Assembly: GCA_964016885.1 (NCBI GenBank)
Contig: OZ024743.1
Location: 2,108,001-2,172,000 of the forward strand
Direction of reading: 5' to 3'
Length of the DNA: 64,000 nucleotides
From: Eledone cirrhosa
Taxonomy: Eukaryota
How positions within the stretch are numbered: the stretch's first letter is position 1; every line of letters starts with the position of its first letter. The translations under genes were made by a program, and so were the position numbers. This document shows positions 1 through 64,000 of the stretch, piece after piece. The notes under the pieces were generated by a model. The model did not search any database. It was not told the DNA's origin and was given only the letters and a program-made list of their open reading frames with translations.

Positions 1-3000
1 CACTACATCTGTCCACTCCACCATTCGTCACTCCATCTGTCCACTCCACCATCCGTCACTCCATCTGTCCACTCCACCATCCGTCACTCCATCTGTCCAC
101 TCCACCATCCGTCACTCCATCTGTCCACGCCACCATTCATCACTCCATCTGTCCACTCCACCATCCATCAGTCCATCTGTCCACTCCACCATCCGCCACT
201 CCATCTGTCCACTCCACCATCCGTCACTCCATCTGTCCAATCCACCATCCGTCACTCCATCTGTCCACTCCACCATCCGTCACTCCATCTGCCCACTCCA
301 CCATTCATCACTCCATCTGTCCACTCCACCATCCATCAGTCCATCTGTCCACTCCACCATCCGTCAGTCCATCTGTCCACTCTACCATCCATCAGTCCAT
401 CTGTCCAATCTACCATCCGTCATTCCATCTGTCCACTCCACCATCCGTCAGTCCATCTGTCCACTCCACCATACGTCACTCCATCTGTCCATTCCACCAT
501 CCGTCACTCCATCTGCCCACTCCACCATCCGTCATTCCATCTGTCCACTCCACCATTCATCACTCCATCTGTCCACTCCACCATTCATCACTCCATCTGT
601 CCACTCCACCATCCGTCACTCCATCTGTCCACTCCACCATCCGTCACTCCATCTGTCCACTCCACCATCCATCAGTCCATCTGTCCACTCCACCATCCGC
701 CACTCCATCTGTAGACTCCACCATCCGTCACTCCATCTGTCCAATCCACCATCCGTCACTCCATCTGTCCACTCCACCATCCGTCACTCCATCTGCCCAC
801 TCCACCATTCATCACTCCATCTGCCCACTCCACCATCCATCAGTCCATCTGTCCACTCCACCATCCGTCACTCCATCTGTCCATTCCACCATCCGTCACT
901 CCATCTGTCCACTCCACCATCCGTCACTCCATCTGTCCACTCCACCATCCGTCACTCCATCTGTCCACTCCACCATCCGTCACTCCATCTGTCCATTCCA
1001 CCATCCGTCACTCCATCTGTCCACTCCACCATCCATCAGTCCATCTGTCCACTCCACCATCCGTCAGTCCATCTGTCCATTCCACCATCCGTCACTCCAT
1101 CTGTCCACTCCACCATCCGTCACTCCATCTGTCCATTCCACCATCCGTCACACCATCTGTCCACTCCACCATCCGTCACTCCATCTGTCCACTCCACCAT
1201 CCGTCACTCCATCTGTCCATTCCACCATCCGTCACTCCATCTGTCCATTCCACCATCCGTCATTCCATCTGTCCACTCCACCATCCATCATTCCATCTAT
1301 CCACTCCACTATCCATCAGTCCATCTGTCCACTCCACCATCCGTCAGTCCATCTGTCCATTCCACCATCCGTCACTCCATCTGTCCACTCCACCATCCGT
1401 CACTCCATCTGTCCACTCCACCATCCGTCACTCCATCTGTCCATTCCACCATCCGTCACTCCATCTGTCCACTCCACCATCCGTCACTCCATCTGTCCAT
1501 TCCACCATCCGTCACTCCATCTGTCCATTCCACCATCCGTCAGTCCATCTGTCCACTCCACCATCGGTCAGTCCATCTGTCCACACCACCATCCATCAGT
1601 CCATCTGTCCACTCCACCATCCGTCAGTCCATCTGTCCACTCCACCATCCGTCACTCCATCTGTCCACTCCATCATCCGTCACTCCATCTGTCCATTCCA
1701 CCATCCGTCACTCCATCTGTCCACTCCACCATCCGTCACTCCATCTGCCCACTCCAGCATTCATCACTCCAATTGTCCACTCCACCATCCATCAGTCCAT
1801 CTGTCCACTCCACCATCCGTCAGTCCATCTGTCCACTCCACCATCCGTCACTTCATCTGTCCATTCCACCATCCGTCACTCCATCTGTCCACTCCACCAT
1901 CCGTCACTCCATCTGCCCACTCCAGCATTCATCACTCCATCTGTCCACTCCACCATCCATCAGTCCATCTGTCCACTCCACCATCCGTCAGTCCATCTGT
2001 CCACTCCACCATCCGTCACTTCATCTGTCCATTCCACCATCCGTCACTCCATCTGTCCACTCCACCATCCGTCAGTCCATCTGTCCACTCCACCATCCGT
2101 CACTCCATCTGTCCACTCCACCATCCGCCAGTCCATCTGTCCACTCTACCATCCATCAGTCCATCTGTCCACCCTACCATCCGTCAGTCCATCTGTCCAT
2201 TCCACCATCCGTCACTCCATCTGTCCACTCCACCATCCGTCACTCCATCTGCCCACTCCAGCATTCATCACTCCATCTGTCCACTCCACCATCCGTCACT
2301 CCATCTGTCCATTCCACCATCCGTCACTCCATCTGTCCACTCCACCATCCGTCACTTCATCTGCCCACTCCAGCATTCATCACTCCATCTGTCCACTCCA
2401 GCATTCATCACCCCATCTGTCCACTCCACCATCCATCAGTCCATCTGTCCACTCCACCATCCGTCAGTCCATCTGTCCACTCTACCATCCATCAGTCCAT
2501 CTGTCCAATCTACCATCCGTCATTCCATCTGTCCACTCCACCATCCGTCACTCCATCTGTCCACTCCACCATCCGTCACTCCATCTGTCCACTCCACCAT
2601 CCATCAGTCCATCTGTCCACTCAACCATCCGTCAGTCCATCTGTCCACTCCACCATACGTCACTCCATCTGTCCATTCCACCATCCGTCACTCCATCTGT
2701 CCACTCCACCATCCGTCACTCCATCTGCCCACTCCAGCATTCATCACTCCATCTGTCCACTCCACCATCCATCAGTCCATCTGTCCACTCCACCATCCGT
2801 CAGTCCATCTGTCCACTCCACCATCCGTCACTTTATCTGTCCATTCCACCATCTGTCACTCCATCTGTCCACTCCACCATCCGTCACTCCATCTGCCCAC
2901 TCCAGCATTCATCACTCCATCTGTCCACTCCACCATCCATCAGTCCATCTGTCCACTCCACCATCCGTCAGTCCATCTGTCCACTCCACCATCCGTCACT

Positions 3001-6000
3001 CCATCTGCCCACTCCACCATCCGTCAGTCCATCTGTCCACTCCACCATCCGTCAATCCATCTGTCCACTCCACCATCCGTCACTCCATCTGCCCACTCCA
3101 CCATCCGTCAGTCCATCTGTCCACTCCATCATACGTCACTCCATCTGTCCACTCCACCATCCGTCACTCCATCTGTCCACTCCACCATCCGTCAGTCCAT
3201 CTGTCCACTCCACCATCCGTCACTTTATCTGTCCATTCCACCATCCGTCACTCCATCTGTCCACTCCACCATCCGTCACTCCATCTGCCCACTCCAGCAT
3301 TCATCACTCCATCTGTCCACTCCACCATCCATCAGTCTATCTGTCCACTCCACCATCCGTCAGTGCATCTGTCCACTCCACCATCCGTCAGTCCATCTGT
3401 CCACTCCACCATCTGTCACTCCATTTGTCCACTCCACCATCCATCACTCCATCAGTCCACTCCACCATCCGTCAATCCATCTGTCCACTCCACCATCCGT
3501 CACTCCATCTGCCCACTCCACCATCCGTCAGTCCATCTGTCCACTCCACCATCCGTCACTCCATCTGTCCACTCCACCATCCGTCAGTCCATCTGTCCAC
3601 TCCACCATCCGTCACTTTATCTGTCCATTCCACCATCCGTCACTGCATCTGTCCACTCCACCATCCGTCACTCCATCTGTCCACTCCACCATCCGTCAGT
3701 CCATCTGTCCACTCCACCATCCGTCACTCCATCTGTCCACTCCACCATCCGTCAATCCATCTGCCCACTCCACCATTCATTACTCCATCTGTCCACTCCA
3801 CCATTCATCACTCCATCTGTCCACTCCACCATCCGTCTGTCCACTCCACCATCCATCAGTTCATCAGTCCATTCCACCATCCGTCACTCCATCTGTCCAC
3901 TCCACCATCCATCACTCCATCTGTCCACTCCACCATCCATCACTCCATCTGTCACTCCATATGTCCACTCCACCATTCATCACTCCATCTGTCCATTCAA
4001 CCATTCATCACTCCATCTGTCCACTACACCATCCGTCAGTCCATCTGTCCACTCCACCATCCGTCACTCCATCTGTCCACTCCACCATCCGTCAATCCAT
4101 CTGCCCACTCCACCATTCATTACTCCATCTGTCCACTCCACCATTCATCACTCCATCTGTCCACTCCACCATCCGTCTGTCCACTCCACCATCCATCAGT
4201 TCATCTGTCCACTCCACCATCCGTCAGTCCATCTGTCCACTCCACCATTCATCACTCCATCTGTCCACTCCAACATCAGTCACTTCATCTGTCCACTCCA
4301 CCATCCGTCACTCCATCTGTCCACTCCACCATCCGTCAGTTTATCTGTCCACTCCACCATCCGTCACTCCATCTGTCCACTCCACCATCCACCAGTCCAT
4401 CTGTCCACTCCACCATCCGTCACTTCATCTGTCCATTCCACCATCCGTCACTCCATCTGTCCACTCCACCATCCGTCACTCCATCTGCCCACTCCAGCAT
4501 TCATCACTCCATCTGTCCACTCCACCATCCGTCAGTCCATCTGTCCACTCTACCATCCATCAGTCCATCTGTCCACTCTACCATCCGTCATTCCATCTGT
4601 CCACTCCACCATCCGTCATTCCATCTGTCCACTCCACCATCCGTCACTCCATCTGTCCACTCCACCATTCATCATTCCATCTGTCGTTTAACCATTCATC
4701 ACTCCATCTGTCCACTCCACCATCCGTCAGTCCATCTGTCCACTCCACCATCCGTCATTCCATCTGTCCACTCCACCATCCGTCAGTCCATCTGTCCACT
4801 CCACCATCCGTCACTCCATCTGTCCACTCCACCATCCGTCACTCCATCTGTCCACTCCACCATCCGTCACTTCATCTGCCCACTCCACCATTCATCACTC
4901 CATCTGCCCACTCCACCATCCATCAGTCCATCTGTCCACTCCACCATCCGTCAGTCCATCTGTCCACTCCACCATCCATCACTCCATCTGTCCACTCCAC
5001 CATCCGTCACTCCATCTGCCCACTCCACCATCCGTCATTCCATCTGTCCACTCCACCATTCATCACTCCATCTGTCCACTCCACCATTCATCACTCCATC
5101 TGTCTACTCCACCATCCGTCACTCCATCTGTCCACTCCACTATCCGTCACTCCATCTGTCCACTCCACCATCCATCAGTCCATCTGTCCACTCCACCATC
5201 CGCCACTCCCTCTGTCCACTCCACCATCCGTCACTCCATCTGTCCACTCCACCATCCGTCACTCCATCTGTCCACTCCACCATCCGTCACTCCATCTGCC
5301 CACTCCACCATTCATCACTCCATCTGCCCACTCCACCATCCATCAGTCCATCTGTCCACTCCACCATCCGTCACTCCATCTGTCCATTCCACCATCCGTC
5401 ACTCCATCTGTCCACTCCACCATCCGTCACTCCATCTGTCCACTCCACCATCCGTCACTCCCTCTGTCCACTCCACCATCCGTCACTCCATCTGTCCATT
5501 CCAACATCCGTCACTCCATCTGTCCACTCCACCATCCATCAGTCCATCTGTCCACTCCACCATCCGTCAGTCCATCTGTCCATTCCACCATCCGTCACTC
5601 CATCTGTCCACTCCACCATCCGTCACTCCATCTGTCCATTCCACCATCCGTCACTCCATCTGTCCACTCCACCATCCGTCACTCCATCTGTCCATTCCAC
5701 CATCCGTCACTCCATCTGTCCATTCCACCATCCGTCACTCCATCTGTCCATTCAACCATCCGTCATTCCATCTGTCCACTCCACCATCCGTCAGTCCATC
5801 TGTCCATACCACCATCCATCAGTCCATCAGTCCACTCCACCATCCGTCAGTCCATCTGTCCATTCCACCATCCGTCACTCTATCTGTCCACTCCACCATC
5901 CGTCACTCCATCTGTCCACTCCACCATCCGTCACTCCATCTGTCCATTCCACCATCCGTCACTCCATCTGCCCATTCCACCATCCGTCACTCCATCTGTC

Positions 6001-9000
6001 CATTCCACCATCCGTCACTCCATCTGTCCATTCCACCATCCGTCAGTCCATCTGTCCACTCCACCATCCGTCAGTCCATCTGTCCATACCACCATCCATC
6101 AGTCCATCTGTCCACTCCACCATCCGTCACTCCATCTGTCCACTCCACCACCCGTCACTCCATCTGTCCACTCCACCATCCGTCACTCCATCTGTCCATT
6201 CCACCATCCGTCACTCCATCTGTCCACTCCACCATCCGTCACTCCATCTGCCCACTCCAGCATTCATCACTCCATCTGTCCACACCACCATCCATCAGTC
6301 CATCTGTCCACTCCACCATCCGTCAGTCCATCTGTCCATTCCACCATCCGTCACTCCATCTGTCCACTCCACCATCCGTCACTCCATCTGCCCACTCCAG
6401 CATTCATCACTCCATCTGTCCACTCCACCATCCATCAGTCCATCTGTCCACTCCACCATCCGTCAGTCCATCTGTCCACTCCACCATCCGTCACTTCATC
6501 TGTCCATTCCACCATCCGTCACTCCATCTGTCCACTCCACCATCCGTCACTTCATCTGCCCACTCCAGCATTCATCACTCCATCTGTCCACTCCACCATC
6601 CATCAGTCCATCTGTCCACTCCACCATCCGTCAGTCCATCTGTCCACTCTACCATCCATCAGTCCATCTGTCCAATCTACCATCCGTCATTCCATCTGTC
6701 CACTCCACCATACGTCACTCCATCTGTCCACTCCACCATCCGTCACTCCATCTGTCCACTCCACCATCCGTCACTCCATCTGTCCACTCCAGCATTCATC
6801 ACTCCATCTGTCCACTCCACCATCCATCAGTCCATCTGTCCACTCCACCATCCGTCAGTCCATCTGTCCACTCCACCATACGTCACTCCATCTGTCCTTT
6901 CCACCATCCGTCACTCCATCTGCCCACTCCACCATCCGTCACTCCATCTGCCCACTCCAGCATTCATCACTCCATCTGTCCACTCCACCATTCATCACTC
7001 CATCTGTCCACTCCACCATCCATCACTCCATCTGTCCACTCCACCATACGTCACTGCATCTGTCCATTCCACCATCCGTCACTCCATCTGTCCACTCCAC
7101 CATCCGTCACTCCATCTGCCCACTCCAGCATTCATCACTCCATCTGTCCACTCCACCATCCATCAGTCCATCTGTCCACTCCACCATCCGTCAGTCCATC
7201 TGTCCACTCCACCATCCGTCACTTTATCTGTCCATTCCACCATCCGTCACTACATCTGTCCACTCCACCATCCGTCACTCCATCTGCCCACTCCAGCATT
7301 CATCACTCCATCTGTCCACTCCACCATCCATCAGTCCATCTGTCCACTCCACCATCCGTCAGTCCATCTGTCCACTCCACCATCCGTCACTCCATCTGCC
7401 CACTCCACCATCCGTCAGTCCATCTGTCCACTCCACCATCCGTCAATCCATCTGTCCACTCCACCATCCGTCACTCCATCTGCCCACTCCACCATCCGTC
7501 AGTCCATCTGTCCACTCCACCATACGTCACTCCATCTGTCCACTCCACCATCCGTCACTCCATCTGTCCACTCCACCATCCGTCAGTCCATCTGTCCACT
7601 CCACCATCCGTCACTTTATCTGTCCATTCCACCATCCGTCACTCCATCTGTCCACTCCACCATCCGTCACTCCATCTGTCCACTCCACCATCCGTCACTC
7701 CATCTGTCCACTCCACCATCCATCAGTCTATCTGTCCACTCCACCATCCGTCAGTCCATCTGTCCACTCCACCATCCGTCAGTCCATCTGTCCACTCCAC
7801 CATCCGTCACTCCATCTGTCCACTCCAGCATCCATCACTCCATCTGTCCACTCCACCATCCGTCAATCCATCTGTCCACTCCACCATCCGTCACTCCATC
7901 TGCCCACTCCACCATCCGTCAGTCCATCTGTCCACTCCACCATCCGCCACTCCATCTGTCCACTCCACCATCCGTCACTCCATCTGACCACTCCACCATC
8001 CGTCAGTCCATCTGTCCACTCCACCATCCGTCACTTTATCTGTCCATTCCACCATCCGTCACTCCATCTGTCCACTCCACCATCCGTCACTCCATCTGTC
8101 CACTCCACCATCCGTCTGTCCACTCCACCATCCATCAGTTCATCTGTCCATTCCACCATCCGGCAGTTCATCTGTCCACTCCACCATCCGTCAGTTCATC
8201 TGTCCACTCCACCATCCGTGACTTCATCTGTCCACTCCACCATCCGTCACTCCATCTGTCCACTCCACCATCCGTCAGTTTATCTGTCCACTCCACCATC
8301 CGTCACTCCATCTGTCCACTCCACCATCCGTCACTCCATCTGTCCACTCCACCATCCACCAGTCCATCTGTCCACTCCACCATCCGTCACTTCATCTGTC
8401 CATTCCACCATCCGTCACTCCATCTGTCCACTCCACCATCCGTCACTCCATCTGCCCACTCCAGCATTCATCACTCCATCTGTCCACTCCACCATCCATC
8501 AGTCCATCTGTCCACTCCACCATCCGTCAGTCCAACTGTCCACTCTACCATCCATCAGTCCATCTATCCACTCTACCATCCGTCATTCCATCTGTACACT
8601 CCACCATCCGTCATTCCATCTGTCCACTCCACCATCCGTCATTCCATCTGTCCACTCCACCACCCGTCACTCCATCTGTCCACTCCACCATTCATCATTC
8701 CATCTGTCCATTTAACCATTCATCACTCCATCTGTCCACTCCACCATCCGTCAGTCCATCTGTCCACTCCACCATCCGTCACTCCATCTGTCCACTCCAC
8801 CATCCGTCAGTCCATCTGTCCACTCTACCATCCATCAGTCCATCTGTCCACTCTACCATCCGTCAGTCCATCTGTCCATTCCACCATCCGTCACTCCATC
8901 TGTCCACTCCACCATCCGTCACTCCATCTGCCCACTCCAGCATTCATCACTCCATCTGTCCACTCCACCATCCGTCACTCCATCTGTCCATTCCACCATC

Positions 9001-12000
9001 CGTCACTCCATCTGTCCACTCCACCATCCACTAGTCCATCTGTCCACTCCACCATCCATCAGTCCATCTGTCCACTCCACCATACGTCACTCCATCTGTC
9101 CACTCCACCATCCGTCACTCCATCTGTCCACTCCACCATCCGTCACTTCATCTGTCCACTCCACCATCCGTCAGTCCATCTGTCCACTCCACCATCCGTC
9201 ACTTTAACTGTCCATTCCACCATCCGTTACTCCATCTGTCCACTCCACCATCCGTCACTCCATCTGCCCACTCCAGCATTCATCACTCCATCTGTCCACT
9301 CCACCATCCATCAGTCCATCTGTCCACTCCACCATCCGTCACTCCATCTGTCCACTCTACCATCCATCAGTCCATCTGTCCACTCTACTATCCGTCATTC
9401 CATCTGTCCACTCCACAATCCGTCAGTCCATCTGTCCACTCCACCATCCGTCAGTCCATCTGTCCACTCCACCATCCATCACTCCATCTGTCCATTCAAC
9501 CATTCATCACTCCATCTGTCCACTCCACCATCCGTCAGTGCATCTGTCCACTCCACCATCCGTCACTCCATCTGTCCACTCCACCATCCGTCACTCCATC
9601 TGTCCACTCCACCATCCGTCAATCCATCTGCTCACTCCACCATTCATTACTCCATCTGTCCACTCCACCATTCATCACTCCATCTGTCCACTCCACCATC
9701 CGTCTGTCCACTCCACCATCCGTCAGTTCATCTGTCCACAACACCATCCGTCAGTCCATCTGTCCACTCCACCATTCATCACTCCATCTGTCCACTCCAC
9801 CATCCGTCACTTCATCTGTCCACTCCACCATCCGTCACTCCATCTGTCCGCTCCACCAACCGTCAGTTTATCTGTCCACTCCACCATCCGTCACTCCATC
9901 TGTCCACTCCATCATCCACCAGTCCATCTGTCCACTCCACCATCCGTCACTTCATCTCTCCATTCCACCATCCGTCACACCATCTGTCCACTCCACCATC
10001 CGTCACTCCATCTGCCCACTCCACCATCCATCACTCCATCTGCCCACTCCACCATCCATCAGTCCATCTGTCCACTCCACCATCCGTCAGTCCATCTGTC
10101 CACTCTACCATCCACCAGTCCATCTGTCCACTCCACCATCCGTCAGTCCATCTATCCACTCCACCATACGTAACTCCATCTTTCCATTCCACCATCCGTC
10201 AGTCCATCTGTCCACTCTACCATCCATCAGTCCATCTGTCCACTATACCATCCGTCACTCCATCTGTTCACTCTACCATCCATCCGTCCATCTGTCCACT
10301 CTACCATCCGTCATTCCATCTGTCCACTCCACCATCCGTCATTCCATCTGTCCACTCCACCATCCGTCACTCCATCTGTCCACTCCACCATTCATCATTC
10401 CATCTGTCCATTTAACCATTCATCACTCCATCTCTCCACTCCACCATCCGTCAGTCCATCTGTCCACTCCACCATCCGTCACTCCATCTGTCCACTCCAC
10501 GATCCGTCAGTCCATCTGTCCACTCCACCATCCGTCACTCCATCTGTCCACTCCACCATCCGTCAGTCCATCTGTCCACTCTACCATCCATCAGTCCATC
10601 TGTCCACTCTACCATCCGTCAGTCCATCTGTCCATTCCACCATCCGTCACTCCATCTGTCCACTCCACCATCCGTCACTCCATCTGCCCACTCCAGCATT
10701 CATCACTCCATCTGTCCACTCCACCATCCGTCACTCCATCTGTCCACTCCACCATCCGTCAGTCCATCTGTCCACTCCACCATCCGTCAGTCCATCTGTC
10801 CACTCCACCATCCGTCAGTCCATCTGTCCACTCCACCATCCGTCAGTCCATCTGTCCACTCCACCATCCGTCAGTCCATCTGTCCACTCTACCATCCGTC
10901 AGTCCATCTGTCCACTCCACCATCCGTCAGTCCATCTGTCCACACCACCATCCGTCACTCCATCTGTCCACTCCACCATCCGTCACTCCATCTGCCCACT
11001 CCACCATCCGTCAATCCATCTGCCCACTCCACCATTCATCACTCCATCTGTCCACTCCACCATCCGTCACTCCATATGTCCACTCCACCATCCGTCACTC
11101 CATCTGTCCGCTCCACCATCCGTCACTCCATCTGTCCACTCCACCATCCGTCACTTTATCTGTCCATTCCACCATCCGTCAATCCATCTGCCCACTCCAC
11201 CATTCATCACTCCATCTGTCCACTCCCCCATCCATCAGTCTATCTGTCCATTCCACCATCCGTCAATCCATCTGCCCACTCCACCATCCGTCACTCCATC
11301 TGTCCACTCCACCATCCGTCAGTTCATCTGTCCACTCCACCATCCGTCAGTCCATCTGTCCACTCCACCATTCTTCACTCCATCTGTCCACTCCACCATC
11401 CATCAGTCCATCTGTCCATTCCACCATCCGTCACTCCATCTGTCCACTCCACCATCCGTCACTCCATCTGCCCACTCCAGCATTCATCACTCCATCTGTC
11501 CACTCCACCATCCATCAGTCCATCTGTCCACTCCACCATCCGTCATTCCATCTGTCCACACCACCATCCTTCAGTCCATCTGTCCACTCCACCATCCGTC
11601 ATTCCATCTGTCCACACCACCATCCGTCAGTCCATCTGTCCACTCCACCATCCGTCAGTCCATCTGTCCACTCCACCATTCGTCAGTCCATCTGTCCACT
11701 CCACCATCCGTCAGTCCATCTGTCCACTCCACCATTCGTCAGTCCATCTGTCCACTCCACCATCCGTCACTCCATCTGCCCACTCCACCATCCGTCAGTT
11801 CATCTGTCCACCCCACTTTCCGTCAGTCCATCTGTCCACTCCACCATCCGTCAATCCATCTGTCCACTCCACCATCCGTCATTCCATCTGTCCACTCTAC
11901 CATCCATCAGTCCATCTGTCCACTCCACCATCCGTCATTCCATCTGTCCACTCCACCATCCATCAGTCCATCTGTCCACTCCACCATCCGTCAGTTCATC

Positions 12001-15000
12001 TGTCGACTCAACCATCCGTCATTCCATCTGTCCACTCCACCATCCGTCATTCCATCTGTCCACTCAACCATCCGTCATTCCATCTTTCCACTCCACCATC
12101 CGTCCGTCCATCTGTCCACTCCACCATCCGTCAGTCCATCTTTCCACTCCACCATCCGTCCGTCCATCTGTCCACTCCACCATCCGTCAGTCCATCTGTC
12201 CACTCCACCATCCGTCAGTTTATCTGTCCACTCCACCATCCGTCACTCCATCTGTCCACTCCACCATCCACCAGTCCATCTGTCCACTCCACCATCCGTC
12301 ACTTCATCTGTCCATTCCACCATCCGTCACTCCATCTGTCCACTCCACCATCCGTCACTCCATCTGCCCACTCCAGCATTCATCACTCCATCTGTCCACT
12401 CCACCATCCATCAGTCCATCTGTCCACTCCACCATCCGTCAGTCCAACTGTCCACTCTACCATCCATCAGTCCATCTATCCACTCTACCATCCGTCATTC
12501 CATCTGTACACTCCACCATCCGTCATTCCATCTGTCCACTCCACCATCCGTCATTCCATCTGTCCACTCCACCACCCGTCACTCCATCTGTCCACTCCAC
12601 CATTCATCATTCCATCTGTCCATTTAACCATTCATCACTCCATCTGTCCACTCCACCATCCGTCAGTCCATCTGTCCACTCCACCATCCGTCACTCCATC
12701 TGTCCACTCCACCATCCGTCAGTCCATCTGTCCACTCTACCATCCATCAGTCCATCTGTCCACTCTACCATCCGTCAGTCCATCTGTCCATTCCACCATC
12801 CGTCACTCCATCTGTCCACTCCACCATCCGTCACTCCATCTGCCCACTCCAGCATTCATCACTCCATCTGTCCACTCCACCATCCGTCACTCCATCTGTC
12901 CATTCCACCATCCGTCACTCCATCTGTCCACTCCACCATCCACTAGTCCATCTGTCCACTCCACCATCCATCAGTCCATCTGTCCAATCTACCATCCGTC
13001 ATTCCATCTGTCCACTCCACCATCCGTCATTCCATCTTTCCACTCCACCATACGTCACTCCATCTGTCCACTCCATCATCCGTCACTCCATCTGTCCACT
13101 CCACCATCCGTCACTCCATCTGTCCACTCCACCATCCGTCAGTCCATCTGTCCACTCCACCATCCGTCACTTTATCTGTCCATTCCACCATCCGTTACTC
13201 CATCTGTCCACTCCACCATCCGTCACTCCATCTGCCCACTCCAGCATTCATCACTCCATCTGTCCACTCCACCATCCATCAGTCCATCTGTCCACTCCAC
13301 CATCCGTCACTCCATCTGTCCACTCTACCATCCATCAGTCCATCTGTCCACTCTACTATCCGTCATTCCATCTGTCCACTCCACAATCCGTCAGTCCAAT
13401 TGTCCACTCCACCATCCGTCAGTCCATCTGTCCACTCCACCATCCATCACTCCATCTGTCCATTCAACCATTCATCACTCCATCTGTCCACTCCACCATC
13501 CGTCAGTGCATCTGTCCACTCCACCATCCGTCACTCCATCTGTCCACTCCACCATCCGTCACTCCATCTGTCCACTCCACCATCCGTCACTCCATCTGTC
13601 CACTCCACCATCCACCAGTCCATCTGTCCACTCCACCATCCGTCACTTCATCTGTCCATTCCACCATCCGTCACTCCATCTGTCCACTCCACCATCCGTC
13701 ACTCCATCTGCCCACTCCAGCATTCATCACTCCATCTGTCCACTCCACCATCCATCAGTCCATCTGTCCACTCCACCATCCGTCAGTCCAACTGTCCACT
13801 CTACCATCCATCAGTCCATCTATCCACTCTACCATCCGTCATTCCATCTGTACACTCCACCATCCGTCATTCCATCTGTCCACTCCACCATCCGTCATTC
13901 CATCTGTCCACTCCACCACCCGTCACTCCATCTGTCCACTCCACCATTCATCATTCCATCTGTCCATTTAACCATTCATCACTCCATCTGTCCACTCCAC
14001 CATCCGTCAGTCCATCTGCCCACTCCACCATCCGTCACTCCATCTGTCCACTCCACCATCCGTCAGTCCATCTGTCCACTCTACCATCCATCAGTCCATC
14101 TGTCCACTCTACCATCCGTCAGTCCATCTGTCCATTCCACCATCCGTCACTCCATCTGTCCACTCCACCATCCGTCACTCCATCTGCCCACTCCAGCATT
14201 CATCACTCCATCTGTCCACTCCACCATCCGTCACTCCATCTGTCCATTCCACCATCCGTCACTCCATCTGTCCACTCCACCATCCACTAGTCCATCTGTC
14301 CACTCCACCATCCGTCATTCCATCTGTCCACTCCACCATACGTCACTCCATCTGTCCACTCCACCATCCGTCACTCCATCTGTCCACTCCACCATCCGTC
14401 ACTCCATCTGTCCACTCCACCATCCGTCAGTCCATCTGTCCACTCCACCATCCGTCACTTTATCTGTCCATTCCACCATCCGTTACTCCATCTGTCCACT
14501 CCACCATCCGTCACTCCATCTGCCCACTCCAGCATTCATCACTCCATCTGTCCACTCCACCATCCATCAGTCCATCTGTCCACTCCACCATCGGTCACTC
14601 CATCTGTCCACTCTACCATCCATCAGTCCATCTGTCCACTCTACTATCCGTCATTCCATCTCTCCACTCCACAATCCGTCAGTCCATCTGTCCACTCCAC
14701 CATCCGTCAGTCCATCTGTCCACTCCACCATCCATCACTCCATCTGTCCATTCAACCATTCATCACTCCATCTGTCCACTCCACCATCCGTCAGTGCATC
14801 TGTCCACTCCACCATCCGTCACTCCATCTGTCCACTCCACCATCCGTCACTCCATCTGTCCACTCCACCATCCGTCAATCCATCTGCCCACTCCACCATT
14901 CATTACTCCATCTGTCCACTCCACCATTCATCACTCCATCTGTCCACTCCACCATCCGTCTGTCCACTCCACCATCCGTCAGTTCATCTGTCCACAACAC

Positions 15001-18000
15001 TATCCGTCAGTCCATCTGTCCACTCCACCATCCGTCAGTCCATCTGTCCACTCTACCATCCGTCACTCCATCTGTCCACTCCACCATCCGTCAGTCCATC
15101 TGTCCACACCACCATCCGTCACTCCATCTGTCCACTCCACCATCCGTCACTCCATCTGCCCACTCCACCATCCGTCAATCCATCTGCCCACTCCACCATT
15201 CATCACTCCATCTGTCCACTCCACCATCCGTCACTCCATATGTCCACTCCACCATCCGTCACTCCATCTGTCCGCTCCACCATCCGTCACTCCATCTGTC
15301 CACTCCACCATCCGTCACTTTATCTGTCCATTCCACCATCCGTCAATCCATCTGCCCACTCCACCATTCATCACTCCATCTGTCCACTCCCCCATCCATC
15401 AGTCTATCTGTCCATTCCACCATCCGTCAATCCATCTGCCCACTCCACCATCCGTCACTCCATCTGTCCACTCCACCATCCGTCAGTTCATCTGTCCACT
15501 CCACCATCCGTCAGTCCATCTGTCCACTCCACCATTCTTCACTCCATCTGTCCACTCCACCATCCATCAGTCCATCTGTCCATTCCACCATCCGTCACTC
15601 CATCTGTCCACTCCACCATCCGTCACTCCATCTGCCCACTCCAGCATTCATCACTCCATCTGTCCACTCCACCATCCATCAGTCCATCTGTCCACTCCAC
15701 CATCCGTCATTCCATCTGTCCACACCACCATCCTTCAGTCCATCTGTCCACTCCACCATCCGTCATTCCATCTGTCCACACCACCATCCGTCAGTCCATC
15801 TGTCCACTCCACCATCCGTCAGTCCATCTGTCCACTCCACCATTCGTCAGTCCATCTGTCCACTCCACCATCCGTCAGTCCATCTGTCCACTCCACCATT
15901 CGTCAGTCCATCTGTCCACTCCACCATCCGTCACTCCATCTGCCCACTCCACCATCCGTCAGTTCATCTGTCCACCCCACTTTCCGTCAGTCCATCTGTC
16001 CACTCCACCATCCGTCAATCCATCTGTCCACTCCACCATCCGTCATTCCATCTGTCCACTCTACCATCCATCAGTCCATCTGTCCACTCCACCATCCGTC
16101 ATTCCATCTGTCCACTCCACCATCCATCAGTCCATCTGTCCACTCCACCATCCGTCAGTTCATCTGTCGACTCAACCATCCGTCATTCCATCTGTCCACT
16201 CCACCATCCGTCATTCCATCTGTCCACTCAACCATCCGTCATTCCATCTTTCCACTCCACCATCCGTCCGTCCATCTGTCCACTCCACCATCCGTCAGTC
16301 CATCTTTCCACTCCACCATCCGTCCGTCCATCTGTCCACTCCACCATCCGTCAGTCCATCTCTCCACTCCACCATCCGTCAGTTTATCTGTCCACTCCAC
16401 CATCCGTCACTCCATCTGTCCACTCCACCATCCACCAGTCCATCTGTCCACTCCACCATCCGTCACTTCATCTGTCCATTCCACCATCCGTCACTCCATC
16501 TGTCCACTCCACCATCCGTCACTCCATCTGCCCACTCCAGCATTCATCACTCCATCTGTCCACTCCACCATCCATCAGTCCATCTGTCCACTCCACCATC
16601 CGTCAGTCCAACTGTCCACTCTACCATCCATCAGTCCATCTATCCACTCTACCATCCGTCATTCCATCTGTACACTCCACCATCCGTCATTCCATCTGTC
16701 CACTCCACCATCCGTCATTCCATCTGTCCACTCCACCACCCGTCACTCCATCTGTCCACTCCACCATTCATCATTCCATCTGTCCATTTAACCATTCATC
16801 ACTCCATCTGTCCACTCCACCATCCGTCAGTCCATCTGTCCACTCCACCATCCGTCACTCCATCTGTCCACTCCACCATCCGTCAGTCCATCTGTCCACT
16901 CTACCATCCATCAGTCCATCTGTCCACTCTACCATCCGTCAGTCCATCTGTCCATTCCACCATCCGTCACTCCATCTGTCCACTCCACCATCCGTCACTC
17001 CATCTGCCCACTCCAGCATTCATCACTCCATCTGTCCACTCCACCATCCGTCACTCCATCTGTCCATTCCACCATCCGTCACTCCATCTGTCCACTCCAC
17101 CATCCACTAGTCCATCTGTCCACTCCACCATCCATCAGTCCATCTGTCCAATCTACCATCCGTCATTCCATCTGTCCACTCCACCATCCGTCATTCCATC
17201 TTTCCACTCCACCATACGTCACTCCATCTGTCCACTCCACCATCCGTCACTCCATCTGTCCACTCCACCATCCGTCACTCCATCTGTCCACTCCACCATC
17301 CGTCAGTCCATCTGTCCACTCCACCATCCGTCACTTTATCTGTCCATTCCACCATCCGTTACTCCATCTGTCCACTCCACCATCCGTCACTCCATCTGCC
17401 CACTCCAGCATTCATCACTCCATCTGTCCACTCCACCATCCATCAGTCCATCTGTCCACTCCACCATCCGTCACTCCATCTGTCCACTCTACCATCCATC
17501 AGTCCATCTGTCCACTCTACTATCCGTCATTCCATCTGTCCACTCCACAATCCGTCAGTCCAATTGTCCACTCCACCATCCGTCAGTCCATCTGTCCACT
17601 CCACCATCCATCACTCCATCTGTCCATTCAACCATTCATCACTCCATCTGTCCACTCCACCATCCGTCAGTGCATCTGTCCACTCCACCATCCGTCACTC
17701 CATCTGTCCACTCCACCATCCGTCACTCCATCTGTCCATTCCACCATCCGTCACTCCATCTGTCCACTCCACCATCCACCAGTCCATCTGTCCACTCCAC
17801 CATCCGTCACTTCATCTGTCCATTCCACCATCCGTCACTCCATCTGTCCACTCCACCATCCGTCACTCCATCTGCCCACTCCAGCATTCATCACTCCATC
17901 TGTCCACTCCACCATCCATCAGTCCATCTGTCCACTCCACCATCCGTCAGTCCAACTGTCCACTCTACCATCCATCAGTCCATCTATCCACTCTACCATC

Positions 18001-21000
18001 CGTCATTCCATCTGTACACTCCACCATCCGTCATTCCATCTGTCCACTCCACCATCCGTCATTCCATCTGTCCACTCCACCACCCGTCACTCCATCTGTC
18101 CACTCCACCATTCATCATTCCATCTGTCCATTTAACCATTCATCACTCCATCTGTCCACTCCACCATCCGTCAGTCCATCTGCCCACTCCACCATCCGTC
18201 ACTCCATCTGTCCACTCCACCATCCGTCAGTCCATCTGTCCACTCTACCATCCATCAGTCCATCTGTCCACTCTACCATCCGTCAGTCCATCTGTCCATT
18301 CCACCATCCGTCACTCCATCTGTCCACTCCACCATCCGTCACTCCATCTGCCCACTCCAGCATTCATCACTCCATCTGTCCACTCCACCATCCGTCACTC
18401 CATCTGTCCATTCCACCATCCGTCACTCCATCTGTCCACTCCACCATCCACTAGTCCATCTGTCCACTCCACCATCCGTCATTCCATCTGTCCACTCCAC
18501 CATACGTCACTCCATCTGTCCACTCCACCATCCGTCACTCCATCTGTCCACTCCACCATCCGTCACTCCATCTGTCCACTCCACCATCCGTCAGTCCATC
18601 TGTCCACTCCACCATCCGTCACTTTATCTGTCCATTCCACCATCCGTTACTCCATCTGTCCACTCCACCATCCGTCACTCCATCTGCCCACTCCAGCATT
18701 CATCACTCCATCTGTCCACTCCACCATCCATCAGTCCATCTGTCCACTCCACCATCGGTCACTCCATCTGTCCACTCTACCATCCATCAGTCCATCTGTC
18801 CACTCTACTATCCGTCATTCCATCTCTCCACTCCACAATCCGTCAGTCCATCTGTCCACTCCACCATCCGTCAGTCCATCTGTCCACTCCACCATCCATC
18901 ACTCCATCTGTCCATTCAACCATTCATCACTCCATCTGTCCACTCCACCATCCGTCAGTGCATCTGTCCACTCCACCATCCGTCACTCCATCTGTCCACT
19001 CCACCATCCGTCACTCCATCTGTCCACTCCACCATCCGTCAATCCATCTGCCCACTCCACCATTCATTACTCCATCTGTCCACTCCACCATTCATCACTC
19101 CATCTGTCCACTCCACCATCCGTCTGTCCACTCCACCATCCGTCAGTTCATCTGTCCACAACACCATCCGTCAGTCCATCTGTCCACTCCACCATTCATC
19201 ACTCCATCTGTCCACTCCACCATCCGTCACTTCATCTGTCCACTCCACCATCCGTCACTCCATCTGTCCGCTCCACCAACCGTCAGTTTATCTGTCCACT
19301 CCACCATCCGTCACTCCATCTGTCCACTCCATCATCCACCAGTCTATCTGTCCACTCCACCATCCGTCACTTCATCTCTCCATTCCACCATCCGTCACAC
19401 CATCTGTCCACTCCACCATCCGTCACTCCATCTGCCCACTCCACCATCCATCACTCCATCTGCCCACTCCACCATCCATCAGTCCATCTGTCCACTCCAC
19501 CATCCGTCAGTCCGTCTGTCCACTCTACCATCCACCAGTCCATCTCTCCACTCCACCATCCGTCAGTCCATCTATCCACTCCACCATACGTCACTCCATC
19601 TTTCCATTCCACCATCCGTCAGTCCATCTGTCCACTCTACCATCCATCAGTCCATCTGTCCACTATACCATCCGTCACTCCATCTGTTCACTCTACCATC
19701 CATCCGTCCATCTGTCCACTCTACCATCCGTCATTCCATCTGTCCACTCCACCATCCGTCATTCCATCTGTCCACTCCACCATCCGTCACTCCATCTGTC
19801 CACTCCACCATTCATCATTCCATCTGTCCATTTAACCATTCATCACTCCATCTCTCCACTCCACCATCCGTCAGTCCATCTGTCCACTCCACCATCCGTC
19901 ACTCCATCTGTCCACTCCACGATCCGTCAGTCCATCTGTCCACTCCACCATCCGTCACTCCATCTGTCCACTCCACCATCCGTCAGTCCATCTGTCCACT
20001 CTACCATCCATCAGTCCATCTGTCCACTCTACCATCCGTCAGTCCATCTGTCCATTCCACCATCCGTCACTCCATCTGTCCACTCCACCATCCGTCACTC
20101 CATCTGCCCACTCCAGCATTCATCACTCCATCTGTCCACTCCACCATCCGTCACTCCATCTGTCCACTCCACCATCCGTCAGTCCATCTGTCCATTTCAC
20201 CATCCGTCAGTCCATCTGTCCACTCCACCATCCGTCAGTCCATCTGTCCACTCCACCATCCGTCAGTCCATCTGTCCACTCCACCATCCGTCAGTCCATC
20301 TGTCCACTCTACCATCCGTCAGTCCATCTGTCCACTCCACCATCCGTCAGTCCATCTGTCCACACCACCATCCGTCACTCCATCTGTCCACTCCACCATC
20401 CGTCACTCCATCTGCCCACTCCACCATCCGTCAATCCATCTGCCCACTCCACCATTCATCACTCCATCTGTCCACACCACCATCCGTCACTCCATATGTC
20501 CACTCCACCATCCGTCACTCCATCTGTCCGCTCCACCATTCGTCACTCCATCTGTCCACTCCACCATCCGTCACTTTATCTGTCCATTCCACCATCCGTC
20601 AATCCATCTGCCCACTCCACCATTCATCACTCCACCTGTCCACTCCCCCATCCATCAGTCTATCTGTCCATTCCACCATCCGTCAATCCATCTGCCCACT
20701 CCACCATCCGTCACTCCATCTGTCCACTCCACCATCCGTCAGTTCATCTGTCCACTCCACCATCCGTCAGTCCATCTGTCCACTCCACCATTCTTCACTC
20801 CATCTGTCCACTCCACCATCCATCAGTCCATCTGTCCATTCCACCATCCGTCACTCCATCTGTCCACTCCACCATCCGTCACTCCATCTGCCCACTCCAG
20901 CATTCATCACTCCATCTGTCCACTCCACCATCCATCAGTCCATCTGTCCACTCCACCATCCGTCATTCCATCTGTCCACACCACCATCCTTCAGTCCATC

Positions 21001-24000
21001 TGTCCACTCCACCATCCGTCATTCCATCTGTCCACACCACCATCCGTCAGTCCATCTGTCCACTCCACCATCCGTCAGTCCATCTGTCCACTCCACCATT
21101 CGTCAGTCCATCTGTCCACTCCACCATCCGTCAGTCCATCTGTCCACTCCACCATTCGTCAGTCCATCTGTCCACTCCACCATCCTTCACTCCATCTGCC
21201 CACTCCACCATCCGTCAGTTCATCTGTCCACCCCACTTTCCGTCAGTCCATCTGTCCACTCCACCATCCGTCAATCCATCTGTCCACTCCACCATCCGTC
21301 ATTCCATCTGTCCACTCTACCATCCATCAGTCCATCTGTCCACTCCACCATCCGTCATTCCATCTGTCCACTCCACCATCCATCAGTCCATCTGTCCACT
21401 CCACCATCCGTCAGTTCATCTGTCGACTCAACCATCCGTCATTCCATCTGTCCACTCCACCATCCGTCATTCCATCTGTCCACTCAACCATCCGTCATTC
21501 CATCTTTCCACTCCACCATCCGTCCGTCCATCTGTCCACTCCACCATCCGTCAGTCCATCTGTCCACTCCACCATCCGTCAGTCCATCTGTCCACTCCAC
21601 CATCCGTCAGTTCATCTGTCCACTCCACCATCCGTCACTCCATCTGTCCACTCCACCATCCGTCATTCCATCTGTCCACTTCACCATCCGTCCGTCCATC
21701 TTTCCACTCCACCATCCGTCCGTCCATCTGTCCACTCCACCATCCGTCAGTCCATCTGTCCACTCCACCATCCGTCATTCCATCTGTCCACTCCACCATC
21801 CGTCAGTCCATCTGTCCACTCCACCATTCGTCAGTCCATCTGTCCACTCCACCATCCTCAGTCCATCTGTCCATTCCACCAACCGTTCGTCCATCTGTCA
21901 ACTCCACCATCCGTCAGTCCATCTGTCCACTCCACCATCCGTCACTCCATCTTTCCACTCCACGATCCGTCAGTCCATCTGTCCACTCCACCATCCGTCA
22001 CTCCATCTGTCCACTCCACCATCCGTCAGTCCATCTGTCCACTCTACCATCCATCAGTCCATCTGTCCACTCTACCATCCGTCAGTCCATCTGTCCATTC
22101 CACCATCCGTCACTCCATCTGTCCACTCCACCATCCGTCACTCCATCTGCCCACTCCAGCATTCATCACTCCATCTGTCCACTCCACCATCCGTCACTCC
22201 ATCTGTCCACTCCACCATCCGTCAGTCCATCTGTCCATTCCACCATCCGTCAGTCCATCTGTCCACTCCACCATCCGTCAGTCCATCTGTCCACTCCACC
22301 ATCCGTCAGTCCATCTGTCCACTCCACCATCCGTCAGTCCATCTGTCCACTCTACCATCCGTCAGTCCATCTTTCCACTCCACCATCCGTCAGTCCATCT
22401 GTCCACACCACCATCCGTCACTCCATCTGTCCACTCCACCATCCGTCACTCCATCTGCCCACTCCACCATCCGTCAATCCATCTGCCCACTCCACCATTC
22501 ATCACTCCATCTGTCCACTCCACCATCCGTCACTCCATATGTCCACTCCACCATCCGTCACTCCATCTGTCCGCTCCACCATCCGTCACTCCATCTGTCC
22601 ACTCCACCATCCGTCACTTTATCTGTCCATTCCACCATCCGTCAATCCATCTGCCCACTCCACCATTCATCACTCCACCTGTCCACTCCCCCATCCATCA
22701 GTCTATCTGTCCATTCCACCATCCGTCAATCCATCTGCCCACTCCACCATCCGTCACTCCATCTGTCCACTCCACCATCCGTCAGTTCATCTGTCCACTC
22801 CACCATCCGTCAGTCCATCTGTCCACTCCACCATTCTTCACTCCATCTGTCCACTCCACCATCCATCAGTCCATCTGTCCATTCCACCATCCGTCACTCC
22901 ATCTGTCCACTCCACCATCCGTCACTCCATCTGCCCACTCCAGCATTCATCACTCCATCTGTCCACTCCACCATCCATCAGTCCATCTGTCCACTCCACC
23001 ATCCGTCATTCCATCTGTCCACACCACCATCCTTCAGTCCATCTGTCCACTCCACCATCCGTCATTCCATCTGTCCACACCACCATCCGTCAGTCCATCT
23101 GTCCACTCCACCATCCGTCAGTCCATCTGTCCACTCCACCATTCGTCAGTCCATCTGTCCACTCCACCATCCGTCAGTCCATCTGTCCACTCCACCATTC
23201 GTCAGTCCATCTGTCCACTCCACCATCCGTCACTCCATCTGCCCACTCCACCATCCGTCAGTTCATCTGTCCACCCCACTTTCCGTCAGTCCATCTGTCC
23301 ACTCCACCATCCGTCAATCCATCTGTCCACTCCACCATCCGTCATTCCATCTGTCCACTCTACCATCCATCAGTCCATCTGTCCACTCCACCATCCGTCA
23401 TTCCATCTGTCCACTCCACCATCCATCAGTCCATCTGTCCACTCCACCATCCGTCAGTTCATCTGTCGACTCAACCATCCGTCATTCCATCTGTCCACTC
23501 CACCATCCGTCATTCCATCTGTCCACTCAACCATCCGTCATTCCATCTTTCCACTCCACCATCCGTCCGTCCATCTGTCCACTCCACCATCCGTCAGTCC
23601 ATCTGTCCACTCCACCATCCGTCAGTCCATCTGTCCACTCCACCATCCGTCAGTTCATCTGTCCACTCCACCATCCGTCACTCCATCTGTCCACTCCACC
23701 ATCCGTCATTCCATCTGTCCACTTCACCATCCGTCCGTCCATCTTTCCACTCCACCATCCGTCCGTCCATCTGTCCACTCCACCATCCGTCAGTCCATCT
23801 GTCCACTCCACCATCCGTCATTCCATCTGTCCACTCCACCATCCGTCAGTCCATCTGTCCACTCCACCATTCGTCAGTCCATCTGTCCACTCCACCATCC
23901 TCAGTCCATCTGTCCATTCCACCAACCGTTCGTCCATCTGTCAACTCCACCATCCGTCAGTCCATCTGTCCACTCCACCAACCGTCCGTCCATCTGTCAA

Positions 24001-24065
24001 CTCCACCATCCGTCAGTCCATGTGTCCACTCCACCAACTGTCCGTCCATCTGTCAACACACCCAT
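1..24065. repeat. 28-bp tandem satellite/minisatellite, consensus CCACTCCACCATCCGTCACTCCATCTGT, with higher-order duplications; open at the left window edge
   Basis: Unit read directly and repeated roughly 860 times with point variants (CAGT/CACT/CATT, TTCATC) and rare 20-bp and 27-bp units. It degenerates into unique sequence at about 24,060. Confidence 0.98.
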
Positions 24066-24257
24066 TTATCTTCACATGAAACCAAAAGCAAACTAATGAC
24101 AGAACTCATTTCTGAAAGATAAATGTTTGTCTGAATCGACGTTAAAAATACTGCACTTGATTCAGCACAATTCTGTCTTTTCAAAACATCGACAAATTTC
24201 TATTTGCAGGCAATGGTAATATATAATTTCTTTTATTTAAGACATCATGAAGACAAG

Positions 24258-24420
24258 GGGGTGAATTGACAGAGTCGCTAGTACGTTGGATAGAATGTTT
24301 TATGTTATTCGTTCTCTGATGTTATTCGAACTCTCTGAGTTCAAATGTCCCCGAGGTCAACTTTGCCTTTCATCCTTTCGAGGTCGATAACAAAAAGTAC
24401 CAATCTAGTACTGGGGTCAA
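24258..24420 (+). mobile_element. tRNA-derived SINE, family S1 (central CTTTGCCTTTCATCCTTTCGRGGTCGATAAA...AGTACC domain)
   Basis: B-box-like GAGTTCAAAT followed by a conserved block that recurs at about 24.85k, 33.75k, 34.84k, 45.28k and 56.9k. Confidence 0.8.
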
Positions 24421-24526
24421 TTCATCCTCTATATCTCTTTATCGTTCCCTCTCTTTACTTTCTTATCTTTCCTTGAAAGAAATCTGCTGTATAAGTATAA
24501 CTCATTTTTTTTCCAGCTCAGTAAAA

Positions 24527-24594
24527 TGGAGCCGCCGAGAATCGAACTCGTGTCCTTACGATTGTGAGTCGAACACCTTAACCACTGAGCTTCA
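24527..24594 (-). pseudogene. tRNA-like pseudogene or SINE head
   Basis: Reverse complement reads AGCTCAGTGGTTAAGG (A box), TTCGA-CTCACAA-TCGTA (anticodon-like arm, CAC), GAGTTCGATTCTC (B box/T arm), GGCTCCA. The acceptor stem does not pair. Confidence 0.6.
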
Positions 24595-24744
24595 GAATAA
24601 ATGCTGGAAATTCACTTTTTTAACTTATTTGAATTAAAAACTTAGATCACTTTTCTTCTCAAACCGATTTCATTAAATTCTTTTTCATGTTTTAATTATC
24701 TAATATGCATAGAGTGGTGTCTTGGAATAACCGTCAGGGAGATT

Positions 24745-24975
24745 TTACGTTCTGAGTTCAATTCCCGCCAAGGTCAAATTTAGTGAGGTGAGGTGACTGT
24801 TAAGGAGTTGAAGAAAATGTTTTGTAGTATTTGTTCAAATCTAGCCGAGGTCAAATTTGCAATTCATTCTTCCGATGTTGATAAAATAAAGTACCAGTTA
24901 AATATTGGTTGATATTATCGACTTGCCCCTATACTCTCTCCCAAATAGCTCGCCCTGTGCTCAAATTAGAAACCA
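24745..24975 (+). mobile_element. SINE S1 copy, degenerate with partial internal duplication
   Basis: GTTCTGAGTTCAATTCCCGCCAAGGTCAA and GTTCAAATCTAGCCGAGGTCAAATTTGC...GATAAAATAAAGTACCAG. Confidence 0.65.
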
Positions 24976-25254
24976 TTATACTATTATCAAATAGACCTCC
25001 CTAATACACACGCAAGATTAGTGGAGAGCGGTTATTACATCGATCCCAATATTTTTTACAATTATATATTTCCTCGAACCCAGAAGGATAACAGTTATAG
25101 TTTACCATGGTGTAATTTGAACTCATAACGTACAGGAATAAATCTAAATACCGCAAGACATTTTGTTTGTCCGTTCTACCGATTCTGCCATCTTTCTTTC
25201 TTTTTTTTCGAATAAACATTTCTTGCATTGGTACTCAGTTGGGTGTGGACTGAT

Positions 25255-25410
25255 AGTCAAGTATTTTGACCCCAGGGATTTTAGCTGGAACATGTTTCAT
25301 CGATCTCGGATAATGAAAGGCTAAGGGGACATGGGCGTGATTTGAAATCAGAACATAAAGAAGGGTAAGTAAATAACGTAAAGTATTTTATTCTCCACTT
25401 TAGCGAATCT
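25255..25410 (-). mobile_element. SINE S1 copy, degenerate, reverse strand
   Basis: TTGACCCCAG...TCATCGATCTCGGATAATGAAAGGC...GATTTGAAATCAGAAC is the reverse complement of the S1 core. Confidence 0.55.
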
Positions 25411-25434
25411 ACAAATCTATCGAGTATATATATA

Positions 25435-25571
<137 letters not shown>

Positions 25572-25676
25572 GTTTAAATAGCTTGACAAATCGAACATTG
25601 TGGTAGGCAAAATCTAACACACAAGTAGGCCGAATTTGCTTGCAAACCGCCAGAGATTCGATTTTACTAAATTTCC

Positions 25677-25712
<36 letters not shown>

Positions 25713-26382
25713 CAGCATGGATTCAGTTTAAAACTGGTTAGACCACTATTACTCACCAGAGTACTCGATACTTGGGGTAGTAGAGTATGGTTATATTATA
25801 AAGAGTTGGGACCGCGACGGCTGAGCTCTTGCCATTGCAATAGTTAGTTCCTGACTCTAATATATATACATGTATGTGTGTTTGTGTGTGTGAGAGAGAG
25901 AGAGAGTGTGTGTGTGTGTGTGTGTGCATTATTTCAAGTAATCAGTGTTGGTTGATCAAGCAATCGCCCGACTTTGGTGTAATCAGATGAAAGCACACCA
26001 TGATGTGGCAACCATAATGATATCAAACAGAATTACCATAATGATATCAAACGGTATGTCAATGTTATAAAAAAGATGAAAAAGGTTATCACGCATACAT
26101 TTTCATTTTATTACATCAACCTCTTATGCACATTTCAAAGACATCAAATTTGTCGTGTAACAATTATATGATGTGTTGTCATCAGACAGGTATTTAGAAG
26201 TAATATTATTTTATTTCTGTTTTTGATATGCTCGCCATAGTTTGGAACTGGATGACGATAAGTTCAGCTATGTGATCACTTATAGCCGAACTGCACAACA
26301 TCGAGTTCCCTACTATGGCGAGCATATCAAAAACAATATAACGTTACATCTAAATAAAGATATAAATGTATGTATGTATGTG

Positions 26383-26463
<81 letters not shown>

Positions 26464-26557
26464 ATATGTATATGTATATATAGGTTTATCCCGGGTTCAA
26501 TCAGGGGGGGGGGGGGTAACCACAGTAAGTAAGGTACTCAATACATAGCAGAGTATA

Positions 26558-26668
26558 AATATTTAATATAGAGATGGCTTCTACAGGAGTAGAACTATTT
26601 CATTCGGGAGAAATCGATTTCTCCCGAATGAAACAGTTCTAGTCCTGTAGAAGTAATTTCTATATTAA

Positions 26669-26673
<5 letters not shown>
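26558..26673. repeat. Near-perfect ~116-bp palindrome next to (TA)/(TG)n
   Basis: Centre AAATC|GATTT at 26615/26616. Arms TTCTACAGGAGTAGAACTATTTCATTCGGGAG and CTCCCGAATGAAACAGTTCTAGTCCTGTAGAA. Confidence 0.9.
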
Positions 26674-26733
<60 letters not shown>

Positions 26734-26740
26734 TATGTGT

Positions 26741-26860
26741 GACTGAGTGGTTAGAGAATTGGATTCGCAATCGTGAGGTTGTGAGTTCGATTCCCGGACC
26801 GGGTGATGCGTTATGTAATTGCTTGAGCAAGACTCATTTCACGTTGCTTCTTCTCCATGG
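26741..26860 (+). mobile_element. tRNA-derived SINE 5' part (second family)
   Basis: A box GAGTGGTTAG and B box GAGTTCGATTCCC, followed by CTTGAGCAAGAC...TTTCACGTTGCT (CORE/V-domain-like). Confidence 0.65.
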
Positions 26861-27380
26861 AGTTGCGACCGGTCGATAATATTAACAATTGGAAAGACCA
26901 ACGGAAACATTGTTTCCTCGGTCCGATCGACCGTCGATATATATATATATGTGTGTGTGTGCGAATGTGTGCGTATTACAGGTTGTGTTGTCGGTTCAGG
27001 CTATTATAAAACAAGTTGTGTAAGGTAGTAGTACAAAACACAATGTTAGCCAATCAAACAATTCTACCAATCAACTGTCCTTTCTTTCCCTTCCAATTCG
27101 AAAATATCAATGTTTCCAATAGTTTTATCTTCCTGCTCTCACTTTTCAATCAATCTCTTTATTTCATTATTGTTTTATAGGAAAATATATTCTTCCTTAT
27201 TTAAGCAGCTTAATTGACAGTCTAAACACTGGCAGTACGGATTTAATATTATATTATATTATATTATATTGTTCTGTTATATTATAGATGTATGTAAATA
27301 TGTATGTATACGTGTACGTATGTCGTGTATATGTATGTATGTATGTATTCATGTATATATATATATATATATATAAATAT

Positions 27381-27428
<48 letters not shown>

Positions 27429-27436
27429 ATATGAAA

Positions 27437-27509
<73 letters not shown>

Positions 27510-30375
27510 TCTAGAGAGAAAACAAAATTTATCCCACTAAATTATCTTTTGATAAAATAGTTTGTATACCACAACAAATAGATGACGAAACAGATGCACA
27601 GTTTACCATAGCTAGAAATAAACTTAGACAGGTAGTAGACCAATATACTAAGAGAGAAAGCAGACCAGAAATCCAACAACTTGGAAGGAAACCTGTAGAA
27701 GGCCTACTTAGCCTCAAGCAGCGCACAAGGGATGGAGAGATAGTGTGTCTACCCACAGATAAATCTGGTAGGATGTCAATAGACAGTATGCCGAACTATA
27801 TCAAGGCTATGCAACCCCACATCATCAACACGAGCGAAACAACACAAAAAACACACGAGGAGAGAGAAGATCCTCAACGCTCACATAAGATGTGGACCGA
27901 CATCCTAAACCAGGCATACGCACTGCCAACAACTTCCAGGCGTCTAACAATGACATATCACTCTTGTATGGGTTCCGCAAAGACCATAAGGCAACTGATG
28001 ACCCGACGACAGGACAACCAACAAGACCTGTATGCGGAGCCAATATTGCTAGCAACTACAGGATCTCCTATTTTCTCTCGATGGTTATACACTCCATAAT
28101 TAAGATGTCCCCAGATATATGTGACAGTACAGATATATGTGACTGTATTGATTCTGCTGAGGAGGTCCTCAGCAGAATCAATGAGTGCAACAAAAACAAA
28201 AACTTAACTAACTACATAATAGGCAGTATGGATGTGGTATCACTGTACCCATCCATTAACATTGATTTTGCTGTGGGAAAATGTTGTGGAAATAATCAGT
28301 GAGAGCGAAGTGGAATTCTGCGACGTCGACACAAATGAACAGGGTCCCATACTTAGACTTACTTATGACACCGAGTACCTAGATGACCATGACCTTAGCT
28401 GTTTCTGCCCCAGTAGACCCATAGGTGGTAGAGCCCCCAACATAACCTCAAAGGCTAAAAAGACTCCCATGGGAAGATGGAATGAATGGACCAAAGTCAT
28501 ACGGACACCCATAAACAATGATCAAGTTAGAAAAATGGTCGCACATGCAATAGGGGCTAGTGTTAAAACTACCCTAAAGGGCCATGTGTTTAAATTTAAC
28601 GAAAAGATCTCCACCCAGAATGAGGGAGCAGCCATTGGCGTCAGCATAGCTGATGATGCTGCCAATCTATTTATGATATGGTGGGAAAGGAAACTCAAAG
28701 AACACCTTGAAGAGATCTCCATAGACCTCGTCATGTACTCTCGTTACGTAGACGATATTAATCTAGTAATAAGAATACCCCCACAAGAGAGTACTAATGA
28801 ACATGATTTAGAAGATAGCACAATGGAAAGCATCCAGCAGATAGCTAACTCCATACACCAGAGTATAACTGTGAGTGTTGACTACCCTTCCAAACACCTT
28901 AACAATAGGCTACCAGTACTAGACACGGAACTCTGGATTAACACTATAGACGAGAGGGCCCAAATTCTCCACTCACACTATGCTAAACCCATGGCCTCCA
29001 AATACCTGATACTCAAAAACTCAGCAATATCAAATAGTGCTAAGTTTAATATTCTGATCGCAGACTTGGTACGAGTGATGAAGAACGTGTCCCGCATGTG
29101 CGACCCAACTGAAATGGAAAGCCACATCTAACACTTCATCAACCGCATCCAGTTCTCTGGCTACAACTAAAGAGACACAATCAGAGTATACAAAGGAACC
29201 ACGGGGAAGTATAAAACCCTCATAGAAATGGCCACGAAAGGAATTTGCCCATTATACAGGAGCAAATCATGGAATAGCTTAGATAGGACTAAACATAAGA
29301 TAGGGAAAGCCACTTCATGGTACAACAACCAGAGATACCAGAGTGTCATGTTCGTGGATTCTACCCCTGGGGAGAAATTAGCTAACCAATGTATAAAGGC
29401 CCTAAGAAAGGCCCACTTAAAGATTAAAGTGGTAGAAAAGCCAGGAACTACCATAAAATCCCATGATCAACAAAACATACCCCCTTAAGAAAACCCACTG
29501 TACTAATAAGAAATGTGTTATATGTAAAATGAACCCCCAGATAAACTGTAAAACTAGAAATGTAGTCTATAACATAAGATGTACAGAGGGTACGTGCAGA
29601 AACATGACAACGACATACATAGGTGAGACAGCTCGTAGCATAGGTGAAAGGATAGACCAACACTGGAGGGAACTAAAAGGACAAATAAACGGTTCAGTAC
29701 TATACGAACACGCCAGACAAAGACATGGGGGTTATATAGACAATATAGAAATTAAAATATTTAAACATAGAAATGACCCAACAGGTAGGCAAATCAGAGA
29801 AGCAAGTGAAATAGAGTTTAGAAGACCAACGTTAAACAGAAAAAACGAATGGAATAACAACAACCATACCCAAACAAACAATACTGACTTAAGGGAAATA
29901 TAAATAAATAAATAAATATATATATACACAAGTACAATAACAACAAACACATATAAACACACACTAGTAAACAAAGATAGAATACAAAAACCAAAACACA
30001 TACATTCAAACACGAACACACACACCAAACATTATACACACACGCAAACGCATGCGCAGAGACGGAGACAAGAAGAAATAAATAAATAAAATAAAAATGG
30101 CGTAGACATTACAATAGAATACAATCGGAAGGAACATAATAATAGTACCACTGATGATGTTGCAGATGTGCAACGAAAGAACTTTGATAGACTATATATA
30201 TATATTTATATCTGTATTTTTAACCGTTGGTCATCAATGATAAACGTTGATTGCTAAATAAATTAACTATGGATATATAAAAGATACAGAAGCGAAAACC
30301 AACCAAACTGTGAGTGTGTTCTGTTATTATGTTTAGCAATATTATTACAATATGACCCTCTCCAAGTATAACAAT
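27510..30375 (+). mobile_element. Penelope-like retroelement family A, copy 1 (5'-truncated, frameshifted RT + GIY-YIG, 3' pLTR with HHR)
   Basis: ORF pieces show PTDKSGR, SMDVVSLYPSI, GAAIG, YSRYVDD, LPVLD and CxxxxCxxC...NVVYNIRC...YIGET...ER..QH (GIY-YIG). Ends in ATGACCCTCTCCAAGTATAACAAT-(AT)n and is flanked by (TA)n on both sides. Confidence 0.93.
30146..30189 (+). ncRNA. Minimal type I hammerhead ribozyme in the family A pLTR
   Basis: TACCA-CTGATGA-T-GTTGCA/GATG/TGCAAC-GAAAG-AA-CTT-TGATA: both core boxes and a perfect 6-bp stem II. Confidence 0.8.
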
Positions 30376-30459
30376 ATATATATATATATAATCAAGGTTT
30401 AGCAAATAAGGAAAAAGTTTCAAAATAAATTAAAAAAAATTAACTTTACTTAATATAGT

Positions 30460-30545
30460 TACCTTTACCGAATCGGTTTCGAATCTCAAAAATAAACGGA
30501 GTCCATACGGCCTTCGTTGCAAAGAAAGATTCTCGTCAGAAGGTT
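30460..30545 (-). ncRNA. Type I hammerhead ribozyme
   Basis: Reverse complement: ACCTT-CTGACGA-GAATCT...AGATTC-GAAAC-CGATTCG-GTA-AAGGT. Stems I, II and III all pair. Confidence 0.85.
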
Positions 30546-30663
30546 CTTTTCATTCAAAGAATATAAAATTCTTGAATTTAAATTACGAACTACCGCTATC
30601 CAAAACTGTTCCCGAGATGAGAGTAAATGAAGTGGAATCAATTTTTTCAAGGGCCGAGTGCAA

Positions 30664-30740
<77 letters not shown>

Positions 30741-30889
30741 GTTCAAGAGTAACCAATCTTAAAGAGAGAGATGGAGATAGGAGAGGAGATATGAGAGGAG
30801 AGATTGGTGAATTAGTTAGAAGCCATATGTTGACAATCTTTTAATAATATCTTCCTTGTGAAATTTGTGGTCTTGTTTTGCTTAACTAA

Positions 30890-30936
<47 letters not shown>

Positions 30937-31128
30937 TTATTTCACTATAATTATATATATAATTAATTATATATTATAATTAATTATTTCACTATTATAC
31001 CATCCTTTGTGAAACATGTTTAAGTTTTGAAGTTCGGACTGATCTGCGGAAAAAGTTTGTATTTTGAAATTTAAACGTGTCTAGGTACCAAGGCCTTTTG
31101 CCGATATGTGTTTGTGAGTATTGATTTA

Positions 31129-32892
31129 TTATTTTTTAGATCGACACAGGCAGACTTGGAATTTGGGTGTCTTATTACTTGCGCAAATGTCTAGATGTGC
31201 ACTTAGTGGTATTTGTCTCGTGGTTGGATCTCGTAATTGTTGGCGATGAACTGTCATTCTGTTTCTGAGTGTGAGTTTAGTTTGTCCTATATAATCTTCA
31301 TTGCATCCTTTACATTTAATGGCATAAATTAGATTTTTTGATGAGCAAGTGAAGTGATTTTTTACAGTAAAATTTTGTCCTGATTTAAATGTATACGTGT
31401 TGCCTTCAATGAGGTGAGTGCAGGTTCCACAATTAGAGCGACCACATTTTTTGATACTTGGTTGTGGGTTTGTGGTAGGTAATTTGGCATTGGTGAGTAA
31501 TGTTTTCAGTGATTTTGGTTGTCTTTTGCTTTTGATTATTTTGTGTGTTTCAAGGGCTTTTTTCATTCTTGGGTTTTGTTTTAGTAGTGGGATGTTATTG
31601 TGAATAGTGTTGTAAGCTTCCGCATTTCTTGGGTTGTGTGTTGAGATATATGATAGAATATTGGACGTACCTTGAATTTGTTTCTGTTTCCGTAATTCAT
31701 CAATGCCTATTGCTTTAGCCCTTTCTATTCCATTATTTATTAGTAATAGTGGGTACTCTCTCTCAAGTAGAATTTCCTTTAATTCTTGAAGTCTTTTATT
31801 TCGCGTTTCATAATTGGAGACAATTGTGCAAATTCTTCTTGCTAGGTTAAAAGGAATGTTCGTCTTCGTGTGCTTTGGATGGTTGGAGGTGAATAGCAGA
31901 TATTGTTTGGAATCTGTTGGTTTGTAGTGTATGTCAGTTTCGATATTTGTGTCTTTTTTTGTGATTAAGATGTCCAGAAATGGGAGTTGATCTTGGCTGT
32001 ATTCCATTGTGAATTGGATGTGATTATTGATGCCGTTTATTAAGTTTTTGAAATCCTTCAGTTGGTCGAGTGTGTGGGACCAAAGAATGAGGCAATCATC
32101 CCAGTAGCGTTTCCAATTCTCTGATAAATATTTGTGGAAGTTCAATCCGTATTTTGATTTGGACTGTTCATATATCTGGACTTCTAAGTATGCCATGACT
32201 AAGTTGGCATAAGTTGGAGCGGCTTTTGTGCCCATCGCAGTCCCCGATATTTGCTTGTAAGTATTGCCATCGAAATCAAAAAAGTTGTTCTGTAGGATGA
32301 ATTTTAATCCCTCGGTGATGAAGCTTTTTTCTATTCTGTCAGGTATCTCATTGGGATATTTCTCTAGCCAGAATCCTATTGCTTCTAGTCCGTATTGGTG
32401 TGGGATCGTTGTGTAGAGATTCACTACATCGAAAGACACAATAATAGTGTCGTTGTTGACATGTTTGGGGAGGTGGTTTAAGAGGTCCAGATCGTCTCTT
32501 ACAAGGCTTGGTATGTGTTTCAGTATTGGTTTCAGTAGTATGTCTATAAAGTTGCTCAATCTGTGTGTTTCACATTGTGGGCCCGCTACAATTGGTCTTA
32601 ATTTAAGGTCTGTGGGGTATTGTGTGTTCACGCAGGCTGAGGTGGATTGTTTACAGGCATCGTTGATTATTTTACATTTGTGGATCTTCGGAAGTCCGTA
32701 AAGGTTGCTGGTTTTGTATTCAAAATTTGTTAAATAATCGCGTTCCTTTTTAGTTAGGTCTTCCTGGTATCGATAAATCAGTGTGTTTAATTTGGTCATT
32801 ATTTTTGATTGCTGGTAGTTTTTTACTCTTTCATAGTAATTAGCATTTTGTAAGAGAGAGAACATAGAATTTTTATATTTTTCAGCCTCCAT
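31129..32892 (-). mobile_element. Penelope-like element family B (Neptune-like): 587-aa RT + partial GIY-YIG, truncated at both ends
   Basis: LYGLPKIHK, LRPIV, SFDVVNLYT, GTAMGT, RYWDD, LPFLD, KPTD..QYL...SNHP and CGRSNCGTC...FTCSSKNLIYAIKC..C..YIGQT. The ORF ends before the GIY-YIG domain is complete. Confidence 0.93.
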
Positions 32893-32894
32893 AA

Positions 32895-33168
32895 TGACGC
32901 GAAATTTATAATAATGGCGCGAAATTTATTATAATTATTGACAAACCAATCAAATTACTTCTCGAAAAACCTGGTTTTCGAGCCAGTTTTTCCATATAAA
33001 ACAAGTAACATTTAGAGACCAACCAGATGTGAGAAAAACCACAGACCCTCCATCTCAACTCACCTTTTGAAAAGCAGAAGAACTGCGAAACCGGTAAAGG
33101 AACCAAATAAATATATATATTTTTAAAAAAATAAGACTTCAGTTGCATTTTCGATTTCATCCCTTTTT

Positions 33169-33175
<7 letters not shown>
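32895..33175 (+). mobile_element. Inverted pLTR at the 5' end of the family B copy, with promoter motifs and a decayed HHR
   Basis: Directly abuts the truncated ORF in the opposite orientation. Contains GGCGCGAAA (32916), CCAATCA (32946), TATAAAA (32995) and CCTT-TTGAAAA-GCAG..CTGC-GAAACCGGTA-AAGG (33063-33100). Ends at (TA)n. Confidence 0.7.
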
Positions 33176-33225
<50 letters not shown>

Positions 33226-33382
33226 AAAAGTAGCGAGCTTATAGGAAATATATTCGCTTTAATTCCGATTACTCACATTACTCACACAGTGAGATATGGT
33301 TTGAACCCATAAGCGAGCGAACCTGTCCCAGAGTGCTAACAAAATGTATATTTGTAATGGGGGGACGGTCGTATGTGGTTGT

Positions 33383-33495
33383 CCCGGACTTCGTGGTTTC
33401 TGCAAGTAATGACTGCACCGGCAAATGCAACTTGCACTTTGCCAATCACAGTGGCAGCATCGTGCATACCAGTTCTGCATTGCGTCATCAGCGGA
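33383..33495 (-). ncRNA. Type I hammerhead ribozyme with extended stem II
   Basis: Reverse complement: TCCG-CTGATGA-C-GCAA...TTGC-A-GAAAC-CACGAA-GTC-CGGG, with a canonical GUC cleavage triplet. Confidence 0.7.
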
Positions 33496-33509
33496 TGTAA
33501 TTATTATAT

Positions 33510-33880
33510 GGTAATTTATTTATCGACCCCGAAAGTGTGAAAGGTAAAATTGACCTTAATGTAAAAATGCAGAGGGCTTAAAGAAATACCGCGAGGTTTT
33601 CTATCCGATACTCTAACGCCCCTTTCATTAGATAGCTATTATGTATCTCGTTTAACGTGTGGTGGATTGGCAGAATTGGTAGACCATCAGACAAAATGCC
33701 ATTGCGGGTATTGTTTTAGCTCTTTACATTCTGCGTTCAAATCCCACCGAGGTCAATCAACGTTGTCTTTCATCCCTCTGGAGTCGATGAAATAAAATTC
33801 CAGTCAGATACTGGGGTTGATTTAATAAATTTTACACTTCCCCCAAATGTACTATCCTCGTGCCTAAATTAGAAATCAAT
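33510..33880. mobile_element. Two divergently oriented SINE S1 copies (minus ~33510-33620, plus ~33655-33880)
   Basis: TTTATCGACCCCGAAAG..TGAAAGGTAAAATTGACC on the minus copy; GTTCAAATCCCACCGAGGTCAA..CTTTCATCC..GTCGATGAAATAAA on the plus copy. Confidence 0.7.
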
Positions 33881-34040
33881 ATATATTTTCTCCGGGGTCA
33901 AGAACAAAGTAGTATTCGAACTCAAGTGGTAAATGGACCAAATTAATATTGTAATGTACTGTTGATATTGTTTAACTCTAAATTAGTCCTGACCATGTAC
34001 ACCTACATTGAAAAACCCAGTCTTCAGGTCGGGCATAATG

Positions 34041-34203
34041 CAGACCTGCCAACCTCTAAAAACCCAAACGGGGAGAAATGAGGCAAAATGGGGAGATTTT
34101 ACATAAGGAAAGCTATACCCATTTTCACAAGAGAAGACATCTCTCACTCACCTTAAAGTGGGTGGGAGATCTCTCCATTGGACGGGGAGAGTTGTCAGGT
34201 CTG
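34041..34203. mobile_element. MITE with 13-bp TIRs and target-site duplication
   Basis: CAGACCTGCCAAC ... GTTGTCAGGTCTG, flanked on both sides by CATAATG. Confidence 0.8.
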
Positions 34204-34744
34204 CATAATGTATCTAAGACAATGTAATTTTTATGAGTCTAGAATGTGATTTGAAAAGAAATCTATTTCTATTGTTATTTCTAGTATGTCGATTGACAAA
34301 GTAGTAGCGCTTTCATAGGCTCATATTATAATGTATTTAAACCACTAGATGATACTATTCTTCAATATTGGCTAACCTTTCGAAGAGAGGCGTGATTCAC
34401 ACGTAACTAAAACACTTCACACTGTAGATTATTCACTCAATCATTCTTATGCATAACATGATATACGTAACCTTATAAATATTATTGATTTCTCTCATTG
34501 GTGCCAAGCTGCAATTTGTTGGTGTTGGAATGTAGCTGATCAACTGAATCAACACCAGTTTATAACTGGTACTTGTTTTATTTACATTAGCTGGGGAGAT
34601 GGGTGATGAAATGCGAAATTCGAACTTAAAATGCTGCAACGCTTCGTCTTTTCTGTAACTCTGCTGTTTTAAACATCATAAGGTCACAAATTTAGACAGG
34701 CGTGGTATAGTTGATTCTATTGACTGACAGTATATTACTGATGA

Positions 34745-34897
34745 AGGCAGCGAATTGACAGTCGTTAGAACGTCTGATAGAATGCTTTGCTGTATTTGTT
34801 CCGGCTCTCTGCGCTCCGAGTTCAAATCCGGCCGTGGTCAACTTTGCCTTTCATCATTTCGAGGTCGATAAAAAAAATACCAGTCCAGTACTGGGAA
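34745..34897 (+). mobile_element. SINE S1 copy followed by (CT)n
   Basis: GGCAGCGAATTGACAG...GAGTTCAAATCCGGCCGTGGTCAACTTTGCCTTTCATC...GTCGATAAA...TACCAGT. Confidence 0.8.
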
Positions 34898-34898
34898 G

Positions 34899-34993
<95 letters not shown>

Positions 34994-35149
34994 CACACTT
35001 TCTCTCTCTCTTTCTTTCTTTCTACGGAAGAAATCGTTGGCTGTGTTCAGACATGGAGAGTGCATGTGCCCTGCCAGGTTTAAAATGCCCAAAACACATT
35101 GTGTCACTACACCGCTCCTACGAGCCCATCAGGTGTCCATACATACAAA

Positions 35150-35310
35150 GAGATTAAAAGTGAGGTGAACAACGTTGAATCTACCTGTGAATTACGTTCA
35201 GATTACACGTGTCTGTGGAATGTTCAGCCACTTGCATGTTAATTTCACGAGCTGGGTGTTCCGTTGTTAGAACACCTGGAACGTTCGTCGTCGGAACCGA
35301 CGAAGGCCCA
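35150..35310 (+). repeat. Interspersed repeat, probable SINE 3' body; inverted homologue at ~48540-48670
   Basis: ACACGTGTCTGTGGAATGTTCAGCCACTTGCATGTTAATTTCACGAG matches the reverse complement of CTCGTGAAATTGATGTGTATGTGGCTGCTCATTCCACAGGCACGTGT. Confidence 0.6.
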
Positions 35311-35409
35311 AAACGCGCACAGAGTCAGTCACCCAAAAGACACCACACAAAAAGGGATTTATAAAGATTCTATTTCCTTGTATCAACTGCAGTAACCGTC
35401 ATTTCATTA

Positions 35410-35672
35410 CAGTCTACCTACCCCCTACCCCCGGCATTCGCGGTTCCGGTTATTCACTGAATATTCCTTAGAACCTAACTAATAATTGTTCGTGGAAACC
35501 ACCGCATATTCGCGGAATCGTAAATGTCTACCGCGATTTTTTAATGGATTTTTTCGTGGCAATATATATATTTTGACGTTCATAGGCATTTTTATGGACC
35601 ACGTCCAATATTCGCGGTTTTTTACTCTTCGTGGGTGCTCTAGGAACGTATACGAAAACCGAGGGACAACTG
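35410..35672. mobile_element. Degenerate pogo/Tigger-like MITE
   Basis: TA-CAGT.. left end and GAGGGACAACTG-TA right end, with repeated internal TTCGCGG motifs. Confidence 0.5.
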
Positions 35673-36610
35673 TATATTAAATACGATTAGGGCAGTGGAT
35701 TGAACAGAATCGTTAGAACATTTGTTTTGGTTCTTTACGTTCTTTCAAATCCCACCGAAGTCAACGTTGTCTTTCATAAAATAAAGTACTAATCATGTAC
35801 TGAGATCAATTTAATTGACCTTCCTTTCTCCCAAATTGATGGCCTTGTGGGTAAATTAAAAAATCATTATATTTAAGATAACACAAGATATTTGTGACTA
35901 GACGGGAAGAAAACGTCTAACAATTTTGTTTGTTTGAACTTTTATGCATTTCAAGAGTGATTATATTCTACATTTTTTTAACCAACCGCTTCTAACTTTT
36001 ACAGAGGTGCGATATCTGAAGATATAAATATCATATATATTTCTTCCACACTTGTACTATGCTCTTCAATACCAGATTTAGGAACCTAAATTGAGGAAAC
36101 TATATATAGAAGTACTGAATTCTTCCTAAACGAAATTTTGTAATTTCTTAGAATACTTTACAAACAAAACATGGATACTAAAATTAAGAACTTCATGAGA
36201 ATTTTTCTTCAGTGAAGTTCATTTCATTATATTATACACTGCATACAAACAGTTCCTAGACAAATATCTTAAACCAACAGGAAAAGACATACTATATTAA
36301 ATCAATAGTTTGCTAAAAGGCTAAATCAACGCTTTTAAAGATCATAAAAACTATTTTGGAAAGCAATCTGCTAATCGATGGTGAGAAAACCAGTTGTCAT
36401 TATAGAAGTTCAAACGACTGACTGGAAATGCCGACGTTAATATCTCTAACTGAAGGGTTGGGGTTTTACTTTTGTTTATTAGGTTCTTTTTTGTTTTGGG
36501 GGGTGGGGGTTGTTATTTTGTTGCTTTTTTTTTGTTTTTGTCTTTTTTATTGCATCACGTGATCAAGGTTTGAAGTCTGGCCAATAGTGAAAGTAATTAA
36601 TACTCATTAA

Positions 36611-36737
<127 letters not shown>

Positions 36738-36750
36738 TTGTGTGTGTGTT

Positions 36751-37083
36751 TGTGTTTCTGCATAGAACAATAAAAAAAAGGCCAGAAGTCAGAGGTAGGT
36801 TGTTAATTAGTTAATTGTTTTACGATCGTTTCAGAGGGTCGATTGGTCGTGGAAGATCGATGTATTGATCAGCATGGTAGTGGATAGACTGCTACCAATT
36901 TCTAGTCGATCGAACAGGTATTTGAAGACAAGAAATAGGTAGCAGCCTAACCACTACCATCTACTCGATACATCGATGTCCACGATCAATTGACTCTCTG
37001 AAACGATCGTAAAACAATATACTAATTAACTACCTACCTCTAACTTCTATCTTTTTTTTTTCATTGTTCTATGCTCAAACACA
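36751..37083. repeat. Imperfect ~330-bp fold-back unit next to (TA)/(TG)n, carrying only the 3' half of an HHR
   Basis: Arms GCATAGAACAAT...TTTTACGATCGTTTCAGAG... and ...CTCTGAAACGATCGTAAAA...ATTGTTCTATGC. GAAAC-GATC-GTA at 37000. Confidence 0.85.
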
Positions 37084-37180
37084 TATATGTAAATAACTCT
37101 GTTAACTCTGTACTTACGGTAAACATTAATGCAATTCAATTCAAACACTTTACGTACTTTTTCCACATAGGAATGAGGGA

Positions 37181-37261
<81 letters not shown>

Positions 37262-37396
37262 AAGGTTTTATTTAAAATTGTTGGGTTACAACAAGTAAAT
37301 ATTTTATAACTGATATAAAGCACTCGACAAGTTTTTGGAGTATATATACGATATTAAACAAATGGAAACTATATTTATAAAACCATATTTATTTCA

Positions 37397-37452
37397 TTAT
37401 ACATATTTCAGGGATACCATATTAAAAATATGGCATGCCTTCGTCAGATAAA
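37397..37452 (-). ncRNA. Type I HHR (mirror copy)
   Basis: Reverse complement of the motif at 37594-37649. Confidence 0.75.
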
Positions 37453-37593
37453 ATACAATATATAAACAGTTTTATAAATAATTTTGACGTACCATATTAT
37501 AAGCGACCATTAAATTAGGAAGCTGTCTAATTTAATGGTCGCTTATAATATGGTACGTCAAAATTATTTATAAAACTGTTTATATATTGTATT

Positions 37594-37649
37594 TTATCTG
37601 ACGAAGGCATGCCATATTTTTAATATGGTATCCCTGAAATATGTATAAT
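37594..37649 (+). ncRNA. Type I HHR
   Basis: TTAT-CTGACGA-AGGCATGCCATATT/TTT/AATATGGTATCCCT-GAAA-TATGT-ATAA. Confidence 0.75.
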
Positions 37650-37696
37650 GACATAAATATGGTTTTATAAATATAGTTTCCATTTGTTTAATATCG

Positions 37697-37760
<64 letters not shown>

Positions 37761-37766
<6 letters not shown>

Positions 37767-38129
37767 TTAAAGGAGAAAATGAATTGCGTCCGTAGGCGGT
37801 ATGCCGATATGAGTACTCGATGCTCGTGGGGAGCTGAGTATCAATAATAATATATGTGTGTTAACATGTAAAACTCGCGTCTAAGAGTGGTTTAGACGCG
37901 AGTTTACATGTTAACATTATATCTGAGGATGCCAGAGTCAGGATCGATCATCAATCGATCGTTCCTCGAGCTGATGTACAGTGAAACATATGTAATATGT
38001 AATTAAATATGGATATGATGCAACACCGATTCTTTGTTCCCTTATATATTATTATTGATACTCAGCTCCCCACGAGCATCGAGTACTCATATCGGCATAC
38101 CGCCTACGGACGCAATTCATTTTCTCTAA

Positions 38130-38135
<6 letters not shown>
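37761..38135 (+). mobile_element. Non-coding unit with ~92-bp terminal inverted repeats, an internal hairpin and an HHR, between (TA)n tracts
   Basis: TIRs at 37761-37855 and 38044-38135 are nearly identical. Hairpin at 37859-37916, CTGAGGA at 37923 and GAAACATATGTA at 37983. Confidence 0.85.
37916..38003 (+). ncRNA. Type I HHR with long irregular stem II
   Basis: ATTATAT-CTGAGGA-...AGGATCGAT/ATCGATCGTTCCT...-GAAAC-ATAT-GTA-ATATGTAAT. Confidence 0.6.
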
Positions 38136-38174
<39 letters not shown>

Positions 38175-38521
38175 AAATGGGGAGAAGAATACTGCATGGT
38201 TGCACATGGATAACATGTTATAAAATGAGTCCCTCATCAGTGATTTACCAACGGTCATAGGTATTTCATTGCATTAAAAATCATATACTTCACGTTGGCG
38301 CAATAATAACTAAAATAAGTTATTAGGACAATTAAAACACGTAAAGCGAGTGAGACAAGTAAACAACACAGAGGAGAGCTAACCGATATATATATATATA
38401 TATATAAGCAAGAAAGTAAGTGTTGGTAAAATCCAGTACTTCAGTATGCGGATAGGCTCATGTGTCCCAAGGCTCTGATACCATCAACACTATACACACA
38501 GAGCTGGCATATCTAAGAACA

Positions 38522-38577
38522 ACTGCCTGATGAGGTCATAGCCATTCAATGGCTATCATCGAAATATATATAGCAGT
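38522..38577 (+). ncRNA. Type I HHR (same family as 58680-58734)
   Basis: ACTGC-CTGATGA-GGTCATAGCC/ATTCAAT/GGCTATCATC-GAAA-TATATATA-GCAGT, followed by an AATAA-type signal and then (TA)n(GA)n. Confidence 0.85.
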
Positions 38578-38637
38578 AAATAAGGGATTATGAGTTCATG
38601 CAATTGACTTATGTTTCGTCACTATATATATATATAT

Positions 38638-38775
<138 letters not shown>

Positions 38776-38793
38776 GGAAAAAGTGAAATTTGA

Positions 38794-39652
<859 letters not shown>

Positions 39653-40367
39653 ATACTAATATTATTAATAATGATAACAGATAAATATACAAGATGAAAA
39701 GGATATTATTTTATTCTGCTAGCATGTTTCTACAAGGATGAGAGAAATAAATTCATGGGAGAAATAAAAATTGTGAAATATCTCACTCAAGCACCATTGT
39801 TAATAAATAGTAAATGTGTCTTTATTGTGATCTGAGCATTGACTCAAGAAATTTTGTCCTAAACATTAATCCTATTCAATCTTGTGTTGTCAGAGAATTA
39901 ATAAAATATACAAAATTAGTAATATTAGTTTTAAAAAACATCCTTGCATCACATTTTCTTGATATCTGAAAAATAATGTACCTCAAGAAAGCGTTTAAAT
40001 ATAATTTAAGGACCGAAACGCTCACTAGAGGGGAGCTTTCTTCTCTGAAGAGTTCCTGCTGTCCAGCTCTCCTGAGAGTTTCTTACCACTTGAAAGCAGA
40101 GGCAGTTCCAACCAAATCTTGTTGAGGAGGAACAGAATCACAGAATCCACATACGGTTTAAAAGAACAAAAGTCTCCGATACCCAAGTAGCTAAAAACTG
40201 TCAGTAGAAGGGGCACCTAGGACTCGTGACCTGGGTGCGGCCCTGGTCCTTTAGAGTGTAAGCAGTTAAGAGGCGAAACACTTGTATGTGATGGAGGTGG
40301 TATCTTCTCTGAAAACCTTCGTTATCCAGCTCTCTCAAGAGTTTCTTAATACCTCAACTATTTGCCT

Positions 40368-41420
40368 TTAGTGAAAATGAAAGTTAGGGTTAGTTGTTAC
40401 CGTGATGAAATAAGATGGCTTTCCCGTGTGTCGAACCACAGTCATCGAATTCTGAAAGCACTCACTGTAGAAGCGAGGGAAACCATAGATTGAAGGAAGA
40501 AGAACAATTCTCCGGCCTGCATTTACTGAATCTCCTTCAGCCACAGCATCATACAAACCCTCATACTTTTCAGCTCGTATCATGTTACGGGCCCATTTGA
40601 GGCGACAATGTTCTATTTTTGCCTGGGCATCTACAGCATATTGCTGCATCAGCCGCCTGCTCTTCATGATAATGTTACAGTTACCTTGCCTAACCTGAAA
40701 CCGATAACAGTAGAAATCAGTGGGTGTGAGTATCTGGTTGTTGTCAATCCTTTTCAAACCATCCTGAAACCCATCATTCCCCCAAGGAAACAGCATCACG
40801 TAATGCAGAGGATCATAAGAACGGTGCAACTGATGAATCCTCTGAAGACCACCATCTCTTTTATGAATGATGACATCCAAAAGACTTAATGCTGTATCAG
40901 GTTGGATAACAGCAATCTCAGATGCCATGGGAAGATTATATGTACGACAATGAAAATCAGTGGGTTTTACTTTGTCAGCATGTAGGACAATATTCACATT
41001 TTAAGAGACTGGCATTCCAGTGACTGCCTTGAAGCTTCTTATATAGGTGTTGCAGTAGTGCAAGTTTTTTTTCAGGTCCTGCAGAACAGCAGCATCTAAA
41101 TTAGCATGGTGCAAGCGGTTCTGAAGCTCATGGTCTGTATCATAGAAGTAAAGCTGCGCAAACTTTGGTGAAGCATCACTTGGAAGTAGTGATCCAATAA
41201 TATGACAAATCTTACCTTGGATCTTAAATGTGGGACTAAATCCTGGTGCTTTAATCTCTTTGCAACCAATTGAAGCTAAGGCAAGCACATTGTTATATGC
41301 CCGTATCTTATGGAGAAAATAATTTCCTGCTTGAGTGATAGCGAAATATTTCAGTATATTTGGTGGAGGAGGAGGAAATTGAGGGAGTTTCCTTTTTCCC
41401 TGGAAGCAACACAAAGATTT
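40368..41420 (-). mobile_element. Helitron RepHel fragment (Helitron_like_N region), pseudogenised
   Basis: IRAYNNVLALAS, FKIQGKICH.IGSLLP, FAQLYFYD, YDPLHYVMLFPWG, RLMQQYAVD..AKIE..RL, IRAEKY and GKP.YFIT.T.NP, with an in-frame stop near 41001. Confidence 0.9.
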
Positions 41421-41788
41421 GAGTTCATGTGACCAGAGAAGAGACTCCCTGCATTATGTTGTGGCATTATGGAAAGAACAGTTTGCTCTTGGAAAGGTTC
41501 CTCTGTAGGATTCTTTGCCAGACCTTCAATAGACCTGTTCCTTCCTCTCTGAACGTTTGGTGTATTTGTTACAAGTTGTTGTTAGTGTGTTAACTGAATT
41601 ACATTTGTAGAAATTTGTTGGGATGTTGTAGAGCGATTATTGTTTGATTGATTTGCCCTCATCTCTCTTTGTCGTTGTGCGTCTGTTGCCATTCGTTGGG
41701 ATTTAGATGTTCACTTTCTGTCATGTATGTATAAATATATGTTATCTCTACGGTGAAATCTTAGAAATAAATATATGTTAAAACAAAA

Positions 41789-41888
<100 letters not shown>

Positions 41889-41987
41889 TTGAAATAAATG
41901 TATTTTTGAAATAAATGAGAAACGGAATATTATAAACGTTATGAAAGAACGACGTATGATCGTCTGCTATTCCATACAACATATATA

Positions 41988-42304
<317 letters not shown>

Positions 42305-42368
42305 CGTAAGATAAGAAAATTATAAAATTATAAAAAAATTATAAAATTGACTTACTTACTAAAATATC

Positions 42369-42450
42369 ACTTCCAACTAATTAGTTTCTGGAATGGAGTA
42401 AATATATTTTCCGAAGAACATATAGAAAAGCATTCCGTCGTCAGGAAAGT
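42369..42450 (-). ncRNA. Type I HHR
   Basis: Reverse complement: ACTTTC-CTGACGA-C-GGAATG...CATTCC-A-GAAAC-TAATTA-GTT-GGAAGT. Confidence 0.8.
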
Positions 42451-43169
42451 CTATTTTCGTGTAAGTTACCAGGCATAGCGAGGACTCTGGAAACTTATTA
42501 AAAAAATAATTCAGTGGAAAGGAAATCCTAGCCATTGAGAAAATCACTGCCTCTACGTCTGTGGCAAATTCAAAAACAATCAATCACGTGACATCGAGGT
42601 CAATCAGTGGAAAGCGAGTTGTTAATAAGACAGCAGCCTGCCTACTACTATAGCAGCAGTCATGGCCAATATTGCTCGACAAATGAAATATATATACATA
42701 CAATATTTTGAAAAGCTAACACACCAGAGAGAGATACAGTGCGCTATAAATAAAACAGGGAAAAACCACCAGTGTATGGAATCTATAACCTATGAAAGGC
42801 AGAGTAGACACGATAATTAAAAATATAAATTAAAACGTAAATAAATACCTCTATAACTATATAACACACGTACAAATCCAAAGGGATCTGTTTCTCCAGT
42901 AAGTTGTTGACAGAAATGAAATAACCCCGGTTCGTCAGCGTGTGTAAGGCTATACATTTCAGACAACACTAAGAGAATTTTAAAGTGACTTTCCAGCTAC
43001 ACGTGGGAGAGAGAAGTCACAGCGTGTTTAAGGGCAATGAACCAGTGGCCTCTGAGGGACGAGCTGCTAGAAAGGGTAGCCAGAAACCACTCAGAGAAGT
43101 GTGCTCAACCAAACAGAGAGAGAGGGAAATATCACGATAGATTAACGGAACCATAGACTCTCGCCATTC

Positions 43170-43221
<52 letters not shown>

Positions 43222-43249
43222 TGTATAAGTAGAAAGGAAAAGAAAATGG

Positions 43250-44425
43250 TGACACTCAGTGCTATTTTTCTGTATTCCCGTATTTTGATTTGGGATCTAT
43301 GGACAGTCATGCGTTGGCGGAGGCTGTTTTTAGTCTGGCCTATGTATTGTTCTCGACAACCTGAGCAAGTTAATACATATATTAGGTTTTCTGATGCGCA
43401 TGTGAAATTGTGTTTTACTATAAAACGTTGTCCTTGTTTGAAGTAGAATTCCGAACACTCTATTAGGTTGATGCAGTACTTTGGCATGTGTTAGGATGTT
43501 TTTCATTGACTTAGATTGTCTTTTGCTCTTTATGATATCGTGTGTTCGAAGGATTTGGTTCATTCTATGGTCCTTTTTCAATACAGGGATGTTCTGGAGG
43601 ATGGTGTCAAAGGCCTCATTGTTGAGGGTGTTGTGTGTGGAGATGTATGGAAGAGCTTTTAGTTTCGCTTGGTTAATTTTAGGGTGTCTAAGGTCCTGGG
43701 TACTGAGTTTTAGAGCACGTAGGATTCCATTGTCAATTAGTGATGCAGGGTAGTCCCTGCTTATGAGTGTGTCCTTTAGTTCTTGTAGACGTAAGTAACG
43801 GGTGTTTTTATTGGAGACTATAGTACAGATTCTCTTGGCTAAGTTGTAGGGAATATTAATTTTAACTTGTCTAGGGTGGCATGAATTGAAAGGAAGATAT
43901 TGCTTGGAGTCTGTGGGCTTGTAGTATATGTCTGTTTCTATTTTTTGTTATGAATCTTAATGAGAATGTCGAGGAAGGGAAGTTGTTGATGGCTGTATTC
44001 CATTGTAAAATTAATATTCGTGTTGAGCCCATTTATAAGGGTGTGAAATTCTTTAAGTTTCTCGATGTTTTCGTGCCAAAGGATGAAGCAGTCATCTAGA
44101 TATCTCTTCCAGTTCGTTTCCAGGTATCTCATGACTAGGTTAGCATAAGTGGGGGCCGTTTTCGTTCCCATAACGGTCCCAGATGTCTGCCTATAGAATT
44201 TGTTATTGAAAACGAAGTAATTATTCTCCAAAATAAATTTGAGTCCTTCTATCACGAATTCTTTTTTGATGCGTTGTGGGAGTTCATTGTGGTAATTATC
44301 CAGCCAGAATTGGATAGCTTCTATTCCTAGGTTGTGGGGGATGTTGGAGTATAGGTTGACTACATCGAGCGTCACTAGCAGGGTTTGTTCAGTAAGGGGT
44401 ATATTAGGGAGGCGGTTGAGCATTT
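43250..44425 (-). mobile_element. Penelope-like family B (Neptune-like) decayed fragment: RT, thumb, partial GIY-YIG
   Basis: TLDVVNLYSNIPH, GTVMGTKTAPTYANLVM, WKRYLDD, LPFLD and FTCASENLIYVLTCSGC.EQYIGQT. Clearly homologous to 31129-32892, with frameshifts. Confidence 0.9.
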
Positions 44426-44574
44426 GAGCATTGTTGTTATGACAATACTATACATCATTTCACCGCTTTTGTTATTGATGTTATTGATATTCTTTTGAGA
44501 GAATCGTTTTTGCAAATGACTGAAAATATCGAATAAGGTACGCCATTTTTAACAGAACCACAAAAATACTGGTC

Positions 44575-44612
<38 letters not shown>

Positions 44613-44768
44613 TACACACATACACACACATGCATGTGCACACACTTCTCCGTATGAGACAAGAGCTGAAAAATATGTTTCAATATGTTAAAATACCCCC
44701 CCCCCCCACACACACACACATTCCTACTGACAGATTCATTTCCATTATCACAACAATGAACCACTTTG

Positions 44769-44861
<93 letters not shown>

Positions 44862-44939
44862 TTCATAGACACCGGAACTGTTGACCTATCAACATGACTG
44901 CAACTGAATCAAGCGGAAAAGGACACTCTTCGACAAACC

Positions 44940-45205
44940 TACATTTGGCGCGAAACCAGCTCGCGCTAAAATCAATTTAAACATTCACGTGATTTCTACC
45001 GACCAATCAAAATTGTTTTGACTACAAGAATTTTTGCAACACGAATTGGCGCGAAATTTATAGTGCTTATTCACGTGACATTCAACAACCAACCAAATCT
45101 TAATACATTCCAAGCCACTTTTTTCATATAAAACAGGAAGAATTTCCAAAACTGATCAGATTAGAGCAAAAATCACGAGCACTCTATTTAAAAATTATTT
45201 TTGAA
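44940..45205 (+). promoter_or_regulatory. pLTR promoter-like segment homologous to 32895-33060
   Basis: TTTGGCGCGAAA (44944), CACGTG, CCAATCA (45003), GGCGCGAAATTTAT (45048) and CATATAAAACA (45125). Confidence 0.55.
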
Positions 45206-45207
45206 AA

Positions 45208-45350
45208 GCATTAGAACGTCAGATAGAATGCTTTATGGCATTCGTTCCGGCTCTTTGCACTCTGAGTTCAAATCCCACCGTGGTCAGTTTTGCCTTTCAT
45301 CCTTTGGAGGTCGATAAAAAAAGTACCAGTCTAGTACTGGGATCGATTCT
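45208..45350 (+). mobile_element. SINE S1 copy
   Basis: TTAGAACGTCAGATAGAATGC...GAGTTCAAATCCCACCGTGGTCAGTTTTGCCTTTCATCC...GTCGATAAA..AGTACCAG. Confidence 0.8.
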
Positions 45351-46559
45351 TCCTCTATATATCTTTCTCATTTTCCTCTCTCTCACTTTCTATCTAATAA
45401 TTGAAGAGGTAAAACAGATTTGATAAGTGGTACTAATATATACACAATATTTGTAAACAATACCTGGAATATCGCCATTAATAACTGTTTCTACTTTAGG
45501 CACAAGGCCAACAATTACCCAGTACATTACTGGTACTTTATCACCATCCATTAATAACACAAGCCACCAAGGTACTGTTTATAACAAATTCTAGATGAAA
45601 TAATTAATATCTATCCAAAGTTATATTTTAATAACGACAGTCTATAAATGAAATAATTAAATCTTTTTACGTTATTGAAATTAGAACAATCATTAATAGG
45701 CATAAATTAAGAAACTTATTTATTTTGAGTGTACGGAGAGAAAGAAATGCTGGAAATATTTGGAGGAGGAGATAGGAACATCAATGGTATCGACATTCCA
45801 GATTCCCTAATAATTTCAAAAAGGTATTACTTAAATGGGAATGTATATATAGATAGTGAACATAAATATAAGCTATATTATTCAGTGCTTTGCGTGGGGA
45901 AGCTTATAATGACAATATGGAGGATAAACGAAGATAAACCTTTACAAGTCATAATAGGGTGATCTATATAATATTTATTAAATAAGATGCTAGCTTTTAA
46001 TCAATAAGATTTATCATTTATTTTGTAGTTATAAATTAATATTGTATTTAGAATCACATCATAATTCCTGTATATTAAAATATATACTAAACAAGTTAAA
46101 CCTATGTTAATCAAAAGTATAATGAATTTGCTTTACTTAAGAAGTTATTCGTGCAATTGCATTCGATTTCTATAACTAGACTTCAAATAAACGATTAATC
46201 TTATAACAAATATTTTTGTGTGAGCAATCAGATAATTAGAAAGTGAAACTTAGAATTCAATACTAATTACGTATGACCAAGGAATAGAAATATTTACTAT
46301 GGCCTCAAATTTCAAAATTCAAAAGGAAAATCTTTTGAAATAACTTAATCCTAAAAATGGGGAATCAATTCTAGAGAATTTAAAGATAGAGAAACTATTC
46401 CTCAAATGAAAAAAAAATGTATATTTATATAGGATCATACACCATTCTAGAGAAATAGTCTATGTGGGTAAAAGAAAAAAAAACTTCTTGTTTGCCATTC
46501 AAATATTTTGAATCTGACGTAGTTATTTCTAGGGCCTCGGTTGTTTTTCGTTACAAATA

Positions 46560-48250
46560 CCCATGTACAACTTTTTCAGTGAACTGATTCATTTTCTTAT
46601 TTTCTTCGAGTCTTCTAATATTCCTGGGAGAGATATTTGAATCAGCTTTTATTTTATATCTCTCTTTTAGATCAGAGGCTACCCTAACAATATTATTATA
46701 TTCATAAACCTGGGTGAGGTGGCTGCTGACATTTTACTTTTGTTGAGAATGTTGCTTCAGTGGTATTATCCGAGTTTCCTATGATACTGAAATGGATTAC
46801 GTGAGAAATATAGCCTATCCACATCACCATTGATGTTAATGTTTCCAGTAACGTTGAGCAACTTACGAGTCCTTACATGCCTCTCGTTTAGTTCTTGCAA
46901 TGACCAGTTCAGTAGGACAATTGTTGGTGTTAGGATGGGTACAGCAAAAGTAATATAGGCAATATGCTTGTTGTACACTGAAAGTGCTGATGACTATATT
47001 CTCTTTACCCTCCTGATGTATTCATTACTCATCCTCTCTTTATTCATGAGTCCATCATATCTGACAGCCTCATCCTCTCCAATATACCTGCAAGAACAGC
47101 TTGAGGTACCCACGGTAAAATTTGTACAGGATTTTCTCGCGGGCTATTGGGCGGTAACGTTTAACAACAGTGAGTTGACTCTTTTGGGGGATGAAGAGAT
47201 TAGTGGCAGTTGATAACCAGTGTGGTAGTTCTTGTGTGCTTTTGATACTTTCTCTATACAACCGTATGAGATCTCACTGATAAAAGGTGAAATTCTTCAG
47301 CCAGTAACCTGTTATGACATCTGGGCCTGGGGATTTCCTGTTTCACATTTTTGTAGAGGTGTTTCCAGTATTGCACCGTCTATTTCACATTGCTTTTGTT
47401 GGACATGTTGTCAGTAGTCCTGCTCCATTTATTTTAGCTATACAGCTTGCTTGTTGAATTCCTTCTGTTTCCTATACAAATCTTCAATAGTTCTCAACCT
47501 GATCTTTTCTGGGGGAGTCTTTTACTGAGATTGAGTCTTTCTCATTGAAGCTACGGTAGCTGACAAATAATCTGTTAAGCATTTACTGTTTATACGCTGG
47601 AAATTTATATATTAGTCTTTCAGCTGTAGCTGTGAGTTGTTGTTTCAGCTGTTGTAGCTTGGAGTTTAGGGTTTTAGATCCTGTGTCTTCAAATCACTTT
47701 TTTTTTGGGGGGGGGGGGGGTGCTTTGTTTATTTCTTGTTGTTTTTTGTTGTTGTTGTTGTTTGTTTGTTGGGGGAGGGGAGTAAGGTCTTCTTGGTGTC
47801 ATGCGAAATTGTTCTCTGTGTTACATTTCATAACTACAACGATCTGTGCGATACTTCTACTTCTTCGCAGGAACAAAATTGAATTTTTTTCTATTTTTCT
47901 ATTTGTATCTCAATTGCGGAGCTTCAGCTCTATACGAAATGCTAGCAATGTAATAGCTAAGACATATACCAACGGTTAATGGTTTCGTAGGTTGTTTTCA
48001 TACCTCTGGACTGTGTGGCCGTCAGGTATTTGTCTACTATTTCGTTTACTACCTCCAATTCTAATTTAATGAGTTCTTTACTTATACTGGTGTCGTATGT
48101 CCTGTCATTCAAATTTAGGTTGTAGACCTGTTGAAACATATCATCCCAGATCACTTGTAATGTATACACAAGGTATTGATGTTCTTCGGTTTGTACAGGA
48201 GAGGTATGGATTTCAGCTAAATTGTTGGTGTGTTATTTGCTGCTAGATTT
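46560..48250 (-). mobile_element. Heavily decayed R4/Dong-like (RLE-type) non-LTR retrotransposon fragment
   Basis: Minus-strand peptides SPGPDVITGYWLKNF, LFIPQK...YRPIA..LYK and FAVPILTP...W..QEL....RTRKLL.....DVDRLY are typical of this clade. Boundaries are approximate. Confidence 0.65.
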
Positions 48251-48717
48251 AGCTGACCATTCAGTTTTTCCGTCAGTGGAAGTGAGATGATTATCTTCAA
48301 TGGCTGTCTTTGTATTTCCAGTCTGCTTTGAATCAGAAAATTCCGTTATGTATGTATGTATGTATGTATGTATGTATGTATGTATGTATGTATGTATGTA
48401 TGTATGTATGTATGTATGTATGTATGTATGTGTGTATGTGTGTATGTGTGTATGTATGTATGTATGTATGTATGCAGGAGAATAAAGATGAGCAGATGGG
48501 CTTCCAACATTTTCGACGATGATTGTTCCAATTGTTCGATCAAAGGGATAGCCGACTCGTGAAATTGATGTGTATGTGGCTGCTCATTCCACAGGCACGT
48601 GTACCCATAACGTAATTCTCAATGAGATTCAGCATAACAGTGTGTGACAAGGGTAGCCCGTTATATTACAGGTCTTCGCAGCGCAGACACTCAACATATA
48701 TATGTATACAGGTATGT

Positions 48718-48780
<63 letters not shown>

Positions 48781-49025
48781 ATAGAGGAAATTAATGTAAG
48801 CAAAAAGCCGACAATGATTCAGACATATAAGTGACTATAACATAAAGATGAAAAATTCTTAACGTAAGATATGGGATAAATAATTCAATCTTAATTCAAA
48901 ACAAGTCAAGAAAAGTTTTATCCTCAGACTTTGTGTAAGCTGAGGGAAAAAACCAATACAATCTTAACTCAAAATAAAATCAAGAAGAAATACTTAACCG
49001 TCAATTTGGGGAAATCTACAAATGC

Positions 49026-49101
49026 ACTATATAGTCTTAAAAGACTATTTCACGAAACTTTTCAGTGAGGTTAGTCACGGTTAGAATCGTTCATCAGTAG
49101 T
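49026..49101 (-). ncRNA. Type I HHR with a fully paired stem III
   Basis: Reverse complement: ACTA-CTGATGA-ACGA...TCGT-GAAA-TAGTCT/TTTA/AGACTA-TA-TAGT. Confidence 0.88.
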
Positions 49102-49457
49102 ACTCAACACGTTAACTAAATAACACTGCTAAGATGCCAGAGGGTAATTTAAAAGCAGGCAAGTGAACAGCATGTTGAATTGAAATAACAAAACACACGT
49201 GGACACAGGCTAGTGATGCCGGGATGAAACGAAAATCTGTTTACAAGAAACAGCAGTCAAAACATTCCGAAAAAAATCAACAAAAAAATGGAGTTCAGCA
49301 TGATGCAATTCCATTCAAGCACTCAATGTACTTTTTCCACATAGGAGTGACGGAGTATATATAGAATAAGAAAAAGCGAAGTAGTTTCATGTATATATAC
49401 ATACTTATATGTACGTATACATACTTGTATGTACGTATACATAGTTATATATATATG

Positions 49458-49568
<111 letters not shown>

Positions 49569-49580
49569 ATATATAGGGTG

Positions 49581-49619
<39 letters not shown>

Positions 49620-49675
49620 CGTTTCTGAATTTGTTTAGCAAGATTCTTTATCTGAAATCGTGTGTTGAAACCGAT

Positions 49676-52600
49676 ATTGTTATACTTTGGGAGGGTCATG
49701 TTGCCAATAAGAAACACACGCACCAGTTGCTTTCACTTCAATTTATTATAATAAATTTATAAATTTAGGAATTTACAAATTTCTGGTTGGTTGGTTGGTT
49801 CCACAACCAGATAGTTGTTTATATATTGTCAAAGTTCTTTCGTCACACATTCTGTGACCTCTTCAGTGACTGGGGATTCTTTTCTTTGTTTTTGTGCCCC
49901 TCCTTTGTTCTGTCCTACGCCATTTTGTTTCTGTGTGTGTGTGTTGTGTGCTCAGTCTGCGCATGCGCCACATCCGGGTGTCTGTGTGTGTTTATATTTG
50001 TTTATTTATTTGTTTATTTACATGTTACCGGTTGGTTGTTTGTTCTATGTGTGTGTGTGTTTTCATTTTGTCCTTAATTGTAAATTGTGATGTTGCTGTT
50101 CCACTCATATTTTCTATTTAATTTTGGTTGTAATTCTTTTATGTTTATTGCCTCTGTGATTTGTCTAAACATTGCGTCTTTTCTGTGTGTAGATTCTATT
50201 TTTATTTCTATGTTCTCTAATTTACCCTTATGTTCTATTTTAGCATGTTGGTAGAGTACAGATGATTCTTTACTATCTTGAAGGTCTCGCCAGTGTTCAT
50301 TTATCCGTTCCCCTACACTACGAGCTGTCTCACCTATGTACACTATATTTTTGTCTCTACATTGTCCTTCAGTACATCTTATGCTATACACTACATTTCT
50401 AGTTTTACAGTTAATATGGGGGCTTATTTTACAGGTTATACATTTCTTATCTATACAGGGGGGTCTTTGGAAAGGGTATGTCTTGCTAATAAGTGTTTTT
50501 ACGGAGGTACCTGGTCTTTCTACTATCTTAATATTGAGTTTATGTTTAGCTAGGGCCCTTCTAAATTTGTAAGCTAATTCACCTCTAGGGGTTGTATCGA
50601 TGAACATTACACTCTGGTATTTATTGCTATCATACCATGAGTTTATTCTATTAGCCTTATTCCTAGTTCTTTCTATTCTATTCCAAAATTTGCTCCTATA
50701 CAAGGGGCAGGTCCCATTTGTGTCATTATTTACCATTTTCCCATTTGGTTCTGGCTCCTCTATACACTCTGATTCTATCTCTCTGATTGTAACCAGAGAA
50801 CTGCATACGGTGGATGAAGTGTTGTATGTATCTCTCTAGTTCTTCGGGGTTGCACATGCGGGACACGTTTCTCATCACCCGTACCAAATCCGCAATCAGT
50901 ATGTTGATTTTGGTATGGTCCGAAACAGCCGAGTTTCAGTGGATCAGATGTTTGGAAGTCATGGGTTTGGCATAATGGGAATGGAGGATTTGTTTTTTGT
51001 TATTAATGGTATCTAACCAGAGCTCTGTGTCTAGTACAAGTAATCGATGGTTTGGGTGGTTACTTGGGTAGTCTATAGTAACTCTAATACTCTGGTGGAT
51101 GGAGTTAGCTATTTGCTGGATGCTTTCCATTGTGTTTTTCTCTAGTTCCTGACTGTTCTCTAGTGGGGGTGTCTTAACTACGATGTTTATATCGTCAACG
51201 TAGCGGGAGTACATTATCAGGGTTAAGGGGTCTTCTAATTGTTCTTTAAGTTTAAGTTTAAGTCTACTGTCCCACCATACCATGAATAAGTTAGCTACAT
51301 CGCCTGCAATTCTAACACCAATGGCTGCTCCTTCCTCTTGGGCATATGTTTTTCCATTAAATTTTAACATATGTTCCTTAAGGGTTAGTTTTATGCTGGC
51401 CCCTACCACATGTGCAATCATTTTCTTCAGTTCATCGTGGTTTTCGGGTGTCCGTATGGCTCTGGTCCATCCGTTCCATCTATCTGTGTGGGTTTTCTTG
51501 GTCATTGAGGTAATGGTAGGTGCTCTGCCTCTTGCTGGTCTTGTAGGGCACAGGTTGCTAAGGTCATATGTGTCTAGGTAATTATTACTATAGGTAAGTT
51601 TAAGTAGGAGTCCCAGCTCACTGGTATCAATCCCACGGAACTCAACATTGCTCTCACTGATCAGTTCTACGCATTTCTCCACAGCAAAATCCACGTCAAT
51701 AGATGGATACAGGGACACAACATCCATACTACCTATTATGCAGTTTATTAGGTCCCTAGATCGGTTACTCTCGCCGATTCTGCTGAGGAGGTCCTCCGTG
51801 CTGTCACATACATCTGGGGACATTTCAATGATGGGGCGTATGATCAGGGAGAGGAAGTAGGACAGTCTGTAGTTACTAGCAATGTTAGCCCCACAGACTG
51901 GCCGTGTTGGTGGTCCCGTGACAGGGTCACTGCCCGTGTTATGGTCTTTTCGAATCCCATACAACGCCGGCACGTCATTGTTCCAGGCCTGGAAGTTGTT
52001 GGCAGTCCTTTTGTTGGGCTGCATTATATTCGTCCACATCACCATATGAGCATTGAGGGCTTTTTCTCTATCCTCATGCTCCTGTGGTGTTACCTCTCTT
52101 GTGTTAGTGATGTGGGGTTGCATTGCCTGGATGTAGTCTGGCAGGCTGTCAACCGACATTCTGCCAGACTTGTCTGTTGGAAAGCATGCTATCTCTCCAT
52201 TACGTGAGCGCTGCATGAGCTTACACAAGCCATTTGCAGATTTTTCTCCCAGTTGCTGGGCCTCCATTCTATTATGCTTCTTGCTATACTGTTCTATAAT
52301 ATTTCTAAGTTCGGATTTAGCTATAATAAATTGTGCTTCTGTTTGTTCATCGACCTGCGACGGAAATTGCGTGCGTTTGTTAAATGGTAAAGTCGTGGCG
52401 TGGACTCGTCGCAGGTCGAACGACTTATAGGAGGGATTATAAAAAGTAGAGTTCCAGGCTGCTGCTTTATGTGTACTAGTGCTATTGTTATTGTTAGTTG
52501 TGTTGTTTCTATTTCTATTTCTATTTCCACCAACAGCCTCATGGTTGTTTCTATGTCTCTCATAATTACTCCTGTCTCTTTCCACTGGCTCATTGTTATT

Positions 52601-52700
52601 ATCTACTCTATTTTGTGTGTCTGTGTGTTCGTCTTGGTTATTTTCTTTGTCCATAGTCTCCCTTCTCCTATTTTTAATTTCATTCGCACCGTTTCCTTTC
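49676..52700 (-). mobile_element. Penelope-like family A, copy 2 (most complete; one stop, one frameshift)
   Basis: 606-aa RT ORF (SMDVVSLYPSI, YSRYVDD) continues past a TGA at 50936 and a frameshift near 50740 into a 220-aa GIY-YIG ORF (NVVYSIRC...YIGET). The 3' end ATGACCCTCCCAAAGTATAACAAT matches copy 1. Confidence 0.95.
49828..49870 (-). ncRNA. Minimal type I HHR in the family A pLTR
   Basis: Reverse complement: GTCA-CTGAAGA-G-GTCACA/GAATG/TGTGAC-GAAAG-AA-CTT-TGAC. Same position as the HHR at 30146. Confidence 0.88.
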
Positions 52701-52760
52701 GCTATATGTCTCTCCACCACTCCCCTACACGCCCTTTTAACTCTGTTCCCACACACTTCT

Positions 52761-52793
52761 CACCTGAGGAAGGGCTTATGCCCGAAACGTCGT
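52761..52793 (+). ncRNA. Minimal HHR motif (weak stem I) in a pLTR-like fragment
   Basis: CAC-CTGAGGA-A-GGGC/TTAT/GCCC-GAAAC-GTC-GT, followed by AATAAA (~52830) and (TA)n. Confidence 0.7.
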
Positions 52794-52909
52794 TCCCCAC
52801 CATCACCCCACTCTCCAGAGCGTGAAATTAATAAACATTCGTTGTACTGCCTCTCTGTTTTGTTCCTGTTCAAATTTTTCCATTATACATATACATATAT
52901 ATATATATG

Positions 52910-54232
<1,323 letters not shown>

Positions 54233-55530
54233 AACTCTGGTCTGATTAAACCGTTTCATAAATTGAATGAAAATCTCAAGTACGTAAATGTTGGGTCTAA
54301 CCACCCCATCTCTATAATTAAATCTATCCCTAAACATATTTCCCTTAGAATCTCGGGTCTATCTTCTAACATGCAAGTATTTAAGGAACACGCCGAGTAC
54401 TACGATAACGCCCTTACTAAAGCAGGCTACCTCAACAAAATAGAGTATATAGATGAGAACAATCAAAACACCCAAAATAAATCCCACATAGGTAGATATA
54501 ATAACACAACACCAAACCACACTTACTACCATAGTATACACACCAGTAAACCAACAAACAAAACTAATAGAAAGCGATGCAAAGAGTACTTATGGTATAA
54601 CCCTGAATACAATAGTTCCATTAGTACAAATTTACCAGTACTCTTCTTTAAAATAATTAAGAGACATTTTCCTACATCACACAAATACCACAAAATCCTA
54701 AACCCTACCACTATAAGACTGTCATACTCTACAGCGTTAAACCTTGAACAACACATAAAAAAGATCAATACTAAAAGGTTAAACGAAAACACTAAAAACT
54801 TAAGTACAAAGAACACAAAAAAAACAGTAGACAATACACTACAGAACACAAATAAACCACACCTAAGTTCGTCCGCAATACTACTCCAGAGTAAACCCAA
54901 CGTACACAACTGTAACTGCACCTATCCTGACAACTGCCCCCTTGGCAATAACTGCCTGGAAAAAAATATCATTTATAAGTGTACCATTAAATCCGGAGGC
55001 AACGAATGGTATTACGTGGGATCAACGGCAACATTGTTTAAATCTCGATTATATAGGCATTCTTACTCAATAAAACACCAGAGCCAAAGAAATGTAACAA
55101 CTTTAGCAGAAAAAGCTTGGACGCTCAGGGATAGCGATCAAAAGTTTACCCTAAAATGGGAGAAATTAGCTAAAACCCAAAGCTTTTCCAGGAGCCAAAA
55201 TTTCTGCAAATTGTGTAATCTTGAGATTTATTACATAATCACACACAAGAAGAAATTGCTTAATAACAGAATTGAACGAACATTATTCTGCCGTCACCGA
55301 ACTAAAACCCTTTTTTCCCACTACAAGCTGAATATTACATAAAAGAGGGACATCCCCCCAACTATATAAACCTCAATCTAGTTAGAAAAATATAAAAACA
55401 ATCTCTTCTCAACATATATATGTATATTAATAACCTTAAATTACCACACTAATAATGGATAGATATGCTGATGAGAATAGGTGCGAATATGTTATAATGA
55501 ATGTGTCTAAAAGCGACCATATGTATGTAT
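54233..55530 (+). mobile_element. Penelope-like family C (probably Naiad-like) 3' fragment: thumb, linker, GIY-YIG
   Basis: 359-aa ORF with SNHP, WYNP.YN, RHFP..HKYHKI.N..TIRLSYS, CNC...CPL..NCL, IIYKC...YVGST, CKLC..E and CRH. A decayed HHR lies at 55463-55522. Clade assigned from recalled motifs only. Confidence 0.85.
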
Positions 55531-55613
55531 ATATATGTGAAAATGTATATAAATAAGTAAATATATATATATGTTTGATGTGTATAGTTAGATGTATGCG
55601 TATTCATGTATTA

Positions 55614-55686
<73 letters not shown>

Positions 55687-56203
55687 GACAGGAGTATGTA
55701 TGTATATATGTGTGTGTCTATACGTGTGTATATAAAGATAAGTTGAGTATGAAAATGTATACACATGAATGCGTATGTATGTACATATATATATGTATAT
55801 ATATATATATATGTGCATGTATATATGTATGTAAGTATGAGCATGTAAGTATGTGTATGTGAGTATATGTATTTTGTAGAGGTGTGCATATATGTTTGTG
55901 TGTGAATGCGTGGGCGAAAGGATACGTACACTTGAAAGAAAAATTTAAGTCTGACTGTTAATTAAGTGCAAACACAAAACCAACCATGCATATCTATACT
56001 ATCTCTAATCCTTCTATAGATTTAGAAAAATAACCAACGCCAAACAATATATTCTATAAAAATGTTAAAACAACAGATGGGAATCTAATTGCTCACTGCC
56101 ACCAAAAATTCTCACTGCTATCAAAAAACCAATCCCTTAACTATTCTTCTAAAAACTCCCTCCTAATATTCTCTATAAAAATCAAACAGGTTCTCAATAA
56201 AAT

Positions 56204-56248
56204 TATTCTGATGAAATGACAGTTGATAATAACATTGAAATATTGAAT
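56204..56248 (+). ncRNA. Possible minimal HHR, decayed stems I/III
   Basis: ATT-CTGATGA-AATG...CATT-GAAA-TATT-GAAT, upstream of AATAAA and (TA)n. Confidence 0.45.
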
Positions 56249-56357
56249 GTCTGCATAACTAATACTTTGTAGATAGCAGCTGTTTTCAGGTTATGTAACT
56301 GTTATTGAAACACGTGTCAATAAATTCCTTTTAACTGAACTGTATCCATTTAAATCC

Positions 56358-56588
<231 letters not shown>

Positions 56589-56894
56589 TATGTATACATA
56601 CATATATGTATACAGACGTACAGTAGTATGTATATACAGGAGTATAAACAAAATAGACGAATTAGAGTTTTTTCTCATTTAATTTTAATATATAATGTTG
56701 CTTCTTTGAGAGATTTCTTTCATTGAGATGTTTGGGTATTAGTGACTAATTAACCTTTAATTAATATTAAACTGCTCCAAGATTTGTCGAGCTGTACCAG
56801 ACGGTCTTTAGGTTGCTATTTCTAGTGACATTATAGGCCTGTCAAGTAATCGTAATATCTTAAGAGATTTGGGAACATAACACTACACGTGCTA

Positions 56895-57010
56895 TTGTTC
56901 AAATCCCGCCGAGGTTAACTTTGCCTTTCATCCTTACGGGGTCGATAAAATAAAGTACCAGTAATGTACTGGGTAATTGCTGGCCTTGTGCCTAAAGTAG
57001 AAACAATTAT
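56895..57010 (+). mobile_element. SINE S1 copy (5'-truncated)
   Basis: GTTCAAATCCCGCCGAGGTTAACTTTGCCTTTCATCCTTACGGGGTCGATAAAATAAAGTACCAG. Confidence 0.8.
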
Positions 57011-57104
57011 TTCACCATACTGTCTCGGCTTTGGAAACAGTGTGTATTATATCTTGTTCCATTTCTCTTAGGCTTGAAGATGCTGGCGTTTTGTCGGAGG
57101 ATTG

Positions 57105-57572
57105 GAAGAAAGTGTTGTATGGTTGATGTAGAGAGAGGCGGAGAGTTTGGTGGTAATGAATAGAGTGAGAGGATTGATAGAGATAGGTATTGATAAATAT
57201 AGAGAGGGGAAGAGTTTGTGTTTATTGATATAGAGAGGGGGAATACCGTGTAGTAGATATAGAGAGGGGGAGAATTTGTTGTTTTTTTTCATATACAGAG
57301 AGGGATAATGGGAGAGTGCCGTGTAGTAGATATAGAGAGGGTGAGAGTTTAGGGGTGATTGATATCCAGGGGGGGGGGGGGGGATTGGGAATGATAAGTG
57401 TAGATATTTATAGAGAGTAAGAGAATGTATTAGTCTTAGATATAGAGAGTGGGAAAAGAGAGGCGGTGTCGTGGAAGATATAGAGAGGGGTAGAGTTTGG
57501 TTTTAGTAGATACAGAGAGGGGGATTAAAAGAGAATATTGTGTGATAGACATAGAAAAGGGGAGAGTTTGAT
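57105..57572. repeat. Degenerate purine-rich minisatellite built on GATATAGAGAGGGG..AGAGTTTG
   Basis: The motif recurs about 12 times at roughly 30-40-bp spacing. Confidence 0.7.
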
Positions 57573-57946
57573 GGCACTCTCGAGACCTAAATAATAGGAG
57601 GGGGGACTTAGAAAATCAGTAATTGTATAGTGTACGTTCGTAAATATGGGATTTCTTGTAATGTTCTTCTTTTGTCATATATAATGTGTTTTTAATTTAA
57701 AATAAAATCATCATTAGATTCTCCAGCTACTGTATCAATATGAATCACTTACAATAACATTTCGCCGGAGACAGAGTAACAAAATTTAATAAGCGGGTGG
57801 AGGGGGGGGGGGATAAAAACCGGGGTTGGGGAATCTGACAAATTAATAAGCAGGGTGTGGGGACGATTATTCAAGACCTGGGAGTACGTGAATTATTAAC
57901 GGACGTAAGAATGAAAACTCAATACCGATGTAGAGTTTAAATATTC

Positions 57947-58067
57947 ATTTATTATGGCCAAGCTTTGTTACTCTGGAGTCTCACCTGAGTACTCACCAAA
58001 CAGCTGATCCTGTGAGTGCGCAGGTGAAACTTTAGAGTAACAAAGCTCACCAATAGCCATGATAAAT
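57947..58067. repeat. Imperfect hairpin adjoining (TA)n
   Basis: AGCTTTGTTACTCTGGAGTCTCACCTGAGTACTCAC pairs with GTGAGTGCGCAGGTGAAACTTTAGAGTAACAAAGCT. Confidence 0.8.
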
Positions 58068-58069
58068 TA

Positions 58070-58123
<54 letters not shown>

Positions 58124-58264
58124 AGTTTATGTTGGTTGTATACCAACACCTCAGTATGCAGGCTGGAGCACTCGACGAAGTGCGCAGGTTGGTTTGGTTA
58201 CTCCGGAGTAGTGTAAAATAAAGTTAAATAAAAGTCAAATGATTAAAATTTAGCTTCGTTTATT

Positions 58265-58319
58265 ACTGCTATATATATTTCAGTGACAGCCATCTTTGGC
58301 TGTGACCTCTTCAGGCAGT
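58265..58319 (-). ncRNA. Type I HHR (mirror copy)
   Basis: Exact reverse complement of 58680-58734. Confidence 0.85.
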
Positions 58320-58679
58320 TTGAATTAGTATGGTATAGACAAGTACATATGTTGTTTAGGTGTATGATATTGTCAATACTCTGATATGCCCAGTTCCTTG
58401 TTGGGTTGTTAATTCACTGGGGAACTGGAGTTCCCCAGTGAATTAACAACTCCAGTTCCCCAGTGAATTAACAACCCAACAAGGAACTGGGCATATCAGA
58501 GTATTGACAATATCATACACCTGACAATATCATCACTGGGGAACTGGAGTTCCCCAGTGAATTAACAACTCCAGTTCCCCAGTGAATTAACAACCCAACA
58601 AGGAACTGGGCATATCAGAGTATTGACAATATCATACACCTAAACAACATATGTACTTGTCTATACCATACTAATTCAA

Positions 58680-58734
58680 ACTGCCTGAAGAGGTCACAGC
58701 CAAAGATGGCTGTCACTGAAATATATATAGCAGT
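58680..58734 (+). ncRNA. Type I HHR
   Basis: ACTGC-CTGAAGA-GGTCACAGCC/AAAGAT/GGCTGTCACT-GAAA-TATATATA-GCAGT, followed by AATAAA. Confidence 0.85.
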
Positions 58735-58785
58735 AATAAACGAAGCTAAATTTTAATCATTTGACTTTTATTTAACTTTATTTTA

Positions 58786-58931
<146 letters not shown>

Positions 58932-59020
58932 TATAGTAATAATAATAAAATTGAAGACTAAAATCCAAAGAGGGCTCGATAAGGAAAATATATATCAAAT
59001 ATATAAGAACCGTAGAGCAA

Positions 59021-59169
59021 ATATTTATTAAAATAACAGATTAAAGTTTAAGCAAAGAATCGCTGCTTTCACCCTTAACGGGATCTTCTGAAACTAACCT
59101 TCAGTTTCAGAAGATCCCGTTAAGGGTGAAAGCAGCGATTCTTTGCTTAAACTTTAATCTGTTATTTTA

Positions 59170-59177
<8 letters not shown>
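59021..59177. repeat. Perfect palindrome, 75-bp arms, 7-nt loop, with an HHR-like remnant
   Basis: Arms 59021-59095 and 59103-59177. Contains CAGAAGA-T-CCC/GTTAA/GGG-T-GAAAGC. The right end is (TA)n. Confidence 0.92.
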
Positions 59178-59217
<40 letters not shown>

Positions 59218-59272
59218 GTGAGGTTTTTTTTACAAAATGAAAAATAACCGAGGTGTCCTACACGAGTGAAAG

Positions 59273-59470
59273 TATAAGGAAAAAAGATAAAATCGAAAAT
59301 GCAACTGGAGTCTTATTTAAAAAAATATATATATATTTATTTGGTTCGTTTGGTTCCTTGAGATAGAGGGTCTGTGGTTTTTTTCTCAAGGAACCAAACG
59401 AACCAAATAAATATATATATATTTTTTTAAATAAGACTCCAGTTGCATTTTCGATTTTATCTTTTTTCCT

Positions 59471-59474
<4 letters not shown>
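59273..59474. repeat. Perfect palindrome, 91-bp arms, derived from the family B pLTR terminus
   Basis: Arms 59273-59363 and 59384-59474. The right arm matches 33097-33175 and the loop is the reverse complement of ~33034-33056. Confidence 0.92.
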
Positions 59475-59564
<90 letters not shown>

Positions 59565-59860
59565 CGCGCGCGTGTGTGTAGGTCATGAATAAATTGGGTA
59601 TAATACGAGTTTCTTACTAAATGCTAACAAGCTCGATATATTAACCCCTAAGGAAAGGCACAGAGCATATTTTTTTTTATTATATATATATAGTGGCGGT
59701 GGAACTGGGGGGGGGGGGGTATCCACCCCAACCTCAACCCCCTTCTAATAATTATATTTTCTCATAAAACTACCTAAACACACATCTAAATGGATATGTG
59801 CTACAATTTATGTACATGTTATATTTATCACATTTCGAAGTTTTCTGACCATTTAGAGTG

Positions 59861-60122
59861 CAAAGAGCTAAACTAATCACTGCAAATAAATAGTCCAAAT
59901 TTACATTTCCCCACCACTACCACTACTCCCTAATTTAAAAATGCTTCCAAAGAGCTAAACTAATCACTGCAAATAAATAGTCCAAATTTACATTTCCCCA
60001 CCACTACCACTACTCCCTAATTTAAAAATGCTTCCAAAGAGCTAAACTAATCACTGCAAATAAATAGTCCAAATTTACATTTCCCCACCACTACCACTAC
60101 TCCCTAATTTAGAAATGCTTCC
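59861..60122. repeat. 87-bp tandem triplication, possibly inside a degenerate TIR element (59691-60132)
   Basis: CAAAGAGCTAAACTAATCAC... starts at 59861, 59948 and 60035. The outer TAGTGGCGGTGGAAC and CTTCCACCGAGCCTA are partly complementary. Confidence 0.85.
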
Positions 60123-60479
60123 ACCGAGCCTAGTATTCCTGTTTATATGTGTTCATGTGTATAATATATTTTTTCTGTTTTTCTGTGTATTTATTAATAT
60201 ATATGAACGTATGTTTATAATTCTAACGCTTTCGGAAGAGTTATTTTCCCTTGTATTAAATTTTAATATTCAAATAATCTTCACCAAGCGTTTATAGAAC
60301 AACGTTTTTTCTTCAATAGCAATTATATTTCTCTTTGTTTCTGAAGATGTCTCTGAAATATTAAACATTTCTCTCAATGAGATGTCATATCTTCCTTATT
60401 TTAAACAGTATAGCATGGTGTATAAACATATTTTGATGACATATATTATCCGTAGTATTATAAATCACTTGAGAGATGT

Positions 60480-62400
60480 ATTGCTTTTTCTTCTTCGCCC
60501 ATTTATTCTTGAGAGTGTCTTTCCAGCGGGTCCTGTCAGAAGCAACTGTGTGCAATTGTTTCCTCTGAATCCGCAAGCGATATCAGCCGAGCTCATGGAT
60601 GCTATTCAATCGTCTTGCTCGGTGTCTACTCTTGGGCCTCTTACCAGTTGGTTTTGCCCGTAAAATCTGTCAAGCGATTCTTTCCAGAGACATTCTAACC
60701 ACATGCCTATAGTACCGGAGCTGTGATCTCTCAATTTGGAGAAGTAGCGACTCTACCTGGAGCGACTCTCTAATCTCCGAGATACTCACTCTATCGAGTT
60801 ACTTTATTCCAAAGGCCCTTCGGAGGAACCCCGTTTCAGCCGCTTATATTCGCGATCATATTCTTTCAGTCATTACTAAAATTTCATGACCACAGGTAAG
60901 GGTTGGCACGAATAGCAAATTGAAGATGGCGAGTTTGGCTTTTATATCTACCTCCCTTCTTCTGATTATCAAATGCTGAAGCTGGCACATTACTGCACCA
61001 CCTCCTGCAATTCTTGTACTTAATTCAGGCTCATTAACACGACCCTCAGTGAAACTCTATTCGCTTGTAGAGTGCACTACACAAGCTTTCTTGAGAGGAC
61101 GAGTGTCTAAGTTTTCGCAGCATTGATTTTAATCCCAGTCGTGCAGCACTCGGCATCAAACCTATCAAGTGTATATCCGGGATCGCCGTTAAGTAATACT
61201 GTGTCGTCAGCAAATCCAAGCCGATTGATCCTATACCTGCAGGTCGTGATATCACCTCCGACTCAGCTGCGGATGTCAATCCTCTTCATGAAGATTATGA
61301 ACAGGAGAGGTGACAGGAGGCACCTTAGGATTCCGACTCCCCCATTAAATAGTTTCGATTTAGCAACATTTGTACTCGAACATTCGTATAGAGACATTAG
61401 GGCAACAAGAAACTGTCCATCGATCCCATACTCCTGCAGAACCTGCCACAGCAGGTCCCGTGGAACGCGGTCCTATACGCCTTCTCTGGGTCTACAAAGT
61501 AAGAATACACCTCTTGGCAATACTCCTATGATTTCTCAAAGACCTACCACATTGTGAATATGTGGTCGGCTGTGCTGCGTCCAGGGCGTAAGCCACACTG
61601 TTCATCAGCTAGCTTGGACTTGACAATCTCCCTACATCTCTTTACCAGACACTAAGCATAGACTTTACCGGGGAGGCTTAACAAGGTGATCCCCCTATAA
61701 TTGAAGTAATCTCTCTTGATTCCCTTTTTGAAAATTGAGATTATCACTGCCGATTGCCATTGCTTAGGTGCCTTTCCAGAGATTCAACCGACCCGGCACA
61801 CACGAGTCAGCCAGAGAACACCTTCTCTATTTAAGGCTTTTAACATCTCGAGCCGATTTTCATCCTCCTCAGCGGCCTTACCATATTTCAGCTCTTTAAT
61901 TTCTCTTATGGCCTCAGCCTCCGAAAGATTTGTCGTCGCTCCCAGATGTACCTTTGCTGTTGTGACCGGGTTTAGGAGATCAGCAATGTATTCCCCCCAT
62001 CCTCGCTGGAGAGAAAACCCCAGATGCGTTCCTGATAGTAGGTATGGCGGAGGACTTCTTATTACGAAGTCGGCGGATGCTCTGCCAGAATACTGTCTTT
62101 GACCTGAAGTCGGATTCCGGCTTAACTGCAACGTCATTCCATGTCTTAACTTTGGACGCGTTTACTTGTCTCTGCTGCAACTTTTCGTGCCTGCTTGAAC
62201 CGCACGTGCAAGGAGGAGGACTTATTTCCAAGCCTAGCTTTATAGGCTTCCGTATTTGCACGGATGGTATATTTGACCACTTGATTAACCAAGGGGTCCT
62301 TCTGTCACACGACACCACCCTAAGCCGCTTTCGCCTGCAGCATTTAACAGCTGAAGCAGAAACTGTCGAGCTGAACAGTCTCCACTGTTTCAACGTCATC
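60480..62400 (-). mobile_element. Decayed RTE-clade LINE (RT region to 3' end)
   Basis: Minus-strand peptides NYRGITLLSLPGKVYA, EQCG.RPGRSTADHIF, FADDTVL, GIKINAAKT and C-terminal TVASDRTRWK, with many frameshifts. Confidence 0.8.
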
Positions 62401-62529
62401 AGTTTACTCTGTGAAATTACTTTTATTCAATTTATTGGACTTTACCCTATAGATTACATGAATGTTTTAATCTGTGGTCACGTCACTGCAATTTAATTTA
62501 CTCGTTACTAAAACAAGAATAAGCTATAA

Positions 62530-62850
62530 CTTTGGGATGCCACTTGCACCGACACTTTCTGCAGCCGCAACCTGGTGCAGTCTGCGACTAACCCAGGTTC
62601 TGCTGCACGTCGGGCTGAGGGAGCCAAACTCCTCAAATACCGATCGCTCTCCGACAAGTTTGCGGTCGTACCCCTGGCAGTGGAGACTTCTGGTGTCCTC
62701 GGCCCCAGGGCTACCACCTTACTCACCACCATAGGCGCTGAGCTGGCCAGCCGCAGGTGTGAGCCCCGCGAGTTGGAGTCGCTTTTCCAGCGCGTTTCCG
62801 TTGCCGTCCTCCGGGGAAACGCCTTCTCCATTCTGTCCGCCGTTAGTTAA
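62530..62850 (+). mobile_element. C-terminal restriction-like endonuclease region of a CRE-like non-LTR retrotransposon
   Basis: WDATCTDT...GSAARRAEGAKLLKY...VPLAVETSGVLG...LFQRVSVAVLRGNA. The block is GC-rich against its AT-rich flanks. Confidence 0.75.
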
Positions 62851-64000
62851 ATACCATTCTTTCAGTCGTAGACTAATATTCTATTAGGTGGTTCATATCT
62901 CTAAATTATATTTTGTATTTTTAGCCGTTTATGAGAAATTATTATTTAGATTCTGACTGAAAGCAAGCTAACTTATTGAAGCCGTTTATTAAAGCTGAAA
63001 TTTAACAGTACTTATATACCTTTTACCGTAGGTAAAGCCAACGTATATACACACACGTGGATACTCACACATATACACACAGACTAATGCGCGCGCGCAC
63101 ACACTTTCACGCACACATACACACACACACTCACAAACACACACACACAAACAAACACACACACAGATGATATGTTTGGAAGCGTAGTTATTAATAGAAC
63201 TGAGCTTCAGTAGAGAAATATTTTTTAAAACAAATAAACATTAACAGGGACGCAACTTTTGCTAATATTTGGGAGTTGCTTCCCTTGCATAGATAAATTA
63301 CACTTCGATACTGTAGAAATGCTTAAAATTAATTAATTGATATGACTGTTTACAACATGAGTAAAAATTCACAATATTTGTGCTAATATTCAGTGAGTTA
63401 AATATACCGTGGTGTATAATTGGTACATTGGGAGAGGGAGTTCGACCAAAAGATGATTAAACAACATCAATTCAAGTAGAATTTACAGGGAGGTAACTTT
63501 TTAGTGACTATTTGTTTTTATCTGTGCTTCTTCTGCTCTTTTCTTTACTCATTTTTCGTGTTACATATATCTATTGAACAAATTTGAATTAATTATGTTT
63601 GCACAAAGAAAAAAAAAAAGGATGAAAGTCAGAGTTGAAATGTCGCTGACGTCTATTTGGCCTTTCATCCTTTTGAGCACATAAATCTAAGTACCTGTCA
63701 AATACAGCGATCAGGACATGAGGATGCCATGCCTCAGCTGTCCCTGCCCAACATCTACTTGTCTGGAGGTGGTTGGCCTTGGTTGGTGTACCACCTCAGT
63801 CTTCTTAAAGCTAATTGTTAAGGATGTTACAAGGGCAGCAGCAAACAGTAAATCACTTGTTTAAGTGTTTTAGCCTTAAAGCGCTGATAGTTGAATAACC
63901 CACCTGTTGTAGGGAATTCAAATCTGGCATGTATCTAAGTCACCAAATGTATACTGGAGCATTACATAGAAGAATAAAACAAAGAGAACAGGAGCTATGA

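What the first reader, a model, noticed from the sequence alone, without database searches (positions are those of the whole stretch)
58214..58785. Young double-ribozyme hairpin with template-switch footprints in its centre
Seen: two apparently identical 217-bp arms, each with a full HHR followed by AATAAA, facing outward. The centre has a local palindrome (CACTGGGGAACT-GG-AGTTCCCCAGTG), a short re-copied patch (TGACAATATCAT) and a ~108-bp direct duplication (58414-58522 and 58533-58641). Inference: repeated snap-back and re-priming by the RT during a single, very recent insertion.
Basis: partly seen in the sequence, partly recalled or inferred. Interest (0 to 1): 0.7.

Follow-up and report, generated by a model that had tools for sequence, protein, structure and literature searches.

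The report
Penelope hairpin insertion with re-copied centre
This hairpin is one of at least 1,389 head-to-head stubs of a known kind of jumping gene (a Penelope-like element) in this genome, and its cluttered middle is likely the scar left where two freshly copied DNA ends were joined after several false starts, so it is an ordinary, well-preserved example rather than a new system.

Summary
The sequence features are real: 219-nt identical arms, two outward hammerhead motifs, a central palindrome, a 12-nt re-copy and a 109-nt duplication. The insertion spans 58119-58785 inside (TA)n.

It is a 5'-truncated, inverted insertion of a high-copy Hydra-type Penelope-like element. The genome holds 5,948 exact hammerhead cores and 1,389 outward pairs; 50 of 50 sampled pairs carry the tail on one arm only. 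Longer copies encode RT plus GIY-YIG with the Hydra motifs. Head-to-head arms, junction palindromes, the one-sided tail and a self-priming model are all in print.

The centre parses into four junctions. Two recur at other loci, and removing one 119-nt period gives another locus's centre. The duplication re-copies two chimeric junctions, so it was likely copied from DNA in one step, not by repeated snap-back on RNA. Whether RT or host repair did it is open. Reads could not validate this locus. The scan found this element class before on other DNA of this genome.

The parts
58075..58119 (.). (TA)n target microsatellite, left flank
58119..58213 (-). 95-nt 'tail' of the left arm (element positions about +101..+195 from hammerhead C3); in the long copy L031 the same sequence runs on into the 5' UTR and ORF start
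58214..58432 (-). left arm of the inverted repeat: pLTR 3' part, positions +100..-117
58265..58319 (-). type I hammerhead motif (stem I 5 bp, stem II 10 bp with a C-C mismatch and G-U closing pair, 2-bp stem III with palindromic loop)
58405..58450 (.). junction J1: strand inversion at about -114/-112 on 3-nt microhomology, giving the local palindrome; followed by a short sense patch (-112..-93)
   Evidence: recurs in L049, L052, L093
58448..58522 (+). junction J2 (jump back to -117 on 2-nt microhomology) and sense run -117..-44
   Evidence: J2 recurs in L052, L053
58522..58533 (+). junctions J3/J4: 10-12-nt re-copied patch (about -60..-49) bridging into the duplicated block; J3 is unique in the genome
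58533..58641 (+). second copy of 58414-58522, including J1 and J2 (119-nt period)
58567..58785 (+). right (short, tail-less) arm: positions -117..+100, ending on TTTA in (TA)n
58680..58734 (+). type I hammerhead motif, identical to the left one
58784..58935 (.). (TA)n target microsatellite, right flank

Best explanation
This is an inverted, 5'-truncated insertion of a high-copy Penelope-like retroelement with Hydra-clade motifs, sitting in a (TA)n run, and its centre is likely the scar of joining two new cDNA ends during or just after insertion. Steps: (1, inferred) the element's GIY-YIG nuclease cuts both strands in (TA)n. (2, inferred; like Poseidon_Ac in vitro) RT primes from both target ends on RNA of one source copy, once at the tail end (+195) and once at +100, giving one tailed and one short arm (the two end points are shown). 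(3, shown as a distribution) most arms stop near -120, at the self-complementary word TCATATGA, where two identical cDNAs would anneal and give a clean palindrome. (4, inferred) here both stopped at about -117, just short of that word, and were joined on 1-3-nt microhomologies: inversion J1, 20 nt of synthesis, re-priming J2, 74 nt, a 10-nt slip J3, then one slip back by 119 nt (J4) onto DNA that already held J1 and J2, and on to the end. Steps J2-J4 copy DNA, not RNA; RT or host polymerase theta could do this.
For: Family: 5,948 exact 32-nt cores, control 0; 1,389 outward pairs with 20-500 nt between; RT + GIY-YIG ORF pieces between pLTRs in L031-L033. First 50 pairs: tail on exactly one arm in 50 of 50, (TA)n after the short arm in 49 of 50 and after the tail in 49 of 50; 62 of 100 arm ends in -132..-109; 377 loci have the clean TCATATGA centre. 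Solo copies L001, L002, L004 join -122/-115 straight to (TA)n, so the stop does not need a hairpin. Two primings: the short arm reaches more than 10 nt further 5' than the tailed arm in 12 of 50 pairs, and in L016 and L033 the arms do not overlap at all; fold-back of one cDNA cannot give these without a later deletion. Nested series: removing one 119-nt period gives L052's 251-nt centre (6 substitutions, 5 at subfamily sites), removing 25 nt more gives L049's (2 substitutions). Re-copied patches of 11 nt or more occur in 5 of 50 unbiased centres and 20 of 49 long centres, some of the latter being native repeats or foreign inserts. Duplications of about 100 nt in L135 and L145 are as diverged as their arms (4/102 vs 7/180; 9/123 vs 7/180). 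PMC11167929 (parts 1-2 read): both strands cut and extended, two RT start sites bounding the tail, dimer predicted.
Against: Clean-centred pairs look somewhat younger than the others (9 vs 41 pairs; arm differences p=0.015, tail distance to nearest copy p=0.079), as later host revision would predict. In L046 and L114 the duplicate copies are closer than the arms (0/42 vs 7/180; 2/85 vs 10/180). Arms share the subfamily haplotype nearly everywhere (2 or more diagnostic differences in only 5 of 99 pairs), which fold-back explains as easily. One-sided deletions could mimic the 'two primings' cases. In this locus both arms end at the same place, so it does not itself separate annealing from fold-back. 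No read evidence for J1-J4.
Confidence: 0.55

Rival explanations
1. Same element, but it inserted as a clean palindrome centred on TCATATGA; the host later nicked the hairpin tip and repaired it by microhomology end joining, with a small central deletion, templated patches and a 119-nt tandem duplication.
For: All junctions lie within about 10 nt of the usual centre or are local copies. Clean centres trend younger. Short direct and inverted templated insertions from repeated re-alignment are described as footprints of polymerase theta (PMC9962433, passages). Instability of long palindromes is recalled; my search for it gave no directly relevant paper.
Against: Complex centres occur among pairs with no arm difference (window, L030, L077, L129, L133), so revision must be very fast. 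377 clean centres persist, about half of the first 50 listed in the other subfamily. Solo copies stop at the same place.
Confidence: 0.25
2. First reader's model (close to the self-priming model of PMC3846280): one RT repeatedly folds its product back and re-primes, making J1 and J2 twice over in one run.
For: Junction palindromes in head-to-head PLE copies were read as self-priming (PMC3846280, passages). J1 followed by J2 arose independently in L052, so the pair is a preferred path. L077 and L118 repeat one junction 3 times.
Against: J1 would need a 2-3-bp stem with a 2-4-nt loop. J1 is found at about 4 other loci and J1+J2 at 1, against 1,389 pairs, so an exact repeat is unlikely compared with one copy from DNA. 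Fold-back alone does not give the one-sided tail plus longer short arm in 12 of 50 pairs.
Confidence: 0.12
3. The hairpin is real but the 119-nt duplication at this locus is a sequencing or assembly error.
For: The two copies are 100% identical; hairpins are hard to sequence; J3 is unique in the assembly; none of 4 runs covered 58526-58567.
Against: The runs are not known to be from the same individual and hold at most 0.60 of the stretch's words. Similar duplications at other loci have since diverged (L135, L145), so they are biological. A 10-nt templated bridge is not a typical consensus error (inference).
Confidence: 0.08

Closest known systems
Hydra clade of C-terminal-endonuclease Penelope-like elements (Craig et al. 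2021, PMC8557442; section 11, passages and three supplement look-ups seen)
   Same: RWK, DKT, CxCX5C linker, CxxC and CxH around the conserved E/N, no CCHH, hammerhead, (TA)n targeting, inverted 5'-truncated copy, one-sided tail.
   Different: Tail 95 nt rather than 30-40; unit about 4.1 kb hammerhead to hammerhead rather than under 3 kb; this family's hammerhead motif was not found in the part of the supplement held (cut when stored); no tree made.
Penelope insertions of Adineta vaga (Arkhipova et al. 2013, PMC3846280; passages seen)
   Same: Head-to-head inverted pLTRs, palindromes at the inverted junction, optional tail, microhomology 5' junctions.
   Different: Low copy there; self-priming proposed; multi-step re-copied centres and a fixed stop at a self-complementary word are not in the passages seen.
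Poseidon_Ac in vitro (Frangieh et al. 2024, PMC11167929; parts 1-2 of 4 read)
   Same: Two internal RT start sites bounding the tail, both target strands cut and extended, uncleaved hammerhead in the template, AT-rich target.
   Different: Different clade; how the new ends are joined was left unvalidated there.
PLE hammerheads with palindromic helix III (Cervera and de la Pena 2014, PMC4209133; passages seen)
   Same: Type I core, short helix I, long helix II, 2-bp helix III with palindromic loop, predicted to need a dimer.
   Different: This subfamily closes helix II with G-U instead of G-C; the two motifs are on opposite strands, so no single transcript of this locus carries both.
Templated insertions of polymerase theta-mediated end joining (PMC9962433; passages seen)
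   Same: Short direct and inverted local copies on 1-3-nt microhomology, made by repeated re-alignment.
   Different: Typical insertions there are 3-10 nt; patches here reach 20, 74 and 109 nt and lie inside a new retro-insertion.

Membership tests
EN+ Penelope-like element | Parent ORF with RT and C-terminal GIY-YIG nuclease | tested here: met
   L031-L033 ORF pieces with YRDD then VYG..YIG; Pfam GIY-YIG E 0.0007 but 20.2 bits, under the 22.6 cut-off, and no Pfam hit for the RT piece; 1,287 homologues, some with RT domains. All three copies are frameshifted.
EN+ Penelope-like element | Partial tandem forming pLTRs around the ORF | tested here: met
   L031: 431-nt repeat before the ORF and at the 3' end, 97.9%
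EN+ Penelope-like element | Inverted 5'-truncated copy and one-sided tail | tested here: met
   50 of 50 pairs; tail 95 nt, longer than the 30-40 nt described
EN+ Penelope-like element | Type I hammerhead in the pLTR | tested here: met
   descriptor and fold; not called by Rfam; cleavage untested
Hydra clade | RWK, DKT, CxCX5C, CxxC, CxH motifs | tested here: met
   all five in L031; EKT in L033
Hydra clade | No CCHH cysteine pair inside the GIY-YIG core | tested here: met
   one Cys only between VYG and YIG (read)
Hydra clade | Insertion into (TA)n | tested here: met
   49 of 50 at each end
Hydra clade | Generally under 3 kb | tested here: inconclusive
   ORF about 2.65 kb, unit about 4.1 kb in L031
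Hydra clade | RT phylogeny groups with Hydra references | not tested
   reference proteins were seen only as supplement text
Naiad | N-terminal nuclease, no canonical hammerhead | tested here: not met
   nuclease is C-terminal and a hammerhead is present
Non-LTR retrozyme | Head-to-tail tandem units each with a hammerhead | tested here: not met
   head-to-head pair; sequence is the pLTR of an ORF-bearing element
MITE / foldback DNA transposon | Equal terminal inverted repeats and a fixed interior | tested here: not met
   ends differ by the tail; centres vary from 44 to 489 nt in 99 pairs

The most novel reading that the evidence does not exclude
The family is a natural record of how Penelope-like elements make their inverted structure: an RT dimer primes both target strands at two fixed sites of one RNA, both cDNAs stop at a programmed point whose last letters (TCATATGA) are self-complementary and also match (TA)n, so they seal to each other (hairpin) or to the target (solo copy); when they stop short, the telomerase-related RT itself re-primes on its own DNA product again and again, as this locus shows in four steps.
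Probability: 0.3. Interest if true: 0.55.

Novelty: new member of a known kind. Interest (0 to 1): 0.24.

Why it matters
The locus itself is ordinary. Its use is as data: how PLEs form tandem and inverted structures is called unresolved in PMC8557442, and the in vitro work (PMC11167929) stops before end joining. Here more than a thousand young hairpins with fixed start points, a dominant stop at a self-complementary word and a nested series of junctions (L049, L052, this locus) allow two-strand priming, fold-back and later host repair to be told apart by counting. Three searches and a fourth found no paper in the held library that treats these centres this way; subscription papers are not covered.

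Tried and rejected
DNA search of the own genome with the 211-nt arm gave nothing, probably because common words are skipped; patterns worked. Rfam: no hammerhead, only hairpin-driven miRNA hits below gathering scores. Read check: no RNA holder listed; 4 runs laid, none spanning the locus, depth 0 at 58526-58567, uninformative; no second read check was obtained. My first guess, Naiad, was rejected on domain order. A loose definition of 'clean centre' (p=0.12) caught false positives and was replaced by a strict one. The twin-hairpin lead from earlier notes: small stems lie a few nt past both end points, but fold no better than shuffles (z +0.9 and -0.7). Paper searches for twin priming in PLEs (0 papers) and palindrome revision (1, not relevant by title and abstract start). 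Earlier-findings search on centre structure: 0. 10.64898/2026.07.22.740005: part 1 of 5 read, used only for the retrozyme definition.

Full report
Observation. All the stated features are in the sequence. The arms are 58214-58432 and 58567-58785, 219 nt and fully complementary; 58414-58522 is repeated at 58533-58641 (109 nt, exact); the local palindrome has 22-nt arms; the 12-nt patch at 58522-58533 copies 58505-58516. Each arm holds a type I hammerhead motif pointing outward (58680-58734 +, 58265-58319 -). My descriptor finds 5 such motifs in 24101-64000 against 0.01 in shuffles; the fold gives stems I and II. Rfam calls none, so the ribozyme rests on motif and fold, and cleavage is untested. 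Stem III is 2 bp with a palindromic loop, the form that PMC4209133 (passages) describes for PLEs as needing a dimer. Both ends sit in (TA)n.

What it belongs to. The 32-nt hammerhead core has 5,948 exact matches in the 3.0-Gb genome, control 0. [quoted passage not shown] The motifs RWK, DKT, CxCX5C, CxxC and CxH are present and the CCHH pair is not. This is the definition of the Hydra clade in PMC8557442 section 11, with (TA)n targeting. No tree was made, so clade membership rests on motifs. The window's tailed arm is 312/312 identical to copies at three other fetched loci: youngest subfamily.

The hairpin is the family's usual product. There are 1,389 outward hammerhead pairs with 20-500 nt between them, 116 of them with 270-500. 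I took the first 50 pairs listed (all on contig 1) as an unbiased sample. Exactly one arm has the tail in 50 of 50; (TA)n follows the short arm in 49 of 50 and the tail in 49 of 50. 62 of 100 arm ends fall at -132..-109 from hammerhead C3, around the self-complementary word TCATATGA at -124..-117, and 377 loci have a clean palindrome centred on it (these need not all be among the 1,389). Three solo copies join -122 or -115 directly to (TA)n. Inverted 5'-truncated copies and a one-sided tail are described in PMC8557442 (passages); head-to-head arms with junction palindromes, read as self-priming, in PMC3846280 (passages).

The centre. Against natural copy L031 it parses as antisense to about -114/-117, sense -112..-93, sense -117..-44, a 10-nt patch, antisense -100..-114, sense -112..-93, sense -117 to the end. 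That is four distinct junctions on 1-3-nt microhomologies, with J1 and J2 present twice. J1 recurs in L049, L052 and L093 and with one mismatch in L046; J2 recurs in L052 and L053; J3 is unique. Removing one 119-nt period gives a 251-nt centre collinear with L052 (6 substitutions, 5 at subfamily sites, so L052 likely arose independently); removing 25 nt more gives L049. Re-copied patches of 11 nt or more are in 5 of 50 unbiased centres and 20 of 49 long centres, though several of the latter are native repeats or foreign inserts; three control hairpins had none. L073, L075, L133 also flip strand more than once, and L114, L135, L145 hold duplications of 86-139 nt. This locus is at the complex end of a continuous range.

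Mechanism. J1 and J2 do not exist in element RNA, and each is rare, so their exact repeat is most simply one 119-nt slip back onto DNA that already held them (inference). That step is DNA-templated, and nothing here says whether RT or a host enzyme did it; PMC9962433 (passages) describes such direct and inverted templated patches for polymerase theta, usually shorter. For the arms, two primings fit best: the tail-less arm reaches over 10 nt further 5' than the tailed arm in 12 of 50 pairs (the reverse in 9), and in L016 and L033 the arms do not overlap. PMC11167929 shows a PLE protein cutting and extending both strands from two RNA sites that bound the tail. Against this reading: one-sided deletions could mimic those cases; arms share their haplotype almost always (2 or more diagnostic differences in 5 of 99 pairs); and clean centres trend younger (p=0.015 on arm differences, p=0.079 on tail distance, 9 vs 41 pairs), which favours later revision by the host. 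On timing the duplications are mixed: as old as their arms in L135 and L145, seemingly younger in L046 and L114. Complex centres also occur in pairs with no arm difference. I put joining at insertion at 0.55, later host revision at 0.25, repeated RT fold-back at 0.12 and mis-assembly of the duplication at 0.08. The identity as an inverted Hydra-type PLE stub is far firmer, about 0.95.

Validation. No run is known to be from the assembled individual; the best holds 0.60 of the words. Four runs gave no piece across the locus and no depth at 58526-58567. This neither supports nor refutes the duplication.

Earlier notes of the scan reached the same class for other stretches of this genome. I had that reading before the look-up. 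Their twin-hairpin lead fits in position here but not in folding strength.

Verdict. A new member of a known kind; a clean teaching example. The interest lies in the family as a test set for how PLE ends are joined, not in this locus.

Noticed in passing
window 37341-37704, 37773-38126, 38828-39477, 59021-59177, 59273-59474, 36814-37018: Further fold-back elements, most beside (TA)n; two carry hammerhead motifs of other families (37393-37452 -, 39219-39259 +) and several recur in other fetched loci. Likely stubs of other PLE families.
   Followed up: partly
window 38522-38577 (+): A diverged relative of the same hammerhead, with a C-G to T-A pair change in stem II and the same stem I and III.
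   Followed up: partly
window 54191-55342 (+): 383-aa stop-to-stop frame with a CxCX5C linker and GIY-YIG-like region: C-terminal half of another Hydra-type PLE. Other PLE-like RT/nuclease frames at 31129-32925, 43017-44447, 50074-52759, 27515-29131, 53181-54166.
   Followed up: no
window 40368-41453 (-): Two frames resembling Helitron Rep/helicase pieces (recalled resemblance, not tested).
   Followed up: no
window 1-24054: 28-bp satellite, about 860 copies, strong strand skew.
   Followed up: no
window 59861-60123; 57121-57578: Three near-identical 87-bp tandem copies; purine-rich repeats about 70 bp apart.
   Followed up: no
L095 (G000:C1:104946900-104948400): The two arms differ at three linked subfamily sites (-16, -7, -6): two RNA templates or gene conversion.
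   Followed up: partly
L121, L077, L146, L128, L040: A second stop near -182, again at a TA-rich spot, and a weaker one at -38/-39 beside a second 8-nt palindrome.
   Followed up: partly
L033, L038: Pairs of copies facing inward (3' end to 3' end) across a short (TA)n run: likely a second insertion into the TA run next to an earlier one.
   Followed up: no

Follow-up and report, generated by a model that had tools for sequence, protein, structure and literature searches.

The hairpin at 59273-59474 of the window (the whole stretch of 64,000 nucleotides analyzed, from Eledone cirrhosa contig OZ024743.1) is a known type of Penelope-like element (PLE) insertion, ordinary and slightly damaged, which is unusual only in the loss of its hammerhead ribozyme (HHR) motif. 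It belongs to a family of over 10,000 copies and is one of thousands of mirror-image stub insertions. The stub is a tailed copy standing head-to-head with a tail-less inverted copy in a TA array; on balance, its HHR was probably lost by an ordinary microhomology slip and one arm copied from the other. The anatomy, the family, the copy number, the end positions and the rarity of the deletion are directly established. A sequence-only reading of the window had linked its hairpins to the PLE machinery, and this link stands, as the hairpin is a PLE product built from PLE pLTR sequence.

Positions in the element are counted from zero at the first base 3' of the predicted HHR cut (GTA/AAGG), which is window position 33097 in a sibling copy. 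The palindrome is exact, with arms at 59273-59363 and 59384-59474 (91/91 bp identical) and a 20-nt loop at 59364-59383. The left arm (minus strand) is the body of the tailed (long) pLTR copy, with the HHR deleted and a 9-nt duplication; the right arm (plus strand) is the tail-less (short) inverted copy, which covers -44 to +80 and carries the deletion and duplication as in the left arm. The loop (minus strand) is pLTR sequence from upstream of the HHR (about -62 to -45) and matches 33035-33052. On one arm only, and outside the palindrome, lies the 63-nt PLE tail (59211-59272, minus strand; about +81 to +143 from the predicted cut). Read on the minus strand, the inner part of the hairpin runs from TGAGA (-67) through upstream pLTR sequence to TCTCAA (-44 to -39) and jumps to GGAACC (+2), after which come the duplication, the body to +80, the tail to +143 (59211) and then (TA)n. 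The centre is the TGAGA/TCTCA join at -67/-44 (59384-59388), which is common to both arms. The 40-nt HHR deletion has an AA microhomology at 59388-59389 (plus strand; mirrored at 59358-59359; compatible with a breakpoint at 0 to +2), and the tandem duplication AAGGAACCA / AACGAACCA (59388-59405, plus strand), present in both arms, is likely a restart of synthesis. Both the duplication and the deletion begin within -1 to +2 of the predicted cut. The hairpin is flanked by TA arrays, in which a target site duplication is not readable: a (TA)n target array on the tail side (59178-59210), and on the other side, after 59474, a short TA run followed by (TG)n. One 80-nt piece assembled from short reads covers the loop together with the two inner junctions (two runs from one sample, possibly the source of the DNA), indicating that the hairpin is not a long-read assembly artefact. 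Two runs from other organisms gave no match to the junction, which does not prove that it is absent there, and no RNA run was among those listed for the sequence, which says nothing about its expression.

The HHR-less AA junction has only three matches genome-wide, on which ground an HHR-lacking subfamily was rejected, and the other two copies carry the junction in one arm only. Loss of the HHR by splicing was likewise rejected, there being no GT-AG ends on either strand. The T/A run is identical between the arms of this hairpin and differs in 35/40 other pairs. With the deletion, the duplication and the T/A run all common to the two arms, one arm was likely templated on its partner, either at birth or at a later time.

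The sequence-only reading had traced the palindrome to a pLTR 26 kb away (match to 33097-33175), and the similarity was confirmed: the right arm (59396-59481) aligns with 33096-33182 at 87% identity (E-value 8e-25 within the window), and the loop with the inner arm aligns with 33058-33028 at 90% (E-value 2e-6), so that the loop does come from upstream pLTR sequence as claimed. This sibling (32915-33175, plus strand) is a tail-less inverted pLTR arm spanning -182 to +80, a separate insertion of the hairpin's family and not its parent. It was discarded as the source because it has no tail, 4/46 core bases differ, and 234/323 arms compared are closer to the hairpin, in a comparison that takes in 20 loci chosen for shared haplotype. 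The further claim that arm homology starts almost exactly at the ribozyme cut also fails, as the arm begins at 59384 with TCTC, equivalent to 33053-33056, 44 nt upstream of the cut. The AAGGAACC near the inner arm end marks the 40-nt HHR deletion at the AA microhomology, not a turning point.

Beside the sibling arm lies a remnant of the family B ORF (31149-32907, minus strand), with a reverse transcriptase (RT) plus a GIY-YIG domain at the C-terminus and truncated at both ends. Pfam RVT_1 (E-value 6e-7) and GIY-YIG (E-value 2e-5) were detected in 31129-32922, and both again at locus L081. The family thus has the single ORF with RT and C-terminal GIY-YIG of an EN+ PLE, as well as a 3'-end pLTR that recurs ahead of the ORF in partial tandems (L002, L081), and an inverted 5'-truncated copy with a one-sided tail (63/66 pairs). 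In L002 the pLTR lies 1.1 kb past the GIY-YIG end, and in 21/30 loci holding the 5' part of the ORF the pLTR tail ends 26 nt before the ATG. The tail continues as ATATACCC. The linker motif CGRSNCGTC, which precedes the GIY-YIG motif, fits the CX2-5CxxC between RT and EN by which the Neptune/Nematis clade is defined (PMC8557442), which makes the element a candidate Neptune/Nematis member. Copies end at -73, +80 and +143, and at 95/131 tail ends the next 12 nt are pure TA. Non-LTR retrozymes consist of head-to-tail monomers delimited by HHR cuts; the copies here are solo or head-to-head. A MITE or DNA transposon with terminal inverted repeats was rejected, the ends being asymmetric and the centres varying among copies. 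Counted as exact pattern matches, a 25-mer from the loop occurs 10,504 times in the genome and a downstream 28-mer 13,161 times, and the reversed controls gave none. The exact 28-mer is present in 16/30 arms, which gives about 25,000 arms, or about one per 120 kb, so that a neighbor 26 kb away is unremarkable. Head-to-head pairs number about 7,000 on a rough estimate.

The window holds several other elements. Two near-perfect hairpins (58214-58785 and 37341-37704) each carry, in both of their arms, a complete minimal hammerhead motif that belongs to another family. Adjacent to the hairpin under study is a further one from another family (59021-59177; 75-bp arms), which has its own one-sided tail at about 58940-59020 and relatives in 28 other loci examined, with varying centres. 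Three of the four inverted-repeat elements at 37773-38126, 38828-39477, 36814-37018 and 26218-26335 have relatives in the examined loci, and a simple pattern search found no hammerhead in the four. A second PLE family (50074-52759, minus strand) has RT and GIY-YIG in two frames, and a C3-G8 hammerhead motif lies beside it on the opposite strand (52764, plus strand). A broken ORF at 43251-44435 (minus strand) is 54-60% identical to the family B protein, and a Helitron_like_N domain fragment lies at 40371-41000 (minus strand; E-value 6e-19). From about 700 to 24100, all three minus-strand frames contain open stretches of up to 3,139 codons, which likely reflect a long tandem array.

A hammerhead-like motif is present beside the family B ORF, in agreement with the sequence-only reading. 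It is a predicted minimal type I hammerhead (33063-33100, plus strand) of the U3-A8 core variant, with a palindromic ACCGGT stem III and a GTA at 33094-33096, after which (33096) the cut is predicted. The predicted fold has the core boxes, stems I and II, the palindromic stem III and the NUH triplet of minimal PLE hammerheads, and a predicted dimer fold runs through the ACCGGU of stem III. Rfam gave no hammerhead match, only miRNA-hairpin noise. The HHR core positions are 98-100% conserved in 197 arms, and most flanking sequence is likewise conserved; core conservation is therefore no sign of selection. A G-to-C change at +2 is present in 1/197 intact arms, yet it occurs at three junctions near the cut (L031, L319, L089), twice in the first pass of a duplication. 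The minimal PLE hammerheads described in PMC4209133 (Cervera and de la Pena 2014) share the U3-A8 core, the short stem I and a palindromic stem III suited to dimers, and motifs 100-700 bp apart on opposite strands were described there. Stem II of the sequence-predicted motif here has 4 bp, whereas the Schistosoma motifs have 7-8 bp (PMC4209133).

Most stubs begin well upstream of the predicted cut, likely at a transcription start. Among 121 arms from 82 loci picked by a downstream anchor, 33 start upstream of -75, 66 at -75 to -56, 5 at -55 to -6, 6 at -5 to +4 and 11 further down; none starts at -90 to -76. The sequence-only reading had proposed mapping inner arm ends against the cut, and for the bulk of this sample the mapping speaks against it, since 2 arms begin exactly at the cut as compared with the 66 upstream. 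A second sample gave 39/82 starts at -75 to -56 and 2 at -7 to +4. The 5' wall at -73/-72 (33024-33025, plus strand) lies in an initiator-like CCAGATG and is a predicted transcription start. A predicted TATA box, TATAAAA (32995-33001, plus strand; at -102), lies 30 nt upstream of the wall; core promoters place a TATA box about 30 nt above the start. A small hairpin has its 5' base at the wall as well, and solo 5' ends show no evident cap-derived G. The possibility of a splice acceptor at -72 was rejected, as neither solo nor paired 5' ends share a common upstream exon.

How the two arms of a pair relate bears on whether they come from one cDNA or two. One tailed and one tail-less arm make up 63/66 pairs, and 42/45 pairs in a further set. 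The family has two subfamilies in a ratio of 100:97, yet 29 pairs agree in subfamily and none clearly disagrees (15 pairs are unclassified, and one of these, L109, is possibly discordant). In 36 adjacent pairs, the arms end within 10 nt of each other in 22, the tailed arm extends further in 7, and the tail-less arm in 7 (one doubtful). The commonest join has a 1-nt centre. The TGAGA/TCTCA join recurs in 14 other loci (14/19), in the polarity of this copy in 8 and in the opposite polarity in 6, and 12 of these 14 loci keep both HHRs intact. A single cDNA that folds back can produce neither a tailed arm copied on a shorter tailed one's partner, as those 7 pairs with the longer tail-less arm and those 6 joins of opposite polarity would require, nor a centre of 1 nt; that is, it cannot make the tail from a template that lacks it. 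That each target end primed its own cDNA on a common RNA is the simplest reading, since the pairs combine a tailed with a tail-less arm and have alleles in common, yet carry separate deletions. The T-run/A-run boundary at about +20 to +33 (33117-33131) is the feature that differs between arms of one insertion in most pairs; T and A run changes are anticorrelated (r -0.87), and total length is kept.

In a minority class of insertions, the two ends lie close to the cut. When pairs were scanned for a location of both ends within +6 to -24, 90 matches resulted, where a rough estimate expects 1-2 if the ends are independent. Here the end mapping gave partial support to the sequence-only reading, as both arms of these roughly 90 matches stop near the cut and cluster at -2 to +2. 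The 50 matches listed represent 47 insertions, which were read by eye (15 loci confirmed by script): 17 are joined at GG(TT/AA)CC, immediately inside the cut, in 11 the two ends fall in -2 to +2, 1 is at -2/-3, 5 are centred on ACCGGT, 4 are at -4/+5, 6 have one end at -10 to -17, and 3 are of other kinds. The box of -2 to +2 that holds 11/47 makes up 5% of the allowed combinations (p 2e-5). A cleaved template common to both cDNAs predicts such paired ends, which are a candidate trace of in vivo cleavage. The class may possibly come instead from later loss of palindrome centres or from RT stalling at stem I. In a window comparison on small samples (56 pairs), 1 pair has both ends at -55 to -8 and 9 have both downstream of -7; these 9 sit on AT-rich quasi-palindromes. 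Arms with a wall-reaching partner show no excess at the cut, with 161 matches in the cut window and 174 in an upstream control window. Among 100 matches listed and read by eye (30 checked by script), 11 have their end at -3, 8 at -14 and, apart from this copy, 3 at 0.

Deletions in the HHR region gave 77 matches, of which 74 were examined (3/77 left out) and 62 events modelled, 11/73 events with more than one mismatch having been dropped. Each further nt of microhomology raises the deletion rate about 3-fold, and breakpoints are not enriched at the cut (8/62; rate ratio 0.56, p 0.11). As read by eye, 32 insertions carry a deletion in one arm only (14 tailed, 18 tail-less) and 2 in both, one of which is this copy. 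One-arm deletions could be post-insertion damage and hence no proof of separate cDNAs. In L192, a deletion is common to both arms, which otherwise differ. Restart duplications occur in 0/204 arms with the HHR 3' half upstream and in 3/77 without it (2 insertions, one being this copy).

For the family, we tentatively propose that a PLE dimer copies one RNA twice and that the stubs record RNA 5' ends, the major one a TATA start and the minor one the hammerhead cut; as a whole this is plausible but falls short of probable. The part on the two cDNAs is probable: the pLTR promoter would start the RNA at -73/-72, and the element protein would cut both strands of a TA array. The two 3' ends would then serve as primers for reverse transcription of a common RNA, one at +143 and the other at +80, and both cDNAs would reach the RNA 5' end and be fused either directly or through short microhomologies. 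As the ORF follows immediately on the tail, an RNA that starts at the wall would carry the +80 and +143 sites close to its 5' end, and stubs would be run-off products of internal initiation. In the copy at 59273-59474, synthesis may have stalled at the HHR 3' edge, restarted 9 nt back, then skipped 40 nt at AA and reached -67, and the second arm would have been templated on the first, either by fold-back at TCTCA/TGAGA at birth or by later arm-to-arm repair.

The sequence-only reading suggested an HHR-cleaved 3' RNA fragment, copied and then folded back, as the template of this copy. In its strict form, with only such a fragment from the 33-kb copy and a fold at the cut, the explanation is barely credible: although the AAGGAACC lies 4 nt from the inner arm end, the element contains 27 nt from upstream of the predicted cut, the centre join is at -67/-44, and the 33-kb copy is tail-less and has diverged further than most copies have. 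With upstream sequence in its loop, the hairpin cannot have had the cleaved 3' fragment as its only template. A modified version, in which RT met a cut end and then jumped upstream, is possible, if doubtful. Synthesis would have begun on HHR-cleaved RNA, reached the cut end, restarted and reached it again, whereupon RT switched at AA to either the upstream fragment or an RNA that had not been cut, and the resulting cDNA folded back at TCTCA/TGAGA. Such a course suits the start of both irregularities at -1 to +2 and the excess of matches with both ends near the cut; of the 47 listed insertions, those in the -2 to +2 box and the 17 at GG(TT/AA)CC also agree with it, with only 5 on the upstream perfect ACCGGT palindrome, and several minority-class insertions show restarts at the cut, the L319 duplication being near-identical. 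Set against this are the lack of a breakpoint excess at the cut, the one-armed state of the two other AA junctions, the small cross-window control (1 vs 9 of 56 pairs), and stem I, which would stall RT at the same place without cleavage.

Features common to both arms would also follow, under the two-cDNA model, from a source locus that was already HHR-less and duplicated and whose RNA was faithfully copied into both arms. L192, whose arms likewise have one deletion in common though otherwise different, and the two arm variants in 69 genome matches accord with such a source, but no promoter-bearing copy with the junction is among the three matches, and the T/A run, unequal in most other pairs, is identical here; this origin is improbable. 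For A. vaga Penelope, a published hypothesis attributes head-to-head junction palindromes to self-priming on an antisense template (PMC3846280). Such self-priming is very improbable here, as it does not predict a wall at the sense TATA/initiator, the fixed +143/+80 ends, the 1-nt centres, or both polarities of asymmetric joins. The favored reading, with an ordinary microhomology slip and arm-from-arm copying, has its own difficulties: the duplication and the deletion both begin at the cut, the AA junction arose 3 times, restart duplications are confined to arms without the HHR 3' half upstream, and the class with both ends near the cut is real. The RNA start at -73/-72 is a prediction from sequence, with no cap-derived G and with the wall at a small-hairpin base.

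In LINE-1 twin priming, cDNA synthesis on a single RNA is primed at either end of the target, and the two products are joined through microhomologies. The L1 cDNAs are non-overlapping, whereas here there is near-full overlap and there are two fixed start sites. With EN+ PLE insertions, as described in PMC3846280 (Arkhipova 2013) and PMC8557442 (Craig 2021), the family shares a 5'-truncated copy with an adjacent inverted copy, a one-sided tail, junction palindromes, a (TA)n target bias and an HHR in the pLTR; the inverted pLTR, tail, junction palindromes and TA bias are thus already described. The A. vaga PLE pLTR has a TATA and an initiator-like motif, as here (same papers), while the D. virilis Penelope promoter is described as TATA-less, which counts against the favored reading. 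On the other hand, the tail here is 63 nt as compared with 30-40 in published EN+ PLEs (PMC3846280, PMC8557442), about half of the arms are stubs with the same 5' end, and this copy lacks the HHR. The copy statistics favor two cDNAs on one sense RNA over the antisense self-priming of PMC3846280. In a literature search that covered the main texts of open papers, no proposal of two overlapping cDNAs on one PLE RNA and no mapping of insertion ends to the HHR cut was found.

The family bears on how PLE inverted repeats and tails form, stated to be open in PMC8557442 and PMC3846280, and on whether minimal PLE hammerheads cleave in vivo, stated to be open in PMC4209133 and PMC11167929. Its thousands of young stubs are a countable record, from which the -73/-72 start, two cDNAs per RNA and a small cut-end class are predicted. 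If true, the cut-end class would be genomic evidence of a minimal PLE ribozyme cleaving in the germline, and the hairpin at 59273-59474 would record RT jumping across the cut. PAc, a Poseidon element of Anolis carolinensis, cuts and extends both DNA strands in vitro, and has two RT start sites bounding the tail, a predicted dimer, and uncleaved RNA as the main substrate (Frangieh 2024; PMC11167929), behavior that matches the two-cDNA reading. In contrast to PAc, both 3' ends here lie at TATA-like bases matching the target, the HHR precedes the ATG by about 170 nt, a Cys motif of Neptune/Nematis type is present in the linker, and a minority of insertions have their ends at the predicted cut, a place at which PMC11167929 found no RNA read ends. 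With non-LTR retrozymes (bioRxiv 10.64898/2026.07.22.740005) the stubs share an HHR, a non-coding nature and a relationship to the pLTR, but they are dispersed and solo or head-to-head rather than arranged in head-to-tail, cut-to-cut arrays.
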